From Candidatus Bathyarchaeota archaeon (lineage in GTDB: Archaea; Thermoproteota; Bathyarchaeia; Bathyarchaeales; Bathycorpusculaceae): a stretch of 64,000 bases of DNA. Below are positions 1-64,000 of the stretch, piece after piece (within the stretch, counting starts at the first letter, position 1; the number at the start of each line of letters is the position of its first letter). Position numbers and translations under genes: made by a program. The notes below the pieces were generated by a model that saw nothing but the letters and a program-made list of their open reading frames with translations, did not search any database and was not told where the DNA came from. The stretch spans positions 24,427 through 88,426 of the forward strand of contig CAVYHV010000015.1 of assembly GCA_963768425.1 (NCBI GenBank). Reading direction: 5' to 3'.

Positions 1-1
1 C

Positions 2-310
2 ATGATGCTTGCTGCAGATGAACAACATCAAGAATTCGGAGTTTTACGTGCTATCGGTGCCAAACCACGCTTTGTTGTGTCAGTTTTGGCGCTTCAAAGT
101 GCAGTTTTGCTTCTTTCAAGCTTCGGAATTGGAATATCTCTTGGAACTATCATAACTATTCTTATTTTGATACAGCAACCCATAGTCACAAGTTTCATGA
201 TTCTGGAAATAACGGGACTACTTTTCGTCGCGCTGGCAGGAATCCTGCTCTTGAGCCTTTACCCGGCGTTCAAGTTGGCGAGAGCTTCAGTTTTGAAAAT
301 TATCACCTAG
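2..310 (+). CDS. ABC transporter permease (FtsX-like) C-terminal part, 5'-truncated by window edge
   Basis: EFGVLRAIGAKPRFV motif followed by hydrophobic helices and a C-terminal LYPAFKLAR. Confidence 0.75.
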   Translation: MMLAADEQHQEFGVLRAIGAKPRFVVSVLALQSAVLLLSSFGIGISLGTIITILILIQQPIVTSFMILEITGLLFVALAGILLLSLYPAFKLARASVLKIIT

Positions 311-1000
311 CTTTTGGAAGGTCCTGTGGAAAAACTTGACGTTTTCTGTGTATATAGATAGTTGGTCTAGGAAGTTTTGCAGCTGCAATATGGGAATTAT
401 CGGGACTTCATAGTAAAATTTGAATGCACTGGGTACAAGCGACAAGACCGCAGGCATAAGCTTAGCTTCGCTCCAACATGCGCATTCAAGTTTTAACGCC
501 GGGTTAGGCAATGAATCTGCCAACGCGCGGGTGCGATTTACCTGCAAATCAACAATTCTCTTCAAAGCCGACGTCGCTATAGAGTGTTGCCAATGTTTGC
601 AGTCGATGCAGACAACCAAAGGTTTCTTGCAGCCAACGATATCCATTTCCCATCGTCTACCTGAACCCTTGAAATGAACGTTATTCGAAACAGCGTACCC
701 GTTCTTTTTTAGAGCGTAAGCCGCAATTTCTTCGAACTCTTGCCAACAAAGCATGTTGCTGATATACTCGATATCTGCACCTAATGACAGTGCTTTGACT
801 GCCATTTTAAGCCTGCTGCCTAGTTCTGGTTCAACACTGCCCTGTTTCAAATAAACAAGGCCTTCGTCTTGAAGTTTACATAGCAATTTTATCATGATAC
901 TTGTAGGCAGATGTGCTTCATTTTTGACAAGTTCAGTTAAAACAGGCCCTTCTTTCGTCAGTTTTAGAAGAGAAATTATCAGATTACGCTCAACACTCAC
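287..1000 (-). CDS. Mrr-like PD-(D/E)xK restriction endonuclease domain protein with N-terminal winged helix
   Basis: WQEFEEIAAYAL...EMDIVG...CIDCKHW catalytic-type motifs; 3' end overlaps the convergent permease. Confidence 0.7.
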   Translation of the reverse strand: MSVERNLIISLLKLTKEGPVLTELVKNEAHLPTSIMIKLLCKLQDEGLVYLKQGSVEPELGSRLKMAVKALSLGADIEYISNMLCWQEFEEIAAYALKKNGYAVSNNVHFKGSGRRWEMDIVGCKKPLVVCIDCKHWQHSIATSALKRIVDLQVNRTRALADSLPNPALKLECACWSEAKLMPAVLSLVPSAFKFYYEVPIIPILQLQNFLDQLSIYTENVKFFHRTFQKLGDNFQN

Positions 1001-1823
1001 AGTTAACCCTCAACAGATTTAACACAAAGCAATCAAAAAACAACAGATTGTTAGCGCAACAGTCCAAATCGGCAAGGCAACTTCCGAGATCGTATACAAA
1101 AGCATCAACAACCCCCACTTTCTAACCCCCAATCAACAAAAGCCATCAGACACAGTCGCCCTTTGGTCATCAACTTTCACTTTTTCTCCTTTTTTGCCGT
1201 GTGCTGGAGAACTGCACTCACTAATTGAAATACTTTCTTTATCCTCTGCAGAAACCGAGGAGAGGGAGCCTTCGCCTAACGAAGAGTTCAGTAGGGAGCT
1301 AAGGCATGGAGCAATTAACAGATTAATGCTTTTTTGGCAAACAAGCACTTCAAATTTTTAACTTTTATATTTAAAAAATACCCATTCGCTTGTTTTTCGC
1401 TAGTTAAAAAAGAGAGTGACAGGGAGAAGCCAGTAATTTTCGTGTAACAGTCGTCCAACAAACCACTAATGGATGCCGTTTTCGTCCCAAAACTGTTTAA
1501 CTTGCTGAAAATAATACCTCAAGGGTCGGCTATTGATCAGCCCAACGCATTTGACGATCAGTTTAACCATCTGCATTCAGTTTTTCAGCTGCTCAGGGCT
1601 GTTTGCTTCCTAATTGCGGTTTCCAAGTTTCACGTATATTTAAGGTTCGCGGATTTTCGATGAAACTGACTGTTTCAAGCAGTTTGAAAAAATAAGCTCA
1701 GGTTGAAAAAATGTGTTTTGGTGATGCTTTTGTATACCGGTAGGTAAAATAGTGACGTAGAACGTGAATTTTATCCTTTAAGAGAAATCAGAAATAAGAA
1801 AAGTGATAGTTTGGTCCAGTTGT

Positions 1824-2024
1824 TTATTTTTCTTTTTCGTGGATTTCGCATTGAAGTTTCTTTATGATTTCGTCAACTCTGAGTGGTTCAATCTTCAGCG
1901 TATAAAGTTGGCGAGGCGTGCGAAGCTTCAACTTAACGTTGTCTTTTAGTCTCTGCACTGAGCAGTATTTTGCTTTGGCGCTCATGGCGACAAACTTATC
2001 AACATCAGTAATTTCAGTTGGCAT
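1824..2024 (-). CDS. rpl38e: 50S ribosomal protein L38e
   Basis: MPTEITDVDKF...VKLKLRTPRQLYTL pattern typical of L38e; 66 aa. Confidence 0.85.
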   Translation of the reverse strand: MPTEITDVDKFVAMSAKAKYCSVQRLKDNVKLKLRTPRQLYTLKIEPLRVDEIIKKLQCEIHEKEK

Positions 2025-2159
2025 ACCCGTTTCCTCAACAGTAGCCTTGAGGATGCAAAGTCGAGTTTTTATTTGTTTTGGTCAGCATATGCCAAGAGAC
2101 AAAATCGAAAACGAAATGACTTTAAAGAAAAGGGATTTTGATTAGATAAGCACTCTTGC

Positions 2160-2360
2160 TTATGGTTTCTTTGATTTGATACCAAGCTTAAGGTTAACTT
2201 CGACGGTGTATTCTTTGTCGCTTTTTCCCACGGCGAAATTCCAGTCTTTCACTTCGACTTCCATGTCTTTGAATTGATTTACAACGGCGTCTTTGTATTC
2301 TTGGGCGGTTTGACCTATCTTCTGCAGTTTCTCAGTTATGTTAATAGATGTTTCAGGCAT
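2160..2360 (-). CDS. small hypothetical protein
   Basis: 66-aa ATG ORF with GGAGGTG upstream; natural-looking composition. Confidence 0.6.
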   Translation of the reverse strand: MPETSINITEKLQKIGQTAQEYKDAVVNQFKDMEVEVKDWNFAVGKSDKEYTVEVNLKLGIKSKKP

Positions 2361-2548
2361 AAATTACACCTCCCAAAAACAGTAGGGTTGTGCTAAAGGC
2401 ATTGAGCGTTAACTGCTTTTAAAAATTTGTGGTTGTGCAGCCACAACAGCAATAACAGTCATTTTTTCTTGGCAAATCTGGAAGCTCATGCGGGGGTCCC
2501 ATTTGATTTTGGTCAGTCCAAAAGCGTTTTCCTAATACAAGCTTGATT

Positions 2549-2866
2549 TTAATGTTCTGGGTGCGTGTGGTTGAAGCCATAGTAAATGGCAACTATAAAC
2601 AAGGCAAGGAAGATGACTTCGATTATGGCTGCGATGATAACTGCTGTTTGGAAGCTTTGTCGTTCTTGGTTTGTGAGATTAATTTGTACAGTTGGCGATC
2701 CTTGGGTTGGATTGGTCCCTGGAATTATGTATTTATAAATTGAGTTATTCGCCGATAAAACTACGATGGCTGGAGGTATTGTCAAAGCTACGATCAGAAA
2801 GACTGCTGCAAGCGCAAAAACACGTTTTCTATGCATAAAAATCCAATATTTATAATTCTTTTTCAA
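2549..2866 (-). CDS. small two-helix membrane protein
   Basis: N- and C-terminal hydrophobic segments. Confidence 0.55.
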   Translation of the reverse strand: MKKNYKYWIFMHRKRVFALAAVFLIVALTIPPAIVVLSANNSIYKYIIPGTNPTQGSPTVQINLTNQERQSFQTAVIIAAIIEVIFLALFIVAIYYGFNHTHPEH

Positions 2867-2956
2867 GGTAATAAGCGTTAGGCTCGGGTGATACTGTTAA
2901 GTCTTTTTGTCATGAATCCTTTTAAGTAGTTTTGGGGGAACTTCTCTTTGAAAATG

Positions 2957-3310
2957 TTAATGACGCCACACTACCTCTAGTATCTGCCACAAAATTGTTA
3001 CGAAAATTATCGCAATACCAAGGTTCATCATAAAAGCAATTGCGATACCCCAAGGGATGCCCGCAAGCGGAAACGATGGCACAGGTCCCGAACTTGGACC
3101 AGTAAAGGAATATTGAATATATGTGTACACTACCTTTCCGAGGAAAGTGACGACGAACCCTTGCGACCAAGTGGAATTTCCTGCACCCGTATCCGTCACC
3201 GTAAATATGTTGTGGCACCCTGCTGGAACCCCCAAGGAAGTCATCGGTAAAGCTAATATTATCCCTACAAGCAAAACGAAAACGAAAGCTCTCATTCTCG
3301 CCCAGACCAA
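2957..3310 (-). CDS. small secreted or membrane-anchored protein
   Basis: signal-like N-terminus and C-terminal TM helix. Confidence 0.5.
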   Translation of the reverse strand: MVWARMRAFVFVLLVGIILALPMTSLGVPAGCHNIFTVTDTGAGNSTWSQGFVVTFLGKVVYTYIQYSFTGPSSGPVPSFPLAGIPWGIAIAFMMNLGIAIIFVTILWQILEVVWRH

Positions 3311-3684
3311 GACTGTCAGTAGTTTTCCAGAGAATAGTTAAACGGCATCCAATAAAGATTTTACGATCATCAACCGAATATTCAGATGAACGCTATTTCA
3401 ACCGAGAACTTCACAGAACCGGCTCGGGTTGATTGCAATCCAATCAGGTTTGCCATCTCTGATAGGTCGGTTAAGACATTTGCTTTTTGAATACTTCGGT
3501 ATGTCCGGGTACAATGACTTTAAGAAAAGTCGTTTTCTAGGTTGGTATGCCTGCTGAATCGATCTAGATCCTGCTTTAACTCAGACGAAATCAAACCAAT
3601 GTACCACGTGTTTGAATGCAGGTTCAAAAAGCATGAATTTTCTTTTGAGACGTGGCGGCTGACCGTAATTCGGAGTAAGTGGAT

Positions 3685-3761
3685 TGGTGGGCCGTACCGG
3701 ATTTGAACCGGTGATCTTCGCCGCGTGAGGGCGACGTCCTAGCCAGCTAGACTAACGGCCC
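3685..3761 (-). tRNA. tRNA-Val(CAC), CCA encoded
   Basis: GGGCCGT/ACGGCCC acceptor, TCGCC-CTCACGC-GGCGA anticodon arm, GGTTCAAATCC T-arm, ACCA end. Confidence 0.95.
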
Positions 3762-3791
3762 AGATGCTGAATTCAAAATACAGAGTTTCCT

Positions 3792-3799
3792 TTCATAAA
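3792..3799 (-). promoter_or_regulatory. candidate TATA box of tRNA-Val
   Basis: TTTATGAA about 31-38 nt upstream of the tRNA 5' end, preceded by a purine-rich BRE-like stretch. Confidence 0.4.
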
Positions 3800-4127
3800 G
3801 CCTTTCCCCTCACAGAGACAATCGATAAGAGGTAACAAAAAAATGCAAGAAAATTTGATGATTTCGTAGACAGACATGAAGGATCCCTAATTTTTGCATG
3901 TTTTTTGGCAAGTGCCACGTTAGGCTACGTTTTAATGCACATTACTAAACTTCATTCATAAACCAACGTTGCATGGGCGTCCAAAAATACTTTGGAGCGC
4001 AATCTGCTTATGCCTTCGATGCTATAGCACAAGCAGATTTCGAGTGTTTTCGTAAAAAGATAATTAATATTTCTGAGGAAACGTTAAATGATTAGGCTCT
4101 CCCATATCCGAGGTCATCCAAAAGAGT

Positions 4128-4201
4128 GCCGAGGTAGCTCAGCCTGGGAGAGCGCTCGGCTGAAGACCGAGTCGTCGCAGGTTCAAACCCTGCCCTCGGC
4201 A
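4128..4201 (+). tRNA. tRNA-Phe(GAA), no encoded CCA; left anchor of the island
   Basis: GCCGAGG/CCTCGGC acceptor, CTCGG-CTGAAGA-CCGAG anticodon arm, GCAGG-TTCAAAC-CCTGC T-arm. Confidence 0.95.
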
Positions 4202-4322
4202 CATTTTTGCTTATTTTCTGCTTGTTTCTTTCCAATTTCTTGGTTCTTCGCAAAGAAAGGGAAAAATACATTCGCTTTGGCTGTTCAAACCTCCAGGACC
4301 ATAATGTGGTCTGAACTCTGCG
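4192..4322 (+). repeat. conserved unit left arm, copy 1 (interrupted by IS1182; resumes at 5959 to about 5985)
   Basis: >90% identical by eye to 28055-28184 and clearly homologous to 19155-19306. Confidence 0.9.
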
Positions 4323-5958
4323 GAGACTGTGTGAAAAGTCTCTTTCTCTGCTGGCTATTTACCGTTAACCTTAAATCTAGACTAGCTTTAGAGCAACAGA
4401 AAGAGCTGAAAAGCCATGAGCGAACACGTAACAGGCCACCACAGAAATCAGTCAGTTCTCTTCCCAAACACCATCGACGATTACGTCGACAAGGAAAACC
4501 CAGTACGATTCATTGACGCTTTTATAGATAGCCTCAACTTAGAGAAGCTCGGATTCAAGCATTCAGTACTCGCAGACACAGGAAGACCATCTTATAATCC
4601 CTCAGACCTTCTCAAACTCTACGTTTACGGCTACCTCAACCAGGTGAGATCAAGCCGAAAATTGGAGAAAGAATGCCACCGCAACGTTGAGGTCATGTGG
4701 CTGATGAAAAAGCTAGCTCCGGACTTCAAAACCATCGCTGACTTCAGAAAAGACAACGTGGACTGCATCAAAGGCGTATTCAAAGAATTCGTTTACCTCT
4801 GCAGGAGCCTGGATCTTTACGGTGCTCAACTGGTAGCGATTGATGGCACCAAATTCAAAGCGGTAAACTCCAAGAGCAACAACCTCAACGAGAAAACAGT
4901 CGCTTTGAGGCTCAAACAAACAGAAGAAAAGATAGCAGAGTACCTCAAAGAAATGGACCAAAACGATACGGCTGATTCAGCTGAAGATGAAAGCGTCAAT
5001 GCCGATGAGCTCAAGGAGAAAATATGCAAGCTTGAAGAGGAAAAGCAACGATACGAGCAGATTCAAGACCAAATGAAGGCAACAGGCCAGAAGGAGGTTT
5101 CACTTGTGGATCCAGATAGCCGTTTGATGCGGGTAGACAGTCAAAGGCTTGAAGTCTGCTACAACATTCAGACATCTGTGGATGCGAAGCAGCATTTAAT
5201 CGTGGATTACGATGTCATCAATAATTCGACTGATCATCACCAGCTAGCGACCGATGCTAAGGCTGCAAAACAGATGCTTGGCGTTGATCAGCTGGAAGTT
5301 TTGAGTGACAAAGGATTCTATGTTGCAAATGACCTCGTTGAATGTGAGGAAGCTGGGATAACGGTGTTTATGCCGATTCCAGCTTTCAATCCTACTAAGA
5401 ATGTAGGGGTGCCGGAGCCCGAGTTTTGCTCTGACAAGTTTGTCTATATGTTGAGCGAGATGCTTATGTTTGTCCTGGCGGGAGTGAGTTGGAGCTTTTG
5501 AGGCGTAGTTATCGAGGAAAAGAGCAATGTTGGGGTGGTCTTTATGGGACGAAATTCTGTCTGTCTTGTTCTTTCAGGAGTAGGTGCACTAGAAACAAGC
5601 GTGGCAGACGCATGTTCAGGCGGAGTATCAAGATGCTGTGGATAGGTTAAGGGCGAGAGTTAGCAGTTCAGATGGAAGAGCGAAGTTCGTTTGAGGCGTG
5701 AAATAGCGGAGCATCCGTTTGGAACTATTAAGCGAGCGTTCAATCAGGGTTATTTGCTTTTGAAAGGGTTACGGAAGGTTAAGGGAGAAGTCGGATTTAC
5801 TATGCTGGCTTATAACATGAGAAGGGCGATCAATATTCTTGGAGTTGGCACGTTAATGGCTTTGATTAAGGCGTAAAAAAGATAGTAAAGAACAAACGCA
5901 TCTAAGAGCTTGGGTGGGCAAATAATGAGGCTTTAGCTATGAGTTTTGACACAGTCTG
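4323..5958 (+). mobile_element. IS1182-family insertion sequence, 1636 bp
   Basis: TIRs GAGACTGTGTGAAAAGT / revcomp CAGACTGTGTCAAAACT; 4-bp TSD TGCG (4319-4322, 5959-5962); empty site seen at 28174-28191. Confidence 0.9.
4416..5876 (+). pseudogene. IS1182 transposase, split by about three 1-nt deletions (near 5447, 5620, 5683)
   Basis: GRPSYNPSDLLKLYVYGY, APDFKTIADFR, AIDGTKFKA, DKG, EHPFGTIK motifs; reading frames rejoin with single-base additions. Confidence 0.85.
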
Positions 5959-6061
5959 TGCGGGGTTCAAAACCCATAGAGACCTGAACCGTTATGGCAC
6001 GAAAACTTTTGGATTCGACCCTAGCGCGAAGAGGCTTAGGAAAAAGCCTGCCCATTTTGCC

Positions 6062-6616
6062 TCAGAGTCCTAACTCAATCAATTTGAGCAAACTGCCGAT
6101 TTGTATAGCGTCACTTCCGGTCACCAATTGCGAAAACGTCGGTTTCGCATTCAAACCAATAGTGACCACCTTGCCACCTCCATAAGAGATAGTAACGGTT
6201 AATCCTTTGTCCCTCAATTCCTCAGCAACTTTTCTTGCTTGGCTTAAGCTGCTCCACAATGATGCTCTGCCATTCCCCAACCCGCTTAGCACCTTCTTGA
6301 CGAAGTGTTTGTCGATTAAATCAAGGCTGAATTCTTTGTTTTCCGCCTTAAGTTGCAGAGTTTCCCGTCCATTTATCGTGACTGCTAGTTCGCCTTTCCT
6401 AAAAACGTGTCCCAGCAAATTCGGCAACTTCAGGTCCGAGCCAGGTTTTTTCTCTTTGACGATAGCGAGATCGAGGACAACGAAGCCATCGAGCTTGGTT
6501 TTCAATGTGCCCGCTTCAAGGGTTAGGTCGTGAAAGGTCACCTTAAAGTCGGATTCTTTTCCTGCAAGTTTGTCCATGAATTTCATGAATGTGGTGCTGA
6601 AATTTTCTGTTGCCAC
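6062..6616 (-). CDS. hypothetical protein
   Basis: 184-aa ORF with natural composition; function not recognised. Confidence 0.6.
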   Translation of the reverse strand: MATENFSTTFMKFMDKLAGKESDFKVTFHDLTLEAGTLKTKLDGFVVLDLAIVKEKKPGSDLKLPNLLGHVFRKGELAVTINGRETLQLKAENKEFSLDLIDKHFVKKVLSGLGNGRASLWSSLSQARKVAEELRDKGLTVTISYGGGKVVTIGLNAKPTFSQLVTGSDAIQIGSLLKLIELGL

Positions 6617-7155
6617 AGCCGAACACTATCTAAGCAAGATGTTAAAGTAACAATAAATTAAATTTATGAATCGTCCATTCATGAAAATCATGGCATGGGT
6701 AAGATACAGATTGTTCCAGCAATGCGTTTGTTATAGCAATCAATGAGATTAATGGTTTAGCTATGTCGTTTTCAGAGATATATTTCAGTCTATAGCAACA
6801 AAGTCAAAAGACAATACGCTGCAGTTCAATTTCTTCGGAGATATTTCAGATTTTTCTTCTATTAATTAAGCTTTACAAGGACATTCTCAAGGCGACTTCT
6901 TCTGAAAATACTCAGCTAAATCCCGCATTCGAACCAAAACAGAAATTGCTGCCTACAACAAACACTTTGCAACAAAGGCAGCGCCTTTCTAGGCATAAAT
7001 CTTATTCAAACCCACTATGTTTTATATTATTTCATCTTGATCATAAATTAAGTAACACAAAGGTTTTTTACGCCTTGTTTTTTGCGCCGTACTCGTCTTC
7101 AAGAATCAGCGCTCACTAGAAATTCTTCGATTAGAAAACAATGCGGGATGTCAAT

Positions 7156-7380
7156 TTAGAACATTCGCCCATTTCTTGTTTTGTTAACGTAATCTATCAA
7201 ACTGAATTCCAAAACGCCGCCGAAGCAGTTGGCTATCAACCATGTCCAAGCTCCAAAAGTGTTGAAGGCAAGCCAAAAAATAACGGTGCCTACCAGAAAT
7301 GTTATCGTGCCAACAAGATTATACTTAACGAATCGTAAAACCAAGTTACCTACCCTGTTGTGCAAAGCAAAATTGATCAT
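7156..7380 (-). CDS. GtrA-like small membrane protein
   Basis: RFVKYNLVG...WLIAN...FSL pattern; likely start at ATG 7380. Confidence 0.5.
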   Translation of the reverse strand: MINFALHNRVGNLVLRFVKYNLVGTITFLVGTVIFWLAFNTFGAWTWLIANCFGGVLEFSLIDYVNKTRNGRMF

Positions 7381-8107
7381 CCTTTTCTTAAAGCTCAAAC
7401 GGTCGCACAACACATTGCTGTCGCATATATTAACTGTCACGATATATTACCAAGATAGTAATATATCAAAACCTAAACATAACCTTTTCAATGAGCGATG
7501 AAAACAACTGTTGTACACCTGGTCATTAAAATATAGACAAGATAAGCATTCTGAAGGAAAAAAACCATCAAATTTAACTGAAAAGTGCAAAAGCTAGGCA
7601 GTAGTCGCGTTGTACAATAAGATGAGACTAAACCTTTCTCGGCGTCTTCGTAGTGGTGAATTACCCCCGCGAGGATTTTGTGTTTGGATTCGTTGATGCA
7701 ACGGTTGGTTCAATTGAATTATCAATTGTGGCAAAATTTTTTTTCGTTGATCTTTAGGTTTTCTTGCCTACTTTTTACAGATGTTACTACGTCCAAGAAC
7801 ATGGCTAAACGATCACCCATGCCCAACTCTTAAGATGAGTATCTAAACTTCCCACCGACCATCTTATCACAGCCATCGATAGGTATAGTGTACGAGCACT
7901 AACGCTGCAGAAAAAAGTTGTGAAAAGAAATGGAAAAAATCGGCGTTATCCACGCCAAATCAACGGTCATTCATAACGAATACTAAATAATTTTAGGCTG
8001 CAAATGAAGTGGGCTACTTTTTTTGAGTTTCGGCATAATACTGACGCTAAATACATAAGACATAAGGGCTTCTTAAATTCAACGATTCCATAGATGACTC
8101 TGGAAAA

Positions 8108-8473
8108 ATGGGGCCCAAGAACGAACATATAACTTTGTGGATATTGGATCAAGACCGCAAAGAAAATCGAGAACGCAGAAAAGCAGAAAATGCTCAAAAA
8201 AATCAGATGGATGCTGTTGAAGGCAAAAACCATTGTTCCAAGTGCAAGAAGACTTTTGACGAACCCAAGATAGTCCTAGTTTGCCCTCATTGCTTGAGCA
8301 AAATAGAAGAAAAAGGCAAAACAGGCTGCCAATACTGGTTGGGTTTTCTGAACCAAAAAGAAAAGACCGAATCAATCCCACAGGAATGTGTTGAATGTCC
8401 AAGAGTTTTGGAGTGCATGCTTAGCCAAGAAAAATCTGCAAGCGCAGTTTCAGAAATTCGTAAATGGTACTGA
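8108..8473 (+). CDS. Cys-rich zinc-finger protein
   Basis: CSKC, CPHC, GCQYWLG and CVEC...C motifs. Confidence 0.65.
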   Translation: MGPKNEHITLWILDQDRKENRERRKAENAQKNQMDAVEGKNHCSKCKKTFDEPKIVLVCPHCLSKIEEKGKTGCQYWLGFLNQKEKTESIPQECVECPRVLECMLSQEKSASAVSEIRKWY

Positions 8474-8519
8474 GTTGCCAAGATTTGCAGATATCCGGCT
8501 CATTTACGCCTTTGCTGTT

Positions 8520-8723
8520 TTACCCAGATGCCACCGAAACTACGCGACCCATGAGATCTTCGTCTTGCTTTAAGTTTAGATACTTATCGATACCTTTAAT
8601 CTCTAAAGACAACTCTTCTCTACCGTGCCCTAACATCTCAACAGCCGCATTGTTAACGTCAATAAAGTTTTCTTAAAGATCGATGACCCATATGGATTCA
8701 TCCATGCCTTTAATCAGCTTCTT
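8520..8723 (-). pseudogene. degenerate extra PAS domain downstream of the TrmB-PAS gene stop
   Basis: translates as KLIKGMDESIWVIDL*ENFIDVNNAAVEMLG..., paralogous to NLVNGMTETIWIIDFEGNFIDVNDAAVKTLG inside the gene; frameshift plus in-frame stop. Confidence 0.65.
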
Positions 8724-11700
8724 TTAAGTTGCCTCACTTTCTCTTAAAGCTGCCTCTTTTTTCTTGTCGACTGAAATATCTCTTGCAGTGATTAGCGAAA
8801 GTTCTTCATTATTAGTTTCAAGCAAAGAAACGGAAAATAGAACGGGAAAAATTTCCCCATTTTTTCGCCTAAAATATGATTCTTTGTTTCTTACTTTTCC
8901 TTCTTTGTTTAACATCAAAGTAATCCTTTCTCTATCAGAAGGGTCCGCCCAAATGTTAAGCTCTAAAGCACACTTACCAATAACTTCTTGCCTGGAGTAG
9001 CCAAACATTTCCAAAAAAATATCATTACACTCAACTATTAAGGAACCTCTTAATGTAGTAATCATAAAAGCATCTAGACTGGTTGAAAATGCTGTCCTAA
9101 GCCTTTCTTCACTTTCAATTAACGCTTGTTCAGCCTTCTTGCGTTCAGTGGTGTTTCGGGCTATGCTTAGAACTGCCCGCTTTCCACCGTATGTTATGAG
9201 ACTTGAGCTAATCTCCACCGGAATTTCTTGTCCATCCTTAGTAACGTGAATTGTTTCAAAAACCCGATTCCTAACAGAAGGAATTTCACCAAGCCTTTTT
9301 CTAATTTGCTCTGGGCTCATGATCTTATCAATGCCGCTAACACCAATACGCATCAACTCTTCTTTAGAATAGCCCAATGTTTTAACCGCGGCATCATTCA
9401 CATCAATAAAGTTTCCCTCAAAATCAATAATCCAGATAGTTTCAGTCATGCCGTTAACTAAATTTCTATAATTTGCCTCGCTCTCCGCTAAGGCTTCTTC
9501 AGTTTTTTTGCGTGTGGTAATGTCGTGAGCGACAACGAAAGCGCAATCAAGTTCGTTGTTTGTGTATTTCAATTTCGCATTCAAGGTTGCCCAAATGGAA
9601 CGACCGTCTTTCGTTATTACTCCAAATTCAACGTTTGGGTCTATTTTTTCTCCAGTTATGCTTTTTCTAAATATTTCTCGGAAGCGTTCTTTGCTCTCAG
9701 CGTTAAGAAGGTCAAAAGGACTCATAGAAAGCAATTCTTTTTCCGAGTAACCCGACAGAGCGCACATATAGTCGTTAACACTTTTGAACTGGAGACTCTT
9801 GCAGTCGATTTCATAGATAGCGGCTGGAGCGTATTCTGCAAGATGGCTGTATTTTTCGTCTTCTTCCCGCAGCTTCTCCTCTGCCAAAGTTTTGGACAAA
9901 GCCAAAGCCAAATGGTCAGCTATCCTTTCCCACATCTGAATAGCTTCGAGAGAAAACATGTTCTTCCGCTTACTATTTAACTGAAGCAACCCCAATCGAT
10001 TGTTACCGACATGCAACGCAAGCAACGCAACCGACTCATAGCCTTCTCCGTTGCAACGGTTGCGAGTTCGAATTTGACGGTCCGCATCAGATGTTGTAGC
10101 AAGAAGCCGCGCGGTATCGTTTGACCAAAAGCTTCCCTTTTCAGTAAAGAATTTTTTTGAAGGGTCGAATCTTCCGCACAAAATGTTTTCACACATGCAT
10201 TCGATAACTGGGTCACCTTTCAAGTCTCGAATTAAATTGCCAGCAGCGTCCCTAGCGACAAAGTTTGTCCTCTAAGTAAGACGTGTTCAGGAGGAAAGCC
10301 TCTAGTTTCATAATAAGGATAATCATCTCCGTCTTTGAGCCTAATTCCTACCCCCTCGCAACCTGATTGTTTTTGGAAGAACTCAAGGGAAGCAGTAATC
10401 AAATCCCTGGTACCAAAGTTGCATTAGTGATTTTCAGAAACTGGATCATTATCTCGCGTTCAGTTTCAGCTTTTTTGCGTTCAGTTATATCGATGATTGA
10501 TCCTTCCAGTATTCCCTCTTCAGGATAAAGCTTCAAAGCCGTAAGACAGAGTCTAGCTTCGCTTTGCTTGTTTAGCATTTTGCATTCGAAATCTTCGACA
10601 AAGCCATTGGCTTTTAGTCGGTTAACCATGTCTATTCTTTCAACTGGGTTAGCCCAAAGAGTAAGCGATGATTTACCTATTATTTCGTTCCGCCTGCGGC
10701 CAAAAATGCGGAGAAACTTTTCGTTGCAGTCAAGAATTTCAGATCCATCTAACTTGGTCCTAAACATTCCTGCTTCGGAGTTTTCGAAAATACTCCTATA
10801 CTTTACTTCACTTTTCCTCAGTCCTTCCTCAGCTTTCTTGCGTTCAGTAATGTCATTCGCGTAAATGTTTACGTAGCCTTCGACAATGACAGGTGCAAAT
10901 AACATCGAAAATACTTTTGCGCCATAGATCTGTTCACGCTCAATTTTAATGTTGGATTTTAGACAGTCAGCAACAAGTTGATTTATGTCGTCAGGTGCAC
11001 GTTCGCCAACTTTGATATTCCACTCGTTCAACAATAAAAGTGCAGCTGCATTTCCATAAAGAATTGTGCCTTCTCCTTTAATACGAAGCACGGGCAAAGG
11101 ATTCTCAGAAGGAAACTTTGATAAACTTTTGATTTTGTCTTCTTGTCGCTTAAGTTCAGTTATATCATCAAAGATTGAAACGAAATACCCGTTTTCTGGG
11201 CTATAGGTAAGTATGGAAAAACATCTTTCTGAACCTTGAAAGCAATATTCGAACCTTGCTGATTTACCATGGGAGATTATTGGCCAATATGTTGCAAGTA
11301 AATCTGTAAGATTCTTCGTGATTCCGCCAGGGAAAACATTTGTGCCTCGTTCTCCTAAGACGTTTTTCTCTATTCCAGTGATTCTTTTAAATGCAAGGTT
11401 TGTTTCCAATATAATAAAATCGATTGGTTTTCTATCTAATCCAAAAATTATTTTGTTGTAAGAAAAACCGCTATTTAGGTTAGCAAATAAGTAATCAAAT
11501 TGTCGTCGATCCCGTCTAAACGCCTTATTTTGGGGAATACTCGCCAAGAACCACGCTGCATTAAAATAGCTTTGAGCTAATTCTACCAAGCAAGGATTAT
11601 TTGAAAAAACCGCATCACTCTTGCTTTCCACAAGTTTCATTGAGGTCGTGAGAAGAATTTCTTTGTCATCGTATAGTCTAAGCCAAACTTCAAGTGGGGT

Positions 11701-12315
11701 AATAGCGTATCGGTGTTCAAAATTGGGGAATCTTTCTAATGTTTGGAGTACCCTCGAATGATTTGGTCCATGAAATTCTTCTGTGATAATTCGTATGGTT
11801 ACCTTTCGTTTCAAAGCGCTTTGGATGCTAAAGTTGTTAATGGCGATCCATCTGAGCAATCTTTCCAAAGAAACCATAATACAAATTTTGTCTTTGGCGT
11901 TTTCAAGATGTTTTTGTAGCTCAAGTTCAAGTGCGTCTCCTCGGATTAAAACGAGTTGATTGCTTTCGGAGTCAGATTTTGTATTTTCCTTCTCTTTCAG
12001 TTTCTCAATTATTTTGTTTGCTTTTTTGTCCAGATCTATGCTTTCTTTGGTTCTTCTCAGCATCAAAATGCCAACGGCGTCATTTATGGACAGAGGCTTA
12101 TACTTGGTTGGAACAGTAACTATTTTTTCAACTAGTCCAGCTTCTAGTAAGTCAATAATTGCTCTATAAGTGTCGGGGCGGGCTACTTTTGAAACATTAG
12201 CGATTTCGCTAATAGATCCCAAGCCTATCCGAAGGAGACCAAGATACGACTTTGCTTGTGTACCACTAAGACCGAGATCAACTAATGTTTTGATGTTTTC
12301 ATCAAGGGCACTCAA
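8724..12315 (-). CDS. TrmB-type HTH + PLD-like + multi-PAS + GAF sensor-regulator; ORFs 10399-12315 and 8724-10223 joined by about three 1-nt insertions
   Basis: N-terminal LVDLGLSGTQAKSYLGL wHTH; repeated DITERKKAE PAS ends; gap 10224-10420 decodes to GAF text (SLEFFQKQSGCEGVGIRLKDGDDYPYYETRGFP). Confidence 0.8.
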
Positions 12316-12514
12316 GATGCATTGCCTTCTACTCTTTGCAAATTGAGCAGTATTGTTCTGTTCTAGCGTATGTAGTCTTTAAGCTTTGGCGAATTCCACC
12401 CGATTTCGCTTAATTCAATTCAAAACTTTCAGAACAATATCCTGTTGGATGACCTTCCACCAACAACGGCTTATTACCTAAACAGTCTCTATAGACTACG
12501 GGGATGATTGTATT

Positions 12515-13015
12515 ATGGCTCTAGACGATTTGGATAGAAAAATAATACAATATCTAAGCTCCGGAACAAACTCCTATCAAGAACTTGCCCGAACATGCAA
12601 CGTTACAAGGAATACCATTTACCGGAGAGTTGCTGCCCTTGAAAAAGAAGGAATAATTAAGAATACCCTTCACTGCATCGTAAACTTGGAACAAATGGAC
12701 CTCGTTCCTGTAACGATTGGAGTAAGAATTCATCAAAGTGACCAAGATAGAGCGATCAATCTGCTGACAACAAACAGGAACGTGAGATTTCTGTGGCGAA
12801 CCTATGGAGAGCACAACCTGATGCTCGTTGCTTTTTGTCCCAAAGGCAAAGAAGGCGAAATAATCCAAGATATCAAAGCTGCCCTTGAAGAACTAAACTC
12901 AGAACACATATGTGTATCTGTTGGTTACGTGTGGGAAAAGATGAGCTATTCGCCGTTTGATGACCAAACGGAATTTGAAACGAAAATAGCGCAGATAATA
13001 GAAAATAGATATTGA
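12515..13015 (+). CDS. Lrp/AsnC family transcriptional regulator
   Basis: LDDLDRKII...ELAR...TIYRRV HTH plus RAM domain (TYGEHNL). Confidence 0.9.
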   Translation: MALDDLDRKIIQYLSSGTNSYQELARTCNVTRNTIYRRVAALEKEGIIKNTLHCIVNLEQMDLVPVTIGVRIHQSDQDRAINLLTTNRNVRFLWRTYGEHNLMLVAFCPKGKEGEIIQDIKAALEELNSEHICVSVGYVWEKMSYSPFDDQTEFETKIAQIIENRY

Positions 13016-13110
13016 TATTTACCAAAAACAGTAATCAGGCGTAACTATGTTTGTTTGATTCGAGAATGAAAGGAACAAATCTGTTTATTTGCTGAAATCG
13101 TAAGAGAAAC

Positions 13111-13552
13111 TCAGATTGCTGTTGACGAGCAACTAACCTTTCTGTTCTCGGATTGAAGCAGGCTTTGTTTTAGATCCAGCAGGACAAAGCTTCGCAGAGC
13201 ACTTATCGCTGCAAACTTGGCTATAACGTCTAGAAACAAGTCTGGAAATGTCTCTAGCCACTTCCGGTAAGATACCCTGATGGAAACATCAGTGGTGCCT
13301 AATTGATTTGCAAGCTCATTTTGCTTCTTAATAGCATCATATCGGTAACTTAGAAGATAGAATAAGCCTCCAACAATGGACTTGGAGCTTTTACCGCTAA
13401 AAAATACAAATTTTCTGTGCATAAGTCTGATTAAGGATTTGCATAGTCTCGGAGGTTACTGTGTCAGCAATTGATTTATCATACCAGACAGCATGTGCCG
13501 CAAAAGAGATTTCATCCAGAGGTATACGTCTTAGCAAACTCAATCTTTTCAC
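13111..13552 (-). CDS. small TFIIB C-terminal (cyclin-fold)-like protein, one frameshift near 13420
   Basis: SGKSSKSIVGGLFYL...QNELANQLGTTDVSIRVSYRK resembles the TFB C-terminal repeat; an upstream frame from GTG 13552 joins on removing one base. Confidence 0.55.
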
Positions 13553-13763
13553 TTCGTCTGTTAATCAAGATAAGTCAGCTCCTGACAGGGTTATCATTAC
13601 CGCCCTACGCAAAAGAAACGTTTTTGTCATTTTTTTTGCACAAATTTATCTATTCAATGGAAATAGTGCATTATGTCGAGAAGAACTGACTATTAAGATT
13701 GCTTTGCCATGAGTTCATAAAGGCTATTAACAGTTCACTCGTTTTCAGAATAAAGGTAACAAA

Positions 13764-16397
13764 ATGAGTATTAGAAATGCTTCAGCTGCGTCCAAGGTTC
13801 AAATTGCAGAAGATGAAAGTTCTCGACCCATTTTCAGCTTAGGTTCTTCTGTCCAAGAAGAAGCCTTGCATATTTTGCATGTTGATGATGACGCTGTCGC
13901 TCTTGCAAGTTTCGAAAATGATTCTGGAGACTGAAAACAACTTCTTGATTGACGTGGCAATTTCTGTTGATGATGCTTTAAAAAAATTGCGAATGCACAA
14001 TCCTACGATGCGATTGTTTCAGACTATGAAATGCCCCTGAAAAACGGATTAGAATTCTTGAAAGAACTCAGGGACCAAAACAATCAAATTCCTTTCATCC
14101 TGTTTACGGGCAAAGGCAGAGAAGATGTTGCGGTCAAAGCTTTGAATTTGGGCGCTGACAGCTACATCAACAAAAACGGTTCTCCAGAAACAGTCTACTG
14201 CGAATTGGCAGATGCCATAAACAAGACTGTAGACCGCAAGAAGTCAAAGCAACTGCTTGTCGAGTCAGAGATGAAGTATCGCACGCTGGTTGAAAAATCG
14301 CTTCAGGGAATACTGATTACTCAAACTTCTCCGCTGCAACTGGTTTTTGCCAACGAGTCCATGGGAAACATTTTGGGCTATACTAATGACGAGTTGAAGT
14401 CACTTTCACCTTTAGAAATTGCAGGACTAATATATGACGAGGACAAAGCCGTTTTCTTTAGCCGCTTAGAAAGCCGCATACATGGGGAACCATCGGACTC
14501 AAGCCTTGAGTTTAGAGCAGTACGAAAAGACGGATCGATAGTTTGGCTGGAAGCATTCTCAAGCCGCATTGAATATATGGGGCAACCAGCGGTGCAGGGC
14601 ATGTTTCTGGACATTGATGAACGCAAGAAGGTCAGCGAGATTTTGCGTGAAAGCGAACAAAGATATCGGGAACTGGCAAATTCTCTGCCGAACATTGTTT
14701 ATGAATCTGACACAACTGGAAAGCTGGAATTTGTCAATGAGAAGGCACATGAGATTTCGGGCTATTCTCAGGGGAAGCTTGAAAAAGGGATGAATGTTCT
14801 GCAGTTCATTGTTCCTGAAGACAGAGAAAGAGCAATGAAAAATATGGAGCGGTTGTTAGCGGGAGGCAGTTATGTTCCTGCTGAGTACCTTTTCTTGCGG
14901 AAAGACGGAACCACTTTCCCAGCACTTATCACGACAACTCTTCGTATTTCCAAAGACAAGGTGACAGGGCTTAGAGGCTTGGTAATTGACATTACTGAAC
15001 CCAAAAAAATGGAGCAAGAATTTAGGGACTTGGCGAAATTTCCTTCCGAAAATCCTAATCCTATCTTGCGCGTCTCAAAAGACAACCTGGTCTTGTATGT
15101 AAACCAAGCTGCAAAGTTATTGTTAAAGGAGATGAACATTGAAATCGGACAACCTACGCCCCTCTTCTTGAATCAGTCTATTGCCACGACTCTGAATTCA
15201 GGTTTTAGTCAGGAGGCTGAGTTTGAGCAAAACCAGCGAACGTACTTGTTTACAATAGCTCCGATAAAAGACGCTTCTTATGTCAACGTGTATGGACTAG
15301 AAATCACCGAACGCAAGAAAGCTGAAGAGGCTCTTAGGCAAGAGCGGGATATGCTTGAGTCAGTTACGTCAGCCAGCGGTGCTGGTTGGGTAATTGTCAG
15401 TAAAGACTACCATGTGTTATGGGCAAACGATTTTATAAAACGATACAAAGGTGACACCATAGGAAAATTATGTTATGCAACGCTCAACAGTTTAGATACG
15501 CCTTGCCATGATTGCGGGGTCGCAAAAATTTTTGCGGGAAAAACAACATTTGACTCCCACGAATATTTCTCTACGACTGTTGATGGCAACCCGTACTGGG
15601 TTGAAATTGTCGCTACCCCCTGTACGGATGGGAATGGAAACGTTACGTCCGCAGTGGAGATTTGTGTAGATATAACAGAACGCAAGAAAAACGACGAGAA
15701 ACTAAGAGAAAGCATTCATAAAAACGAATTAATCAATGAGAAACTCAGCGTTGTTGGCAGTTTAACTAGGCATGACGTGGGCAACAAACTCACGGTTGTA
15801 AAATCCAATATTTATTTGCTCAAGAAACAAATTGGCGACAATCCAAAATTAGCTAAGTACCTTGAAGGCATCGACTCTGCAATTAACCTGTCAGATGAGA
15901 TGTTTGAGTTTAGCCGTTCCTACGAGAAAATTGGAGTAGAAAAACCTTCAAAAATAGATGTTGCCGAATGCTTTAATCAAGCTATCGCAATTTTGCCTAA
16001 TTTGTGCACAATAAAAATCATCAATGATTGCCAAGGGCTAGAGGTAATGGCTGATTCGCTGCTTAAGAAACTTTTCTACAACTTACTCGACAACTCGCTA
16101 AAGTACGGGGAAAAAGTCAGGCAGATTCAACTGCACTTCAGTAAAGAAGATGAAGGGATAAAGCTGTTCTACGAAGACAACGGAGTCGGAATACCCGAAG
16201 CTAACAAGCAAAAACTCTTTACAGAAGGTTTCACCACAGGAAAAAGCGCAGGGCTTGGGCTGTTCCTGATAAAGAAAATGGTCGAAGTCTACGGCTGGAC
16301 AATAACTGAAGAAGGAGAACCAGCCAAAGGAGCAAAATTTGTAATAACAATTCCTAGGCTAAATAAAAATGGGAAAGAGAACTTTCAAATTGCGTAA
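13764..16397 (+). CDS. hybrid sensor kinase REC-PAS(n)-HisKA/HATPase; REC domain split by two indels before 14031
   Basis: LHILHVDDD and YDAIVSDYEMP in upstream frames; LTRHDVGNKL H-box, NLLDNSLKYG N-box, EDNGVG and GLGL G-boxes. Confidence 0.85.
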
Positions 16398-16419
16398 CAA
16401 GTTAAGGTAGTGTTTAACT

Positions 16420-16788
16420 ATGACAATAGAAAATACTCAAAAACAAGTAGAGTTTGCAGTGACGACTGACGCATCAGGAATACATGCGACTTTTGTGAAA
16501 GTCGCCAAAACGACCGATATCCCATTGGGAAAGATGAGGCACCTGGAAGTTGATGGGCAAGCGGTACTTATTGCTAACGTCAAAGGTAAGTTTTATGCTG
16601 TCTGCGACATATGCCCTCATCTGAGTGCTATGCTATCCAAGGGAACTCTGAATGACTCAATCGTTATTTGCCCTCGCCATTTTTCAAGCTTCGACGTGAC
16701 AACAGGAAGAGCAATTTCTGGAACGCGCAGCCGCTTGCGAACTTACGAACTGAAAGTGGACGGCAACGACTTGCTTATTGAAAGCTGA
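16420..16788 (+). CDS. Rieske [2Fe-2S] ferredoxin
   Basis: CPHLSAML...CPRHFSSFD (CxH...CxxH). Confidence 0.85.
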   Translation: MTIENTQKQVEFAVTTDASGIHATFVKVAKTTDIPLGKMRHLEVDGQAVLIANVKGKFYAVCDICPHLSAMLSKGTLNDSIVICPRHFSSFDVTTGRAISGTRSRLRTYELKVDGNDLLIES

Positions 16789-16912
16789 GTAACAAGTGAA
16801 AAACACTTTTTTGTTTATTTTCGAGGAATGATGCCATGAAATTCACCCAAAATACCTCACCTTGACTGTTTTTGAGAAAAAAAGCTTACTGGTGATGTCA
16901 CCAATAGTCAGA

Positions 16913-16970
16913 GGTTCAAATCACACTAACACGTTCGGTTCAAATCACACTAACACGTTCGGTTCAAATC
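16913..16970 (+). repeat. 24-bp tandem repeat (2 units plus 10 bp) running into a tRNA-3'-like tail
   Basis: GGTTCAAATCACACTAACACGTTC x2, then GGTTCAAATCCCATCGGATCCGCAC. Confidence 0.9.
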
Positions 16971-17121
16971 CCATCGGATCCGCACGTAAATTCATCAAAT
17001 TAGTTTTAGTGGTAAATTGGCGTCAAAATCCCCCGCCTGATACGCGCACGCTTTCTTGCCCAGATGGGAATCTCGCACACCGTTTAGGTCGAATTTAAAA
17101 AACTTGCTTATGTGATAAAGA

Positions 17122-18821
17122 CTATTGCCTTAAATTTTTGTTTTTTCTAAAGAACTGAAAGAGCGTAGCTATCATAGCGAGGCTGACTATTGCTCCAAGG
17201 GCTATTCCTTCCAGCACTTCGGTAGGGTCAATCGCGTTTTTTGGAGAACTGCTAAGGTCTACGATGATTTGGTGGGTACAGAGGTGGTATGAGAAGGTCA
17301 GTATCCAAGAATCAGCATTTGACGAAACCGTGAAGCTTTCCGCGTTTCCGTCGATATACGCTTTGATGTTTGATGTTTCGTTAACAAGCGACTTTGCGAT
17401 GTAAACGTCGGCGTAGCCTCTTGTCCCGTTTAGTCCACTCACTGTGAAACTAAGCTGCCCGCTTGTCGAGTTGAACGCCAAGTCAGTCACTGTCGAATTC
17501 GACGCTACAGAGAATGCGTCCTGCGCGTCCGCGGAGTTGTAGGGGGTAACCACAAAGTTAACTATGTGCTTGTTCCAGAGAAAACTGCGTTGCCCGCATA
17601 GGTGGCGTTGATGACGTAGTATCCAGTGACTGCAGGCAGCCACTCCGCTAAGAAGCCGCCGTTGGAATCTGTCTCGATTGTGGTTAGATTCAGCCAGGAG
17701 CCGCCTCCTGTTACGCTGTACGCGAGCAGAATCGGAGCTTCAGGGACACCCGGCCGTTGTAGGTTAAGCTGCCGTTGATTTCAACCATGAAGTTGGATAG
17801 TGTTGTAGAGCTTTGGCATGAAACGGCAAGAGTCGGCTTAAGCGACGAAGGATATGACAGATTAGCCGGTTTTGAATTCACAGTCAAGGTGTATGCTGCT
17901 TGCCCGTTTGCCGTTAGCACGTCCACAATTAACGGGTCCCCTAGGTTAATGTTCCAAGGTCCTGTTCCGTTAACACTTAAATCTGAACCGAAGCCACCTA
18001 AGACTATTTGGTGGTCAGACCAATTTACCAGGTCAATACCAATCGGGCATTCGATATCGTCTCTGGCAGCCTGCTTCCCAGCTGTCAAAGCCCTCTTCGT
18101 CGTATATTCTTATGACGGGAGTTGTGCCTCCGGCTACGGTGTCAATTGACCCATCGGACATGTTTGTAACCTGCGGCTGGATGTTGCCGAATCCGTTGCC
18201 GTCTATTATGATGGTTTGGTTTCGAGCTGCGGCTATGGGACTGACATAAGTTATGGCTGTGGGTTCTGCGACGCTAGACGGAGCATTAGGACCTACACTA
18301 ACAGTGTACACTGCTTGCCCGTAAATAGTAAGTACGGCTATCAGCAGGGGATCTCCTGCCGCAATACTCCATTGAGTTTGATTGTTTGAGCCGCCGGAAC
18401 CAAGTGCTGAGCCGAATCCACCCAAAACTATTTTGTCATTTGACCAAGCCTTTAAGATAACGCCTATCGAATCTGCGCCGGAACCTGGGGAATCTTGAAC
18501 GCCAGCTTCCCAGCTGTTTGGTGGTTGCCCTAAATCGTAAATCCTGATGACTGGTGTGTCTCCTCCGCCAACGGTGTCGACGGAGCCGTCGCCTAAACTC
18601 AAAAGTTGAGGCTGAACGTTCCCGAAGTTGGTGCCGACTATAGTTATAGTCTGCTGTGTAGTTGCGGTTACTGGGGTTACTGAAGAAATTGAAGGTGACA
18701 CTTCACCAGGCGCCCCAGCGGATGTTATGCTCTGGGATGAGCCTAACTGTAAACTTCCAGCTAACAATAATCCACCAACCATCAAAACTATCAACAGCGC
18801 ACTCCGAAGTATCGCCTTCAT
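17122..18821 (-). CDS. cell-surface protein with two IPT/TIG-like repeats and a C-terminal TM anchor, split into three or more frames
   Basis: signal peptide MKAILRS...; repeated QTI.I.G.NFGN.QPQ...GS.DTV.GG.TPVIRIYD...SWEAG; C-terminal TM helix plus basic tail. Confidence 0.7.
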
Positions 18822-19127
18822 GGTTACACCATATTTCCACCGTACCATCCGTAGCCTTATAAGCGGTCGCTTTTAATCATGGATCTTTAAGAAACCAAAA
18901 AAATTTCACCTTCAGCATTCTTGCCGAAGAATCAACGGCTTAAGCCTTCAAAAACTTCAATAACGGTGTAACTTTGTATTTTAAGGGCAAAATTGAACCT
19001 TTAAATAGCACATACATTAGCTTTCACCGCCGTTTTGTGTTCACTGGTGTTGTCAGCCTCAACACTTAAAACAGATGCCCAGAATTCGGCTGATTGGCGC
19101 TTATACACATAGTCAAAATATCCTAGT

Positions 19128-19165
19128 GACGGTTTAAACGACGGCGTCAAGCTAGCCCTCGGCAC
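19128..19165 (+). repeat. att-like site R1
   Basis: GACGGTTTAAACGACGGCGTCAAGCTAGCCCTCGGCAC; last 11 nt equal tRNA-Phe 4192-4202. Confidence 0.9.
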
Positions 19166-19306
19166 TTTTGCTTATTTTATGCTTGTTTCTTGACAATTTC
19201 TTGGTTCTTCGCAAAGAAAGGGAAAAGTACACTCGCTTTGGCTGTTCAAACCTCCCGGACCATAATGCAGTTAGAACTCTGCAGGGTTCAAAACCCGTAG
19301 AGTCCC
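19155..19306 (+). repeat. conserved unit left arm, copy 2
   Basis: homologous to 4192-4322 plus 5959-5985 and to 28055-28208. Confidence 0.85.
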
Positions 19307-19479
19307 AAACTCGAAGCCTGATACAATCCCCTTAAATAATTATTCATCTGAATTCCAATCCTCTCTTGATGCTCAGAAGGCCGAGACCGTCTGGCCTCCA
19401 CCCAACCTACTTTAAAAGACCTTGGCCATGTTGTCTAAAAAAAGACAATGCAGAATTGCCTTCAGAGAATTTAGAGTTT

Positions 19480-19588
19480 GCTGAGGCTCTGGAAACTAAG
19501 GAAGAAAAGTTTTTTCTTTAGGAGAATAAAGAAAAATGCAAATTCTTCAATTGCAGCTAATTTGAAATGTAACCAGAGCCTTCTCGGC
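19480..19588. repeat. about 105-bp inverted-repeat-bounded element, copy A
   Basis: GCTGAGGCTCTGG...CCAGAGCCTTCTCGGC; homologous to 23671-23776 and 33351-33455. Confidence 0.8.
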
Positions 19589-19672
19589 GCCCATTCTTTT
19601 ATCGCTCCATTTTCTCATGGTTTTAAAGGACTAAAAAAAGGAAAAAAGGAATTTTGTGTTGGTTTTTGTTGT

Positions 19673-22393
19673 TTACGGGTGTTTTCTTGTGACGAGGAGT
19701 GCGAGTACCGCGCCGATTACGATTATGATGATGGCAATTGCTATAATTCCGTATTCGACTGTGGCGTTTGACGCTAAACCTGTAGTTGGTGTTGATGTTG
19801 GTGCTGCTGTTGCTGCTGCGTTTTGTACAGGAATGGCGGTTTCTGCGCTTGAACCCCAGTAACCATTAGTGCCTGAGAAGGTTGCAGTAACAACGTATTT
19901 GCCTGGAATACTTGGAGGCGCCCACATGTAGCTGAATGCGCCTTTTGAATCAGTTGTTGCGGTGCCAAGAGTAATGAAGTTGCCGTTCGGGTCTGTGGCA
20001 GTCAACGTTACTGTAACGCCTGTGAAATTAGTTGGTTCTGGCTGCTGCTGATAAACGTAGCCCATCCAAGCCTTCATGCTTGTTTCAGAGCAAACTGGGA
20101 CTCCATATGGAAAGTCTGCTTTCTGTTCTGTTTGCTGTGTGCCAGCGGAAGTATCTATCACCGTGCCCTGAATAATTACGCTGTTGCCTGCTGTGACAGT
20201 AGTCAGTGGCGCCTGTACAGTAGTAGCACTAGGTCCTCTGCCTACAACGTAGATTGAATTGTCATAACCGTTAAACCATGTATTATAGCCATCAGCCATA
20301 GCATAGCTCATCTGCCCGAACTCGGCGGTTACGCCAGAAATAGTCCATATCTCCTGACCTGTAGTAGCGTTAATAGCCCGTGCTTCCGCGCCCTTGTAAA
20401 TCGGCGTTGTCCAAGTATGTGCACTGGTAACTGTGTAAACTATTCCGTTGCCAATAGCTTGCAGCTGGGTTGGATAAACACCATAAGGATAGTTTAAGCC
20501 GGCGTTAGTACTGTTGCCTGCGCCGCCATTGCCATAAGTCCACAATAGCTTTCCAGTCAAATCGTTGTAGCAATAGACTGTTCCTCCGTATGCGCTGCTG
20601 TAAAGATGACCATAAGCTACCGCGCCAGGTAATGTGCCTTCCGATGTACTGCCATAGTAATCAATAGCTTGTTGTGGTGGAGCCGTCCATAAATAGCTAC
20701 CGTCAGTTAAGCTGTATCCAACCCATTGGACACCTTCTTTGTAATCCTGCATAAAGACGCGAGTGCTCCAATCGACTGGGCCTTGCACGACTGTGTAGTT
20801 ATTTGCTGGCGCTTGAAGTGTTTTCCACCATAGGACCGAACCGATTGCCCCCTTAGATGCGTTGAGGTTAACAAAGAAGTACGTGTAGGGAGCTGAGCTT
20901 ACCCAACTGTAAAGCGCGTTTTGGCCGTTTGAAGGCATAGTACCGTTCATACAAAGTAACCCATCATTGTAGTTAGCTGAAACAACGATAAATGGCGCGG
21001 TCATGGTGTTGATATATGGTGTCGAAACGTTCCAGTCATAATAGCTTCCGCTGCCCCCATCAATTGTGCCCGTTGGGCCTCCCGGCGCTGGCCAAAGGTT
21101 CCATGCAAACAACAGAGATGAGTTCCACTCAGCAAGATTCCAATTTGGTTTCGCTGTTGTTCCTGCGTTTGCAAAGACATAGTCTAAGTAATTACCGTCT
21201 GGCCCCATTGCCCTTGCAGAGCCCTCAAGGAACGGACTAGGTGGACTTCCTAACTGTGCATTGGTGTATACGGGAATGTTAGTTACATTTAACAAAGACT
21301 GCCCTGTGTCACCGTCATAAATCAGCCAACTTGAACCAATTACAGCAACTATCATTGGCGGAGTAACTCCGTGCTCGTTCACTGTGTCAACTGATTGGAC
21401 GTACCCAAATGATAAAGGCGGTATGTTAGAGTTGCTCCAAATTTGCTGTCCTGTCCGCAGGTCGACGCAAACAGTAGGTCCGTAAGCGAATGTAAATCCA
21501 AACGGTATGGTGTTCCAATAACCTGCACCTTCAAAGCCTACTGGTTCAGTATAGTAAATCATTCCATCCAGAATTATCGGATTGTTGTATCTAATCAAAT
21601 ACGCAGATCCGTCGAAGTAAGTGTCCGCCGGAATGGCAACATTGTTTCCTCCAACTACTCCTCCAGATTGAAGCGACTTAGTCCACATAACATGGCTAGT
21701 TTGAGATCCTACAGCATCTCCAGGTGCAATCTGCATGAAGGTATTAGGTCCAGAGAGAGCATCCTGACCAGTATTCATATAGCCGCCATAGTTTGGTGCA
21801 CCGATACCTAGCCAGTTTGATGCAATCGTGTACCAGTTGGTGTTTTCGCCGTATATTGGTCGCGTCCAATAAGCGGTTGGAAGTGGGGCACCAGTCAAAA
21901 CATTAGCTACGGGTGTGCTCGAAACAGTAACCGACGTTGATGCTGAAGCAGGTGCAAATGAATCGTTAGTGTACGGGTCATCCGCTGTGATTGTTTCTCC
22001 CGGGTAAGAAAAGGTCAGGTTGTAAACGCCGAGTTGGTCAGGAACAAAGCTTGTGTGTTGATTTGAGGTTGTGTCGAAGACAGTAGGAAAATTCTGCGTT
22101 GTTACTGCACCATTAGGGGCGGTAATAGTAAGTTTATAGTTGTGGAATCTAAGGTTGTTACTTATCGATGCTCCGGGGTATGTATTGGTTAGCCACAGAT
22201 AAACTGATATTGTCTGACCGACACCGTCTGGGTTAGGCGAAGCCCAAATGTATGCGTAGGTTGGAATTTGCCATGCTGGCGTGTGTGCGTTAGCGTTTGG
22301 TATTATTATCAGTGAAGCTGTCATCAAAAATGTTAAAAGTACTGCAATAAAAACTGCCATTGTTTTACTTTTCATTTTTTTCATTTTTTTCAC
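19673..22393 (-). CDS. secreted PQQ-like beta-propeller surface protein with C-terminal TM anchor, paralog 1
   Basis: signal peptide ending ANAHTP; repeated DxxTGxxxW blades; Thr/Ala/Pro linker, TM helix, RKHP end. Confidence 0.85.
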   Translation of the reverse strand: MKKMKKMKSKTMAVFIAVLLTFLMTASLIIIPNANAHTPAWQIPTYAYIWASPNPDGVGQTISVYLWLTNTYPGASISNNLRFHNYKLTITAPNGAVTTQNFPTVFDTTSNQHTSFVPDQLGVYNLTFSYPGETITADDPYTNDSFAPASASTSVTVSSTPVANVLTGAPLPTAYWTRPIYGENTNWYTIASNWLGIGAPNYGGYMNTGQDALSGPNTFMQIAPGDAVGSQTSHVMWTKSLQSGGVVGGNNVAIPADTYFDGSAYLIRYNNPIILDGMIYYTEPVGFEGAGYWNTIPFGFTFAYGPTVCVDLRTGQQIWSNSNIPPLSFGYVQSVDTVNEHGVTPPMIVAVIGSSWLIYDGDTGQSLLNVTNIPVYTNAQLGSPPSPFLEGSARAMGPDGNYLDYVFANAGTTAKPNWNLAEWNSSLLFAWNLWPAPGGPTGTIDGGSGSYYDWNVSTPYINTMTAPFIVVSANYNDGLLCMNGTMPSNGQNALYSWVSSAPYTYFFVNLNASKGAIGSVLWWKTLQAPANNYTVVQGPVDWSTRVFMQDYKEGVQWVGYSLTDGSYLWTAPPQQAIDYYGSTSEGTLPGAVAYGHLYSSAYGGTVYCYNDLTGKLLWTYGNGGAGNSTNAGLNYPYGVYPTQLQAIGNGIVYTVTSAHTWTTPIYKGAEARAINATTGQEIWTISGVTAEFGQMSYAMADGYNTWFNGYDNSIYVVGRGPSATTVQAPLTTVTAGNSVIIQGTVIDTSAGTQQTEQKADFPYGVPVCSETSMKAWMGYVYQQQPEPTNFTGVTVTLTATDPNGNFITLGTATTDSKGAFSYMWAPPSIPGKYVVTATFSGTNGYWGSSAETAIPVQNAAATAAPTSTPTTGLASNATVEYGIIAIAIIIIVIGAVLALLVTRKHP

Positions 22394-22554
22394 TGAATTG
22401 CTTATTTATCGATCGCCTTATATGCCTTTGTTGTATAACGCAAAATAATGGACAAAACTCTTGAAATCCCACCTTTTGACTGAATATTTCACGTTTTTAG
22501 TTAATAAAGGAGAAGCATCACCAAAAAACGTCACAATTCAGTTTATGTAGCACC
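22385..22554. promoter_or_regulatory. divergent promoter block, duplicated at 26874-27044
   Basis: colinear about 170-bp similarity ending in GTTTATGTAGCACC in both copies. Confidence 0.75.
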
Positions 22555-22572
22555 TCAGGTAACAGTGTTTGC

Positions 22573-23538
22573 ATGAAAGAGCTTGAGCAGATAGATATCA
22601 AGATTCTCAAAATGCTTCTCAAAGACGGTCGAAGAAGCTTTTTAGAAATAGCTACACAATGCCACACCTCAAAAAATGTCATCTGGGCACATTACAAAGA
22701 ACTCAAGAAGGCAGGCATAATTGTTGGCGCGACTATTCAATTTAACTATCAAAAATTTGGCTACCATGGCTTAGCGACCATAATGATGAATGTAGAATCG
22801 CAAAATCTTGCAAATGTTTTCAGTCGCATTAGCGAAATCCCTGAGATGCATATGTTTCGCTACTATAATTCTGTCTATAATATCGCTGCAATCTCCACTC
22901 TGAAAAACATGAGTGATTTAGAACACGTGAAACAAGTCATAAACAAAAACAACAAAATAAATGAGTTCAAAACTTATCTTTGGGTCGATGTTCGAAACAT
23001 ACCTGAAAACATTTTGTCTGATCCTTCTGACCATCAAGATGATTATGTTTGCCCTCCAGTAAATAATCAAGAAAATTTCCAAAAAATTGATGAAATCGAC
23101 CTACAAATAATCGATGCGCTCACTTTAAATGGGCGCTTGCCATTCCGACAAATCGCTCAACAGATTGGGGCATCAACCACCACAATAACTAGAAGATACG
23201 AACGGCTTAAGAAAAATAATCTAATCAAGGTCTCGATTCAAATTAATGCGTTGAAATTGGGTTTCCAAAGCATTCTGGAAGTTAGCTTAGCATTAGCTGA
23301 TCAAAATGAGATAAACGAAGTGGCAAACAAGCTATCTAGAATCGCAGGAGTATCATATCTTGTAAAAATAAGCGGAAATTATGACTTGTCAGTCGTTGTT
23401 TTAGTAAAGGACTGTAATAACGTGGTTAAAATTAATGACGCAATCTTACAAATACCGAACATCAAAAAGATGGAAGCAACATTAAGGACACTTCCCGCCA
23501 CTTGGTCTGGGAAACGTCAATATATATCTACGTTTTGA
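22573..23538 (+). CDS. tandem (double) Lrp/AsnC regulator
   Basis: two HTH-RAM units (IDIKILKML.DGR.SF..IA and IDLQIIDAL..NGRLPF..IA). Confidence 0.85.
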   Translation: MKELEQIDIKILKMLLKDGRRSFLEIATQCHTSKNVIWAHYKELKKAGIIVGATIQFNYQKFGYHGLATIMMNVESQNLANVFSRISEIPEMHMFRYYNSVYNIAAISTLKNMSDLEHVKQVINKNNKINEFKTYLWVDVRNIPENILSDPSDHQDDYVCPPVNNQENFQKIDEIDLQIIDALTLNGRLPFRQIAQQIGASTTTITRRYERLKKNNLIKVSIQINALKLGFQSILEVSLALADQNEINEVANKLSRIAGVSYLVKISGNYDLSVVVLVKDCNNVVKINDAILQIPNIKKMEATLRTLPATWSGKRQYISTF

Positions 23539-23670
23539 TAAATTGAAAAGGAATTGTCATTTTCTTGAATAAAAACACTATTAATAGCAGATTATGGTTC
23601 GAATCCCTCCTCAGTGTGAACTTAATAAAAACAAGGAAAACAAATGATTTTTTTGAAAAAATTGGGGTTT

Positions 23671-23776
23671 GCTGAGGCTCTGGAAACTAAGGAAGAAATT
23701 TTCTTTTTTAAGGAGAAAAAGAAAATGAACATTCTTCAAGTGCAGCTATTTCGAACATGACCAGAGCCTTCTCAGC
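23671..23776. repeat. about 105-bp inverted-repeat-bounded element, copy B
   Basis: GCTGAGGCTCTGG...CCAGAGCCTTCTCAGC. Confidence 0.8.
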
Positions 23777-23851
23777 CATTTATCTTTTCATCTCTTCTTG
23801 TTTTTTGGGGACTAAAAAAAGGGAAAGGGAGTTGTGTTAAGCACTTTTAAT

Positions 23852-26800
23852 TTATGGATGTTTTCTTGTGACAAGGAGTGCTATTACTGCGATTCCCACG
23901 ATTATGACGATGATGATTGCGATACCTACGTATTCGATTGTTGATTGGGTTGCAATTCCGGTAAGAGGTGTCGCTGTTGGTGCTGCTGTTGCTGCGGGAG
24001 AGCCGGCATAGACGAAAGTTTCAGCCGCCGATGAGTAGTAGCCATTAGTTCCTGCAAAAGTTGCAAATATAGTGTAGTTACCTGTTATGCTTGGAGTCCA
24101 TGTTAATCTGTAGCTGCCGCTCTGATCAGTCGTGGCGTAACCTATGGGGTAGTGGTTTCCATTAGAGTCTAAAACAGCCAATTGCACTTGAACACCTGTG
24201 AAGTTAGTTGGTTCAGCCTGATCCTGGTAGACGTAGCCCATCCATGATTGCATGCTTGCGTCAGATGCACATGGAACCCCGTGTGGAAAGTCTGCTGCCT
24301 GTTGACTTTGGGTCGTGCCAGATGATATGTCCATCACTGTGCCGGTGATCGTTACCGGTGTAGCTGTCGTCACTCCTAGGTTAGGTGCTGAAACAGTGGT
24401 AGCACTGGGGCCTCTGCCAATACTGTATATTTGGTTGACGTAGCCGTTCATGCAGGTTATGTATCCATCCGCCGTAGCCCATTGTGGAGCAGCACTGGAA
24501 GTCCACTCGCTCGGGTATTCTGAGAGTGCCCATATTTGTTGTCCTGTTGTGGCGTTAACAGCGGTTGCTTCAGCGCCTTTGTACAGCGGGTCAGGAATGG
24601 TGTGCTCATCAGTAGCCAAGTATACTACTCCGTTAGCAATGGATTGTATCTGGGTTGGGTAAACTCCGTATGGTGTGTTTAAGCCAGCATAAGTGCTGTT
24701 ACCTTCACCACCGTTGCCCCAAGTATAGACTAGTTGTCCAGTTACGTCGTTGAAGCAGTAGAGTATTCCTCCGAATCCATCGACATAGAGGTTCCCGTAA
24801 GCAACTACTCCTGGAGGGGGTTGCCCTGGGTCGTAATAGTAATTAAAGGCGGCTGCGGTTGGAGTTGTCCATAGTAGTTGGCCCGTGTTTAGACTGTATC
24901 CTTGGAATTGTATAGTTTCCAGCGAATAAAGTGTGAAGACGCCGGTTTGGAAGTCGACTGCACTCTGTAAGAGAGTGACGTTGCCTGCTGGCGGATTATA
25001 CGTCTTCATCCACAGGATTGAACCGATTGCACCGACAGATGAGTTAAGGTTGACGGCGAAGTATGTGTAAGGAAGTTGCGGGTATCCTGCTTTAGTCGCG
25101 CCGAAACCAACGGGTAGAGAGCCGTTTCTGCAAAGCATTACATCGCCATATTTTACTGCGAGTATCGACACGGGGTTTGATCCAGTTGGCGGTTGCACTA
25201 TTTGTCCTGTGACGGCGCTGGGTGTTGCAGGTGGCGGCGGCATGGTGTTAAGCCATGGTAGTGAAATGTTCCAGTCATAAGTTGTTAATGAGCCGGAATT
25301 GATGCTTTTTATGGGAGCAGTGGTTCCAGGTGCAGCGGCATTGGAGTTAAGAGGTATGTTTGCATTCACCGTAATTGAGGAGCCGCGTGGAACGAATGTT
25401 GTAAGGCCAGTTTGGTAGATAACCCATTTCACCTACAGCTGGAATAGGGATCGTTGGAAGAAGGACTCCGTTGGATGCATTTACTGGGTCTGGTGATAAA
25501 CTTCCACCGCCGGTGTACGGATTAATGTCGTACTGCCAAAGTTTAGACATGTTCCATTCAGACATGTACCAATTTGGATTAGCAGCAGTGCCAATGTTGG
25601 TTATGACGTACTTTAATTCTTCACCGCTCGGACCCAAGATGTTATTGCTTACAACAGTATTCGGGAAGGCTACAACGCTTGGGGGGGATGTAGCTATAGG
25701 TACGACGTATGAAGTGCTTGCGGGAAGATTAGTTACGTTGAACAGCGAGTCTCCTGTGTATGCATCATAAAGCTGCCACTGGCCTGTAATTGAGTTTGGT
25801 GAGACTAAGATTGGCGGGTAAACACCATGTTGGTCGGGGTCCCAGAGGCTGTAGATGTAGCCGAATGAAATTGGGGGTATGTTTGGGTTACTCCAGAGTT
25901 GTTGTCCTGTGCGGAGGTTAATTGCTACGGTGGGTCCGCTGCCGGGGCCAGTGAATGACGCTGGTTGTGTGTAGAATAGTACTCCGTCCATTATTATCGG
26001 ATTGCTGAATCTTGGCTGATATGCAGATCCTTCGTAATAGGATGCTCCCTGAACAGCACCGCTGGGATTTGAGCCGCCGGCTGAAAACATGTTGCCTCCA
26101 ACCACTCCTCCAAATTGAAGCGGCAAAGTCCACATAAGATGAGAAGTTAAAGGTCCTACGGCATCTGTATGATACAGTGCTGCGTTTGCAGTGGCGCCAT
26201 ATCCTTCTGGCGGTCCCGAACCTGAGCCTAGCCAGTTTGACGAAAGTGGCCACCAGTTAGAGTCTGCACCGTATACTGGTTCTTGCCAGTAGCTTGTCGG
26301 TAGGGGTTCACTAGTTATAGCGCTGGAAATTGGTGCTGTTTGCACGGTGAGCGTTGTTGTTGCATTGCTAGGAAGATATGTATCGTTCACCATCGGTGAT
26401 TGGGCGTAGCCGTTGCCATTTGCGCCGTACACTTGTCCTGGATAATAAAAGCTGAAAGTGTAGGTACCAACAGCGGTAGGAGTAAAGGATGTTTCCTGAT
26501 TTGATGTTGTATCAGAGATGATTGGAAAAGTCGTTGTTGTTTTTGCCCCATCCGGTGCAGTTACGGTAAGCTGATAGCCTAGGAATCTATAGTTGTTTGA
26601 AAGTAAGGCTGCGCTCGCTGTGTAACCGTTCGTTCCGACAGCGGCAGTTGTTCCACCGGGTGCTCCGTAAACTTCAGTAAGCCACATGTAAACGTTTATT
26701 GTTTGACCGACACCTATAGGATTAGGTTCGGCAACAATGTAGGCTTGTGTTGGAATTTGCCACACAGGTGTATGTGCGTTAACGCTTGGTATTATCATTA

Positions 26801-26873
26801 GTGAAGCTGTCATCGAAAATGTTAAAAGTACAGCAATAAGAATAGCCATTGTTTTGCTTTTCAGTTTTTTCAT
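23852..26873 (-). CDS. beta-propeller surface protein paralog 2, one frameshift near 25425
   Basis: ORFs 25347-26873 and 23852-25432 join on removing one G from a GGG run; colinear with paralogs 1 and 4. Confidence 0.85.
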
Positions 26874-27044
26874 TTTTTTCCCTGAATGGCTTATTTATCG
26901 ATCTCCTTATATGCCTTTGGTGCCTAACGCGAAAAAATGGACAAAACTATAGAAATCCAGTCTTTTGACTGAATATTTCTCGTCTTTAGCTAAAAAATGG
27001 GAAGCATTATCAAAAAAACAGGATAATTCAGTTTATGTAGCACC
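26874..27044. promoter_or_regulatory. second copy of the promoter block, with no Lrp gene behind it
   Basis: matches 22385-22554, then switches abruptly to unrelated sequence at 27045. Confidence 0.75.
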
Positions 27045-27300
27045 ATCTCCAGCTTTATCCCACATCTCAAGCTTCTCATATTTCATTGCCGCCTCCTCAT
27101 ATCGCCCAGCTCTTTCAAGATTTCTGGCTTCTTCCATTATACATTCTCGTGGCGGAGGCGGAGGGACTGATAAATCTGTTCAATCTTTTCTAAACTTTAT
27201 ACGGCAACGTGGACACCAAAAGACATCTGCGAAGGTATTGGTCGGATTTCGAAAGACGAGCTTTTGTTAAAATCATGGGGATATCTTGACGCCAGTTATT
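27033..27300 (-). pseudogene. remnant of a Zn-ribbon/TPR-like protein gene truncated at the promoter-block junction
   Basis: WCPRC...*...MEEARNLERAGRYEEAAMKYEKLEMWDKAG; internal stops; boundaries approximate. Confidence 0.45.
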
Positions 27301-27403
27301 ACCATTTAATTGAGCTGATTTTTGTGTAAATTATTCTGGTGTTCTATGGTAGAATTGAAATTTGCAAAAGACCTTTTAAGGTATATTTCGTAAGCTTGCC
27401 CAA

Positions 27404-27664
27404 ATGTTTCTTCAGGTTTTGGCTGCTGTAGTTCATAACCAATTTGAAGTCATTCACCCCTTCCAAGATGGCAACGGGAGAGTCGGGCGACTATTGCTAA
27501 ATAACATATTACTAAAACATAATCTGCCACCCTTAAACATCGAATTAAAAAATCGAGCCCAATACTTCGCCGCCCTACAAGCATACGAAAAAGAAAACAA
27601 AATACGCCCAACGTTGGAGCTCATGCTAAAAGAATACCATGCCCTCAAAAAAATCATCAAATAG
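27404..27664 (+). pseudogene. Fic-domain C-terminal fragment
   Basis: canonical HPFQDGNGRVGR motif with no N-terminal part upstream. Confidence 0.75.
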
Positions 27665-27694
27665 GTGACTACAAAAAACGGAAATGTAGTCACC
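27664..27694. terminator. perfect 10-bp stem-loop after the Fic fragment
   Basis: GGTGACTACA-11nt-TGTAGTCACC. Confidence 0.5.
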
Positions 27695-27709
27695 CAGAAT
27701 TCCTGGCGG

Positions 27710-27755
27710 CTGTTTGACGTGCAGAAAGTCGCTGGCCTGAATCTGGTCCGACCTA
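27710..27755 (+). other. degenerate 3' half of a tRNA-Val(GAC)-like gene
   Basis: CTGT-TTGACGT-GCAG, variable loop AAGTC, GCTGG-CCTGAAT-CTGGT, CCGACCT-A. Confidence 0.5.
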
Positions 27756-27841
27756 CTCCCGCGTAGAAATGCTCCATTTGACTGTTTTTAAAGTATTTTG
27801 TTATTCTTGCTCCTTTAGCTCTTTGTGGTTTGAACCCGACA

Positions 27842-27971
27842 GAGGCTGTGTAAAAACTCAAATCGAGTTCAAAAAATTGCCTCAAATGTGCATTGAAATT
27901 TTTTTTAGGCCAGCATTATTTGCATGAAGCCAGCAATTTTCTGAGATCAAGAATAGTTTTTACATAGTCTG
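27842..27971 (-). mobile_element. 130-bp MITE with IS1182-type ends, copy 1
   Basis: TIRs GAGGCTGTGTAAAAACT / AGTTTTTACATAGTCTG; TSD GACA (27838-27841, 27972-27975). Confidence 0.85.
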
Positions 27972-28027
27972 GACACGGGTCAAATCCCGCCCGACCCACT
28001 CCCAAGGCACACATTTAAGGTTCTAAC

Positions 28028-28065
28028 GACGGTTTAAACGACGGCTTCAAGTTAGCCCTCGGCAC
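28028..28065 (+). repeat. att-like site R2
   Basis: GACGGTTTAAACGACGGCTTCAAGTTAGCCCTCGGCAC. Confidence 0.9.
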
Positions 28066-28208
28066 ATTTTTGCTTATTTTCTGCTTGTTTCTTGGCAATT
28101 TCTTGTTTCTTCGCAAAGAAAGGAAAAAGTACATTCGCTTCGGCTGTTCAAACTCCCGGACCATAATGTGGTTTGAACTCTGCGGGGTTCAAAAACCAAT
28201 CGAGACCC
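28055..28208 (+). repeat. conserved unit left arm, copy 3 (contains the empty IS target hairpin)
   Basis: TGAACTC-TGCG-GGGTTCA at 28174-28191. Confidence 0.9.
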
Positions 28209-28291
28209 AAACCGCTTCAGGCTCGAATCCAATCATAAAATTCTCATCTTATTTGCCCTGATCCCTTGAGATAAATAAACATGAAGAAACT

Positions 28292-28742
28292 TCACTTGGC
28301 TTCGTCTGAAAAGAGTTGCTTTCCTTTTTCTGTGATTTCGATGGCACCTACTTGCTTGAAAATATTAACGTTGTCAGTAACGTTCCAGTATTCTGCGAGT
28401 TTGCCATTAACTATACGATAGATGTCAACAGCCTCAGCTCTTATCTTCTTTCCAGTAGGACTTAGTCCCATAAATTCGCCTTTTGTGGGTCCCAGTATAG
28501 GAAAGGCGAACCCACACCTTGTTCCCTTCAGCGATGATGTCTTCAATAGATTCATGCCAATCAGGAAATGCGTTAAGACCCATAATAAATAATTGTTTGA
28601 GACCTTCTCGACCGACATTCTTGGAGCGGTCGATATAATCTGGTGCCACAAAATCGTCTATTAATTTCAAATAGTCCACGTTTCGATTATTATAGGCTTC
28701 AATAAATCTGCGAACAATCGCTTTATTCTCTTCTAAAGACAA
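28292..28742 (-). CDS. SnoaL-like ester cyclase, one frameshift in an A-run near 28485
   Basis: LEENKAIVRRF...AFPDWHESIEDIIAEGNKVWVR..YTGTHK|GEFMGLSPTGKKI; likely TTG start at 28742. Confidence 0.85.
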
Positions 28743-28907
28743 AAAATCACCAGTAAATTCTATTCTCTTTTTGAGATTTAAGCGTGTTGTGAAGTGCAAG
28801 TTTTAGACTTTAGGGCTTATCCACTTCTTTGCAGTCTATCAAAGACTCCAAGAGTAACCGTTTCCCAACGTCATTTTTAGATACTTTTCTTGTCGCATTC
28901 AAATCTC

Positions 28908-29723
28908 TTAAGTAATATCAACACGTTTTGAAGACTCGGCACTATGATCAAGAAAAAGAGCTATTAAATTCAATGTGTTGTCAGTTATCAGCTCGCGCGA
29001 TAAACCACTTTTAATTCCCATTTGATTCAAAGTCGTTCGTCTTAATTCCATCTCAGAAAGCAGACCATTCATAAGCATAGTTACATATTGAACGATAATA
29101 CTTTCTTTCATATCATTCTTTATTGTTTTATCTTTCTTGCCTTTTCTAACTGCTTTTGACCAAAACTCACCATTTCTCAACATCTGAATAAAGAATTCAA
29201 TGAAATGGGGCTCTTCAAAATATTTCTCAAATTCAAAATCTTCTAATGGCGAGAGGTCTTCAGTCAACTTGTTCAGGGTAGACTGTCCTACTTTGTTGAC
29301 GATAAGTTCAATTATGGATTCAGGCATTAAGTTCATGTTTTTAATGTGCTCAAAAGTGTCATTGGTGATCTTTAGTACTATTGGGTTGTCGATGCCATCT
29401 TTGAGTGTTTTTGCGCAAAGGAATAGAACCTGTTCTTTTCCGGATACGTCAGTTGGTAGAGTGGCAATCATGGTTTCATTGAGTTCTTTGAAGACTTTTT
29501 TTCCGACGGCAAAAAAAACATCGTTTTTGTTTTTAAAATAATTATATATTGTTGTGCGACTTACAAACGCTGCTTCGGCAATATCTTCTAGAAGGACCTC
29601 ATTTATAGGTTTTTTAGAGTAAAATTTTTCCGCTACGGCGAGAATTTCTTCTTTTGTTCTCTCTTTCTTTCTGTCGCGCAATTGTTTTTTTTCTTTGGAG
29701 GCATTGTTTTGAGTTAGTTTCAT
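28908..29723 (-). CDS. TetR/AcrR family regulator
   Basis: RTKEEILAVAEKF...LEDIAEAAFVSRTTIYNYFKNK. Confidence 0.9.
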   Translation of the reverse strand: MKLTQNNASKEKKQLRDRKKERTKEEILAVAEKFYSKKPINEVLLEDIAEAAFVSRTTIYNYFKNKNDVFFAVGKKVFKELNETMIATLPTDVSGKEQVLFLCAKTLKDGIDNPIVLKITNDTFEHIKNMNLMPESIIELIVNKVGQSTLNKLTEDLSPLEDFEFEKYFEEPHFIEFFIQMLRNGEFWSKAVRKGKKDKTIKNDMKESIIVQYVTMLMNGLLSEMELRRTTLNQMGIKSGLSRELITDNTLNLIALFLDHSAESSKRVDIT

Positions 29724-29780
29724 GACGTGAAAACATAATTGGCATCGCTGTTTATAAATATTTTACAGCTAATACATAAT

Positions 29781-29795
29781 TTTACACCGTGTAAA
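29781..29795. promoter_or_regulatory. candidate TetR operator
   Basis: perfect palindrome TTTACAC-C-GTGTAAA in the divergent intergenic gap. Confidence 0.55.
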
Positions 29796-29832
29796 TATTT
29801 ATATGCGACGTGTACTATAGTAATTAAATGTC

Positions 29833-30543
29833 GTGTTTTGTATGTCAACTGAAGAAGAAAATTTTTTGAGCAAAGAAAAGAGCGTTTTGCGATGGAGCGG
29901 TCTGGCTGGTATTCTGGCTGGAGTCTTTTTTATTTGCACCATCGTCACGCTAATTAATTTTGGGAATTCGACAACAGCCAACGTTGCGGATTTGATCACA
30001 AAGTTTCCAGATCACAGAATGGACCTTGCGGTGGGAAATGTCTTCTACTTTTTGGTCAGCGTCTCGTTAGTTGGTCTCGCGCTTGGCCTGTATCAGGCTC
30101 TTCGAAGGGCGAGCATTGGACTCCCGCTCTTCGGGACTGTTCTATTCGTTCTAGGTCTAGGAGTAACCTTTATTGAAGATACTACGCAGATCGCTTTCGA
30201 CCCGATCTCCAAACTCTATAATGCTGCCGCAGCGACCTCCACGGACAAAGCTACACTCACCCTCATATGGCAGGCAACACAGGGTATGTTCAATCAGTTT
30301 GACGTCGGAGCAACACTCCTCCTCTCCACAGGGTTAATCGTTCTTGGAGCAGCCATGATCAGGGTACCAGCTTTTGGCAAAATCTTCGGCGGGCTAAGTA
30401 TTGCAATCGGAGCGGCTCAGATCGTAGGGATATCTTTCCTTTCAACCAATTCTGCCGCATACGCACCATTCGCCCTCCTAGCCTTCTTAATCTTCCCAGT
30501 CGTCTTCGGATGGAAACTCTACAGTCTATCAAGGAAGCCATAA
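29833..30543 (+). CDS. DUF4386-like multi-pass membrane protein
   Basis: LRWSGLAGILAG start; about six hydrophobic helices. Confidence 0.65.
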   Translation: MFCMSTEEENFLSKEKSVLRWSGLAGILAGVFFICTIVTLINFGNSTTANVADLITKFPDHRMDLAVGNVFYFLVSVSLVGLALGLYQALRRASIGLPLFGTVLFVLGLGVTFIEDTTQIAFDPISKLYNAAAATSTDKATLTLIWQATQGMFNQFDVGATLLLSTGLIVLGAAMIRVPAFGKIFGGLSIAIGAAQIVGISFLSTNSAAYAPFALLAFLIFPVVFGWKLYSLSRKP

Positions 30544-30725
30544 GAAATCTTGGAATTGTTCTTGGGGGACTCCTTTTACGGAGTCTTTCAACACAATAAA
30601 CTGTGTTGGAATCCCAACGGGCCGCCATAAGAATTTTTTAAGAAGAATTGAGGATTCGCTTAGCGCGCGCTAAAGTGTTTTCAAACGCGCTTGACGCTTT
30701 TAGGCGATTGGACCTGACCCCATTT

Positions 30726-30855
30726 GAGACTGTGTAAAAACTATTTTTAATTTCAGAAAATTGCTGGTTTTATCTAAATAATGTTGGTTTAAAAAAGGAT
30801 TCAAAACATATTTGAAGCAATTTTTTGGGCTTGATTTGAGTTTTTACACAGCCTG
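30726..30855 (+). mobile_element. 130-bp MITE with IS1182-type ends, copy 2 (opposite orientation to copy 1)
   Basis: TSD ATTT (30722-30725, 30856-30859); 107/130 ungapped identity to the reverse complement of copy 1 by manual count. Confidence 0.85.
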
Positions 30856-30900
30856 ATTTGGGGTCAAATCCCACCGGACTCGCACCTTTAAAGTTCTAGC

Positions 30901-30938
30901 GACGGTTTAAACGACGGCTTCAAGCTTGCCCTCGGCAC
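30901..30938 (+). repeat. att-like site R3
   Basis: GACGGTTTAAACGACGGCTTCAAGCTTGCCCTCGGCAC. Confidence 0.9.
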
Positions 30939-31098
30939 TTTTGAGTTCAATAGAAGCTTGTTTTAACAATAAAGTCACACTTTGGAATAATTTGCCTACA
31001 ACTCAGGGATTCGTGAAATATTGAAAATGAGATGAATAGAGTCAAATTGTAGAAATCTTTTTACTTCTTGTTGCTCATAAGGACATAGGCGACTAAAA

Positions 31099-31308
31099 GT
31101 GACCCTAACAATCAATAGCGATGAACTGAAAACTGTCCTTGATAAACTAGATACGGTGAAACTTGAACTTTTACGATTGAGAGCAATGTTGTTGCCAGAA
31201 GAGGAGGCTACGGAACAAGAAAAGAAAGAGATCAAAAAAGCGAAACAAGAACTATCAAAAGGGTCAAGGATAAACCTTAAAGAGTTTATTGATGAACTGG
31301 GCTGCTGA
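31099..31308 (+). CDS. archaeal RelB-like antitoxin
   Basis: 69 aa, acidic LPEEEATEQEKKEI...INLKEF tail, directly upstream of relE. Confidence 0.7.
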   Translation: MTLTINSDELKTVLDKLDTVKLELLRLRAMLLPEEEATEQEKKEIKKAKQELSKGSRINLKEFIDELGC

Positions 31309-31315
31309 CTTCTAA

Positions 31316-31577
31316 TTGTTTGACATCACTGTTGCTCAACGAGCCCAGAAGAGTCCAAGAAGCTGCCTGAACACCTCAAACGCAGAATTGTCGAACTTCT
31401 TTTAATCTTACGGGAAAACCCAGTCCCAGCAGAATACTATGATGTAAAGAAACTGAAGGGACTGGCAGACACATATAGAATTAGAATCGGTGATTTCAGA
31501 ATTATCTATGAAATTTCTTGGGACAAAGCGGCGGTGAATATATTATATATTGGGTCCGGGAAAACGCGTATTCTTGA
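31316..31577 (+). CDS. relE: RelE/ParE toxin (missed by the ORF track; about two 1-nt indels)
   Basis: LPEHLKRRIVELL...DVKKLKGLADTYRIRIGDFRIIYEI; a repaired end reads IG.RENAYS*. Confidence 0.8.
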
Positions 31578-31580
31578 ATC

Positions 31581-31619
31581 GACGGTTTAAACGACGACAT
31601 GAAGCTAGTCCCTCGGCAC
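31581..31619 (+). repeat. att-like site R4 (followed by CA, giving GGCACCA)
   Basis: GACGGTTTAAACGACGACATGAAGCTAGTCCCTCGGCAC. Confidence 0.9.
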
Positions 31620-31839
31620 CAAATATCCTTAATTTAAGGTTATTTTGCAATATTGGGCATAAATTACAACATTATATGCGCTCTGCAAGCAGGGTAATGA
31701 GATATGAAAGAGGGAACGTTTCTACTCATAGACTTTACCGGAAAAGCAAAATATTGATTGAAGCAAACAATACTGCTTCACGATTGGAGGTAACAGATTG
31801 ATTTCGGGGACAAGGGGTCTCCAGATATTTTTATAAATG

Positions 31840-32109
31840 TTAGAGCATTTTTGAAAAGTCATCGTACACTTTGCTTCTATGGCCGACAAAAAGAATGACT
31901 ACTTGGTTTTTGTTTTGGTCTATCTCGTAGATAACTCTGTAGTCGCCTACTCGTAGACTCCAGAAATCTGATTGTTTTAGGGGTTTTCCTGTTTTGTCGG
32001 GGTTTTCACGCAGTTGCTTTGCGCTCTCGACTATTCTTGTTCGGACGTGTTTTTCAGTTTTTTGGAGTTCTTTTGCTGCTTTAGGGTGCAGAAGTACTTT
32101 GAAAGTCAC
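31840..32109 (-). CDS. relE: RelE/ParE toxin
   Basis: FKVLLHPKAAKEL...GKPLKQSDFWSLRVGDYRVIYEID...VGHRSKVY. Confidence 0.9.
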   Translation of the reverse strand: MTFKVLLHPKAAKELQKTEKHVRTRIVESAKQLRENPDKTGKPLKQSDFWSLRVGDYRVIYEIDQNKNQVVILFVGHRSKVYDDFSKML

Positions 32110-32327
32110 TCTAGTTCCTCTATAGGAATGAGGGATTCTGGGCGTTGTTTTGCTTCTTCGCTACGTTCCATGAGTGTGTTGAAGAAGTTGCATGTTTTTT
32201 CGCGTTCTTGATAGTAGGTGATGATTGATTTTATGGCGTCGCTTCGGTTTTTGAAGCGGCCTTCTGCTACCCATCCATCTATTTCCTCGAGGGTTTTTTG
32301 TGGAAGACGTAGTTGTACTTGAGCCAA
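32106..32327 (-). CDS. ribbon-helix-helix antitoxin
   Basis: QVQLRLPQKTLEEIDGWVAEGRFKNRSDAIK; 4-bp overlap with relE. Confidence 0.85.
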   Translation of the reverse strand: MAQVQLRLPQKTLEEIDGWVAEGRFKNRSDAIKSIITYYQEREKTCNFFNTLMERSEEAKQRPESLIPIEELE

Positions 32328-32426
32328 ATATGTCGCCGTAAACAGTACTGTTTACAACTCACTTAAACGTTTCCTAAACAACCATCCGAGTCCCGACCCA
32401 CTCTGTCTTGCGGATAATGGTGCAAC

Positions 32427-32464
32427 GAAGGTTTAAACGACGACATGAAGCTAGCCCTCTGCAC
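32427..32464 (+). repeat. att-like site R5, right boundary of the island (followed by CA, giving GCACCA)
   Basis: GAAGGTTTAAACGACGACATGAAGCTAGCCCTCTGCAC. Confidence 0.85.
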
Positions 32465-33350
32465 CAACTATACTTTTAAGAAAAAAGAGCTCTCGGTGAG
32501 AGAAAATGGCTTTGAGCTTGTTCTGATGCACCGAGTTTCCACGTAGTCTAATATGCTTGATCGTGTTTGTTCTGTGGCTTTTGTAAGGTTTATGGCTCTG
32601 TTTCTGGCTTTTCATTCTTTCGTCTTTCTGGTTTTCTCCATTTCTCAAAATGGTTCAGACTTTTTAATGCCACAAACAAGAGCCCGAGCACATTGGATTA
32701 TAAAGCGTACAACTGGAAGGTTTCCCGGTTGATACCGGGCACTATGCGAAAACATCTGTAGAAGGTTAGTGTTTTGAAATAATGCGTTCAAAACCAAAAA
32801 TTTTATTGGGTTAATTAGCTTGGCTTCTACCGATCCTTTCATTTCATCTGACTGGAAGAGGATAGAGAAAAGATATCAAACTCTATGAATATGTCTAAAA
32901 GGATGCGACGAGAGTAGGCTCAGCTAGATGTAGGATTATTCAGATGGAACAGTGTGCTAATTTTATTGGTTTTGATCGCTTAGAATTTCTCTCAGGAACG
33001 TCCCAATCACTGCATATTTTTTCTAACGTTAAAGCAATGGGTTGATAGGATTCATATGGCGTTTCTTTGACACCTAACATTATCTTATATGCCAAGATAT
33101 AATATAGTTATTTCATTGGCTGTAATATTACGGTTTTCGACATAAGGCTAAAATCAACAAAGATATTCATATTCTAAGTTTTGGCTAACAAGTCTTCTCA
33201 AAAAGTCTTCAATCCCGCTTTATCATAGATTTCTGTAAATGCTTTGATGATTTGAGGCTTTGCTCAGTTAAGTCTTGATTTTCTTGTGGCTTTTAGAGAG
33301 TCTATTGAAACTTGGTCAAATTGATCCAAAATTCGCACGATGTAGAGTTT

Positions 33351-33455
33351 ACTTAGGCTCTGGAAAATTAAAGAAGAATTTCTTCATAGTTAGTCGAAAA
33401 AAAATCTGCATCGCTGCCTTGCAGCAATTCGTGACGCTATCAGAGCATTCTGAGC
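33351..33455. repeat. about 105-bp inverted-repeat-bounded element, copy C (diverged)
   Basis: ACTTAGGCTCTGGAAA...TCAGAGCATTCTGAGC, followed by the same GGxCTAAAAAAAGGAAA tract as copies A and B. Confidence 0.65.
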
Positions 33456-33543
33456 CATTTCTCTATTTCAGCTAATCTCAATGTTTTTTAGGGGCTAAAA
33501 AAAGGAAAAGGGAATTTTGATTTTTTATCATGGTTGCTTTTGC

Positions 33544-36213
33544 TTATGGACGTTTTCTTGTGACGAGTAACGCGATTACGGCGCCGATTATGATAATGAC
33601 GATGATGATTGCGATGCCCATGTATTCGAGTGCGTTTTGTGTTGCTAAACCGCTGAGCGGTGTTGATGTTGGTGCTTGTGTTGGTGCTGGGGCGCTGGCA
33701 TAGAAAGCGGTTTGAGCGGAAGAACCATAGTATGCTGGTGTACCTGCGAAGGTAGCTGTGACGGTGTAGTTGCCTTTGATGTCAGGTGTCCAATTTAAGC
33801 TGTAGAAGCCGTTTGCGTCAGTTGTGGTTGTTCCGATTGAGCGGTAGTTGTTGTTGCTGTCTAAGACGTATAGTGTGACTGGAACTCCCGTTATGTTGGT
33901 CGGCATTGGCTCCTGTTCATAAACAGCTTCCATAAACTGCTCCATGCTAGCGTCAGAAACACAAGGCAAGCCATTGGGGAAGTTTGCTGCTACTGCTTGT
34001 TGCTGTGAACCTGAAGATATGTCAGTGACCATTCCTGAGATGGTTATTGGAGTAGTTGTTGATACGCCGACGGAAGGTGCGCTAACTGTTGTTTTTGTGG
34101 GGCCTACGCCATATGAGTATATCTGGTTGTCGTATGCATTGAAAGTCAAGAGTTGCCCGTCGACTACTGCTGGACATGAACCTGTGTCAAAGTTGATTAT
34201 GCTCCAGACAAGTTTTCCTGTCGTTGCGTTGATTGCGTAAAGTTTTGCTCCGCTGAATAGTGGCGGACCGTAGCAGTGTCCAGATTCGGCAAAGAGCATG
34301 CCGCCTGCAAGTGTGGCTTCGTAGTCGCCGATGATCCAGAAGGGATTGACACCGTAGGGTGTGTTTTCTCCAGCTGTTCCGTCAGTAAAGCTCCAAATGA
34401 GGTTGCCGTTGGTAATGTTATATTTGTAGATCCATCCGCCGAATGTCCATGCGTATAAAGCTCCGCCTGCACATACGCCGCTTGTTTGGTCGTAGTAGCC
34501 TAAAGGATTCTGGAAGGGAGTTGTTGGACCCCACACTTGTTGTCCTGTGGTTGTGCTGTAACCGGAAAATGTTGTCGTTTCTTTGGTATATTCAACGTAG
34601 ACTCCATCGTTAGCTCCTGGTATGGCCATGACTGTTGAATAGGGGGTTTCGGTTTGGTTCTTTATCCAAAGTTGCGCTCCAGTGTTAAGGTTATAGGCTG
34701 CTCGCATAACCCAGCCTGTGGCAAATGAGTACATGGAATACTCACCAGCGCCTGCTCCTAAGATGGCTATGTTGTTGTCTGGATCTATTACTGCGTGTCC
34801 AACTTCGTCAAGTATCCAGCTAACTCCTGGAGGGAAAGCAGTCCCTTGATAGCTGTTTGGCAGTGGTACTGACCAGACTACTCCTTTAGAGTAGGCAGTT
34901 ACAGAGTTTTGGTTTAGCGTCGAGAAGCCTAAATCAACTCCTCCGCCTATTAGGCAAACGCTGGAGTTCCAGAAGTTCAGGAATTGAGTTCCAGTGGCGT
35001 TGGTACTGGTGTAGTACTGCAACAGAATGCCGTTGCTTCCTTCAATGTTTGTAACGCCGAATGATCCTGAGGGTCCTGAGCCGTTAATGCTTAGTATATA
35101 GTTTCCGGTTGCTGCGTCAAATAGGTCAAGGTAGTTTATTCCGTTTGTCGTTCTAGTTGCCCAGAGGTAGCTTTGTCCGCCGTAAGTGTTCGGTGATTTA
35201 TACACGTATACTTGTCCGCACATCAGAAGATCATATGAACCTGGAGCAAAGTAGTCTCGATAGTTCTTGGTCCAAAGAATTTGTCCTGATCTTAGGTCTC
35301 TGGCAACCCACCCTTGGTAGGCTCCACCACTTGAATAGGTTGGGACAGCATCATAGTAAAGAACTCCGTTGATGATTATCGGTGAAAACTTAGGTTGATA
35401 CTGGAACCCTGAGTAGTAGTTGCCTTGCTCGCTGGCACCGAATTCGCCGCCCATTTGACCGCCTGGTGAGCCAGGAACTAGTGGAGTAGTCCAAAGTATG
35501 TGTGCAGAGGTTGGTGCTGTGGTGTATGGGTTGTAGTTGCCGGTGACTGCGTAGTCTCCAGTGTTTGCGAATTCTACATCTCCTAATCCGAACCAGTTGC
35601 CGTCTAATACATACCAATTGTGATTGAACGCTTCGACAGGGTTCGTCCAGTAACTAGTTGGCAGCGGATTCTCCGAAATAGTGCTTGCGGGAGTTTGCGT
35701 AACCGAGATGGTCTCAGCTGCACTGGTAGAAGCACCAAAAACGTCGCCTATTGCCTGGGTATTGGAAAACGTCATGCCGCCCGGGTTTCCTTGGTCACCT
35801 GTCAGAGTCTCTCCAGGGAAGCTAAAGACTGCAGTGTAGTTGCCTAGTTCGGTCGGAGTAAATGTCGCGGTGTAGCCGCCTGCGTCATCAGATTGGAATG
35901 GTCCCAGGACTACTTGTTTACCGTCTGGCTGCGTAATTGTGACAGAAAGGCCTACCCATCGGTCACCTAACGGCCCGAAGGCAGTAGTTGGAGGTTTGTC
36001 AACCCACATTACAAGGAAAACGTTCTGACCTATGCCTACTTGCTGAGGGACAGCTTGAAGATACGCGTAAGTTGCAATTGTTCCTTGAATATCACGCGCT
36101 TTGGTGCTTGGTACGATTGCGATTGCTGCAGAAATTGAGAGGACTAATATCAAAGCAATTGACAGAGTTTTTTGGTTTTCATTTGATAATTGCATTTTTC
36201 TTTTTTTCTCCAT
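33544..36213 (-). CDS. beta-propeller surface protein paralog 3 (intact)
   Basis: same architecture as paralog 1; RKRP end. Confidence 0.85.
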   Translation of the reverse strand: MEKKRKMQLSNENQKTLSIALILVLSISAAIAIVPSTKARDIQGTIATYAYLQAVPQQVGIGQNVFLVMWVDKPPTTAFGPLGDRWVGLSVTITQPDGKQVVLGPFQSDDAGGYTATFTPTELGNYTAVFSFPGETLTGDQGNPGGMTFSNTQAIGDVFGASTSAAETISVTQTPASTISENPLPTSYWTNPVEAFNHNWYVLDGNWFGLGDVEFANTGDYAVTGNYNPYTTAPTSAHILWTTPLVPGSPGGQMGGEFGASEQGNYYSGFQYQPKFSPIIINGVLYYDAVPTYSSGGAYQGWVARDLRSGQILWTKNYRDYFAPGSYDLLMCGQVYVYKSPNTYGGQSYLWATRTTNGINYLDLFDAATGNYILSINGSGPSGSFGVTNIEGSNGILLQYYTSTNATGTQFLNFWNSSVCLIGGGVDLGFSTLNQNSVTAYSKGVVWSVPLPNSYQGTAFPPGVSWILDEVGHAVIDPDNNIAILGAGAGEYSMYSFATGWVMRAAYNLNTGAQLWIKNQTETPYSTVMAIPGANDGVYVEYTKETTTFSGYSTTTGQQVWGPTTPFQNPLGYYDQTSGVCAGGALYAWTFGGWIYKYNITNGNLIWSFTDGTAGENTPYGVNPFWIIGDYEATLAGGMLFAESGHCYGPPLFSGAKLYAINATTGKLVWSIINFDTGSCPAVVDGQLLTFNAYDNQIYSYGVGPTKTTVSAPSVGVSTTTPITISGMVTDISSGSQQQAVAANFPNGLPCVSDASMEQFMEAVYEQEPMPTNITGVPVTLYVLDSNNNYRSIGTTTTDANGFYSLNWTPDIKGNYTVTATFAGTPAYYGSSAQTAFYASAPAPTQAPTSTPLSGLATQNALEYMGIAIIIVIIIIGAVIALLVTRKRP

Positions 36214-36594
36214 TCAGTTTTGTTTTTCTATTGAGCAAAAGGCACAGACAAGATGGAGAATAGATATGTTCGCCACTTGCCCGCCGCTTGCCCATTGGCT
36301 TATCACAAAAATTTATATTTAATACTTTGCAAGACTGAGAAAAACAAATCGACAAAATTGCATTTTCGTACAAAAAAAGGCAACAATGAATGTTCATCCA
36401 AGGAAGCCCAAATTTGCAAGAGCAAGAAGAAATGAAGATTTGCGGAAGAGATCACCAATCGCTTTTAGTCCAAACCTTGTCTTCGGCACCGCTATGTCTA
36501 TTTTTTTGAGAAAGCATGCATTTTGGCGATATGGATTTAATGTTTCTATCAAGTTTATATCTGAATTCTCAAATGTTACTTTTGGTGTTTAGTT

Positions 36595-37148
36595 ATGGAA
36601 CTTGATGATTGCATTAAGGGTAGAAGAAGCGTCAGAAGCTTTACCGATGAACCCGTGTCAAAAGAGGAAGTCCAAGCGATATTGGAAGCAGGCACGTGGG
36701 CGCCCACAGGAATGAACAGGCAGCCTTGGAAGTTCATTATCATCGAAAACAAGAAAGTAATCCAGCTCGTCTCTGAAGAACCAAGGTTTTAGTTAGACAA
36801 AACATGCCGCCGCTGGCAAAGCAATACTCCACAGAACAAGACGTTATCTGCTACGACACACCCATGCTTATCCTAATATGCGCGGAAAAAGACAAGCAAT
36901 GGGAAAACCTCAACCTGCTCGACTCAGTGCTTGCTGCCCAGAACATGTTTTTGAAAGCGTATGAACTAGGGCTTGGAACATGCTATATGGGTTTCGTCAC
37001 TTTGCTCAATAGCAAGCCGGAAGTGCTCAAAAAGATCGGCGTGCCGGAAAACTACCGGATGATGGTGCCATTCATTTTGGGACACCCGAAAACAAAACAG
37101 GGCAAAGGGAAGAGAAACAAGCCCGAAATCAAAGAATGGCTAAAGTAA
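36595..37148 (+). CDS. nitroreductase family protein, 1-nt deletion near 36780
   Basis: RRSVRSF...APTGMNRQPW; GLGTCYMG; adding one A gives EETKVLVRQNMPPL. Confidence 0.9.
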
Positions 37149-37444
37149 AACACTTAAATTTTTGCCTTGACCGAAAGTCAAGTGCTTTTTTTCTTCGAGA
37201 ATCTATTGTTTTTTCTATAAGTCGAAATGAGTTTAGGCTTTGCGAATATCTGGCGAACAGCTTCTTCGTTGTTGCTAATTAATATTATAAGTTAAGATTT
37301 CAAGATCGTTCTCTTCATATGGTTTTCTTTTGATGGTTTATGGGTAGATTATGGGAAATCCTTAAGAAAGACGGCGAAGAGGGCAAATGCTATGATTACT
37401 CGGGAAAGGTAGCTTCGGAAGGTTTGTTGATAAGAGCTGGTTAG

Positions 37445-40400
37445 ATGGCAAGGTCGTTTTTTGATTCACTGAATCATTTCATTCGAAGACGTTACAGGTG
37501 GGTTATAGCTGCTTGGGTAGTTGCGGTTGTGCTTTCGCTTTTCCTTATCCCAAGTTTCTTCTCATCTGTCTCCTACGACCTTACAGGAGGGTTCGGAGCT
37601 CCAGCTAATACAATGTCGGAAAAGGCAGCCAACATCATCCAAGCCGAGTTTCCCGACGGCAACCTTAGCGATGCCAGCATTATTGTTCTTGTCCAGAACA
37701 CTTCAGTTTATTCAGATGCTCTAAAGCAGGTTGTTCTGGCTCTAAACCAAACTTTGTCTGATGATTCAAACGTGGGCAACTTCACGGGTGAACAGACTCT
37801 CTATTCAAGTGAAGCAAATGTTCTCAACGGCTCCCTCCCGGCGATAATTAACCAGACAGCTGCACTTCAACCCAATATAGTCCTGATCAACCAAGGCTTG
37901 TATTCATTGACTGGAAACCTGTCGTTGCTTAGCCAAAACCTGTTCCAAATGCAGGATGGAATCAACCAAACAGCGCAACTTGTATGGGGAGTTCCAGCGG
38001 CATTTGTTAATGTTTGGCAGGGCGTATCTCAGCAGTTCGTTGGGTCGGGTGACACTAACCCCTTCGACGCCAACGCGCAAGCCAACACGTCCACGCTTAA
38101 CGTAACAAGCAATTTCGGAGGCAACACCCAATCCATAGGATACTACATTGCTTTCTTCAACGCTTGGAACTCCAGTTTCTTGACTCTTCCACCGAGCACA
38201 TCTGTGTCTGATAGGGAAGCCTACGCTGTCGGCCAAGCTGTCACCGGATTCTTGAGCAACCCTCAGATTGATACCCAAACAGGCCAGATGATCGGCCTCG
38301 TCGCTTCCGGCTTAACCAGCGTAAATTGGAACCAAGCCGCTGCAGTTGAGAACTTAACGATTACAAGCATGGTTTCTGACATTCCGTCGAGTCTTGCATC
38401 TTCTCTTGGCGCTTCACCGTTAAGCGTCGTGAATGAACTATACAATCTCGGACGGTCGCCTTCAAACTCAACCATTGAAAACTACTCCATTACTCTATTA
38501 GAAAAAAGCTACAGCAACATGTCAACGGCAGATGCAGGCTTTTCTGTTTCTGACTTAATGCACTCCGCCTACGATTTAGGCTCATCACCGACCAACCTGC
38601 AGACATGGAACCTTGCGTGTGAATTAACATCAAACGCGACTCAAACTGCTATGGTCGATTCTCCTCTCTTCAGCGTAAACACCGACTCATTCACCAGTCT
38701 TCTCGAATCGCTCTCGCCAAACGCAACCGCCAATGATATCACTCAAGCAATTAACAACGAAGTTGCAACCAAATCCTGCATAGGCTACCCATTTGTGCTA
38801 ACCTCAGCGTTGACACACAACTTTGTTAACTCACAAAACAACACCATGATGGTCGTCTTCAGTTTCGCGTCCACTCCAGACGATAACACGATTGCCCATG
38901 TGAAGGCCGCTGTGCAAAACTCTGGGATTCAAAGTTACGGAACCGTCTTCGTCACTGGCGGTGCAGTATTGACTTCTGATGTCGCGAAAGCATTCATACC
39001 CGCCTTAGAAGTCACTATAGGTCCTGGAATAGCAATCTCACTATTGATAGTCGGACTGCTCTTTCTGGCGCCGATGGCTGCTCTCATCCCCGTCATGCTG
39101 GGAGGCGTTTCGATTTCCGTCGCGCTTGCCTCCATCTACGAAGGATTCGTGAAAATTGGCCATGGAAACCTCACTTTTCTCACTCCAACCCTGACTATAC
39201 TTCTCATGCTAGGTTTGGCCGTGGACTACTCGGTTTTGCAGCTTAGACGCACAAGGGAAGAACGGCTGAAAGGCAAAACAATCGAAGAAAGCGTAGGAAT
39301 CTCCATCAAATGGGCAGGCCAAGCTGTATTGACCGCAGGCATAACCGTCATCGTAGCTTACATCGTCATGGCGGTTGCAAACGTGCCCATATTCAGCGAC
39401 GTTGGAACAGCAATAGCCTTAGGAGTCGCAATCTTGCTCGCGGCGTCTTTGACTTTGCTGCCTGCTTTGGAAATTGCCTTAGGCGATAAGATCTTCTGGC
39501 CAGGGCTGAAGGGAAAAATCAACGCAAAGTCTGACCCCAACAAAAACGTGCTTAGACGTTTGGCTCATTGTACGCTTAAAAGGAAAGTGCCCGTTGTCGT
39601 AATCATCAGTGTCATTGCGCTAAGCGCTTTTATCGTTATGTATAGCACTCCAACAAGCGAGGAGTTCCTTAGGCTGATTCCGAACTTCCCGAGCAACCAG
39701 GGACTGACTGCTTTAGCCAACGATTTTGGAAGCGGAACCTTAGGGCCGACATCAATCGTCGTCACGACTGCGACGCCGATAACTTATGGAGAGAACCAGT
39801 TTAACCAGACGCTGCTTAACCAAATTGACGCCATCACAAATTCTGCTGCAGATTCCAAAGGCGTCGATTCAGCTTCGGGCACAACTAGACCCTATGGAGA
39901 TGCCTTCAACTACGCTTCGATCGGTAACATGTCTGTTCCAATTCAGCAGCAGTACGAAAGCCAAATGTTCTCAACCATCGGTAAAGATAACAAAACCGCA
40001 GTGATCACCGTTAACCTGGCGGATTCAGGCTTTAGCCCCGCCGCTATCAACTCGCTCAAAGGTGTCGAAAAGAACATCAGCAAACTGTCTCTACTGGCAG
40101 GAGTGAAAATTTACTATGGCGGAGAAACCCAGTCCATCTATGATGGTCAAACATTCATGACGAATTTGATTCCTGAAGTCGTGGCTATCCTTGCAGCGGC
40201 AGTCTACGTGATCTTATTCTTCCAGCTAAAATCCGCTTTTACCCCGGTTCGACTTATAGTTACGATTCTCTGCAGCGTCGTTTGCTCATTAGCAATCGTT
40301 TGCTTCGTCTTTTACTATGCCCTAAACCTGCCCATCCTTAACTTCGCGCCGCTCTTCGTTGTGGTAACCATGCTTGGCGTAGGAATAGACTACGACATAT

Positions 40401-40717
40401 TCTTCATAACCCGCATAAGAGAAGAAGTCCTCAACGGAAAAACAGACAATGACGCAATAGTAGAAGCCATCGACAAAGTCTGGGTAACAATCCTCGGCTT
40501 AGGCCTGGTCCTTGCAACCGTCTTCCTGTCACTGGTAATAACCAACATTGCCGTGCTTGAAGAAATCGCACTAGCCGTTGCCGCCGCAATCCTGATCGAC
40601 GTAACCGTAGTAATCCTCTTCTTCGTACCTTCACTAATGGGTTTGGCGCAGAAATTCAACTGGTGGCCCTACCGATTCACAAAAAACAAAAAAGCTGAAA
40701 ACAACAAGCATGTTTAG
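37445..40717 (+). CDS. MMPL/RND family transporter
   Basis: two TM bundles with GLAVDYS and GVGIDYDIF motifs and a large extracellular insert. Confidence 0.9.
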   Translation: MARSFFDSLNHFIRRRYRWVIAAWVVAVVLSLFLIPSFFSSVSYDLTGGFGAPANTMSEKAANIIQAEFPDGNLSDASIIVLVQNTSVYSDALKQVVLALNQTLSDDSNVGNFTGEQTLYSSEANVLNGSLPAIINQTAALQPNIVLINQGLYSLTGNLSLLSQNLFQMQDGINQTAQLVWGVPAAFVNVWQGVSQQFVGSGDTNPFDANAQANTSTLNVTSNFGGNTQSIGYYIAFFNAWNSSFLTLPPSTSVSDREAYAVGQAVTGFLSNPQIDTQTGQMIGLVASGLTSVNWNQAAAVENLTITSMVSDIPSSLASSLGASPLSVVNELYNLGRSPSNSTIENYSITLLEKSYSNMSTADAGFSVSDLMHSAYDLGSSPTNLQTWNLACELTSNATQTAMVDSPLFSVNTDSFTSLLESLSPNATANDITQAINNEVATKSCIGYPFVLTSALTHNFVNSQNNTMMVVFSFASTPDDNTIAHVKAAVQNSGIQSYGTVFVTGGAVLTSDVAKAFIPALEVTIGPGIAISLLIVGLLFLAPMAALIPVMLGGVSISVALASIYEGFVKIGHGNLTFLTPTLTILLMLGLAVDYSVLQLRRTREERLKGKTIEESVGISIKWAGQAVLTAGITVIVAYIVMAVANVPIFSDVGTAIALGVAILLAASLTLLPALEIALGDKIFWPGLKGKINAKSDPNKNVLRRLAHCTLKRKVPVVVIISVIALSAFIVMYSTPTSEEFLRLIPNFPSNQGLTALANDFGSGTLGPTSIVVTTATPITYGENQFNQTLLNQIDAITNSAADSKGVDSASGTTRPYGDAFNYASIGNMSVPIQQQYESQMFSTIGKDNKTAVITVNLADSGFSPAAINSLKGVEKNISKLSLLAGVKIYYGGETQSIYDGQTFMTNLIPEVVAILAAAVYVILFFQLKSAFTPVRLIVTILCSVVCSLAIVCFVFYYALNLPILNFAPLFVVVTMLGVGIDYDIFFITRIREEVLNGKTDNDAIVEAIDKVWVTILGLGLVLATVFLSLVITNIAVLEEIALAVAAAILIDVTVVILFFVPSLMGLAQKFNWWPYRFTKNKKAENNKHV

Positions 40718-41045
40718 GTCGATTTATTTAGTTTGCTATCAGTAACAAGTTTTTCGGTTTGCTTCGATGAGTTAAATCAATTGCGCCTTAATGCGCTGTT
40801 AATTTAATAAACAAGCTAACTTAAAACACGCCCATGCCATTTACAGCCTAAAACAAGGCTACAGTGCCAGACTCCGCCTATTCTGTAAATTAGGGTATTT
40901 AATTAAATGGGTCTTCAAAAAAATTTGGAAATAATTTTGAAATTTTGGGGCTTAACAAAAATCGTGCCTTTTAAGGGGCTAATTATTCAGCCATTACAAT
41001 AGCAAAAATAAAATATAGTTGTTCTAACTGTATTTCGGTGGTTGT

Positions 41046-41516
41046 TTGGGCATGAGAGTGATTGATGCAACTCTTATTGGGCTTGCTTTAATTTCTCTAA
41101 TCTTTGTTGGAATGGTCTTTTTGATTGTTGACTTACTGATTTTCAATTCTGTTAACCCTGTCTCAATTGAGATAGCAGATTTGGGCATGTTTTTAGGTTT
41201 AGCTTTTGGGTTGTTTGCAGGGAATTGGTATACTAAGCAACAACTGAGCATTTTATCCGAAAAGATTGAGTTTAGCAGTTTGGGTTCCAAGGGATTGTAC
41301 TATGCCTTGTTTTCTGGGTTGGCGATATTTCTTGTTTGTTCGTTCTTTGTTATTTTTTATAACGAGATCGTTTTCGCAGAGGGTTTGATTACCTTCGTTA
41401 TTTCAGCAACTTTTGCTTTGTACGTAATAAGGTTAATTGTTGTCTATTCATGGGAAAAGAGAGTAAGAAAAATAATGATGATGGAGTGGAACAAATTTTA
41501 TGCTATACCAAAATAA
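41046..41516 (+). CDS. four-helix membrane protein
   Basis: four hydrophobic segments. Confidence 0.6.
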   Translation: MGMRVIDATLIGLALISLIFVGMVFLIVDLLIFNSVNPVSIEIADLGMFLGLAFGLFAGNWYTKQQLSILSEKIEFSSLGSKGLYYALFSGLAIFLVCSFFVIFYNEIVFAEGLITFVISATFALYVIRLIVVYSWEKRVRKIMMMEWNKFYAIPK

Positions 41517-41583
41517 TCAGGTTTTAAGTTTTTCCATCGCTTGCTTTGGGTTTTAACTCTTAGAACTAACAATCAACCTTCGA

Positions 41584-41973
41584 TCAAAGCGTTTTCAACC
41601 AATCATCAAGTTGCTTCTCTTTTAAGCCCACGCCGAATCTTCCGTCAAGACGTTTGGAGACTTTGCCTTTTTCAAAGAATATAATGGTTGGAACAGCCTC
41701 AACGTCGTATATATCCCACAACTCATTGTCGTAGTCATCAAGCATGACGTGAATGATTTCTCCGTCGTTGAATATGCCTGTTTTCTTTTGGAAAACCGGA
41801 ACAAAACTCCTGCAGTAAGGACACCATGAAGCATGAAAAAGTGCAAGAACTTTCTCGTTCTTCTTCAATTCCTGATTTAGGCCTTGTTCACTATCAACTT
41901 TGATCATAAGTATCATTCTAAATCGTTTTGCGTTGTTCATAAACGTGCCGTTCCTGCTCCAACAAACGCACAT
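41584..41973 (-). CDS. thioredoxin family protein (true start probably about 20 codons downstream)
   Basis: WCPYC active site, VPT cis-Pro motif. Confidence 0.9.
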   Translation of the reverse strand: MCVCWSRNGTFMNNAKRFRMILMIKVDSEQGLNQELKKNEKVLALFHASWCPYCRSFVPVFQKKTGIFNDGEIIHVMLDDYDNELWDIYDVEAVPTIIFFEKGKVSKRLDGRFGVGLKEKQLDDWLKTL

Positions 41974-42167
41974 TTATAAAATTTCTCTTGACTAGACATA
42001 GTAGATATTTCTTAAGGATAGAGGGTTCTCACTTGAAGAGAACAAGGGTTACTTTGTTATCTTTTAAGGCGCAAACGGGAGACGTTTTCCATGGAAACCG
42101 ACATTAGCAATCATCCCAACTTTAAGGAAAGCTAAATAGATTAATCCATATCAAATAGCTGAACACG

Positions 42168-42890
42168 ATGTCACGTAAAGCTTATCGAAGAGGATATCCA
42201 GTTGCAGTTTTAATCGGAATAGAGAGTGACCATGCTGCCTTATGGCAAATTTTCAGCCAAGTAGCCAAGCAACAACAAACTTTATCCCTAGCTGGGAACC
42301 GAAGCGACACAAAAAACCTGTACTGCTTTCACGAAGCAGTCATAAACGCAATTCGGCCGACTTTGAAGGAAGGAGTCAGAAGCATCGTAATAGCAGCGCC
42401 TCCGCGGACCAATTATGCACAGGAATTCCAAAATCACATTAAGGCACATCACAGCTGGCTTCTTTCAGGAACCAACAAAGCCACATTCTCCACCATCACA
42501 GGTTCAGCAAGCACACCCACCCAAGTTGCCGCCATTACAAAAACAGCAGCCTTCAAACAATCAATCAGCGAAACAACAACGGAAGAAGCAGAAAACCTTC
42601 TTGAAATCCTCGAAAAAAAGCTAAGCTCCCCTGAAAACTCGGTGCTTTTTTCTCTGCAAGACGCGGAACATTTTATTCTCGGAACGCAAACAGAGGGGAA
42701 GCCTAAGCCTGAATACCTCATGCTTACAGATGAGTTCCTTTCGAAGAGTCGGCAAAAATACCGAATTCAAAAGCTCATGCAGATTGCGGCAAACAAAGGA
42801 GTAAAAACCCGAGTAATAAGTGCGGAGTCAACTGCTGGAAAACGGCTAACGCAGTTTGGCGGAATTGTTTGTTTGGCAAAACGTGATTAG
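42168..42890 (+). CDS. Pelota/eRF1-like protein (domains 2-3 only)
   Basis: IVIAAP...AQEF domain-2 pattern; C-terminal SAESTAGKRLTQFGGIVCL. Confidence 0.65.
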   Translation: MSRKAYRRGYPVAVLIGIESDHAALWQIFSQVAKQQQTLSLAGNRSDTKNLYCFHEAVINAIRPTLKEGVRSIVIAAPPRTNYAQEFQNHIKAHHSWLLSGTNKATFSTITGSASTPTQVAAITKTAAFKQSISETTTEEAENLLEILEKKLSSPENSVLFSLQDAEHFILGTQTEGKPKPEYLMLTDEFLSKSRQKYRIQKLMQIAANKGVKTRVISAESTAGKRLTQFGGIVCLAKRD

Positions 42891-42895
42891 CCAAC

Positions 42896-43627
42896 CTAAA
42901 GAAATCCATTATCCTTAAGTTGCCCAATTGATATTTTGCCAGAATGCAAAGAAGTAGCCACCAACGCCCCTGAAATACCAGTATCCCGCAGCTCAAGCAA
43001 ATCACTGATGTCTCTGACGCCGCCTCCAACGTACAGATTCAACGGCACTTCTGCAAGCACTTTTTTCATAAAATCCATGTTCACTCCTTCGCCGCTGCCT
43101 ACCCGCGCCAAATCCAAAACAATGACTTGTGAAACGCCCATGACCTTGAACTCGTTTAGAAGGCAAATTGGATTCGTGCATCCATTGAATCCCAACTTGA
43201 CAAGGACCTTGTCGCCTCTCAAATCCAAGCTTACAATGACGCGGTCGCTTCCAAACGCTTTTACCGCTTCGCCGACGAAGCTTTTGTTTTGGAGTGTTTC
43301 GGTTCCGATGACAAGTTTTGAAACCCCGTTCTCAAGCAATTTCTCGGCTCGTTCCATTGAGGTCACGCCTGCATCGATCATCAGGTTAAGACCCGTTGCG
43401 TCAGAGATACGTTGGAAAACTTGAAAGTTGGCGGAGCAATCGATTATGGCATCTAAATCAGCAATATACAACTCGCTAAAACCGAGCTTTTTGAAGTCCT
43501 TTGCAACTTCAACTGGGTCGACTGAATTGGACAAGCTGCTTTGAAGGGGTTTATACTCGCTTCTCTTGCCCCTGATAGCATGGACCACGACGCCGTTTAA
43601 AATGTCGATCACTGGTATTGCTTTCAA
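42896..43627 (-). CDS. HisA/HisF-related TIM-barrel protein of C1/methanofuran gene clusters
   Basis: IPVIDILNGVVVHA, LYIADLDAI, LDLARVGSGEG, GGGVR. Confidence 0.8.
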   Translation of the reverse strand: MKAIPVIDILNGVVVHAIRGKRSEYKPLQSSLSNSVDPVEVAKDFKKLGFSELYIADLDAIIDCSANFQVFQRISDATGLNLMIDAGVTSMERAEKLLENGVSKLVIGTETLQNKSFVGEAVKAFGSDRVIVSLDLRGDKVLVKLGFNGCTNPICLLNEFKVMGVSQVIVLDLARVGSGEGVNMDFMKKVLAEVPLNLYVGGGVRDISDLLELRDTGISGALVATSLHSGKISIGQLKDNGFL

Positions 43628-43730
43628 TCTTGCTCGCTAACTGGAATTATTCGTTGCAAATAGAAAAACCTAGCCTTCGTTGAGCAAAACTTTTAAAGCC
43701 TTCATTAATGCGCTTGATTACTGACAACGA

Positions 43731-44471
43731 TTGAAGCTACTAATTAGCCCCGTAAACGCACAAGAAGCCGCCGAAGCTATTGCTGGAGGCGCCACCATAA
43801 TTGACGTCAAAAACCCTCAAGAAGGCGCCTTAGGAGCCAATTTTCCATGGGTCATCAAGCAGATAAAGGAGCTTGCACCGAAAAACGTTCAAGTTAGTTG
43901 CGCTTTAGGCGACATCCCGAATCTTCCTGGTTCTGTGTCGCTTGCAGCCTTGGGTGCAGCTTCGTTGGGGGTTGATTACGTCAAGGTAAGTCTTTATGGG
44001 TGCAAAACAGTTGAGGAAGCACTGTATCTCCTTCAAAACGTTAACAGAGCTGCTAAGGAATGCAACCCCAAAATCAAGGTGGCTGCCGTTGGTTACGCTG
44101 ACGCAAAAAAAACTAATTTGCTAGATCCAAGGCAGGTTCCCGAAGTAGCAGCCAAAGCGCACGTTGAGGTAGCCATGCTTGACACGCAGTTTAAAGACGG
44201 AAAGACCCTCTTCTTCCACCTCTCGGCGGAGCAACTTAAGAAATTCGTTGATCGTAGCCATCAACTGGGTCTTGAAGTGGCGTTGGCTGGGTCACTGCGG
44301 AAGGAAGATTTGCCTGTAGTTTACCGTTTGGGCGCCGATATAGTAGGTTTGCGTGGAGCAGCCTGCACAAACAGAGACCGAGTCAAGGGAGAAATGAAGA
44401 GAGCTCTCGTGGGCGAACTTGTGGAAGTTATCAGTCAAACTGAATTGCAAGCTAACAAGCCGAGGGTTTAA
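43731..44471 (+). CDS. mfnB: (5-formylfuran-3-yl)methyl phosphate synthase
   Basis: MKLLISP..EA..A..GGA.IIDVKNP.EGALGA, MLDT..KDG, LAGSL, GLRGAAC. Confidence 0.9.
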   Translation: MKLLISPVNAQEAAEAIAGGATIIDVKNPQEGALGANFPWVIKQIKELAPKNVQVSCALGDIPNLPGSVSLAALGAASLGVDYVKVSLYGCKTVEEALYLLQNVNRAAKECNPKIKVAAVGYADAKKTNLLDPRQVPEVAAKAHVEVAMLDTQFKDGKTLFFHLSAEQLKKFVDRSHQLGLEVALAGSLRKEDLPVVYRLGADIVGLRGAACTNRDRVKGEMKRALVGELVEVISQTELQANKPRV

Positions 44472-44473
44472 CC

Positions 44474-45613
44474 TTGCATGCAGGCGGCTTAAGCAGGAAA
44501 CTGGTGCTGGCTGAAATTAAAAAAGTCCGGCACTTAGACCAGCGCTACGATGACGGTAAGGTTTTGTGTTCCATGTGTACAAAGCCGCATCCGACGGCGG
44601 AGAAAGCTTACAAGCTCTTTTTGAATTCTAACTTAGGCGACCCTGGACTATTTCCAGGGAGCGTACAGCTTGAACAAGAAGTTGTACATGAATTAGCGAC
44701 CCTCCTTCATGGCGAAAACGGCATTGGACACGTAGTTTCAGGGGGAACCGAAGCTAATTTGATGGCACTTTTAGCCGCAAGAAACACGGCAAATGTCAGC
44801 GCTCCCGAAATCGTTTTGCCTGAATCGGCTCATTTCTCATTCACCAAAGTCTGCAATGTCCTAAAAATAAAGTCAGTGTACGTCAAATTAGACAGCTCTT
44901 TCAGAGTTGACCCAGTTCAGGTTGTGAAATCTATCAGCGAAAACACTATCGCAATCGTCGGGACTGCTGGAACTTCGGAACTGGGTGTGGTCGATCCAAT
45001 CGAGGAACTTTCACGAATTGCGCTAGAGCGCAAGGTTTGGTTACATGTTGATGCAGCCTTCGGAGGCTTAGTTATTCCGTTCTTAGATGGCGACAAACCT
45101 AAGTTTGATTTCTCATTGGAGGCAGTGAAATCTATGACAGTTGACCCTCACAAGATGGGAATGGCTGCCATTCCAGCAGGCGGAATCCTCTTCAGACACC
45201 AAGAAGCCTTGGATTGTCTCAAAACTGAAACGCCTTACTTAACCGATCGATACCAGTACACGTTTGTCGGAACACGAACAGGTGCTGCAGCTGCTTCAGC
45301 ATGGGCAGCTTTTAAGTCGCTAGGCATTGAAGGGTACAGGAAAATCGTCGGCAAATGCATGAAGAATACCCAGCTAATCGCTGACGGACTGGTAGATGAG
45401 GGTTGCAGCCTTGTCGTGCAGCCATCCCTGAACATCGTGGCGTTCCGCAGCAACGGTGGCACTAAACGCATGTCAGAGAGACTTCGACAGAAAGGCTGGC
45501 TTATCTCTTACGTGCCACGGTACGATTGCATAAGAATCGTTGTCATGCCGCACGTTAAGAAGAAGCATGCCGAAGTTTTTTTGAAGGACGTCGCCGGAAT
45601 CGAAAAGCTTTAA
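44474..45613 (+). CDS. mfnA: PLP-dependent tyrosine/aspartate decarboxylase
   Basis: SMCT.PHP, NLGDPGLFPG, SGGTEAN, HVDAAFGG, DPHKMG. Confidence 0.9.
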   Translation: MHAGGLSRKLVLAEIKKVRHLDQRYDDGKVLCSMCTKPHPTAEKAYKLFLNSNLGDPGLFPGSVQLEQEVVHELATLLHGENGIGHVVSGGTEANLMALLAARNTANVSAPEIVLPESAHFSFTKVCNVLKIKSVYVKLDSSFRVDPVQVVKSISENTIAIVGTAGTSELGVVDPIEELSRIALERKVWLHVDAAFGGLVIPFLDGDKPKFDFSLEAVKSMTVDPHKMGMAAIPAGGILFRHQEALDCLKTETPYLTDRYQYTFVGTRTGAAAASAWAAFKSLGIEGYRKIVGKCMKNTQLIADGLVDEGCSLVVQPSLNIVAFRSNGGTKRMSERLRQKGWLISYVPRYDCIRIVVMPHVKKKHAEVFLKDVAGIEKL

Positions 45614-45654
45614 GGTTACGCAGGGTTTCCATCGAATCTTAAAGGGACAATGCT

Positions 45655-46887
45655 TTGAAGATTTTGCTTTACGAGCATGTTTCAGGCGGCGGATACGCAG
45701 GAAAACCACTGGACCAAAGCGTTTTATCAGAAGGGTTCGGTATGCTACGCTGCCTCGCCCAAGATTTCAAAGCTGCAGGAAACGAAGTAACAGTTTTACT
45801 TGATGAACGCATCGCAAAAATGAAGCCGCCTCTCTCAGCTAAAAGCACAGTTCCAGTTTTTCAAGCCCAAGAAGTCGAAAAATCTCTGGTTAACGCTGCT
45901 AAAACTAACGATGCTGTCTACGTTATTGCGCCTGAAACAGGACAGATCCTGCAGTCACTGGTCACTCTCGTTGGGAAAACATCGAAAGTGGCTCTTAATT
46001 GCGAAGCCAGCGCTATTGGCAACGTTGCGGATAAGGCGGTTCTCTACGAGACCCTCAGGAACAACGATTTATACACTCCTGAAACGGTCATCTTTGACGT
46101 TGAGAATGACTTAGCCCAAGTTGAGCGAGAAATCAGAAGTCGACTGAGTTACCCTGTCGTCGTTAAGCCTGTGGATGGTGTTAGCTGCGGAGGATTAAGC
46201 ATCATCCACGAAGACCGTCTATTAGAAACTGCAATCGAGAAAATAAAGTCGACATCATCCGCAAAAAGTTTCATTGCACAAGAGTTCATTTGCGGCGAAA
46301 ACGCGAGCGTAAGCCTGATTTGCAAGGAAGATAAAGCGTTATCAGCTAGCCTGAATAAACAGATCGTTAATCTTTCCGAACCAGAAGGAGCTTCAAGCTA
46401 TGAAGGCGGCGCGGTTCCTTTTGATCATGCGCTAAAGACTGAAGCGTTCAAAGCGGCGGAAAAGGTTGCATCGTGTTTTGTTGGATTGCGAGGCTACGTC
46501 GGGGTTGACTTCGTTTTGGCGCAAGGCAGGGCATTTGTTGTGGATATTAATCCTAGATTAACGACGTCTTATGTTGGTTTGAGCAAAGTTGCTGGTTTTA
46601 ACGTGGCAGAGGCAATGGTTCATGCCGTACTTGATAACAAGTTTCTAGTACAGCAGGAAAACAAGGGGTTCGTTTATTTTTCTAAAGTTCGATTGCCCAA
46701 GCCTTCAATTGATGTCTTCTCTAAGGTCGCTCAAATAGACGGGGTTATTTCACCGCCTTTCCCCGTTGACGGCGAGTCAGAAGCGATTTCGCTGGTGGCT
46801 GCTAATGGCGAATCCATGTCTGACGCGGAGCTGCGGTTCGAAGAAGCTAAAAAGCGGCTGCTCAAGTTATCAGTGGGAGAAAGATAG
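45655..46887 (+). CDS. mfnD: tyramine--L-glutamate ligase (ATP-grasp)
   Basis: YEHVSGGG, EGFGML, IAPE, VKPVDG, GYVGVD, DINPRLTTSY; operon context. Confidence 0.8.
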   Translation: MKILLYEHVSGGGYAGKPLDQSVLSEGFGMLRCLAQDFKAAGNEVTVLLDERIAKMKPPLSAKSTVPVFQAQEVEKSLVNAAKTNDAVYVIAPETGQILQSLVTLVGKTSKVALNCEASAIGNVADKAVLYETLRNNDLYTPETVIFDVENDLAQVEREIRSRLSYPVVVKPVDGVSCGGLSIIHEDRLLETAIEKIKSTSSAKSFIAQEFICGENASVSLICKEDKALSASLNKQIVNLSEPEGASSYEGGAVPFDHALKTEAFKAAEKVASCFVGLRGYVGVDFVLAQGRAFVVDINPRLTTSYVGLSKVAGFNVAEAMVHAVLDNKFLVQQENKGFVYFSKVRLPKPSIDVFSKVAQIDGVISPPFPVDGESEAISLVAANGESMSDAELRFEEAKKRLLKLSVGER

Positions 46888-46888
46888 C

Positions 46889-47959
46889 GTGGTAGACGTG
46901 TTAGGATTTGACATCGGGGGCGCGAACACCAAAGCTGTACTAGTTCGTACGCAAAACGGTAGACTAAAAGACATAAAGCTTGACATCGAGTATTTCCCGA
47001 TTTGGAAAGAACCACAAAAACTCTCAAAAGTCCTCTTGAAGTTGAAGCAACGACTGGGTGCCGAAAGACTCGATGGATTAGGGGTTACAATGACCGCTGA
47101 ATTATCGGATGCTTACCAAACCAAACGTGAAGGAGTTCACAGCGTTATAGCCGGAGTTAAAGAATCGTTTCCTGACACGCCTATCCACGTGCTAAATACA
47201 GATTGCGAGTTGGAGTCGACAGCCAAGGCAGAATTGGCGCCACTTGGGGTAGCGGCTGCAAATTGGGTTGCTACAGGATGGTTGGTTGCCCAGCGAATAG
47301 CCAACTGCGTGATAGCTGACGTCGGAAGCACAAGCACCAGTATAATTCCAGTCGCTTCAGGGAAAGTGGCTGCACTGGGCAAAACGGATTTGGACAAACT
47401 AATTTGTGGAGAGCTTGTTTACACGGGAGGTTTAAGGACAAATGTCGCGGCAATTGTCCAATCCATTCCTGTCAGAGGCGGAGTAGCCAGCGTGGCATCT
47501 GAAATGTTTGCGCTATCCGCAGATGTCCACATAATCTTAGGCCACATCACAGAAGCGCAGTACACTAGTGAGACTGCGGACGGACGCGGCAAGACGTTAC
47601 GTGAAGCCTATGCAAGGTTAGCTAGGGTAGTTTGCGCTGATACAGACATGTTGACGAATCAGGAAATATTTGAGATGGCAAAATACATCTACCTCAGCCA
47701 ACTTTTGCAAGTTACCCAAGGCTTAACCAAAGTCTACTCACACGTTAAAAAGCAAGCGAAAAACGAAGTTTCAATCGTGGTCACGGGTCTCGGTAAAGAT
47801 TTTATCGCAAGAAAAGCAGCTGAAAAAATCGGCGCTGACTCTATCTTCGATTTGGGAACCTTTCTGCCAAAAGAAATGTCGATGGCGACGCCTGCTTTCG
47901 CAGTTGCATTGATGACAGCGAACAAGATTGAGGGGGAGACAATCTGTTGGACGCAGTAA
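46889..47959 (+). CDS. mfnF: methanofuran ether-forming synthase (hydantoinase-A-like)
   Basis: GFDIGGANTK, TMTAELSDAY.TKREGV, DVGSTST, ELVYTG.LRT; GTG start after the mfnD stop. Confidence 0.85.
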   Translation: MVDVLGFDIGGANTKAVLVRTQNGRLKDIKLDIEYFPIWKEPQKLSKVLLKLKQRLGAERLDGLGVTMTAELSDAYQTKREGVHSVIAGVKESFPDTPIHVLNTDCELESTAKAELAPLGVAAANWVATGWLVAQRIANCVIADVGSTSTSIIPVASGKVAALGKTDLDKLICGELVYTGGLRTNVAAIVQSIPVRGGVASVASEMFALSADVHIILGHITEAQYTSETADGRGKTLREAYARLARVVCADTDMLTNQEIFEMAKYIYLSQLLQVTQGLTKVYSHVKKQAKNEVSIVVTGLGKDFIARKAAEKIGADSIFDLGTFLPKEMSMATPAFAVALMTANKIEGETICWTQ

Positions 47960-48624
47960 TGGTCAAAGTCGGCGGAAGCCTTGCATTGCAACCGGATAAA
48001 CTGAGAAGCTTATGCGGAAAATTGACCGAGTTTTCTTATGCACACAAATTAGTTATATTGCCGGGAGGCGGCGAATTTGCCGACGCGGTCAGAAACTTAG
48101 ATGAGCGATTCCATTTGTCGCCTAAGATTTCTCATCGCATGGCGATTTTAGGGATGGATCAATATGGGTTGCTGCTGTCTAACCTGCTGGCGGGTTCAAA
48201 GCTTGTTTATGAGCTTGATGATCTGCAAGAAATCCTCAATTCAGGTGAGTTGCCAGTTTTTTTGCCGTCGGCTTTCTTGTTTTCTAAAGATGCACTTGAG
48301 AACTCGTGGGATGTTACTTCTGACACTATCGCCGTCTATATTGCAAGCCAACTGGGCTTATCCAAAGTTGTCTTAGTGACTGATGTTGATGGAGTCTACT
48401 CCAGTGACCCTAAGAAGTTTTTAAATGCAAAATTGATCAGGAAGTTGTCCGCTTCCAAGCTCCTAAAAATGAGCGAGAGAACGAGCGTTGATAAGTTCTT
48501 GCCAAAACTAATCTTGCAGTCCCAGCTTGAATGTTTCGTCGTAAATGGGCTACATTCCCAGCGCATCAAGGCAATCTTAACTGGAAAAGAAACAGTTTGC
48601 ACCAAAATAACCCGAAATCCATAG
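47947..48624 (+). CDS. mfnE: [5-(aminomethyl)furan-3-yl]methyl phosphate kinase (amino-acid kinase fold)
   Basis: VKVGGSL, PGGGEFAD, HRMAILGMDQYG, SWDVTSD, TDVDG. Confidence 0.85.
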   Translation: MDAVMVKVGGSLALQPDKLRSLCGKLTEFSYAHKLVILPGGGEFADAVRNLDERFHLSPKISHRMAILGMDQYGLLLSNLLAGSKLVYELDDLQEILNSGELPVFLPSAFLFSKDALENSWDVTSDTIAVYIASQLGLSKVVLVTDVDGVYSSDPKKFLNAKLIRKLSASKLLKMSERTSVDKFLPKLILQSQLECFVVNGLHSQRIKAILTGKETVCTKITRNP

Positions 48625-48780
48625 AAATCTTCTAACGAGTTCCTTTAAAAGCACAAAGATATTTGGAATTGTTCAACAGCCATCTTTAAAAATTAATTTA
48701 TGCAGCACCTGCATGAATTCTTTCAAATAGGTGAAAGGATAAAATAGAAAAAATAAAAAAAGGATATTGGAAGTTGCCGT

Positions 48781-48945
48781 TTAGATCTTTTTCTTATCCA
48801 CGACTTCTCGGAAGGTTTTGTCGCAGCACTTGTAAAGAGCAATGGTCAATTGTGTGCGTTTTCCTTTTTTGTCTGGTTTGCCAGCCATCTTCCAAGTTTT
48901 GGTTGCATTTTTTACTTCTTTTCCACAAGTTGGGCATTTTGCCAT
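48781..48945 (-). CDS. Cren7-like Zn-ribbon chromatin protein, 54 aa (not in the ORF track)
   Basis: MAKCPTCGKEVKNATKTWKMAGKPDKKGKRTQLTIALYKCCDKTFREVVDKKKI; AGGG upstream. Confidence 0.75.
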   Translation of the reverse strand: MAKCPTCGKEVKNATKTWKMAGKPDKKGKRTQLTIALYKCCDKTFREVVDKKKI

Positions 48946-49172
48946 GATTATCCCTACGCTTGAATGTTATCATATGGATCAGCATAAAACACTTGTGGTA
49001 CATGCACTTAAAAATGGCTAAAAAGGCTTTCTTATAGCGTGAAAAACATGGAAAATGCAACCGTTTTATTGAAAAAACGGCGCTAACTCACTACATTGCG
49101 GGGCGCCATAAGAAATGTTCCTAAACCAAGTTCTTAAGAAAATGGAGGAAAGTAAAAGAATTATTAGCTCAA

Positions 49173-49781
49173 GTGATGAAGCTAAGTCTGGAGAACCAGA
49201 TGATTGTCGGTTTAGATTTGGCAGGCGTCGAAACACGACCAACCGGCGTCTGCATCCTTACAGGAATGAACGCTCAAACTTGCCTGATGTATACGGACAC
49301 GGAAATCCTCGCAAAAATCAAGGCAATTAATCCTGCCGTTGTAGCCATCGACGCGCCTTTAAGCCTGCCTCCTGGACGGAAATCCCTTGAAGATAGAACT
49401 GGTGTTCACCTTAGAGAATGCGACAGGGAACTCTTGAAAAGGCACATAAAGTTTTTTCCAATTACGCTGGGTCCTATGCGAAAACTGACCATACGCGGAA
49501 TAAACCTGAGACATGCTTTAGAGGCGGAACGATTGGTTGTGATTGAGGCGTATCCAGGCGGTGCACAAGACGTTCGTGGAATCCTCCGAAAGCAGAAAGG
49601 GCTCGAAAAACTAAAGTCTGGTCTTGAGAGCTTAGGCATAAAAGGGCTGAAGAACGAATTAAGCGACCATGAACTTGATGCAGTAACTTGTGCATATGTG
49701 GGCAAACTCTTTCTAGAGGGCAAATCTGTAACTTATGGAGCCCCAGAAGGAATAGTTATGCCGAAAGGTACAAAACCCTGA
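49173..49781 (+). CDS. DUF429-family predicted RNase H-like nuclease
   Basis: VGLDLAG, AIDAPLS, IEAYP, HELDAVTCA. Confidence 0.8.
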   Translation: MMKLSLENQMIVGLDLAGVETRPTGVCILTGMNAQTCLMYTDTEILAKIKAINPAVVAIDAPLSLPPGRKSLEDRTGVHLRECDRELLKRHIKFFPITLGPMRKLTIRGINLRHALEAERLVVIEAYPGGAQDVRGILRKQKGLEKLKSGLESLGIKGLKNELSDHELDAVTCAYVGKLFLEGKSVTYGAPEGIVMPKGTKP

Positions 49782-50005
49782 TTATGAAACAGAGTTCTTT
49801 TCAGAAAATCCACAATTAGGAGTGGCTCAATTGTTAGTAAATTAATTAGTTCTAACGCTTTGATTAATCTTTTAAGAGGTTTTCTTGAAAAGAGCAGGAG
49901 TGTCTAATCTGACGTGCAAGGGTCAAAAGAACAGTAAATAATGAAACAAGTGGGTCTCTTCAAAATATCCTTTACTTGAAGAGAAAAAAGAAGGGAGATT
50001 TGACT

Positions 50006-50530
50006 TTACGCAGAAGGAGCCGGTGGAGGTGGAGATGCCATTGGAGATGGCGCAGAAGATTGAAATACTTGTTTTATTTGAGCAACGGTTGTTCCCGCCC
50101 AGCGATCGGTCAATTTTTGGCGCTTGTCATTTCCAGCTGTGACAACTGCTATCAACCAGTCCAGGAAAAGGAAAAGCGCGAAGATCTTGCTTATATTGCG
50201 TATGAATGATTTCCCAAATGATATCCGTCCGCCTTTTTCCAGCTGCACCTCTAAACCCATGACTCTTTTTCCAACTGTTCCTCCCCAGACGACGTCCAAT
50301 ATGATGAAATAAAGTATTGAAAGCAGCCCAAAAAGCCCAAAAGTTAGCCAAATTCCGCCGTAGAAAAGCACCGAAGAGCCTGAAGCTATGGCAGCAACAG
50401 CTATCACCGCTACTATAATGCCCAGTATTGTTGTTACTATGAAGATTATTATTGCGTCGATGATGTAAGCGATTAAGCGTATAACCCAATGCGTAAAGTC
50501 AATCTGTCCACTATTGTTGCTACTTGTCAT
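50006..50530 (-). CDS. RDD family membrane protein
   Basis: RLIAYIID, TVGKRVMGL, IRN, Q.LTD.WAGT. Confidence 0.9.
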   Translation of the reverse strand: MTSSNNSGQIDFTHWVIRLIAYIIDAIIIFIVTTILGIIVAVIAVAAIASGSSVLFYGGIWLTFGLFGLLSILYFIILDVVWGGTVGKRVMGLEVQLEKGGRISFGKSFIRNISKIFALFLFLDWLIAVVTAGNDKRQKLTDRWAGTTVAQIKQVFQSSAPSPMASPPPPAPSA

Positions 50531-50616
50531 TTGCTAAAAACCTCTAACTAGATTGTTGTATAAGCGCCTTATTATCGTTTTCGATTTATCGATTAAACTC
50601 TAAAAAGAAGTATGTT

Positions 50617-51264
50617 TCAAGGCTTGAAACCTATCAAGAGCGCCATTTCCATCCATTTCCAGTAACAGTCAACGTCAGCGAAACCAATCTGTCTTAAGAA
50701 TTTAAGCTGCGTTTCAACATCCAAAAGTCTGTTAGATGGGTCTTCTGTTTTGGGAACTCCTGATAGCTCCAAGAATTTCAGGTGAACGTTCTCTGTCGAA
50801 GAAGCAACGCGGTCAAGATTGCAGAACACGCCTTTTGGATTTAGTAGACCGAAAACTTCTTTGTACAGTTGCCTTTTTCTGGGATGCTCAAGGTGATGGA
50901 TCGCCAAACTGGAGACTACGGCGTCAAAACATCCGAGTTGCTTAGCCGGAAGGGGTCGTCTTAAATCATGTTTAAACACAGTTACGCTCGTTTCTTTCGT
51001 GAAGCGTTCTTCGGCGCGTTCAAGCATAGGCTCGGAAAAGTCCAATGCCACACCTTGTGCGTCTGGCTTGTTCAGCTTAACCAAGGCCATTAATCTGCCG
51101 TTACCTGTTCCCAAATCCAAAATCCGCTTGGTGTGTTTAGGGATTTGTTCAAGCAGCACTCTTTCCCCTTCTGTTCTATGGGGAAGTTTATCTGCTCTTG
51201 CCAAGTACGCAAGGACATGATCAATTCTTTGCCATTCGCTCTTAGGTACATCTTCTTTTTCCAA
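50617..51264 (-). CDS. class I SAM-dependent methyltransferase
   Basis: ILDLGTGNG, DFSEPML, VSSLAIHHL. Confidence 0.9.
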   Translation of the reverse strand: MEKEDVPKSEWQRIDHVLAYLARADKLPHRTEGERVLLEQIPKHTKRILDLGTGNGRLMALVKLNKPDAQGVALDFSEPMLERAEERFTKETSVTVFKHDLRRPLPAKQLGCFDAVVSSLAIHHLEHPRKRQLYKEVFGLLNPKGVFCNLDRVASSTENVHLKFLELSGVPKTEDPSNRLLDVETQLKFLRQIGFADVDCYWKWMEMALLIGFKP

Positions 51265-51445
51265 AGTCCATCCCTCCTCTATAACAAGCGGCAGGATATT
51301 TTTAATTTGCGTCGTTTACTTACGGAATTGGAGGGCTCAAAGCGGCAAAACTTTTCTCTCGACCTGAAAATACTCTTCCTAAGCTAACAATCCTTATATT
51401 GTGTTGATTCCTTTGAAAGGGGAATATTAAAAGGGGTTTCTGTTT

Positions 51446-51787
51446 ATGGAGTTTTGCCCAACTTGCGGCGTTCGTCTTGAGCCGAAGAAATCTGATGGTG
51501 CAATAGCACTTGTTTGCTCAAAATGCGGCTTCACCAAGCAGGCATCATGCAGCCGTGAGCAAGCTAAAGTAGTGAAAGTTATTCAGCCTAAATCCCAGCC
51601 GTTTATGACCGTCATAAGCGAAGAGGAACAAAAAGTCAAAACCATGCCGACAATACGCATGAAATGCGAGAAGTGCGGAAACAACATGGTTTACGTTTGG
51701 CAAGTACAAACTCGAGGCGGGGACGAAGCGTCAACCCAATTCATGCGCTGCACCAAATGCGGACACACCTTCAGAGAATACTCATAG
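51446..51787 (+). CDS. tfs: transcription factor S (RpoM/TFS)
   Basis: N-terminal FCPTC...CSKC; C-terminal CEKC...QTRGGDEAST.F.RCTKCGH.FRE. Confidence 0.9.
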   Translation: MEFCPTCGVRLEPKKSDGAIALVCSKCGFTKQASCSREQAKVVKVIQPKSQPFMTVISEEEQKVKTMPTIRMKCEKCGNNMVYVWQVQTRGGDEASTQFMRCTKCGHTFREYS

Positions 51788-52117
51788 AAATGTTTTCCTT
51801 GATCTCAAAAAAGCGTCTTTTCATATGGTGAAGAACCCGTCGAGAAGCAAATTACGTACGCTATTTGAACCCCGCTTACCATGTCAGTTTTTTGGCAAAG
51901 TGTTGGTTAGAGTTTACGTGAAGCTTAAGGTTATTGACTTACGGTTTGAAGCAAACGAAGAAAAGTAAAATTTCCAAGGACAGCAACATAACAAACTATG
52001 CTTGAACCCGTCCGCTTATTGTCAAGTATAAACAGGTGTGCGAAAACGGTTCTTTTCATATTTCATACGCAAAAATTAAGGGTGAAAAAAAGGACAGTTT
52101 TTCCTTCTTTTGAAGTT

Positions 52118-52207
52118 TTAAGTTTGAGTTTTGCTCTTTTTCTCTTTTCGTGCTTTTCTTTTCGCGTCTCGTTCTTTTTTGGTTAGTGGTTTTTCTTTTT
52201 TCGGCAT
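52118..52207 (-). CDS. 29-aa highly basic peptide (not in the ORF track)
   Basis: MPKKEKPLTKKERDAKRKARKEKKSKTQT; GGAG upstream, T-rich tract downstream. Confidence 0.5.
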   Translation of the reverse strand: MPKKEKPLTKKERDAKRKARKEKKSKTQT

Positions 52208-52399
52208 GTTTTATCTCCGGGTGTAATGATATGCAAGTTAGCACTTTAATAATTTTCGACAAAACCCCGTTGCCACAACTGCTACATTATGGGAAATCTG
52301 CAATAATAGACAATCATTACAATTCACACGTTTCAAAATTTGAGTACTAAATTAATAAAAAGAAAAGTGTTAATTGAGTTAAGATGTTAGCTTAAAAGC

Positions 52400-52543
52400 T
52401 TAATATCTTCTTGGTGGTCTGCGTTTAGAATAGCATTCTCGGCAATATACTGGCCTGCTTCCGTCTGGCTTGAAAGGAACTTCACATTCTTTTCCACAGT
52501 CAGCGCAGGTTGCCTTGTGCATTTCTTTGTTACCGTATGACAT
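52400..52543 (-). CDS. CxxC-x17-CxxC domain protein, 47 aa (not in the ORF track)
   Basis: MSYGNKEMHKATCADCGKECEVPFKPDGSRPVYCRECYSKRRPPRRY. Confidence 0.85.
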   Translation of the reverse strand: MSYGNKEMHKATCADCGKECEVPFKPDGSRPVYCRECYSKRRPPRRY

Positions 52544-52647
52544 TTTCGTTTTTCACTTCCTATTACATTTCTTTTGCAAATCACTTTGCAAGCATGCCTA
52601 AGGTTGAACTTACTATAAAATCTATCCGTTGCAGAAGGCTAAGAGGG

Positions 52648-52812
52648 TTATTCGCCCCGTGTATCGTTGCGGTTGCACTCCGCTTTTGGCCTGTACTCTA
52701 CCTTCTTTGTCCGCGCCTTATGGTGTCTTTCACATTCTTTTATTCGAACAAGCATCCACTCGTTTTCTTCGTAAACGCAACCGCAAACCAAAGTTTTAGT
52801 CGTCAAAACCAT
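52648..52812 (-). CDS. 54-aa hypothetical Cys/His protein (not in the ORF track)
   Basis: MVLTTKTLVCGCVYEENEWMLVRIKECERHHKAR... Confidence 0.4.
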   Translation of the reverse strand: MVLTTKTLVCGCVYEENEWMLVRIKECERHHKARTKKVEYRPKAECNRNDTRGE

Positions 52813-52944
52813 TCATCTCTAAACTGCTCGCCAGTCAAATAAGAAATAACTGCAGTACCTCATAACGATTCCTCTTAGCCGCCCTTTAATCGCATGGTTT
52901 GCTACACAACCTAAATAAACTAATTTTCTTATCCAACATTCACC

Positions 52945-53478
52945 TTGAACTTTGAAAACGTAACGTTGACTGATTCTGTCTTTTTCCGATGCATGTGCTG
53001 CGGTATTTGTTGCCGTATGCAGCCACCCGACGTTGACGACGCCGAGCGGAAACGGATAGAGGCAAAAGGATTCAAAGATTTCTTAGAGCGCCCTGACGAA
53101 GGCGGAATTCGTTGGATCCGCAGAAAAAAAGATGCCAGCTGCCATTTCCTTACAAAAAACAACAAGTGCGCCATCTACAACGTGCGCCCAGCGGCTTGCA
53201 GATTGGAACCATTCACAATAGCCGACTACGACTCCGAGAAAAACCGAATAGAAGTAGAACTGAACTTCCCTTTTTCAAGCTGCTGTGTGGGAACCTGCGA
53301 AGAAAAAGAAATGGGGTCTTTTCAGGAAATCGCGAAAGCCGCTCAAGTAATGTTGCGGAAGATTTTAGCTGTAACTGCGAAAGACTTAGAGCTTCCCATA
53401 AAGGATAAGAGGGTTCGCGCTGAAACTCGGTCAAGAATTCTTCGAAGAAAAATAGAAGCCGCCGACCTACAACTATAA
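52945..53478 (+). CDS. YkgJ family cysteine-cluster protein
   Basis: FRCMCCGICC...C.FL..NNKCAIY..RP.ACR..PF. Confidence 0.9.
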   Translation: MNFENVTLTDSVFFRCMCCGICCRMQPPDVDDAERKRIEAKGFKDFLERPDEGGIRWIRRKKDASCHFLTKNNKCAIYNVRPAACRLEPFTIADYDSEKNRIEVELNFPFSSCCVGTCEEKEMGSFQEIAKAAQVMLRKILAVTAKDLELPIKDKRVRAETRSRILRRKIEAADLQL

Positions 53479-53492
53479 CCTATTTTAAGCTG

Positions 53493-53903
53493 CTAAAACT
53501 CCGGCAGGATGTCCCCTTCTGACTTTTCCGCAGGCATGGGAGAGACGTTGGCAGCTTGCGCCTTCTCAGCCATCTTCTTTGCGACGGCAATTTGTCTTTT
53601 AACGTCATCCACTCCTGACTGTAATGATTGCAACGCAATAACTTCCCATGTGTTTTGGCTCCAGAACGGTAAACTATTCATTGTCTTGCTCAATTCTTCA
53701 GCAGACGGAGATTCAATAATCATTACTCCAGCTCTTTGACCTGCGAACAATCCTCCGATTATTATTTTTTTGTCTTCCCAATCCTTCAACATTTGTATGC
53801 TTGGCAAAATCATGTGTTCCGCAGCCATTGTGAAATCCGCTGGGTTAACAGGACCGCCATAGTCAATTCCTCTGCCTATCACTAAAAACCTCAAAAAATT
53901 CAC
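53493..53903 (-). CDS. muconolactone-isomerase-like dimeric alpha/beta barrel protein
   Basis: GLFAGQRAGVMIIESPSAEEL...SLPFW..NTWEVIAL. Confidence 0.6.
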   Translation of the reverse strand: MNFLRFLVIGRGIDYGGPVNPADFTMAAEHMILPSIQMLKDWEDKKIIIGGLFAGQRAGVMIIESPSAEELSKTMNSLPFWSQNTWEVIALQSLQSGVDDVKRQIAVAKKMAEKAQAANVSPMPAEKSEGDILPEF

Positions 53904-54159
53904 CTAACAAGAAAGAACAATTCCTTCTCCCTTAAGTATATGTGATTGTCAAAAAACAGCAACAACAGAAAATCGAGCCTTATTTGACTTTTCATTTAAT
54001 CAAATTGCGTTGCACTGTCAAGCGCTAACGTTCGCAAAGCTTTTTAGCTTGCTCGCTTAACCCTTATGGTGCGGGAGAAGTGACTTCTATCTTAAAGCGC
54101 TTTATCTGCTCTAATTTACGGCTAATTTCTCGAAGCTACTTCTTCCAAAAAAACTAAAA

Positions 54160-57106
54160 ATGAGGAAAACAAAAATGCAAAAACCAATTAGTAAATCTGT
54201 GACTATTATTTTCGCAATACTTTTTTCGATTTCAATGGCAGCTTCAATTATAATGATACCAAACGCTAACGCGCATACGCCATCTTGGAGTATTCCAGAA
54301 TATGCCTACATTTTCGCTGCGCCAAGCCCTATAGGGGTAGGTCAGACAACGCACGTTTACATGTGGCTTGACAGTGTTTTCGGTGCAGCAGGCACTGCAA
54401 CCGTTGGTACAAGTGAAGCATTGCTTTCAAACAATTACAGATTCCACAACTTTCAGCTCATCATTACTTCACCTTCCGGTACAAACACAACGGAAACCTT
54501 TGCTATCGTCTCAGACCCAACATCGTCACAACCCTATTCCTTTACTCCCAGCGCAACCGGCACGTACACCTTAACATTTAATTTTCCAGGACAAGGTTAT
54601 GCAGAATACGCTGGCCAGTATAATCCCACTTCAAATCTGGTTGGCGATACTTATCTGCCTTGCAGCGCGTCAACAACAATTACTGTTCAGTCAACGCCAA
54701 TAACAGGTACACCCGGTGCCCCGTTACCGACAGCTTACTGGTCATATCCAATATACGGTTCAAACTATGACTGGTACACGATTTCGTCAAACTGGCTAGG
54801 TTTTGGTGTAGGACTTTCCGCTTCTGTGCCCCCACAACCCTCAGGCTACACTAGCACTTCATTGTACTCCGGTGATGGCATAGGGCCGCTAACTTCACAC
54901 ATTATGTGGACAACGCAGACTCAAATTGGCGGGGAAGTCGGAGGAAACATGTTTACCAACGATCAGTCAGTCGGCTACTTCGAAGGCTCATCATATGCAC
55001 CCAGATTCCAAAACCCGATAATAATAGACGGATACCTATACTACACAGTAGTCGCATCATTCACTGGTTCGCCTCTCTTGGGCGGAAGTCGCTACCGGAC
55101 CAACCGTCTGCGTTAATCTTCAAACAGGAAAGCAGCTCTGGAGCAACCAGAATATTCCACAACTATTAATGGGCATGACACCGGACGTTTACGACCCTGA
55201 CCAACACGGAGTTTATCCGCCAATTCTAGTTGCAAGCGTTACTGCACCTGACGGTTCAACAACTTGGGAACTGTTTGATGGTTTCACGGGAGATGCACTA
55301 TTCAACGTAACCGACGTTCCTTCAGGCGCAGCAGCATGGGGTCCACAAGGTGAGTACCTGCAGTATATCCTCACTAATGATGGCACGCCGACAGCTCCAC
55401 AATGGTATTTGTCTGAATGGAACTCCTCCAGGCTTTGGTTATACGACATCAATCCATACACTGGCAGTGGAAGCGTCTCGCCGTCAATCCTAATTCAACC
55501 CGGCAACGGTTTCCTGGGCTTTCCTTTTAGCAGTGTGCTTCCTATTCCAATCACAGGCGAAGATGTGTTTTACCCAACCGGAGCAGTAGGATTCGTACCT
55601 TACGGTTCAGCACTTAATGTCAACGGAAACATCGGCATCGCGCAAGGCCATGCTATATCTGCATTTAATTCGCCAACAACTTATGACTGGAACATTTCGT
55701 TATCATACCTAAACGCACTACCAGTACCACCCCTCGTTATAACTCCCATCGGCCCCATGGGCGGCGTTCCCATAACGATCGGCGCAGTAGACTACGGAGA
55801 TATGATGCTTGCCTACACTACGCTCCCAACAGGTTACGCAGCAGACGGCGGAGGCGTCCCACAACCCCCATCATGGACAATGTACGGCATAAACCTCAAC
55901 TCATCTGTAGGCGCGGTCGGTTCTGTACTTTGGAGCAAGACGATTACAACGCCACCGGGAAATCTGACTATCTCATTTAGCGGAGCTGACTGGCAGACCC
56001 GTACCTTTGAAATGAACTATGAAGAAACTATGCAATGGACAGGATTCAGTCTAACAAATGGCGCACAGCTCTGGGGACCAACTCCATCTCAAACAGCCCT
56101 CGACTACTACGGCACACCGGGATCTCCCCCATTGCAAGCCTTCCTTGCCTACGGCACACTCTACAGCAGTTCATACGGCGGAATATGCTACGCCTATAAC
56201 GATCAAACTGGAAAACTATTATGGACATGGGGCAACGGTGGACCATCTCAACCAGACAACAGCACCTACGCAGGCTTTAACGGACCTTACGGTGTCTATC
56301 CAACCCAAATACAAGCTATTGATAAAGGCGTCGTATACCTAGCTACAGATGAACACACTGTAACCAACCCAATTTACGTGGGCGCAACGATAGTCGCCAT
56401 TAACGCCACCACAGGACAGCAAATATGGAGGCTTTCAGGATACCCAAGCGAATGGGCCGGGACTGGTAGCGCATGGGCTGTCGCAGCTGGCTACTTGACA
56501 TTCTTTAACGGGTACGACGGCCAAATCTACTCTGTAGGCAGAGGGCCCAGCGCAACAACAGTACAGGCACCATTGACCTCTACAACAGCCGGAGCCAACG
56601 TAGCCATACAGGGCACAGTGATCGACACTTCAACAGGCACACAGCAATCAACGCAGAAGGCTGATTTTCCCTACGGTGTTCCATGCGCATCTGACACAAG
56701 CATGCAGGCGTGGATGGGCCACGTTTACCAGCAAATGCCAGAACCGACCGATTTCACAGGCGTTACTGTAACGTTGACCGCTCTTGATCCAAACAACAAC
56801 ACTGTTCCCATCGGCCAAGCCACAACCAACGCTTATGGTCTATACAACTACCAGTGGACGCCACCAAATGTTCCAGGCAAGTACACCGTTACCGCAACAT
56901 TCTCAGGCACAAATGGTTACTATCCATCAAGTGCACAAACAACTATGATCGTAGGCTCGCCAGCAGCAACAGCCGCGCCAACAGCAACACCACTTAGCGG
57001 CGTCGCCACACAGGCTACACTCGAATACATAGGCATCGCAATCATAATCGTGATAATCATCATCGGTGCAGTACTCGCACTGCTGATGATGAGAAAACAC
57101 GCATAA
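54160..57106 (+). CDS. beta-propeller surface protein paralog 4, 1-nt insertion near 55091
   Basis: removing one base gives GGSATGPTVCVNLQTGKQLWSN, joining both ORFs; RKHA end. Confidence 0.85.
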
Positions 57107-57113
57107 AACAACC

Positions 57114-57150
57114 AAGGGAAAAAACCCATTTCCCCTTTCTTTTTATTTAA
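57114..57150 (+). terminator. hairpin plus T-tract after paralog 4
   Basis: AAGGGAAA...TTTCCC stem followed by a T-rich run. Confidence 0.45.
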
Positions 57151-57365
57151 CTTTTAAGTCAGAATTTTTCAAATCGTTCAAATCTTGAAATTGATTTATC
57201 GGCAAGGCTATCCCTCAAGAATAATAGTACACGTTGCTTCACGACTCGAAGTGTAAGATTAAATCATGAAACAAGCTTCGTGCACTCATCGATTTGAAGA
57301 AAAATATGTAGTTGTAAGTTTTTAGAGGGCATTTTTTGTCTTTTGCTGTCAGGTAACTTATTTAT

Positions 57366-57959
57366 TTGATGTTTTTCTATCGTATATCAGTATTCAATGT
57401 TGAATGCTTCTTGCACGTGAAAATTAAATATCCAAAACTCTCGTTGTTCATAATAAGTGTAATCTTAGTGTACTTCCTTTTTTCTGGATTAGCATACAAA
57501 CCCTTGCATGATGCCCTTATTTTCATGGGGTATTTTGGAACTTTTCTTGCGGGTTTACTGTATCCCTATGCATTAACTTCGTCGGCGGGTACAGCGATAT
57601 TGCTGATTCTCGCTAAAGATCAAAACTTCCTCTTAGCAGGAGTTATAGCTGGAGGCGGCGCTTTGATAAGTGACATGGTTATCTTCCTTTTTGTTAAACA
57701 TGGCTTTAATGATGAGGTACAAAAACTCTCAAAAGAAAAAGTTGTTCAAACTATTAATCGATGGATACCTGATTCCATTAGAGTCTACTTGCTTGCGACT
57801 TTTGCCAGTATTCTAATTGCATCGCCGCTTCCAACTGAAATTGGTATTATGCTAATGACATCAATAAAGAACATGTCTACCAAGAAATTCGTAATAATTG
57901 TGTATATCCTGCATGCAAGCGCAATCTTCATAATTCTTCTAATTGGCCGCATTGTATAA
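57366..57959 (+). CDS. multi-pass membrane protein (start possibly at GTG about 57417)
   Basis: several hydrophobic helices, SPLPTEIG motif. Confidence 0.65.
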   Translation: MMFFYRISVFNVECFLHVKIKYPKLSLFIISVILVYFLFSGLAYKPLHDALIFMGYFGTFLAGLLYPYALTSSAGTAILLILAKDQNFLLAGVIAGGGALISDMVIFLFVKHGFNDEVQKLSKEKVVQTINRWIPDSIRVYLLATFASILIASPLPTEIGIMLMTSIKNMSTKKFVIIVYILHASAIFIILLIGRIV

Positions 57960-58234
57960 TTTGGAGAGTCAAGACTTTTTTTGCTTAAGGGTAACAAAGT
58001 CAGGCCTTTTAATGTGTTTTTCTATAAGAGATAGTTTGAGTAAAGACGCCTCGTGCAGCGTCATATGTGCTTTTTGACTGCGCCAAACCCCGCTTGTGCC
58101 TTATAGCACCTAAAGATCTCTTAGCCAGGTTTTCACTTAAACGCTTTCAATTCACTTTGCCTTTGTCGTCTAAAAACTGATAAGTAACATATCCTCTATA
58201 CCATTAAGGCAAAAATGGAGGATGAGAAAATAAA

Positions 58235-58366
58235 ATGCCAAAATTAACCTTTACCGTAAGCCATGAAAACGACAAACGATTAAGAGAAAAAGTGCTTAAC
58301 AGAGGCGACCTATCCTGCATAATAAACGACGCATTAGACCAATACTTCAAGAAAGCGGAACAATAA
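58235..58366 (+). CDS. 43-aa ribbon-helix-helix protein (not in the ORF track)
   Basis: MPKLTFTVSHENDKRLREKVLNRGDLSCIINDALDQYFKKAEQ; alternating beta-strand then two helices. Confidence 0.65.
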   Translation: MPKLTFTVSHENDKRLREKVLNRGDLSCIINDALDQYFKKAEQ

Positions 58367-58642
58367 CAAAGAAACAACAATGACAGAAGCTCCGTAAACC
58401 TTGGAAAAAGAACGATTCACAGTCAAAAAACCCAGTTGAGGAAGTTCAAAAAGTTACTAATTGTCAAGTCTATATTACGTAGAAATAAAAGCCTTCATAA
58501 ATTCATTCGACATAGTCTGATAAAATAATTGCTCCACCGCAAACCGGACATCCTACTTAATTACGTCTTCTTAAATTTTAAAGATGTAAGTTATGAAGGG
58601 TTGCATAAATTATTAGAACAACTTGTTACACATATGTTTACT

Positions 58643-58891
58643 ATGAACAAATCAGAAGCTTTAGCGGTGTTGGGCGAGATTCGAGATGCCCTAAAAAACT
58701 CAGAGGTCTTAAGCTGCGTTTCCCTCGATGGCTCGCAGGTTTCTCACGTATCAACTGGTGGGTATGAAATAAAGATGAAATGCGAATTAGACAGCGTCTC
58801 AAAGGACGCAATAAACGGCGTACTGAAAAGAAATGAACTATACATGAAAGAACAAAACGGCTATGTAATTTTCCGTTCTCTTAAAGACTAA
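58643..58891 (+). CDS. small hypothetical protein, probable paralog of 60421-60666
   Basis: MNKSEALAVL.EI...Y.IK...L...N.L...E..GY.IF pattern shared with the paralog. Confidence 0.55.
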   Translation: MNKSEALAVLGEIRDALKNSEVLSCVSLDGSQVSHVSTGGYEIKMKCELDSVSKDAINGVLKRNELYMKEQNGYVIFRSLKD

Positions 58892-59230
58892 CATGACGTG
58901 ATTAGCATCCTCGTTTTTCTAATCATATGACACTAGTCACGCCACTTCTATGAAATGCTGTCTTTTGATTGCTCACTGTGCGTATGCTCTAAAGAGATTA
59001 CATGTTTTGTTTTGACTCATCTTTCTATGCTTGATATTTGAGAGATGCCCAAGATGCTGTGACACCGATTAGCGATTCCTTTGCAAGCTTTTTTCAAAAG
59101 ACAAAGAAAGCGAAGTAAGCGCGCACTTAAGTAACATGGAAAGGGGTAAGGGAGTTTGCAATATTAAGATTTGAGGTTTACAAAAGCAAATAAAGTTATG
59201 CAACACAATCCACTGTGAGGGAGAAGGCAA

Positions 59231-59461
59231 ATGCAAGAGCCATCGCACACGTGGATTCCTAGAACAGGCAGACAATTGTTCATGAGGTGTGTCGATATCA
59301 TGTGCCTCTTCGGAATAGCCGGTTATGCTTTAAAACTTCCGACATTCTTTAACAACTGGGTTTACTATCCGTTGTCGCCGAACCTCGGGGACAGCTTATT
59401 CCTATTAGTCTGCGTTGCATGGTTTGTAGTGAGATTACGAAAGCTCTATGTCTGCAATTAA
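59231..59461 (+). CDS. possible small membrane protein
   Basis: two hydrophobic segments; weak support. Confidence 0.3.
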   Translation: MQEPSHTWIPRTGRQLFMRCVDIMCLFGIAGYALKLPTFFNNWVYYPLSPNLGDSLFLLVCVAWFVVRLRKLYVCN

Positions 59462-59503
59462 AAAGCAATAAGTACGCGCTTTGCGGTATTATATCGGCCT
59501 TTT

Positions 59504-59716
59504 TCAAACACTTTTATCAACATTGTAATTTTCCACGCGCTCCATTATCCCCCAATCTACACTTTCTAAAACCACCACACTAAGTTCTTTATCCTTATTT
59601 ACTCTTAATTCTGTTCCACAGCTAGGGCATTGAATTATTTCTCCAACTTCAGCATACTTTAAGAAATCTGCTTTATTTGAGAAATCATATCCACATTCAG
59701 GACATTTTGCACTCAT
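59504..59716 (-). CDS. LysW/ArgW-like Zn-finger carrier protein with a non-canonical C-terminus
   Basis: CPECG...EVGEIIQCPSCGTELRV...ESVDWG; canonical end is EDWGE. Confidence 0.6.
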   Translation of the reverse strand: MSAKCPECGYDFSNKADFLKYAEVGEIIQCPSCGTELRVNKDKELSVVVLESVDWGIMERVENYNVDKSV

Positions 59717-60420
59717 GTGTTATACACCTCACAAGCTATGAAGCCGCGTCAATAGCCGCCTGGAAGTCGGCAGCACTAGAACCCGTTAAAACATTACGCA
59801 TGTTGTACGCCAAATAATAATTTGGTTTTGAATTATTAGATTTTATGAATTTCTGATAAGCGTTCGTGGTTAGATAACAATAACTCTGGACAGTAGTTGG
59901 TAGGCTGGAACTTTGGGTTTGAATGTCTGTTTTTCTCGTCAGCATTCTCTGTTAATAGACGCGGACGTTTGCGGAGTAAGGCTGTCGCCATTACTCTTAA
60001 TTTCTTGGCAGGCTTTCTTTCCTGAAGAAAAGGGAAGCGGAGCAAACAAGCGGGGGCGATGCAAAAAGAGCACGCGTTCGATCTTAATCTGAACGAGAAA
60101 AGCGATTACTTTATTATTTTTTGGTTTAGAAAAGTTATTTTACTATTTTGAATTTGCTTTTGCATTCATTACAAGTGTAGCCCTCAATTACGAAATAGCT
60201 GTTCTGTAAAAGCGTTTGAGGCTTTGAAACTTCTTTGTGACAGTTAGGACATTCAGCCACTTAGATCAACTCTCTCCGTACGTTACAGTACTATATGATA
60301 TATTAAGTTATGATGTAACATCATGTGACAACACATCAACAATCAAAAATATAGATTAATTATTCAGCTATTTGGCTTCGATCTCGAGTTTCTTTGAAAA
60401 TTGCATAAAGTTTATTAAAT

Positions 60421-60666
60421 TTGTACGTTCTCAAGGGGCTGAGGGGTAACTTGTTCGATAGGAAAGAAGCTGTTGCTTTATTAAGAGAGTTAGGTTTAGA
60501 GCATTTAATACAACCTTCTTTCGTCATCCTCAAACAAAGAACACCTAACAGTTACCAATTAGAGATTAAAGGCGAATATGACCACGAAGAAATTGAGGTC
60601 TTTCTAAAGAAAAGAAACTTAACATATCAAGAGAAGAAAGACTATTTAGTTATTTTTAAGCCATAA
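60421..60666 (+). CDS. small hypothetical protein, probable paralog of 58643-58891
   Basis: DRKEAVALLREL...YQLEIKG...RNLTYQEKKDYLVIFKP. Confidence 0.6.
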   Translation: MYVLKGLRGNLFDRKEAVALLRELGLEHLIQPSFVILKQRTPNSYQLEIKGEYDHEEIEVFLKKRNLTYQEKKDYLVIFKP

Positions 60667-60686
60667 GGAAAAATGATAATAAGTCG

Positions 60687-60812
60687 TTATCTAGTAACTT
60701 TGAAACAGCAGTTACAGTTCATACATGTGTAGGCTTCGACACGGAAAAGCTGAGTTTCCAACATTTTGTTAGGTTCTGCAACTTCTTCGCCACAGTTAGG
60801 GCATTTAGCCAT
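60687..60812 (-). CDS. 41-aa Zn-ribbon protein
   Basis: MAKCPNCGEEVAEPNK...YTCMNCNCCFK; same N-terminus as the Cren7-like gene. Confidence 0.6.
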   Translation of the reverse strand: MAKCPNCGEEVAEPNKMLETQLFRVEAYTCMNCNCCFKVTR

Positions 60813-61175
60813 TTTGATCTCTCGGTACGGTACAATGCCTTCCAATAGAGGAACAACTATTACTTGAAAATATGTTGGCACACTTTGATACAACAAACAA
60901 CCAGAACCAGGAGTGTGCGTTTTTTCTCTGCGCTCTTAATAATTTTTGCTTATTGTTTTCTTTATCTGTAGGAAAAAAACACTATAGGTCTCAAGAGGTC
61001 TTACTATGCAGTACTCAACATGCGAAATAAGTCGTCTCTTAAATGCAAGTTTTGGATATCATTTTTCTTAAAACCAAGCGTTTATACTATAAAACGATGA
61101 CACTTCTTTTTGGTTTACAGTTTGCTTTGCAATACAAGACCTTGATCGCAAGGTCGTCTATCTGTCGTCTATCTG

Positions 61176-61691
61176 TTAATAGAGCGAAGCCACGATTGCA
61201 GTTGTGATCTCTTGAATTTGTGGAACCTCTGTTTGTATTTGAGAAATAAGTAGCTGCAGGTCTTTGTTATCGCTAGTTTTTACCGCGCATATTAGGTCGT
61301 AGGGTCCGAAGACCGTATCAGCCGACAAGACTTTAGGTATACCTTGAAGCTTTTCTTGGACTAGTTCAAGATTTCTAGGTTGAGTATGCAGGAGTAGGAA
61401 AGCATACGGTTCCTCAGCAAAAGATTTGCCTTCTGAGATTACAATAAGGGTTTCCGTCTTGTCAATCATTGCTCCTTGAGCAGAAATTGTTCTAATTGGG
61501 TCGAACCATTTGCTGATAAATTCGTCAAGGTTTTTTAATCCGCGTAGTTGGATAAGAACTTCAGCAGGACCAAGAAGCAAGTATATATCTTTCTTGGATA
61601 GACCAATTTTAATCAACTCATCCAAAACTTTGGTTTTAGCGCCCACTTTGCAAGATAACGTATTGCAAGATAATATCATATATACCTTCAT
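61176..61691 (-). CDS. stand-alone tandem Lrp/AsnC ligand-binding (RAM) domains, no HTH
   Basis: two LLGPAEV / VFGPYDL RAM motifs. Confidence 0.75.
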   Translation of the reverse strand: MKVYMILSCNTLSCKVGAKTKVLDELIKIGLSKKDIYLLLGPAEVLIQLRGLKNLDEFISKWFDPIRTISAQGAMIDKTETLIVISEGKSFAEEPYAFLLLHTQPRNLELVQEKLQGIPKVLSADTVFGPYDLICAVKTSDNKDLQLLISQIQTEVPQIQEITTAIVASLY

Positions 61692-61811
61692 AAAGTGGTC
61701 AATAGTATATTGACATAATCAGCTTGATAAGCCTAACGTAATTTTGACTTTAAGAAAGACAAGATAGCACACTTATTCTTGCCAATACGAATGTAATGTC
61801 CGAGTTGGACT

Positions 61812-61836
61812 TTTGGGCTGGTGTGTTGGTTGTAAC
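61812..61836 (-). repeat. 25-bp exact duplicate of the RNase P RNA 3' end
   Basis: TTTGGGCTGGTGTGTTGGTTGTAAC identical to 63690-63714; 4 of the next 6 nt also match. Confidence 0.9.
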
Positions 61837-62297
61837 ACACCTATTTTGGCGAAATTGCCACAGTTTCCCCCTCTTTTTACTCTTGACCAACTAAAAGATA
61901 GTTCTTAATGGAAGCTTTTTCTTTAATGATTTCAACATCCCCTCTTTTACTCGTTTTTTTCGGGCTACTTGTTGACTATCTTAAGCACACGATAGGATAC
62001 TCTCCTCGGTCAGAACTATGATAATTGAGGGTCAAGCGCGCGCAACGAAGACTTGATAGAACTATAACTAAATTTAGGGAACTCAAATAAATACAATGAC
62101 ATTTTTCAACGTTGAGCTCCTAAAGGAGTTTTAGCGAAACATTACACACCCTCAAAGAGTTAGGAAGTTACATGAAATCTATGACTAGGCAAATTTCAGA
62201 TTACGCGATTAATAATATCTTTTTTTAGAAAACATGTTGCGCCTAATTCAGTCAACAAAAAGCTTAAGTAGTTATTCAAAACAAAAGGGACTAAATA

Positions 62298-62717
62298 GTG
62301 TTCAAGATGACTAATCCTACACCTTTAATAAGTGATTCAAACAGATTAAAATCACAAGGGGCAGCACAGATTTTATCAATCGCCATATTCATAGCAGTGA
62401 TTGTCTTCTCTTTAGCCGCATACTATTATATTAAACGCCCTTTTTGGGTTGCCATCTCCGCCGGTGCCTTAGGCGGATTAGTGCACGAAATGGTTCAAAG
62501 CGGCGGTAAGTATGTTCTTCCAAACACTGACGAAAATGGAGACTTCATGTTGGGTGGCTTAGTTGGATTACTTGCAGGAGGAATAGCTGGAGTGTTAACA
62601 TATGAAGCACTTCTAGGAACGACTCCCATTCCATTTCCGGCAATAGCTGTTACCGCCTTCTTGGCTGGAGCAGCAGTAAAAGGAATAGCAGATGCGGCAA
62701 ATCCTCCAAAAAAATAG
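62298..62717 (+). CDS. small Gly/Ala-rich membrane protein
   Basis: four hydrophobic segments, AGALGGLVHE motif. Confidence 0.65.
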   Translation: MFKMTNPTPLISDSNRLKSQGAAQILSIAIFIAVIVFSLAAYYYIKRPFWVAISAGALGGLVHEMVQSGGKYVLPNTDENGDFMLGGLVGLLAGGIAGVLTYEALLGTTPIPFPAIAVTAFLAGAAVKGIADAANPPKK

Positions 62718-62997
62718 AGCGTTTACTAGTTAAGCATTACAAAACACAAGAGCTCAAACTGCCTTCTGCAAACTGCACTATGTGTCATCTTAAGTCTGCA
62801 GTTGACTCTTTTAATAACCGATTTTTCCATGAGGAATTACCGCATTATTTTTAGTTTAAAGAACTTGTAAAGTCCAAATCAACAAAATATTAATGTTTGA
62901 GTCCAAAAAGTTTTCCAACAATTTTTAGCGTCACCATATCCCAGGGTGGGAAAGCTTTTATGCTATTCAAAACAAGATAAAATATAGGGGTTTTGAA

Positions 62998-63552
62998 ATG
63001 TCTGTAGAGTCGGGAAAAAATTTGGGCGGCATCGGTTCCATATTCTTGGTGATACCAATTCCATTTCTGAGCATCGTTGGCATAATACTAGTCCTTTTTG
63101 GAATGAACAACTTATCTAAAGCGTACAACGACCCAAGCATTTGGCAAAACACGCTCTATGCTGTGGTCTTCGGAATAATAGGAATAATTGCAGCTGGCTT
63201 AACTCTTGTCTCGCTGTTTTTCGGAGGGATTTTCGCTAGCGGTGTTTTTGTAGCGGGCACAGGATTAGCAGGATTTTTTGCAGGACTCATCGTATTTCTG
63301 GTGGTAGCTTTCATATTCTATATACTTGAAGCTATCTATATCAGAAGAGCATTTGATTCTCTCGCAAACAAATCTGGAGTTGGGTTATTTAGAACTGGAG
63401 GATTGCTTTTGCTAATCGGTGCGGTTCTTACAATAGTTTTGGTTGGTTTGTTCTTAATTTTCATCGCGTGGATACTGATACTTGTAGCTTTCTTCCAGAT
63501 ACCAACAAGTTCAATGCCTCCGCAGTCTCAGATGCCACCGCCACCAATGTAG
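62998..63552 (+). CDS. DUF996 family membrane protein
   Basis: LGGIGSI...IVG.ILV..G...LS..Y....I.QN; F.TGGLLLLIGAVL.I..VG....IAWIL..VAFF. Confidence 0.8.
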   Translation: MSVESGKNLGGIGSIFLVIPIPFLSIVGIILVLFGMNNLSKAYNDPSIWQNTLYAVVFGIIGIIAAGLTLVSLFFGGIFASGVFVAGTGLAGFFAGLIVFLVVAFIFYILEAIYIRRAFDSLANKSGVGLFRTGGLLLLIGAVLTIVLVGLFLIFIAWILILVAFFQIPTSSMPPQSQMPPPPM

Positions 63553-63694
63553 TGACCTAAATTTTCTTTTTTTTCTTCCATGTTCTTAGTCGTTAATTTT
63601 TCTTGTGTTAGAGCGCACTAAAAAGAGTTGTTTGGCTTTTGCGTTTGGTGCGTTGGGTTTTTGAAAACCTCTGTTGTTTACAACAAAGATTTGG

Positions 63695-64000
63695 GCTGGT
63701 GTGTTGGTTGTAACCCGCCTTCTGTTGTCTGTGGCATTCGGCTAATCGGGCTACCCGCGCCTTGGGTAGAGTCCTCATTGGCGACTGTTTGCCCTTTCCA
63801 CTTGCAGGACGGCCGTTTCACCGGTTCCATGTTGGCGCACTCGACCTCACTAAGGCGTCATCGACAAGTCCAACTGGACGTTTCGTTTCTGCTCCGTTGC
63901 TAACGCTCTCGCGTTGCTCCTTTTGGGGAGCTGCAATTCTACACGTGGGCGGAGTTTCCTCAGACCCATCATTTCTTGGGTCCGAAAGCCACACACCAAC
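63695..64000 (-). ncRNA. rnpB: archaeal RNase P RNA (5' end at or just past the window edge)
   Basis: minus strand: GAGGAAACTCCGCCC (63947-63961) pairs with ACAGAAGGCGGGTTA (63711-63725) as P4; CGGTGAAACGGCCGTCC motif; P1 GTTGGTGTGTGG / CCAACACACCAGC. Confidence 0.92.

Follow-up and report, generated by a model that had tools for sequence, protein, structure and literature searches.

In methanogenesis and the archaeal Wood-Ljungdahl pathway, methanofuran (MFR) serves as the first carrier of C1 units, and its counterpart methylofuran has this role in bacterial methylotrophy. The MfnA-F enzymes of M. jannaschii reportedly rebuild the MFR core in vitro without an MJ0703-type protein and, therefore, no chemical gap is evident in that route. 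In Methylorubrum extorquens, deletion and complementation have shown Orf17, a PF00977 protein and MJ0703 homologue, to be essential for making methylofuran (Hemmann et al. 2021, PMC8141765). Orf17 is Mext_1835 of M. extorquens PA1 and belongs to an "archaeal-like" C1 gene cluster (J Biol Chem 296:100682, PMC8141765). The orf17 mutant accumulated no glutamylated core intermediate and still made dephospho-methanopterin (methenyl-dH4MPT), and MfnC was not pinned down among five homologues in this organism (PMC8141765). Since this essentiality was shown in 2021, the idea that such a barrel takes part in furan cofactor synthesis is not new, and M. extorquens Orf17 is the only member for which the requirement has been shown (PMC8141765).

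The window analyzed here, a 64,000-nucleotide stretch of the genome of a Candidatus Bathyarchaeota archaeon, contains a gene of this kind beside a set of mfn genes. The HisA-like TIM-barrel gene lies on the minus strand (42896-43627; 243 aa, TTG start; PF00977, 173 bits) and is separated by a divergent intergenic region of 103 bp (43628-43730) from five genes on the plus strand. These are mfnB, encoding the 4-HFC-P synthase ((5-formylfuran-3-yl)methyl phosphate synthase; 43731-44471; PF04476, 264 bits); mfnA, encoding tyrosine decarboxylase (44474-45613; TIGR03812, 493 bits, cut-off 299); an mfnD-like gene for an ATP-grasp ligase of the orf1/mfnD family (45655-46887; PF02655 (ATP-grasp_3) and PF18301 (preATP-grasp_3)); mfnF, encoding the hydantoinase-fold coupling enzyme (46889-47959; TIGR03123, 327 bits, cut-off 244); and mfnE, encoding the kinase for 5-(aminomethyl)-3-furanmethanol phosphate (F1-P) (47947-48624; NF040622, 190 bits; PF00696). 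Only 2 bp separate mfnB from mfnA, and mfnF and mfnE overlap by 13 bp. Open reading frames and family matches bore out both the tight mfnB-A-D-F-E order, with the HisA-like gene diverging across the 103-bp gap, and the lack of a transaminase gene in the cluster, as claimed in the initial annotation. A HisA-like gene was also present within the flank of 58 of 80 mfnB loci taken from public genomes and, thus, the arrangement is far from chance.

The locus shares mfnA, mfnB, mfnF, and mfnD-like and mfnE-like genes with the M. jannaschii pathway, but here the five genes form one operon. The initial annotation held that mfn genes are usually dispersed in methanogens, and this stood for most Methanobacteriota, where they are scattered, but not for Halobacteriota, where a divergent pair of the HisA-like gene and mfnB is very common. 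In a profile search, MfnA, MfnB and MfnF were recognized by the curated models TIGR03812, PF04476 (cut-off 22.4) and TIGR03123. Unlike the genes of the characterized pathway, mfnD, mfnE and mfnB gave matches below the narrow NCBIfam cut-offs. With NF002573, mfnB scored 314 bits, slightly under the cut-off of 341. The best model for mfnE, NF040622 (MfnE), has a cut-off of 300 bits, and mfnF reached 268 bits with NF040623 (MfnF; cut-off 520). For the ATP-grasp gene, the best NCBIfam model was NF040722 (MfnD), at 135 bits against a cut-off of 400. The methanogen proteins that best match its product also match the MfnD model only, at 127-180 bits, and in the C1 island of Azospirillum it has a single match, the ATP-grasp gene that adjoins the Orf17-type gene. 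The mfnD-like and mfnE-like genes keep a conserved cluster position across related loci, with mfnE staying 3' of mfnF in approximately 70 of them. The ATP-grasp gene probably encodes a tyramine-glutamate ligase.

As in M. jannaschii, enzymes that use the cofactor are also encoded in the genome. A search for fwd and ftr found FwdC (251 bits, over the cut-off) and two Ftr proteins, and Mch (360 bits) was present as well, which supported the MFR-dependent C1 pathway proposed for this organism. McrA was not found in the genome, which is 91% complete. No gene for the transaminase MfnC is linked to the other mfn genes in this genome. No aminotransferase was found in the cluster or in the approximately 100 related loci probed with the aminotransferases of this genome, and the genome profile scans returned no NCBIfam MfnC model. 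A class-I aminotransferase gene outside the mfn cluster (G000:C17:127288-128415), whose product is labeled only "aspartate aminotransferase" in the sources, occurs in 15 of 16 mfnB genomes and in 1 of 18 genomes without mfnB within the order. It is a plausible, and the most likely, MfnC candidate and, by following mfnB in this way, agrees with the earlier expectation that the transaminase is encoded elsewhere.

The HisA-like protein scored 141 bits with the HisA model TIGR00007 (cut-off 229) and 147.1 bits with TIGR00734 (curated cut-off 179.85). Clade members of Asgard and Methanocellales likewise fell under the TIGR00734 cut-off. That model was presumably built from a small number of methanogen and Archaeoglobus sequences, and we ascribed the low score to a limitation of the model rather than the family. 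In a maximum-likelihood tree of 78 rows (IQ-TREE, LG+G4), 61 HisA-like rows were split from HisA and HisF with a support of 100/100; these comprised Bathyarchaeia and Asgard proteins, methanogen proteins over the TIGR00734 cut-off, Halobacteriota mfnB neighbors, fusion domains and, as the bacterial Orf17-type row, the Azospirillum protein. The HisA-like clade had a support of 0.90 in a FastTree analysis of 171 rows. The window protein, therefore, belongs to the Orf17/MJ0703 clade (TIGR00734, COG1411), whose members NCBI names "HisA/HisF-related TIM barrel protein". The methanogen members over the TIGR00734 cut-off were its best matches in their genomes, above true HisA. It shares its clade and signature residues with MJ0703/TIGR00734 proteins of methanogens and Archaeoglobus, but it retains more HisA-like sequence than they do, and in most Methanobacteriota their gene is unlinked to mfn genes. 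With M. extorquens Orf17 it has in common the PF00977 fold family, separate hisA and hisF genes in the genome, and methanofuran or methylofuran genes as neighbors, although in the window the neighbors are mfnB and mfnA. The hosts also differ: M. extorquens is a methylotroph with a polyglutamylated methylofuran, whereas the present organism is an anaerobic archaeon with methanofuran for CO2 fixation. The Azospirillum protein is approximately 36% identical to the window protein.

A genuine hisA gene (C30:138593-139291), with 245 bits over the TIGR00007 cut-off, lies in a complete hisG-D-C-B-H-A-F-I operon. With this operon on another contig, C30, and the split in the tree, the HisA-like gene was rejected as the hisA of the genome. 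The AlphaFold model of its product had a pLDDT of 96.4, and the nearest solved folds were PriA/HisA (TM 0.86, 21-24% identity). The protein shares with HisA/PriA (ProFAR isomerase) the (beta-alpha)8 barrel, the first catalytic Asp of HisA (D8), D57, D135 and the C-terminal phosphate site with its GGG loop (G177, G201-G203). In contrast, the window protein has Val176 where HisA has the Asp of its "DG" motif, and Val occurs there in 163 of 171 clade members, while this position was Asp or Glu in all 14 true HisA rows and Asp in the HisF rows. We take this Asp to be D176 of S. enterica HisA, which would form the catalytic pair with D7; the titles of PDB 5a5w and 5abt mention D7 and D176 mutants. 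HisA has two symmetric sites that bind the phosphates of its bisphosphate substrate. Further differences from HisA/PriA are found at the N-terminal phosphate site, where GGGIR has become D-A-G, with Asp85 in place of the first Gly (170 of 171 members), and G(T/S) has become G-T-E, with Glu at position 110 in all 171. The clade also has a longer loop 1 with R22 and Y25, which are invariant additions together with Y54, and a nearly invariant H228, and the window gene stands outside the his operon. The replacement of one catalytic Asp by Val and the acidic turn of one phosphate site argue against HisA chemistry.

The distribution of the paralogue was surveyed in 151 Bathyarchaeia genomes, in which the paralogue scored 165 bits or more and true HisA 110 bits or less. 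The paralogue was found in 33 genomes, mfnB in 34 and both in 32. Thus, it was present in 32 of 34 mfnB genomes and in 1 of 117 without mfnB, although such co-occurrence counts overstate significance because related genomes are not independent. In 25 of the 32 genomes with both, the genes were no more than 5 kb apart. The two mfnB genomes without the paralogue were G011 (98% complete) and G001 (87% complete), in which only a contig-end piece of mfnB was found. In Methanobacteriota, 98 of 101 mfnB genomes had the paralogue. Among 96 mfnB genomes of Halobacteriota, at least 46 had it within 5.2 kb of mfnB, counting at least 31 directly adjacent divergent pairs and at least 15 more within that distance, and it occurred in 1 of 25 Halobacteriota genomes without mfnB. 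Members of the clade adjoin mfn genes in Bathyarchaeia, Halobacteriota, some Methanobacteriota and Alphaproteobacteria, and the triad of a HisA-like gene with ATP-grasp and MfnF genes is also found in the fae-mch-mtdB-fhc island of Azospirillum. Natural fusions were found as well. The HisA-like domain is joined to MfnA in proteins of 618-692 aa from several MAG contigs (NCBI MDP7078516.1) and to MfnF and MfnE in a protein of 777 aa. The initial annotation had put forward the HisA-like barrel as a candidate for an MFR step, unless it were the true hisA of the genome and unlinked to mfn genes in relatives. The candidacy held up, since the real hisA is in the his operon on C30 and the paralogue is linked to mfn genes in relatives, across three archaeal phyla and bacteria.

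Taken as a whole, the locus is likely an MFR biosynthesis unit in which the barrel serves as a dedicated enzyme of the furan arm, with MfnC encoded elsewhere. It would supply MFR to a non-methanogenic Bathyarchaeia archaeon with the archaeal branch of the Wood-Ljungdahl pathway. That the barrel is a dedicated MFR biosynthesis enzyme, with its catalysis predicted, is very likely. Its step would most plausibly come after 4-HFC-P is made by MfnB and before or at the MfnE and MfnF steps; this placement between 4-HFC-P and the coupling step is a tentative one, drawn from gene order, fusions and elimination. The chemistry may be of the acid-base type, possibly metal-assisted, with a monophosphorylated intermediate as substrate. 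It is conceivable, though rather doubtful, that the six enzymes MfnA-F of the textbook route do not suffice in vivo and that the barrel carries out a seventh obligatory reaction of the furan arm, universal with methanofuran and methylofuran and perhaps a PLP-independent or metal-assisted one at the conversion of 4-HFC-P to F1-P.

Other roles for the barrel were weighed against this reading. The barrel could be a helper of MfnB, either a HisF-like cyclase/dehydratase or a triose-phosphate isomerase-like enzyme, which finishes or speeds formation of the furan ring. HisF forms an aromatic five-membered ring on a sugar phosphate, which counts in favor of this role, as does the divergent pair of barrel and mfnB, the most conserved arrangement in Halobacteriota and also that of the present genome. 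However, ring formation is credited to MfnB alone by Wang et al., as cited in a passage of PMC8141765, and in other Bathyarchaeia families and Azospirillum the barrel is beside mfnD-mfnF and not mfnB. Furthermore, mfnB of Streptomyces plasmid clusters is followed by aldehyde and alcohol dehydrogenase genes, and no HisA-like barrel was found within 9 kb on either side of it. MfnB, therefore, seemingly makes the furan aldehyde without a barrel, and the helper role is improbable. A role in vivo in the amination step from 4-HFC-P to F1-P, which the barrel would perform or be indispensable for with MfnC as a dispensable or helper protein, has a slim chance of being correct. 4-HFC-P is similar to pyridoxal phosphate, and F1-P to pyridoxamine phosphate, so that a barrel with acid-base chemistry, and perhaps a metal bound at D85/E110, could shift the imine with an amino-acid donor without PLP; the acidic N-terminal phosphate site would be suited to a metal or an ammonium group. 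None of the mfn clusters examined holds an aminotransferase while the barrel is nearly always present, and where just two genes stay paired, these are the barrel and mfnB. One fusion joins the barrel to MfnF and to MfnE, the kinase that uses F1-P. The failure to identify MfnC among the five M. extorquens homologues and the block of the orf17 mutant before the core also fit (PMC8141765). Against amination, the class-I aminotransferase tracks mfnB within the order, a furan ring accepts electrons poorly, which does not favor a proton shift of this type, and the HisA/HisF superfamily offers no precedent. Moreover, M. jannaschii possesses a biochemically active MfnC alongside MJ0703, according to literature cited in PMC8141765.

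An older suggestion for MJ0703, cited as such in a passage of Hemmann et al. 2021 (PMC8141765), places the barrel in tetrahydromethanopterin biosynthesis, for example in opening the ribofuranosyl ring of an intermediate derived from RFA-P. HisA-type chemistry works on ribosylamines, and in a few Halobacteriota the genes for PRPP synthase and ribose-5-phosphate isomerase adjoin the barrel gene, which would fit a ribosyl substrate. Yet the methanopterin marker mptG is not tracked by the paralogue, which is lacking in 43 of 71 mptG-positive Bathyarchaeia genomes, while mfnB is tracked almost one to one. The fusion partners are Mfn enzymes only, the Asp of the "DG" motif is gone, and the orf17 mutant still produces methenyl-dH4MPT (PMC8141765). 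These data make a methanopterin role very unlikely. The near-equal scores with the HisA model and TIGR00734 would be consistent with a hisA gene that serves histidine synthesis as a second or spare copy. This reading has almost nothing left to recommend it given the complete his operon with an over-cut-off HisA, the fully supported split from HisA and HisF, and the loss of both the second catalytic Asp and one phosphate site across the family. Two Asgard genomes have the barrel and no other HisA-family match at E <= 1e-8, which also argues against it.

One gene family accompanies the biosynthesis genes of furan cofactors in both archaea and bacteria, and its essentiality has been shown genetically in a bacterium. 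The locus itself is not novel in kind, and the gain comes from the comparative work, which brought out the natural fusions to MfnA and MfnF-MfnE and shifts the archaeal members from the tentative methanopterin role to methanofuran. The signature of D8, R22, Y25, Y54, D85, E110, D135 and H228, together with the Val that replaces the HisA acid, can guide mutagenesis and the choice of substrates. If it is true that the enzyme is essential in methanogens, it would be another target specific to methane producers.

Finally, the intergenic region contains two conserved promoter-like motifs. One, CAAAACTTTTAAAG, is at 43685-43698, approximately 35 bp upstream of the mfnB start, and the other, ATAGAAAAAC, is at 43660-43669 on the opposite strand, approximately 35-40 bp upstream of the HisA-like start. 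In an alignment of 12 related intergenic regions, AAAA..TTAAAG was invariant and the second motif was mostly kept. We infer that the motifs are archaeal BRE/TATA elements, in which case two back-to-back promoters in the 103-bp gap would drive mfnB-mfnA-mfnD-like-mfnF-mfnE in one direction and the barrel gene in the other. Within the operon, the longest mfnF reading frame begins at 46766, inside the ATP-grasp gene. The true start is most likely the GTG at 46889 or 46898, directly 3' of the ATP-grasp stop codon (46885-46887); the profile alignment starts at residue 45 of the long reading frame.

The methanofuran locus contains six genes at 42896-48624. The HisA-like barrel gene (PF00977, TTG start) lies at 42896-43627 on the minus strand and is separated by a 103-bp divergent gap from mfnB (43731-44471). 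This is followed on the plus strand by mfnA (44474-45613), an ATP-grasp_3 gene (45655-46887), for which MfnD was the sole good NCBIfam match, mfnF and mfnE (47947-48624). The spacing is 2 bp between mfnB and mfnA, 41 bp between mfnA and the ATP-grasp gene and about 1 bp between the ATP-grasp gene and mfnF, and mfnF overlaps mfnE by 13 bp; the compact operon and shared gap described in the initial annotation were thus borne out. The longest mfnF open reading frame starts inside the ATP-grasp gene. Since its profile alignment begins only at residue 45 and a GTG directly follows the ATP-grasp stop codon, the start was set at 46889 or 46898. An alignment of 12 related loci revealed two conserved motifs in the gap: CAAAACTTTTAAAG, about 35 bp upstream of mfnB, and ATAGAAAAAC, about 35-40 bp upstream of the HisA-like gene on the opposite strand. 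These are putative back-to-back archaeal BRE/TATA promoters.

Several neighbors of the locus were also seen. A plus-strand gene at 42168-42890, which ends 5 bp away from the HisA-like stop codon, encodes a 240-aa protein. Its similarity to pelota/eRF1 is confined to the central and C-terminal regions of that family (eRF1_3, 29 bits; pelota model positions 137-348). The position of this gene and of a thioredoxin gene (41584-41973, minus strand) is kept in about 45 related Bathyarchaeia loci. Downstream of mfnE is a DUF429 gene (49173-49781, plus strand; PF04250, 39 bits), an arrangement shared by roughly 35 related loci within the same family; in Halobacteriota, Azospirillum and more distant Bathyarchaeia, no DUF429 gene was found downstream of mfnE.

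A reading of the barrel gene as the true hisA of this genome was rejected, based on a complete histidine operon on another contig of the genome (C30), where hisG, hisD, hisC, hisB, hisH, hisA, hisF and hisI are consecutive and hisA scores 245 bits to the HisA model (cut-off 229), together with the phylogenetic trees. Against the HisA model and TIGR00734, the window barrel scored 141 and 147 bits, in each case under the cut-off. A representative search at E <= 1e-30 gave 471 clusters (50% identity), and trees were built with FastTree (171 sequences) and IQ-TREE (78 sequences). The barrel clade was split from true HisA and HisF with branch support of 100/100. On its side were the window protein, proteins of other Bathyarchaeia and Asgard archaea, the methanogen proteins that pass the TIGR00734 cut-off, the Halobacteriota neighbors of mfnB, an Azospirillum ‘HisA/HisF-related TIM barrel protein’ and the barrel domains of fusion proteins. 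In two Asgard genomes (G155 and G156, behind loci L101 and L102), no HisA-family match at E <= 1e-8 was found apart from the barrel (194-203 bits), and these genomes may be without histidine synthesis. The G156 barrel is 230 kb away from mfnB.

Co-occurrence of the HisA-like family with mfn genes was found in three archaeal groups. Among 151 Bathyarchaeia genomes, 33 had barrel matches of at least 165 bits, with a clean gap to the remainder, which are true HisA at 110 bits or less. mfnB was present in 34 genomes, 32 of which also carried the barrel, and the two genes were within 5 kb of each other in 25 of these 32. The mismatches were G079 (62% complete), G011 and G001, whose mfnB is a fragment located at the end of a contig. 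In Methanobacteriota, mfnB was found in all 101 genomes and the barrel in 98; the two are mostly unlinked there, and lie 4-6 kb apart in about 18 genomes. Among 121 Halobacteriota genomes, 96 carried mfnB, and a comparison of coordinate tables placed the barrel adjacent and divergent in at least 31 of them and within 5.2 kb in at least 15 more. Only one of the 25 Halobacteriota genomes without mfnB, a small one with the match at a contig start, had a barrel-level match. Since related genomes are non-independent, all of these counts are descriptive and do not serve as a test statistic.

Linkage also holds among relatives at the level of loci, with a barrel in the flank of 58 of 80 mfnB loci from public genomes. 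The most common order was thioredoxin, pelota-like gene, barrel | mfnB-A-D-F-E, DUF429. Other Bathyarchaeia families have the order barrel | mfnD-mfnF-mfnE | mfnB, without mfnA. The Halobacteriota pair had no consistent third partner among its neighbors (TrkA-C/PhoU, PRPP synthase, phosphoglycerate mutase, RpiA, IMPDH and DsbD-like genes). On an Azospirillum plasmid, a fae-mch-mtdB-fhc island contains the barrel and, divergently oriented, an ATP-grasp and a hydantoinase-fold gene; exactly these three genes are matched by the window proteins (barrel, ATP-grasp and MfnF).

Natural fusions were identified by domain scans and cluster membership in a search among longer proteins. Barrel-MfnA fusions of 618-692 aa (P0394, P0398 and P0403), with the barrel at about residues 1-232 and MfnA at 394 bits, above its cut-off, occur on several contigs from Undinarchaeales and other metagenome-assembled genomes. 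Undinarchaeales belong to DPANN and are not known to have a C1 metabolism. A 777-aa protein (P0397) is a barrel-MfnF-MfnE fusion; the tree places its barrel domain with the Azospirillum-type representatives. The other fused forms among the top representatives were HisA-HisF or HisH-HisA-HisF enzymes of histidine synthesis, or had Pfam-less N-terminal extensions, and were dropped as a clue to function.

The bacterial counterpart of the barrel, Orf17 of Methylorubrum extorquens PA1, is a PF00977 protein with 26% identity to the methanogen protein MJ0703. Deletion of orf17 abolished methylofuran, complementation restored it, and no glutamylated core intermediate built up in the mutant, as analyzed by a method that does not pick up the small furan phosphates; the authors called the role of Orf17 ‘still unclear’ (Hemmann et al. 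2021, PMC8141765). Literature searches on MJ0703 and on orf17 with methylofuran returned this paper only, and no later functional assignment was found. The window gene adds an archaeal member to this known family, which genetics has implicated and whose catalytic role is putative. M. extorquens does not have MfnA and MfnD, so Orf17 cannot be assigned to the tyramine side, and the furan arm or the coupling step remain for it. An older suggestion placed MJ0703 at a step in methanopterin synthesis, and methenyl-dH4MPT was detected in the orf17 mutant (Hemmann et al. 2021). The methanopterin marker mptG was present in 71 of the 151 Bathyarchaeia genomes, 43 of which are missing the barrel. These data argue against a methanopterin role and for one in methanofuran. 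Clade, mfn linkage, fusions, mptG counts and Orf17 genetics all support the initial proposal that the barrel is a candidate for an unassigned methanofuran step. The original observation was right and its interpretation is supported; what the analysis adds is the assignment to a clade, the linkage across phyla, the fusion proteins, evidence that speaks against a methanopterin role and a residue signature that can guide experiments.

This signature was obtained from 171 clade members. D8, G20, D57, G87, D135, G177, G181, G202 and G203 are common to HisA and the clade. Specific to the clade are R22, Y25 and P27 in a lengthened first loop, Y54 (where HisA has His), D85 (in place of the first Gly of GGGIR), E110, S133, Val176 and H228. 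In HisA, Val176 corresponds to the Asp of the ‘DG’ motif, which we take from PDB titles to be one of two residues mutated for substrate trapping in S. enterica HisA structures. In the alignment, the C-terminal phosphate site is kept and the N-terminal one is turned into a carboxylate pair. With Val at this position and an altered phosphate site, a canonical Amadori mechanism and binding of a bisphosphate substrate are both unlikely. From sequence, the substrate would carry one phosphate and either a cationic group or a metal. The AlphaFold model of the window barrel (pLDDT 96.4) was closest in fold to PriA/HisA (TM 0.86, 21-24% identity). No solved structure of a close relative was found, the best sequence match being Campylobacter HisA at 81 bits.

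A natural control comes from Streptomyces plasmids, where mfnB precedes genes for aldehyde and alcohol dehydrogenases and the barrel is absent from the vicinity; MfnB thus seems able to supply the furan aldehyde alone. In one such locus (L167, Streptomyces sp. NBC_01187 plasmid NZ_CP108584.1, 14788-18082), the mfnB homologue (47% identity) is first in an operon with an aldehyde and an alcohol dehydrogenase. Such mfnB genes were on eleven Streptomyces and two Streptantibioticus plasmid records, and the operon looks like a different furan pathway from the same aldehyde.

The initial annotation also expected the transaminase MfnC to be encoded elsewhere. Five full-length class I/II aminotransferases were found in the genome (2.96 Mb assembly, 91% complete), one of which is hisC, one DapL-like and two CobD/HisC-like. 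For the fifth, at C17:127288-128415, 17 of the 151 Bathyarchaeia genomes had a close orthologue (E <= 1e-90). Within the window’s order, it was carried by 15 of 16 mfnB-positive genomes (own genome included) compared to 1 of 18 mfnB-negative genomes. No MfnC model was among the NCBIfam matches in a scan of the aminotransferases, and the homologues of this protein carry the source name ‘aspartate aminotransferase’ only. Its distribution across genomes makes this gene the best MfnC candidate, and with such a gene present, a replacement of MfnC by the barrel is less likely.

A methanofuran-dependent C1 pathway in this organism, as initially proposed, is supported by FwdC (251 bits, above cut-off), two Ftr and Mch in the same assembly, in which McrA was not found. 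These enzymes form the branch of the archaeal Wood-Ljungdahl pathway that depends on methanofuran, as reported for Bathyarchaeota (Chistoserdova 2016, PMC5020050). On contig C9, a 55-residue fragment (122611-122775, minus strand) with similarity to the end of Mch and two in-frame TAA codons lies 1.1 kb from the intact mch gene and probably represents a degenerate duplicate. The same contig holds the only mptG (beta-RFA-P synthase) matches in this genome, two partial pieces at 74837-75439 (plus strand) and 77800-78336 (minus strand). The pieces are 2.4 kb apart on opposite strands, both under the cut-off and one with an in-frame TGA. Relatives have one intact mptG, and the split may stem from gene disruption, an inversion or an error in the assembly.

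Follow-up and report, generated by a model that had tools for sequence, protein, structure and literature searches.

Genomic islands and proviruses that are integrated at the 3' end of a tRNA or tmRNA gene (Williams 2002; Islander/TIGER class) combine a tyrosine integrase with a copy of the target end, which regenerates the gene. The displaced fragment is found as a direct repeat at the far end of the element, and tandem arrays as well as decayed remnants occur. The units described here share these features; their target, however, is rnpB, the gene for RNase P RNA. In a review of archaeal recombinases and a survey of thaumarchaeal elements, the targets given are genes for tRNAs and proteins as well as intergenic regions, and RNase P is unmentioned (PMC8371274, PMC6563490). 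A paper from 2025 introduced ffs as a new target among non-coding RNA genes and named only tRNA/tmRNA and csRNA as precedents: attB of phiEf11 lies in the ffs gene (4.5S RNA) of Enterococcus faecalis, with an identity of around 27 nt at the gene end (PMC12540744). Like rnpB, ffs is a gene for a stable non-coding RNA; phiEf11, however, is a prophage of a bacterium, encodes its own integrase and uses another RNA gene. In the literature searched, rnpB was not named as an attachment site in archaea, and the site is not described in the work consulted on viruses of Bathyarchaeia and on archaeal proviruses.

The CIMEs at the fda locus of Streptococcus thermophilus are cis-mobilisable, att-flanked derivatives of ICEs that lack a recombinase. 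They resemble the islet described below in being short, attL- and attR-bounded units without genes for integration or transfer, which occupy a hot spot of intact relatives. The islet differs in its archaeal host, in its RNA gene target and in having ends of different element types. In integrons, intI, attI and a promoter make up the platform, and the gene cassettes each terminate in an attC site. The site studied here has no integrase, its repeats are copies of the rnpB end and not attC sites, and its unit consists of two genes with long spacers. In SSV-type ("suicidal") integrases, the att core is located inside the open reading frame and integration splits the gene (PMC7253208; PMC8371274).

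The repeat at the RNase P RNA gene

The stretch of 64,000 nt analysed here, referred to as the window, is derived from a metagenome-assembled draft genome (G000; 33 contigs, 91% complete). Its features are listed in Table 1. The rnpB gene (C15:88125-88430) is cut by the window end; it reaches 191.4 bits with the Rfam model over its full length and 180 bits within the window, and the score of 191 bits is inside the range of 170-199 bits seen in relatives. The end of the gene is part of a 25-nt direct repeat, TTTGGGCTGGTGTGTTGGTTGTAAC, the two copies of which are identical at 25 of 25 positions and lie 1878 nt apart from start to start. No match was obtained in 100 shuffles, and the whole genome (2.96 Mb) contains only these two copies, even if up to three mismatches are allowed. 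Read in the sense of rnpB, the repeat is GTTACAACCAACACACCAGCCCAAA; of its 25 nt, 16 are the final nucleotides of the gene and 9 belong to the flank. The 16 gene-derived nucleotides form the 3' strand of P1 as well as the final bases of P4. On the left side of GTTAC, GGCGG (the 3' strand of P4) stands in the gene and GGTGT in the distal copy; the identity thus ends at the P4 strand. Both the exact repeat and its degradation at the beginning of P4 had been reported in the initial annotation of this DNA and were confirmed. The GGTGT of the distal copy is part of a palindrome, GGTGTGT-TACAACCA-ACACACC (7-8-7; 61820-61841), which is formed by core and adjoining arm together. The 3' part of the target gene is present as a direct repeat, and the gene itself is regenerated intact.

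Table 1. Features of the rnpB-linked islet and its surroundings (positions in the window)
Feature	Position	Strand	Assignment and remarks
rnpB	63699..64000 (5' end 4 nt outside, to 64004)	-	Rfam RF00373; serves as attB, 3' end regenerated by insertion
Proximal core copy (attL core)	63690..63714	-	Exact repeat
Element-derived arm adjoining rnpB, leader of a type A2 integrase	63627..63689	-	Homology to relatives; integrase gene itself deleted
DUF996 family membrane protein, 184 aa (cargo)	62998..63552	+	Pfam PF06195, E 4.3e-29
Glycine-rich membrane protein, 139 aa (cargo)	62298..62717	+	No family assignment; weak DUF4257-like match
Conserved non-coding 43-nt arm (class 2 P arm, P2) abutting the distal core	61837..61879	-	Arm homology
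Distal core copy (attR core), displaced rnpB end	61812..61836	-	Exact repeat, palindrome with arm
Flank past the distal core	61733..61811	-	Start weakly similar to the post-core region of the G010 integrase locus
Lrp/AsnC-type regulator, outer-side flank common to relatives	61176..61691	-	Pfam PF01037
Zinc-ribbon protein gene	60687-60896		Low-G+C zone
81-aa protein gene	60421-60666		Low-G+C zone
p120 gene	58529-58891		Low-G+C zone
197-aa membrane protein gene	57366-57959		Low-G+C zone

Contents and ends of the islet

The copies of the repeat are separated by 1853 nt, which contain two membrane-protein genes and about 880 nt of non-coding DNA. The DUF996 family protein has four paralogues elsewhere in the source genome, with identities of 34-43%. 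The 139-aa protein has three to four hydrophobic segments, and homologues with at most 49% identity are found in 5 of the 119 other genomes of the genus. The G+C content of the islet is 38.8%, compared to about 44% for the genome. That no recombinase is encoded between the copies, as the initial annotation had stated, was borne out by Pfam and by tblastn with five integrase queries (best E = 1.2), and a relaxed tblastn search did not reveal an integrase pseudogene within the islet either. The islet is a unit devoid of recombination genes, bordered by attL and attR of a family of integrative elements and unable to move by itself.

Both ends of the islet are related to those of integrase-bearing elements in other species. 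The 63-nt leader on the rnpB side is 85-92% identical to the corresponding region in G095, G049 and G111, which have intact type A2 integrases, and in G021, which has a stub. The homology, the limit of which is at own position 371-378, breaks off just before the start codon of the relatives' integrases. In G002, L138 and L147, this leader is found together with the integrase behind displaced ends of rnpB and is hence part of the element rather than of the host. The 57 nt following rnpB were also considered as integrase coding sequence; this was rejected, as they constitute a leader upstream of the ATG in the A2 subgroup. At the other end, the 43-nt arm is 95% identical to the arm of G072, whose unit contains an intact type C integrase, and 78-88% identical to the arms of G014, G114, G118a, G119 and G122, with unrelated adjoining cargo. 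An arm profile built without G000 matched the islet arm at E 2e-17; its sole other significant match in the source genome was the rnpB-side core copy (E 8e-4), and further copies of core or arm were not found anywhere in this genome.

Repeats and integrases at rnpB in related species

For comparison, the genus (Bathyarchaeia, "Bathy-6") was surveyed. The collection comprises 120 species genomes, 98 of which have a detectable rnpB gene, and the comparison set consists of 94 rnpB loci, each with rnpB and 10-12 kb of downstream sequence. The relatives are different species with rnpB identities of 77-90%. A search of the 860 kb with the respective own 21-nt rnpB end (up to three mismatches) yielded 46 direct downstream copies in 35 of the 94 loci, as opposed to a single reverse copy. 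With up to five mismatches, 64 closed units were obtained in 46 loci, among them 44 of the 73 loci with at least 8 kb downstream. These units are 0.6-8.6 kb long (median 2.3 kb); 33 of the 64 are shorter than 2.5 kb, and integrase similarity was detected in only three of these 33. The same architecture is present in genomes that consist of a single contig (G003, G014, G069, G087). Small cargoes such as VapBC-like gene pairs and the p120 gene recur in the genus. Rather than being neighbours of rnpB in all relatives without the repeat, the two genes of the islet are absent from the other 93 loci. The comparison of the downstream regions thus revealed alternative cargo at the same site; however, a truly empty rnpB site, or a strain without the islet, was not found among the loci of the genus, all of which are from different species.

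At around 30 of the 94 loci, a tyrosine integrase (PF00589) or a stub of it is located directly beside rnpB. Three arrangements, A, B and C, were distinguished by tblastn, Pfam and gene arrangement, and not by phylogeny. Type A integrases have about 420 amino acids and are encoded on the same strand as rnpB; the reading frame stays open across the core in subgroup A1 (G008, G058, G068, G105). Those of subgroup A2 (about 385 aa, same strand; G048, G049, G095, G111) start at an ATG of their own, about 100 nt past the core. Type B integrases (about 306-340 aa) are also encoded on the strand of rnpB with a frame that is open through the core (G003), and frameshifted or truncated versions are found in G097, G112b and G125. 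Type C integrases (about 390 aa) are encoded on the strand opposite to rnpB, possess an N-terminal zinc ribbon and end about 45 nt from rnpB (3' end); they are present in G072, G076, G118c and G121, and as partial copies. The PF00589 domain was detected in types A, A2, B and C, and the type A alignment has invariant residues R, K, HxxR, H and Y.

An intact integrase gene directly after rnpB, with cargo and then a direct copy of the gene's end behind it, is found in G003, G008, G058, G068, G072, G076, G095, G105, G111 and G121, and the same order of integrase, cargo and direct copy in G097 and G112b. The proposal of the initial annotation is thereby supported: the comparison shows site-specific integration at the 3' end of rnpB. 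The integrase gene within the element and next to the att site, which is absent in the islet, is present in 12 units of relatives, each with more than 250 amino acids of integrase in one piece. Stubs or frameshifted copies are located in G010, G019, G021, G073, G100, G106, G109 and G118a. In G030, which belongs to the same order and another family, a type B-like integrase begins 6 nt after rnpB.

Public matches to the integrases of the relatives are all from metagenome-assembled genomes of Bathyarchaeia/Bathyarchaeota from peat, bog, soil and sediment, including "Bathy6" isolates and MCG-6 AD8-1, and no relative of the type A integrase was found in IMG/VR. The exact 25-mer is present in 36 JGI metagenome contigs and has rnpB on its left in 29 of them; directly to its right, an integrase, mostly type B-like, follows in 22 of the 29 rnpB-linked contigs and in 24 of the 36 overall. 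The context in these contigs is in no case like the flanks in G000, so they provide no empty-site or attP evidence for the islet. In a PDB sequence search, the nearest solved structures were Xer-like recombinases (4a8e, 5hxy), and the SSV1 integrase was not among the matches up to E = 1.

Arm classes and split integrase genes

The arms and near sides of the units were classified by short motif matches, which left many units unclassified. Arms of class P1 end in ...AAATTACTAAGCCCAAAGGCGG and encode a conserved N-terminal peptide, MS..KKLLSPKAGY.QHTSP. In 14 of 29 P1 arms, the frame of an ATG at least 12 codons upstream runs on into the core, compared to 3 and 1 for the two remaining frames. In A1 and B elements, the start codon and the first 5-21 codons of the integrase are found in the far arm and the frame crosses the att core, so that integration splits the integrase gene. 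Joining of far arm and near side in silico gave integrase reading frames of 337 aa for G003, 420 aa for G008 and G068, and 403 aa for G058. Moreover, a natural junction of arm, core and integrase, open for 318 aa, is present in L176, a metagenome contig without rnpB. Given the complete rebuilt reading frames and this open junction, A1 and B integrases behave like partitioning (SSV-type) integrases. Compared to the SSV type, however, their N-terminal piece is very short and the nearest structures are Xer-like; the integrases of A2 and C are not split, and the islet has none.

Arms of class P2 are non-coding, measure about 43 nt and have a consensus near AAAAAGGGGAAAYTGTGGCAATTTCGCCAAAATAGGTGY; they are conserved across genomes with unrelated neighbouring cargo. 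Those of class P3 are displaced fragments of rnpB with a length of 50-112 nt; in seven relatives, integrase-less VapBC-like cassettes end in such fragments. Near sides of type A or B pair with P1 in 14 units, and those of type C pair with P2 or a variant, P2v, in six units, to which G072, G119 and G122 can be added by eye. Hybrids are few, and the islet, an A'/P2 hybrid, is one of them. Further combinations of this kind are G118a, where P2 arms accompany a type A integrase, and L139, in which a P2 arm reads in frame into a type A integrase.

The region beyond the distal copy

On its outer side, the islet is followed by DNA that is again homologous to G002, G118a and G107 from 25-50 nt past the distal core; the homology continues through the Lrp/AsnC gene, the product of which is 80-83% identical in these genomes and the position and orientation of which are kept. 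The DNA between rnpB and this gene comprises 0.75 kb with a VapBC-like pair in G002, 7.1 kb including a frameshifted integrase of type A in G118a, and 9.7 kb in G107. Occupancy of the site is therefore variable: the cargo is wholly different among G000 and these three genomes despite the common AsnC flank. The flank directly past the distal core may be an older stub, judging from its resemblance to the G010 locus, in which positions 281-318 match own positions 2163-2200 at 92%. G010 had been considered as an empty site since its flank is like the distal flank of G000; this was rejected, as it carries a frameshifted type A integrase.

A low G+C content (37%) extends from the distal copy to about position 57100 of the window. 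The genes for p120, the 81-aa protein, the zinc-ribbon protein and the 197-aa protein in this zone have homologues in or beside rnpB-linked units of other genomes, which suggests that the zone consists of older accreted material without recognisable cores. No further cores or arms were found in it.

Origin of the islet

The islet is most probably a decayed remnant of elements that insert at the 3' end of rnpB; we assign a probability of roughly 0.85 to this reading. In such an insertion, the rnpB-end copy of an element would recombine with the gene through a tyrosine recombinase, a chemistry suggested by the integrases of the relatives. The copy of the element would complete rnpB and the original end would be displaced to the far side, giving rise to the direct repeat. 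In this reading, rnpB serves several families of elements as attB. The integrase would subsequently have been lost from the islet, leaving behind a leader of the A2 kind, two cargo genes, and the P2 arm with its core. Since the ends of the islet derive from different families and only an integrase leader is left, tandem insertion followed by deletion would be the simplest history: a type C element may have been integrated first and a type A2 element second, and a deletion could then have taken out both integrases, A2 and C, together with the inner junction, thereby fusing the tandem neighbours. The combination in G118a and the in-frame P2/type A junction of L139 keep a single decayed element of the rarer A-with-P2 kind in play, and we consider this and the composite origin to be about equally probable.

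The initial annotation had referred to rnpB as a second cassette-loading site. Integration at this site is supported; however, serial integration and decay of integrase-bearing elements fits at least as well as the loading of cassettes. That a recombinase different from the one at the other site in the window acts here, which the initial annotation had considered likely, would be plausible. According to the idea of cassette loading, the islet would be a still-mobile, integrase-less cassette that is moved in trans by incoming rnpB-specific integrases, similar to an integron- or CIME-like accretion platform. The identical core copies and the 95% conserved distal arm would likewise be compatible with a recombination-competent unit, and the many units below 2.5 kb, nearly all of them without integrase similarity, as well as the recurrence of small cargoes such as VapBC-like pairs and p120, point in the same direction. 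However, integrase stubs or leaders are retained in many of the small units (G021, G073, G019, G000), as predicted by decay, and an identical cassette was not seen in two contexts. Furthermore, integrases of the rnpB-linked kinds are absent from the source genome, whose closest homologues (25-44% identity) are encoded on other contigs. The presence of the arm is no sign of selection either, because the units were defined in such a way that core-adjacent arms are kept. We therefore regard continued mobility of the islet as unlikely. The same degree of doubt applies to the broader proposal that the rnpB end is a shared accretion platform, at which several unrelated integrase lineages use one core and small units without integrase, carrying membrane-protein genes or VapBC pairs, are exchanged in trans. 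If this were true, the rnpB end would be an archaeal counterpart of cassette arrays and the islet a live cassette.

Insertion without any site-specific recombinase, by homologous (Campbell-type) recombination of circular DNA carrying a piece of the rnpB end, is conceivable for the seven VapBC-like cassettes with rnpB fragments of 50-112 nt. For the islet it is very improbable: the shared stretch is just 25 nt long, its limit coincides exactly with that of the class 2 arms of integrase-bearing elements, and the 7-8-7 palindrome is typical of the core sites of tyrosine recombinases. The genome is a metagenome-assembled draft, which might raise the suspicion of an assembly artefact, a local duplication or a chance match. 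This explanation is still less credible than the Campbell-type route, given the lack of matches in shuffled sequences and the duplicates in 35 loci, which include complete one-contig genomes and show a strict orientation bias; in addition, the repeat is shorter than the usual assembly words and a contig of 127 kb spans both copies.

Significance

RNase P RNA is encoded by a single-copy, essential and highly conserved gene. In about half of the species of an abundant soil and sediment lineage, insertions are found in the last 25 or so nucleotides of this gene, the 3' end of which has been overwritten repeatedly by element-borne copies. The insertions were made by at least three integrase arrangements that have one core in common, and they widen the known range of targets. 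The islet in the window is an ordinary decayed example of an insertion at the rnpB end. Repeats of the rnpB end provide a simple marker for mobile elements of Bathyarchaeia, few of which have been described.

Variation at the 3' end of rnpB

Contigs often break off at the 25-nt att core that spans the end of rnpB or some 100 nt away from it, as seen in the relative G023 and in the metagenome loci L162, L163, L167, L181, L185 and L188. Two identical rnpB copies are present in G023 on separate contigs, one at the end of C4 and the other at C13:2418-2718. Assembly graphs evidently fork at the att core, which is expected if populations differ in the sequence that follows rnpB. At locus L131, a type A integrase lies between two oppositely oriented full-length rnpB matches, a pair that could be the result of an inversion between att sites or of an assembly join. 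The two bases following GTTAC in the rnpB sense (window 63705-63706) vary by species (AA, TG, GT, GG, AT and others), although the opposite strand of helix P1 is constant; within one genome, they are mostly the same across copies. Such a pattern could arise if element-borne copies overwrite the rnpB end.

rnpB matches at L131 and further tyrosine integrase homologues of the own genome (GCA_963768425.1)
Feature	Location	Strand	Remark
Full-length rnpB match 1	L131 176-473	+	Bathyarchaeota MAG, contig end
Full-length rnpB match 2	L131 2861-3161	-	Bathyarchaeota MAG, contig end
Integrase homologue 1	C14:260427-261599		25-44% range*
Integrase homologue 2	C30:105944-106831		25-44% range*
Integrase homologue 3	C30:110302-111183		25-44% range*
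Integrase homologue 4	C8:108268-109045		25-44% range*
Integrase homologue 5	C28:18132-19115		25-44% range*
*Range within which identity to the rnpB-linked types falls.

No tRNA gene was found within a few kb of any of the five integrase homologues.

Other units and DNA beyond the islet

Integrase-free MazE/AbrB and PIN (VapBC-like) cassettes are located behind rnpB in G002 (L035), G047 (L093), G060 (L092), G077 (L065), G099 (L080), G123 (L076) and G130 (L094). In all seven genomes, their far end is a displaced rnpB fragment of 50-112 nt, and these cassettes with long fragments are distinct in kind from units of the 25-nt core type.

A 155-199-nt block lacking a clear ORF (window 58189-58385) is 72-83% conserved in G101, G092, G002 and G003, where its orientation is reversed; the G003 copy immediately precedes an att copy. 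The low-G+C stretch extends past the islet (about 37% at window 57100-61800), and several small genes of this region have homologues within rnpB-linked units of other genomes. This suggests that the region contains older accreted element DNA whose cores have not survived.
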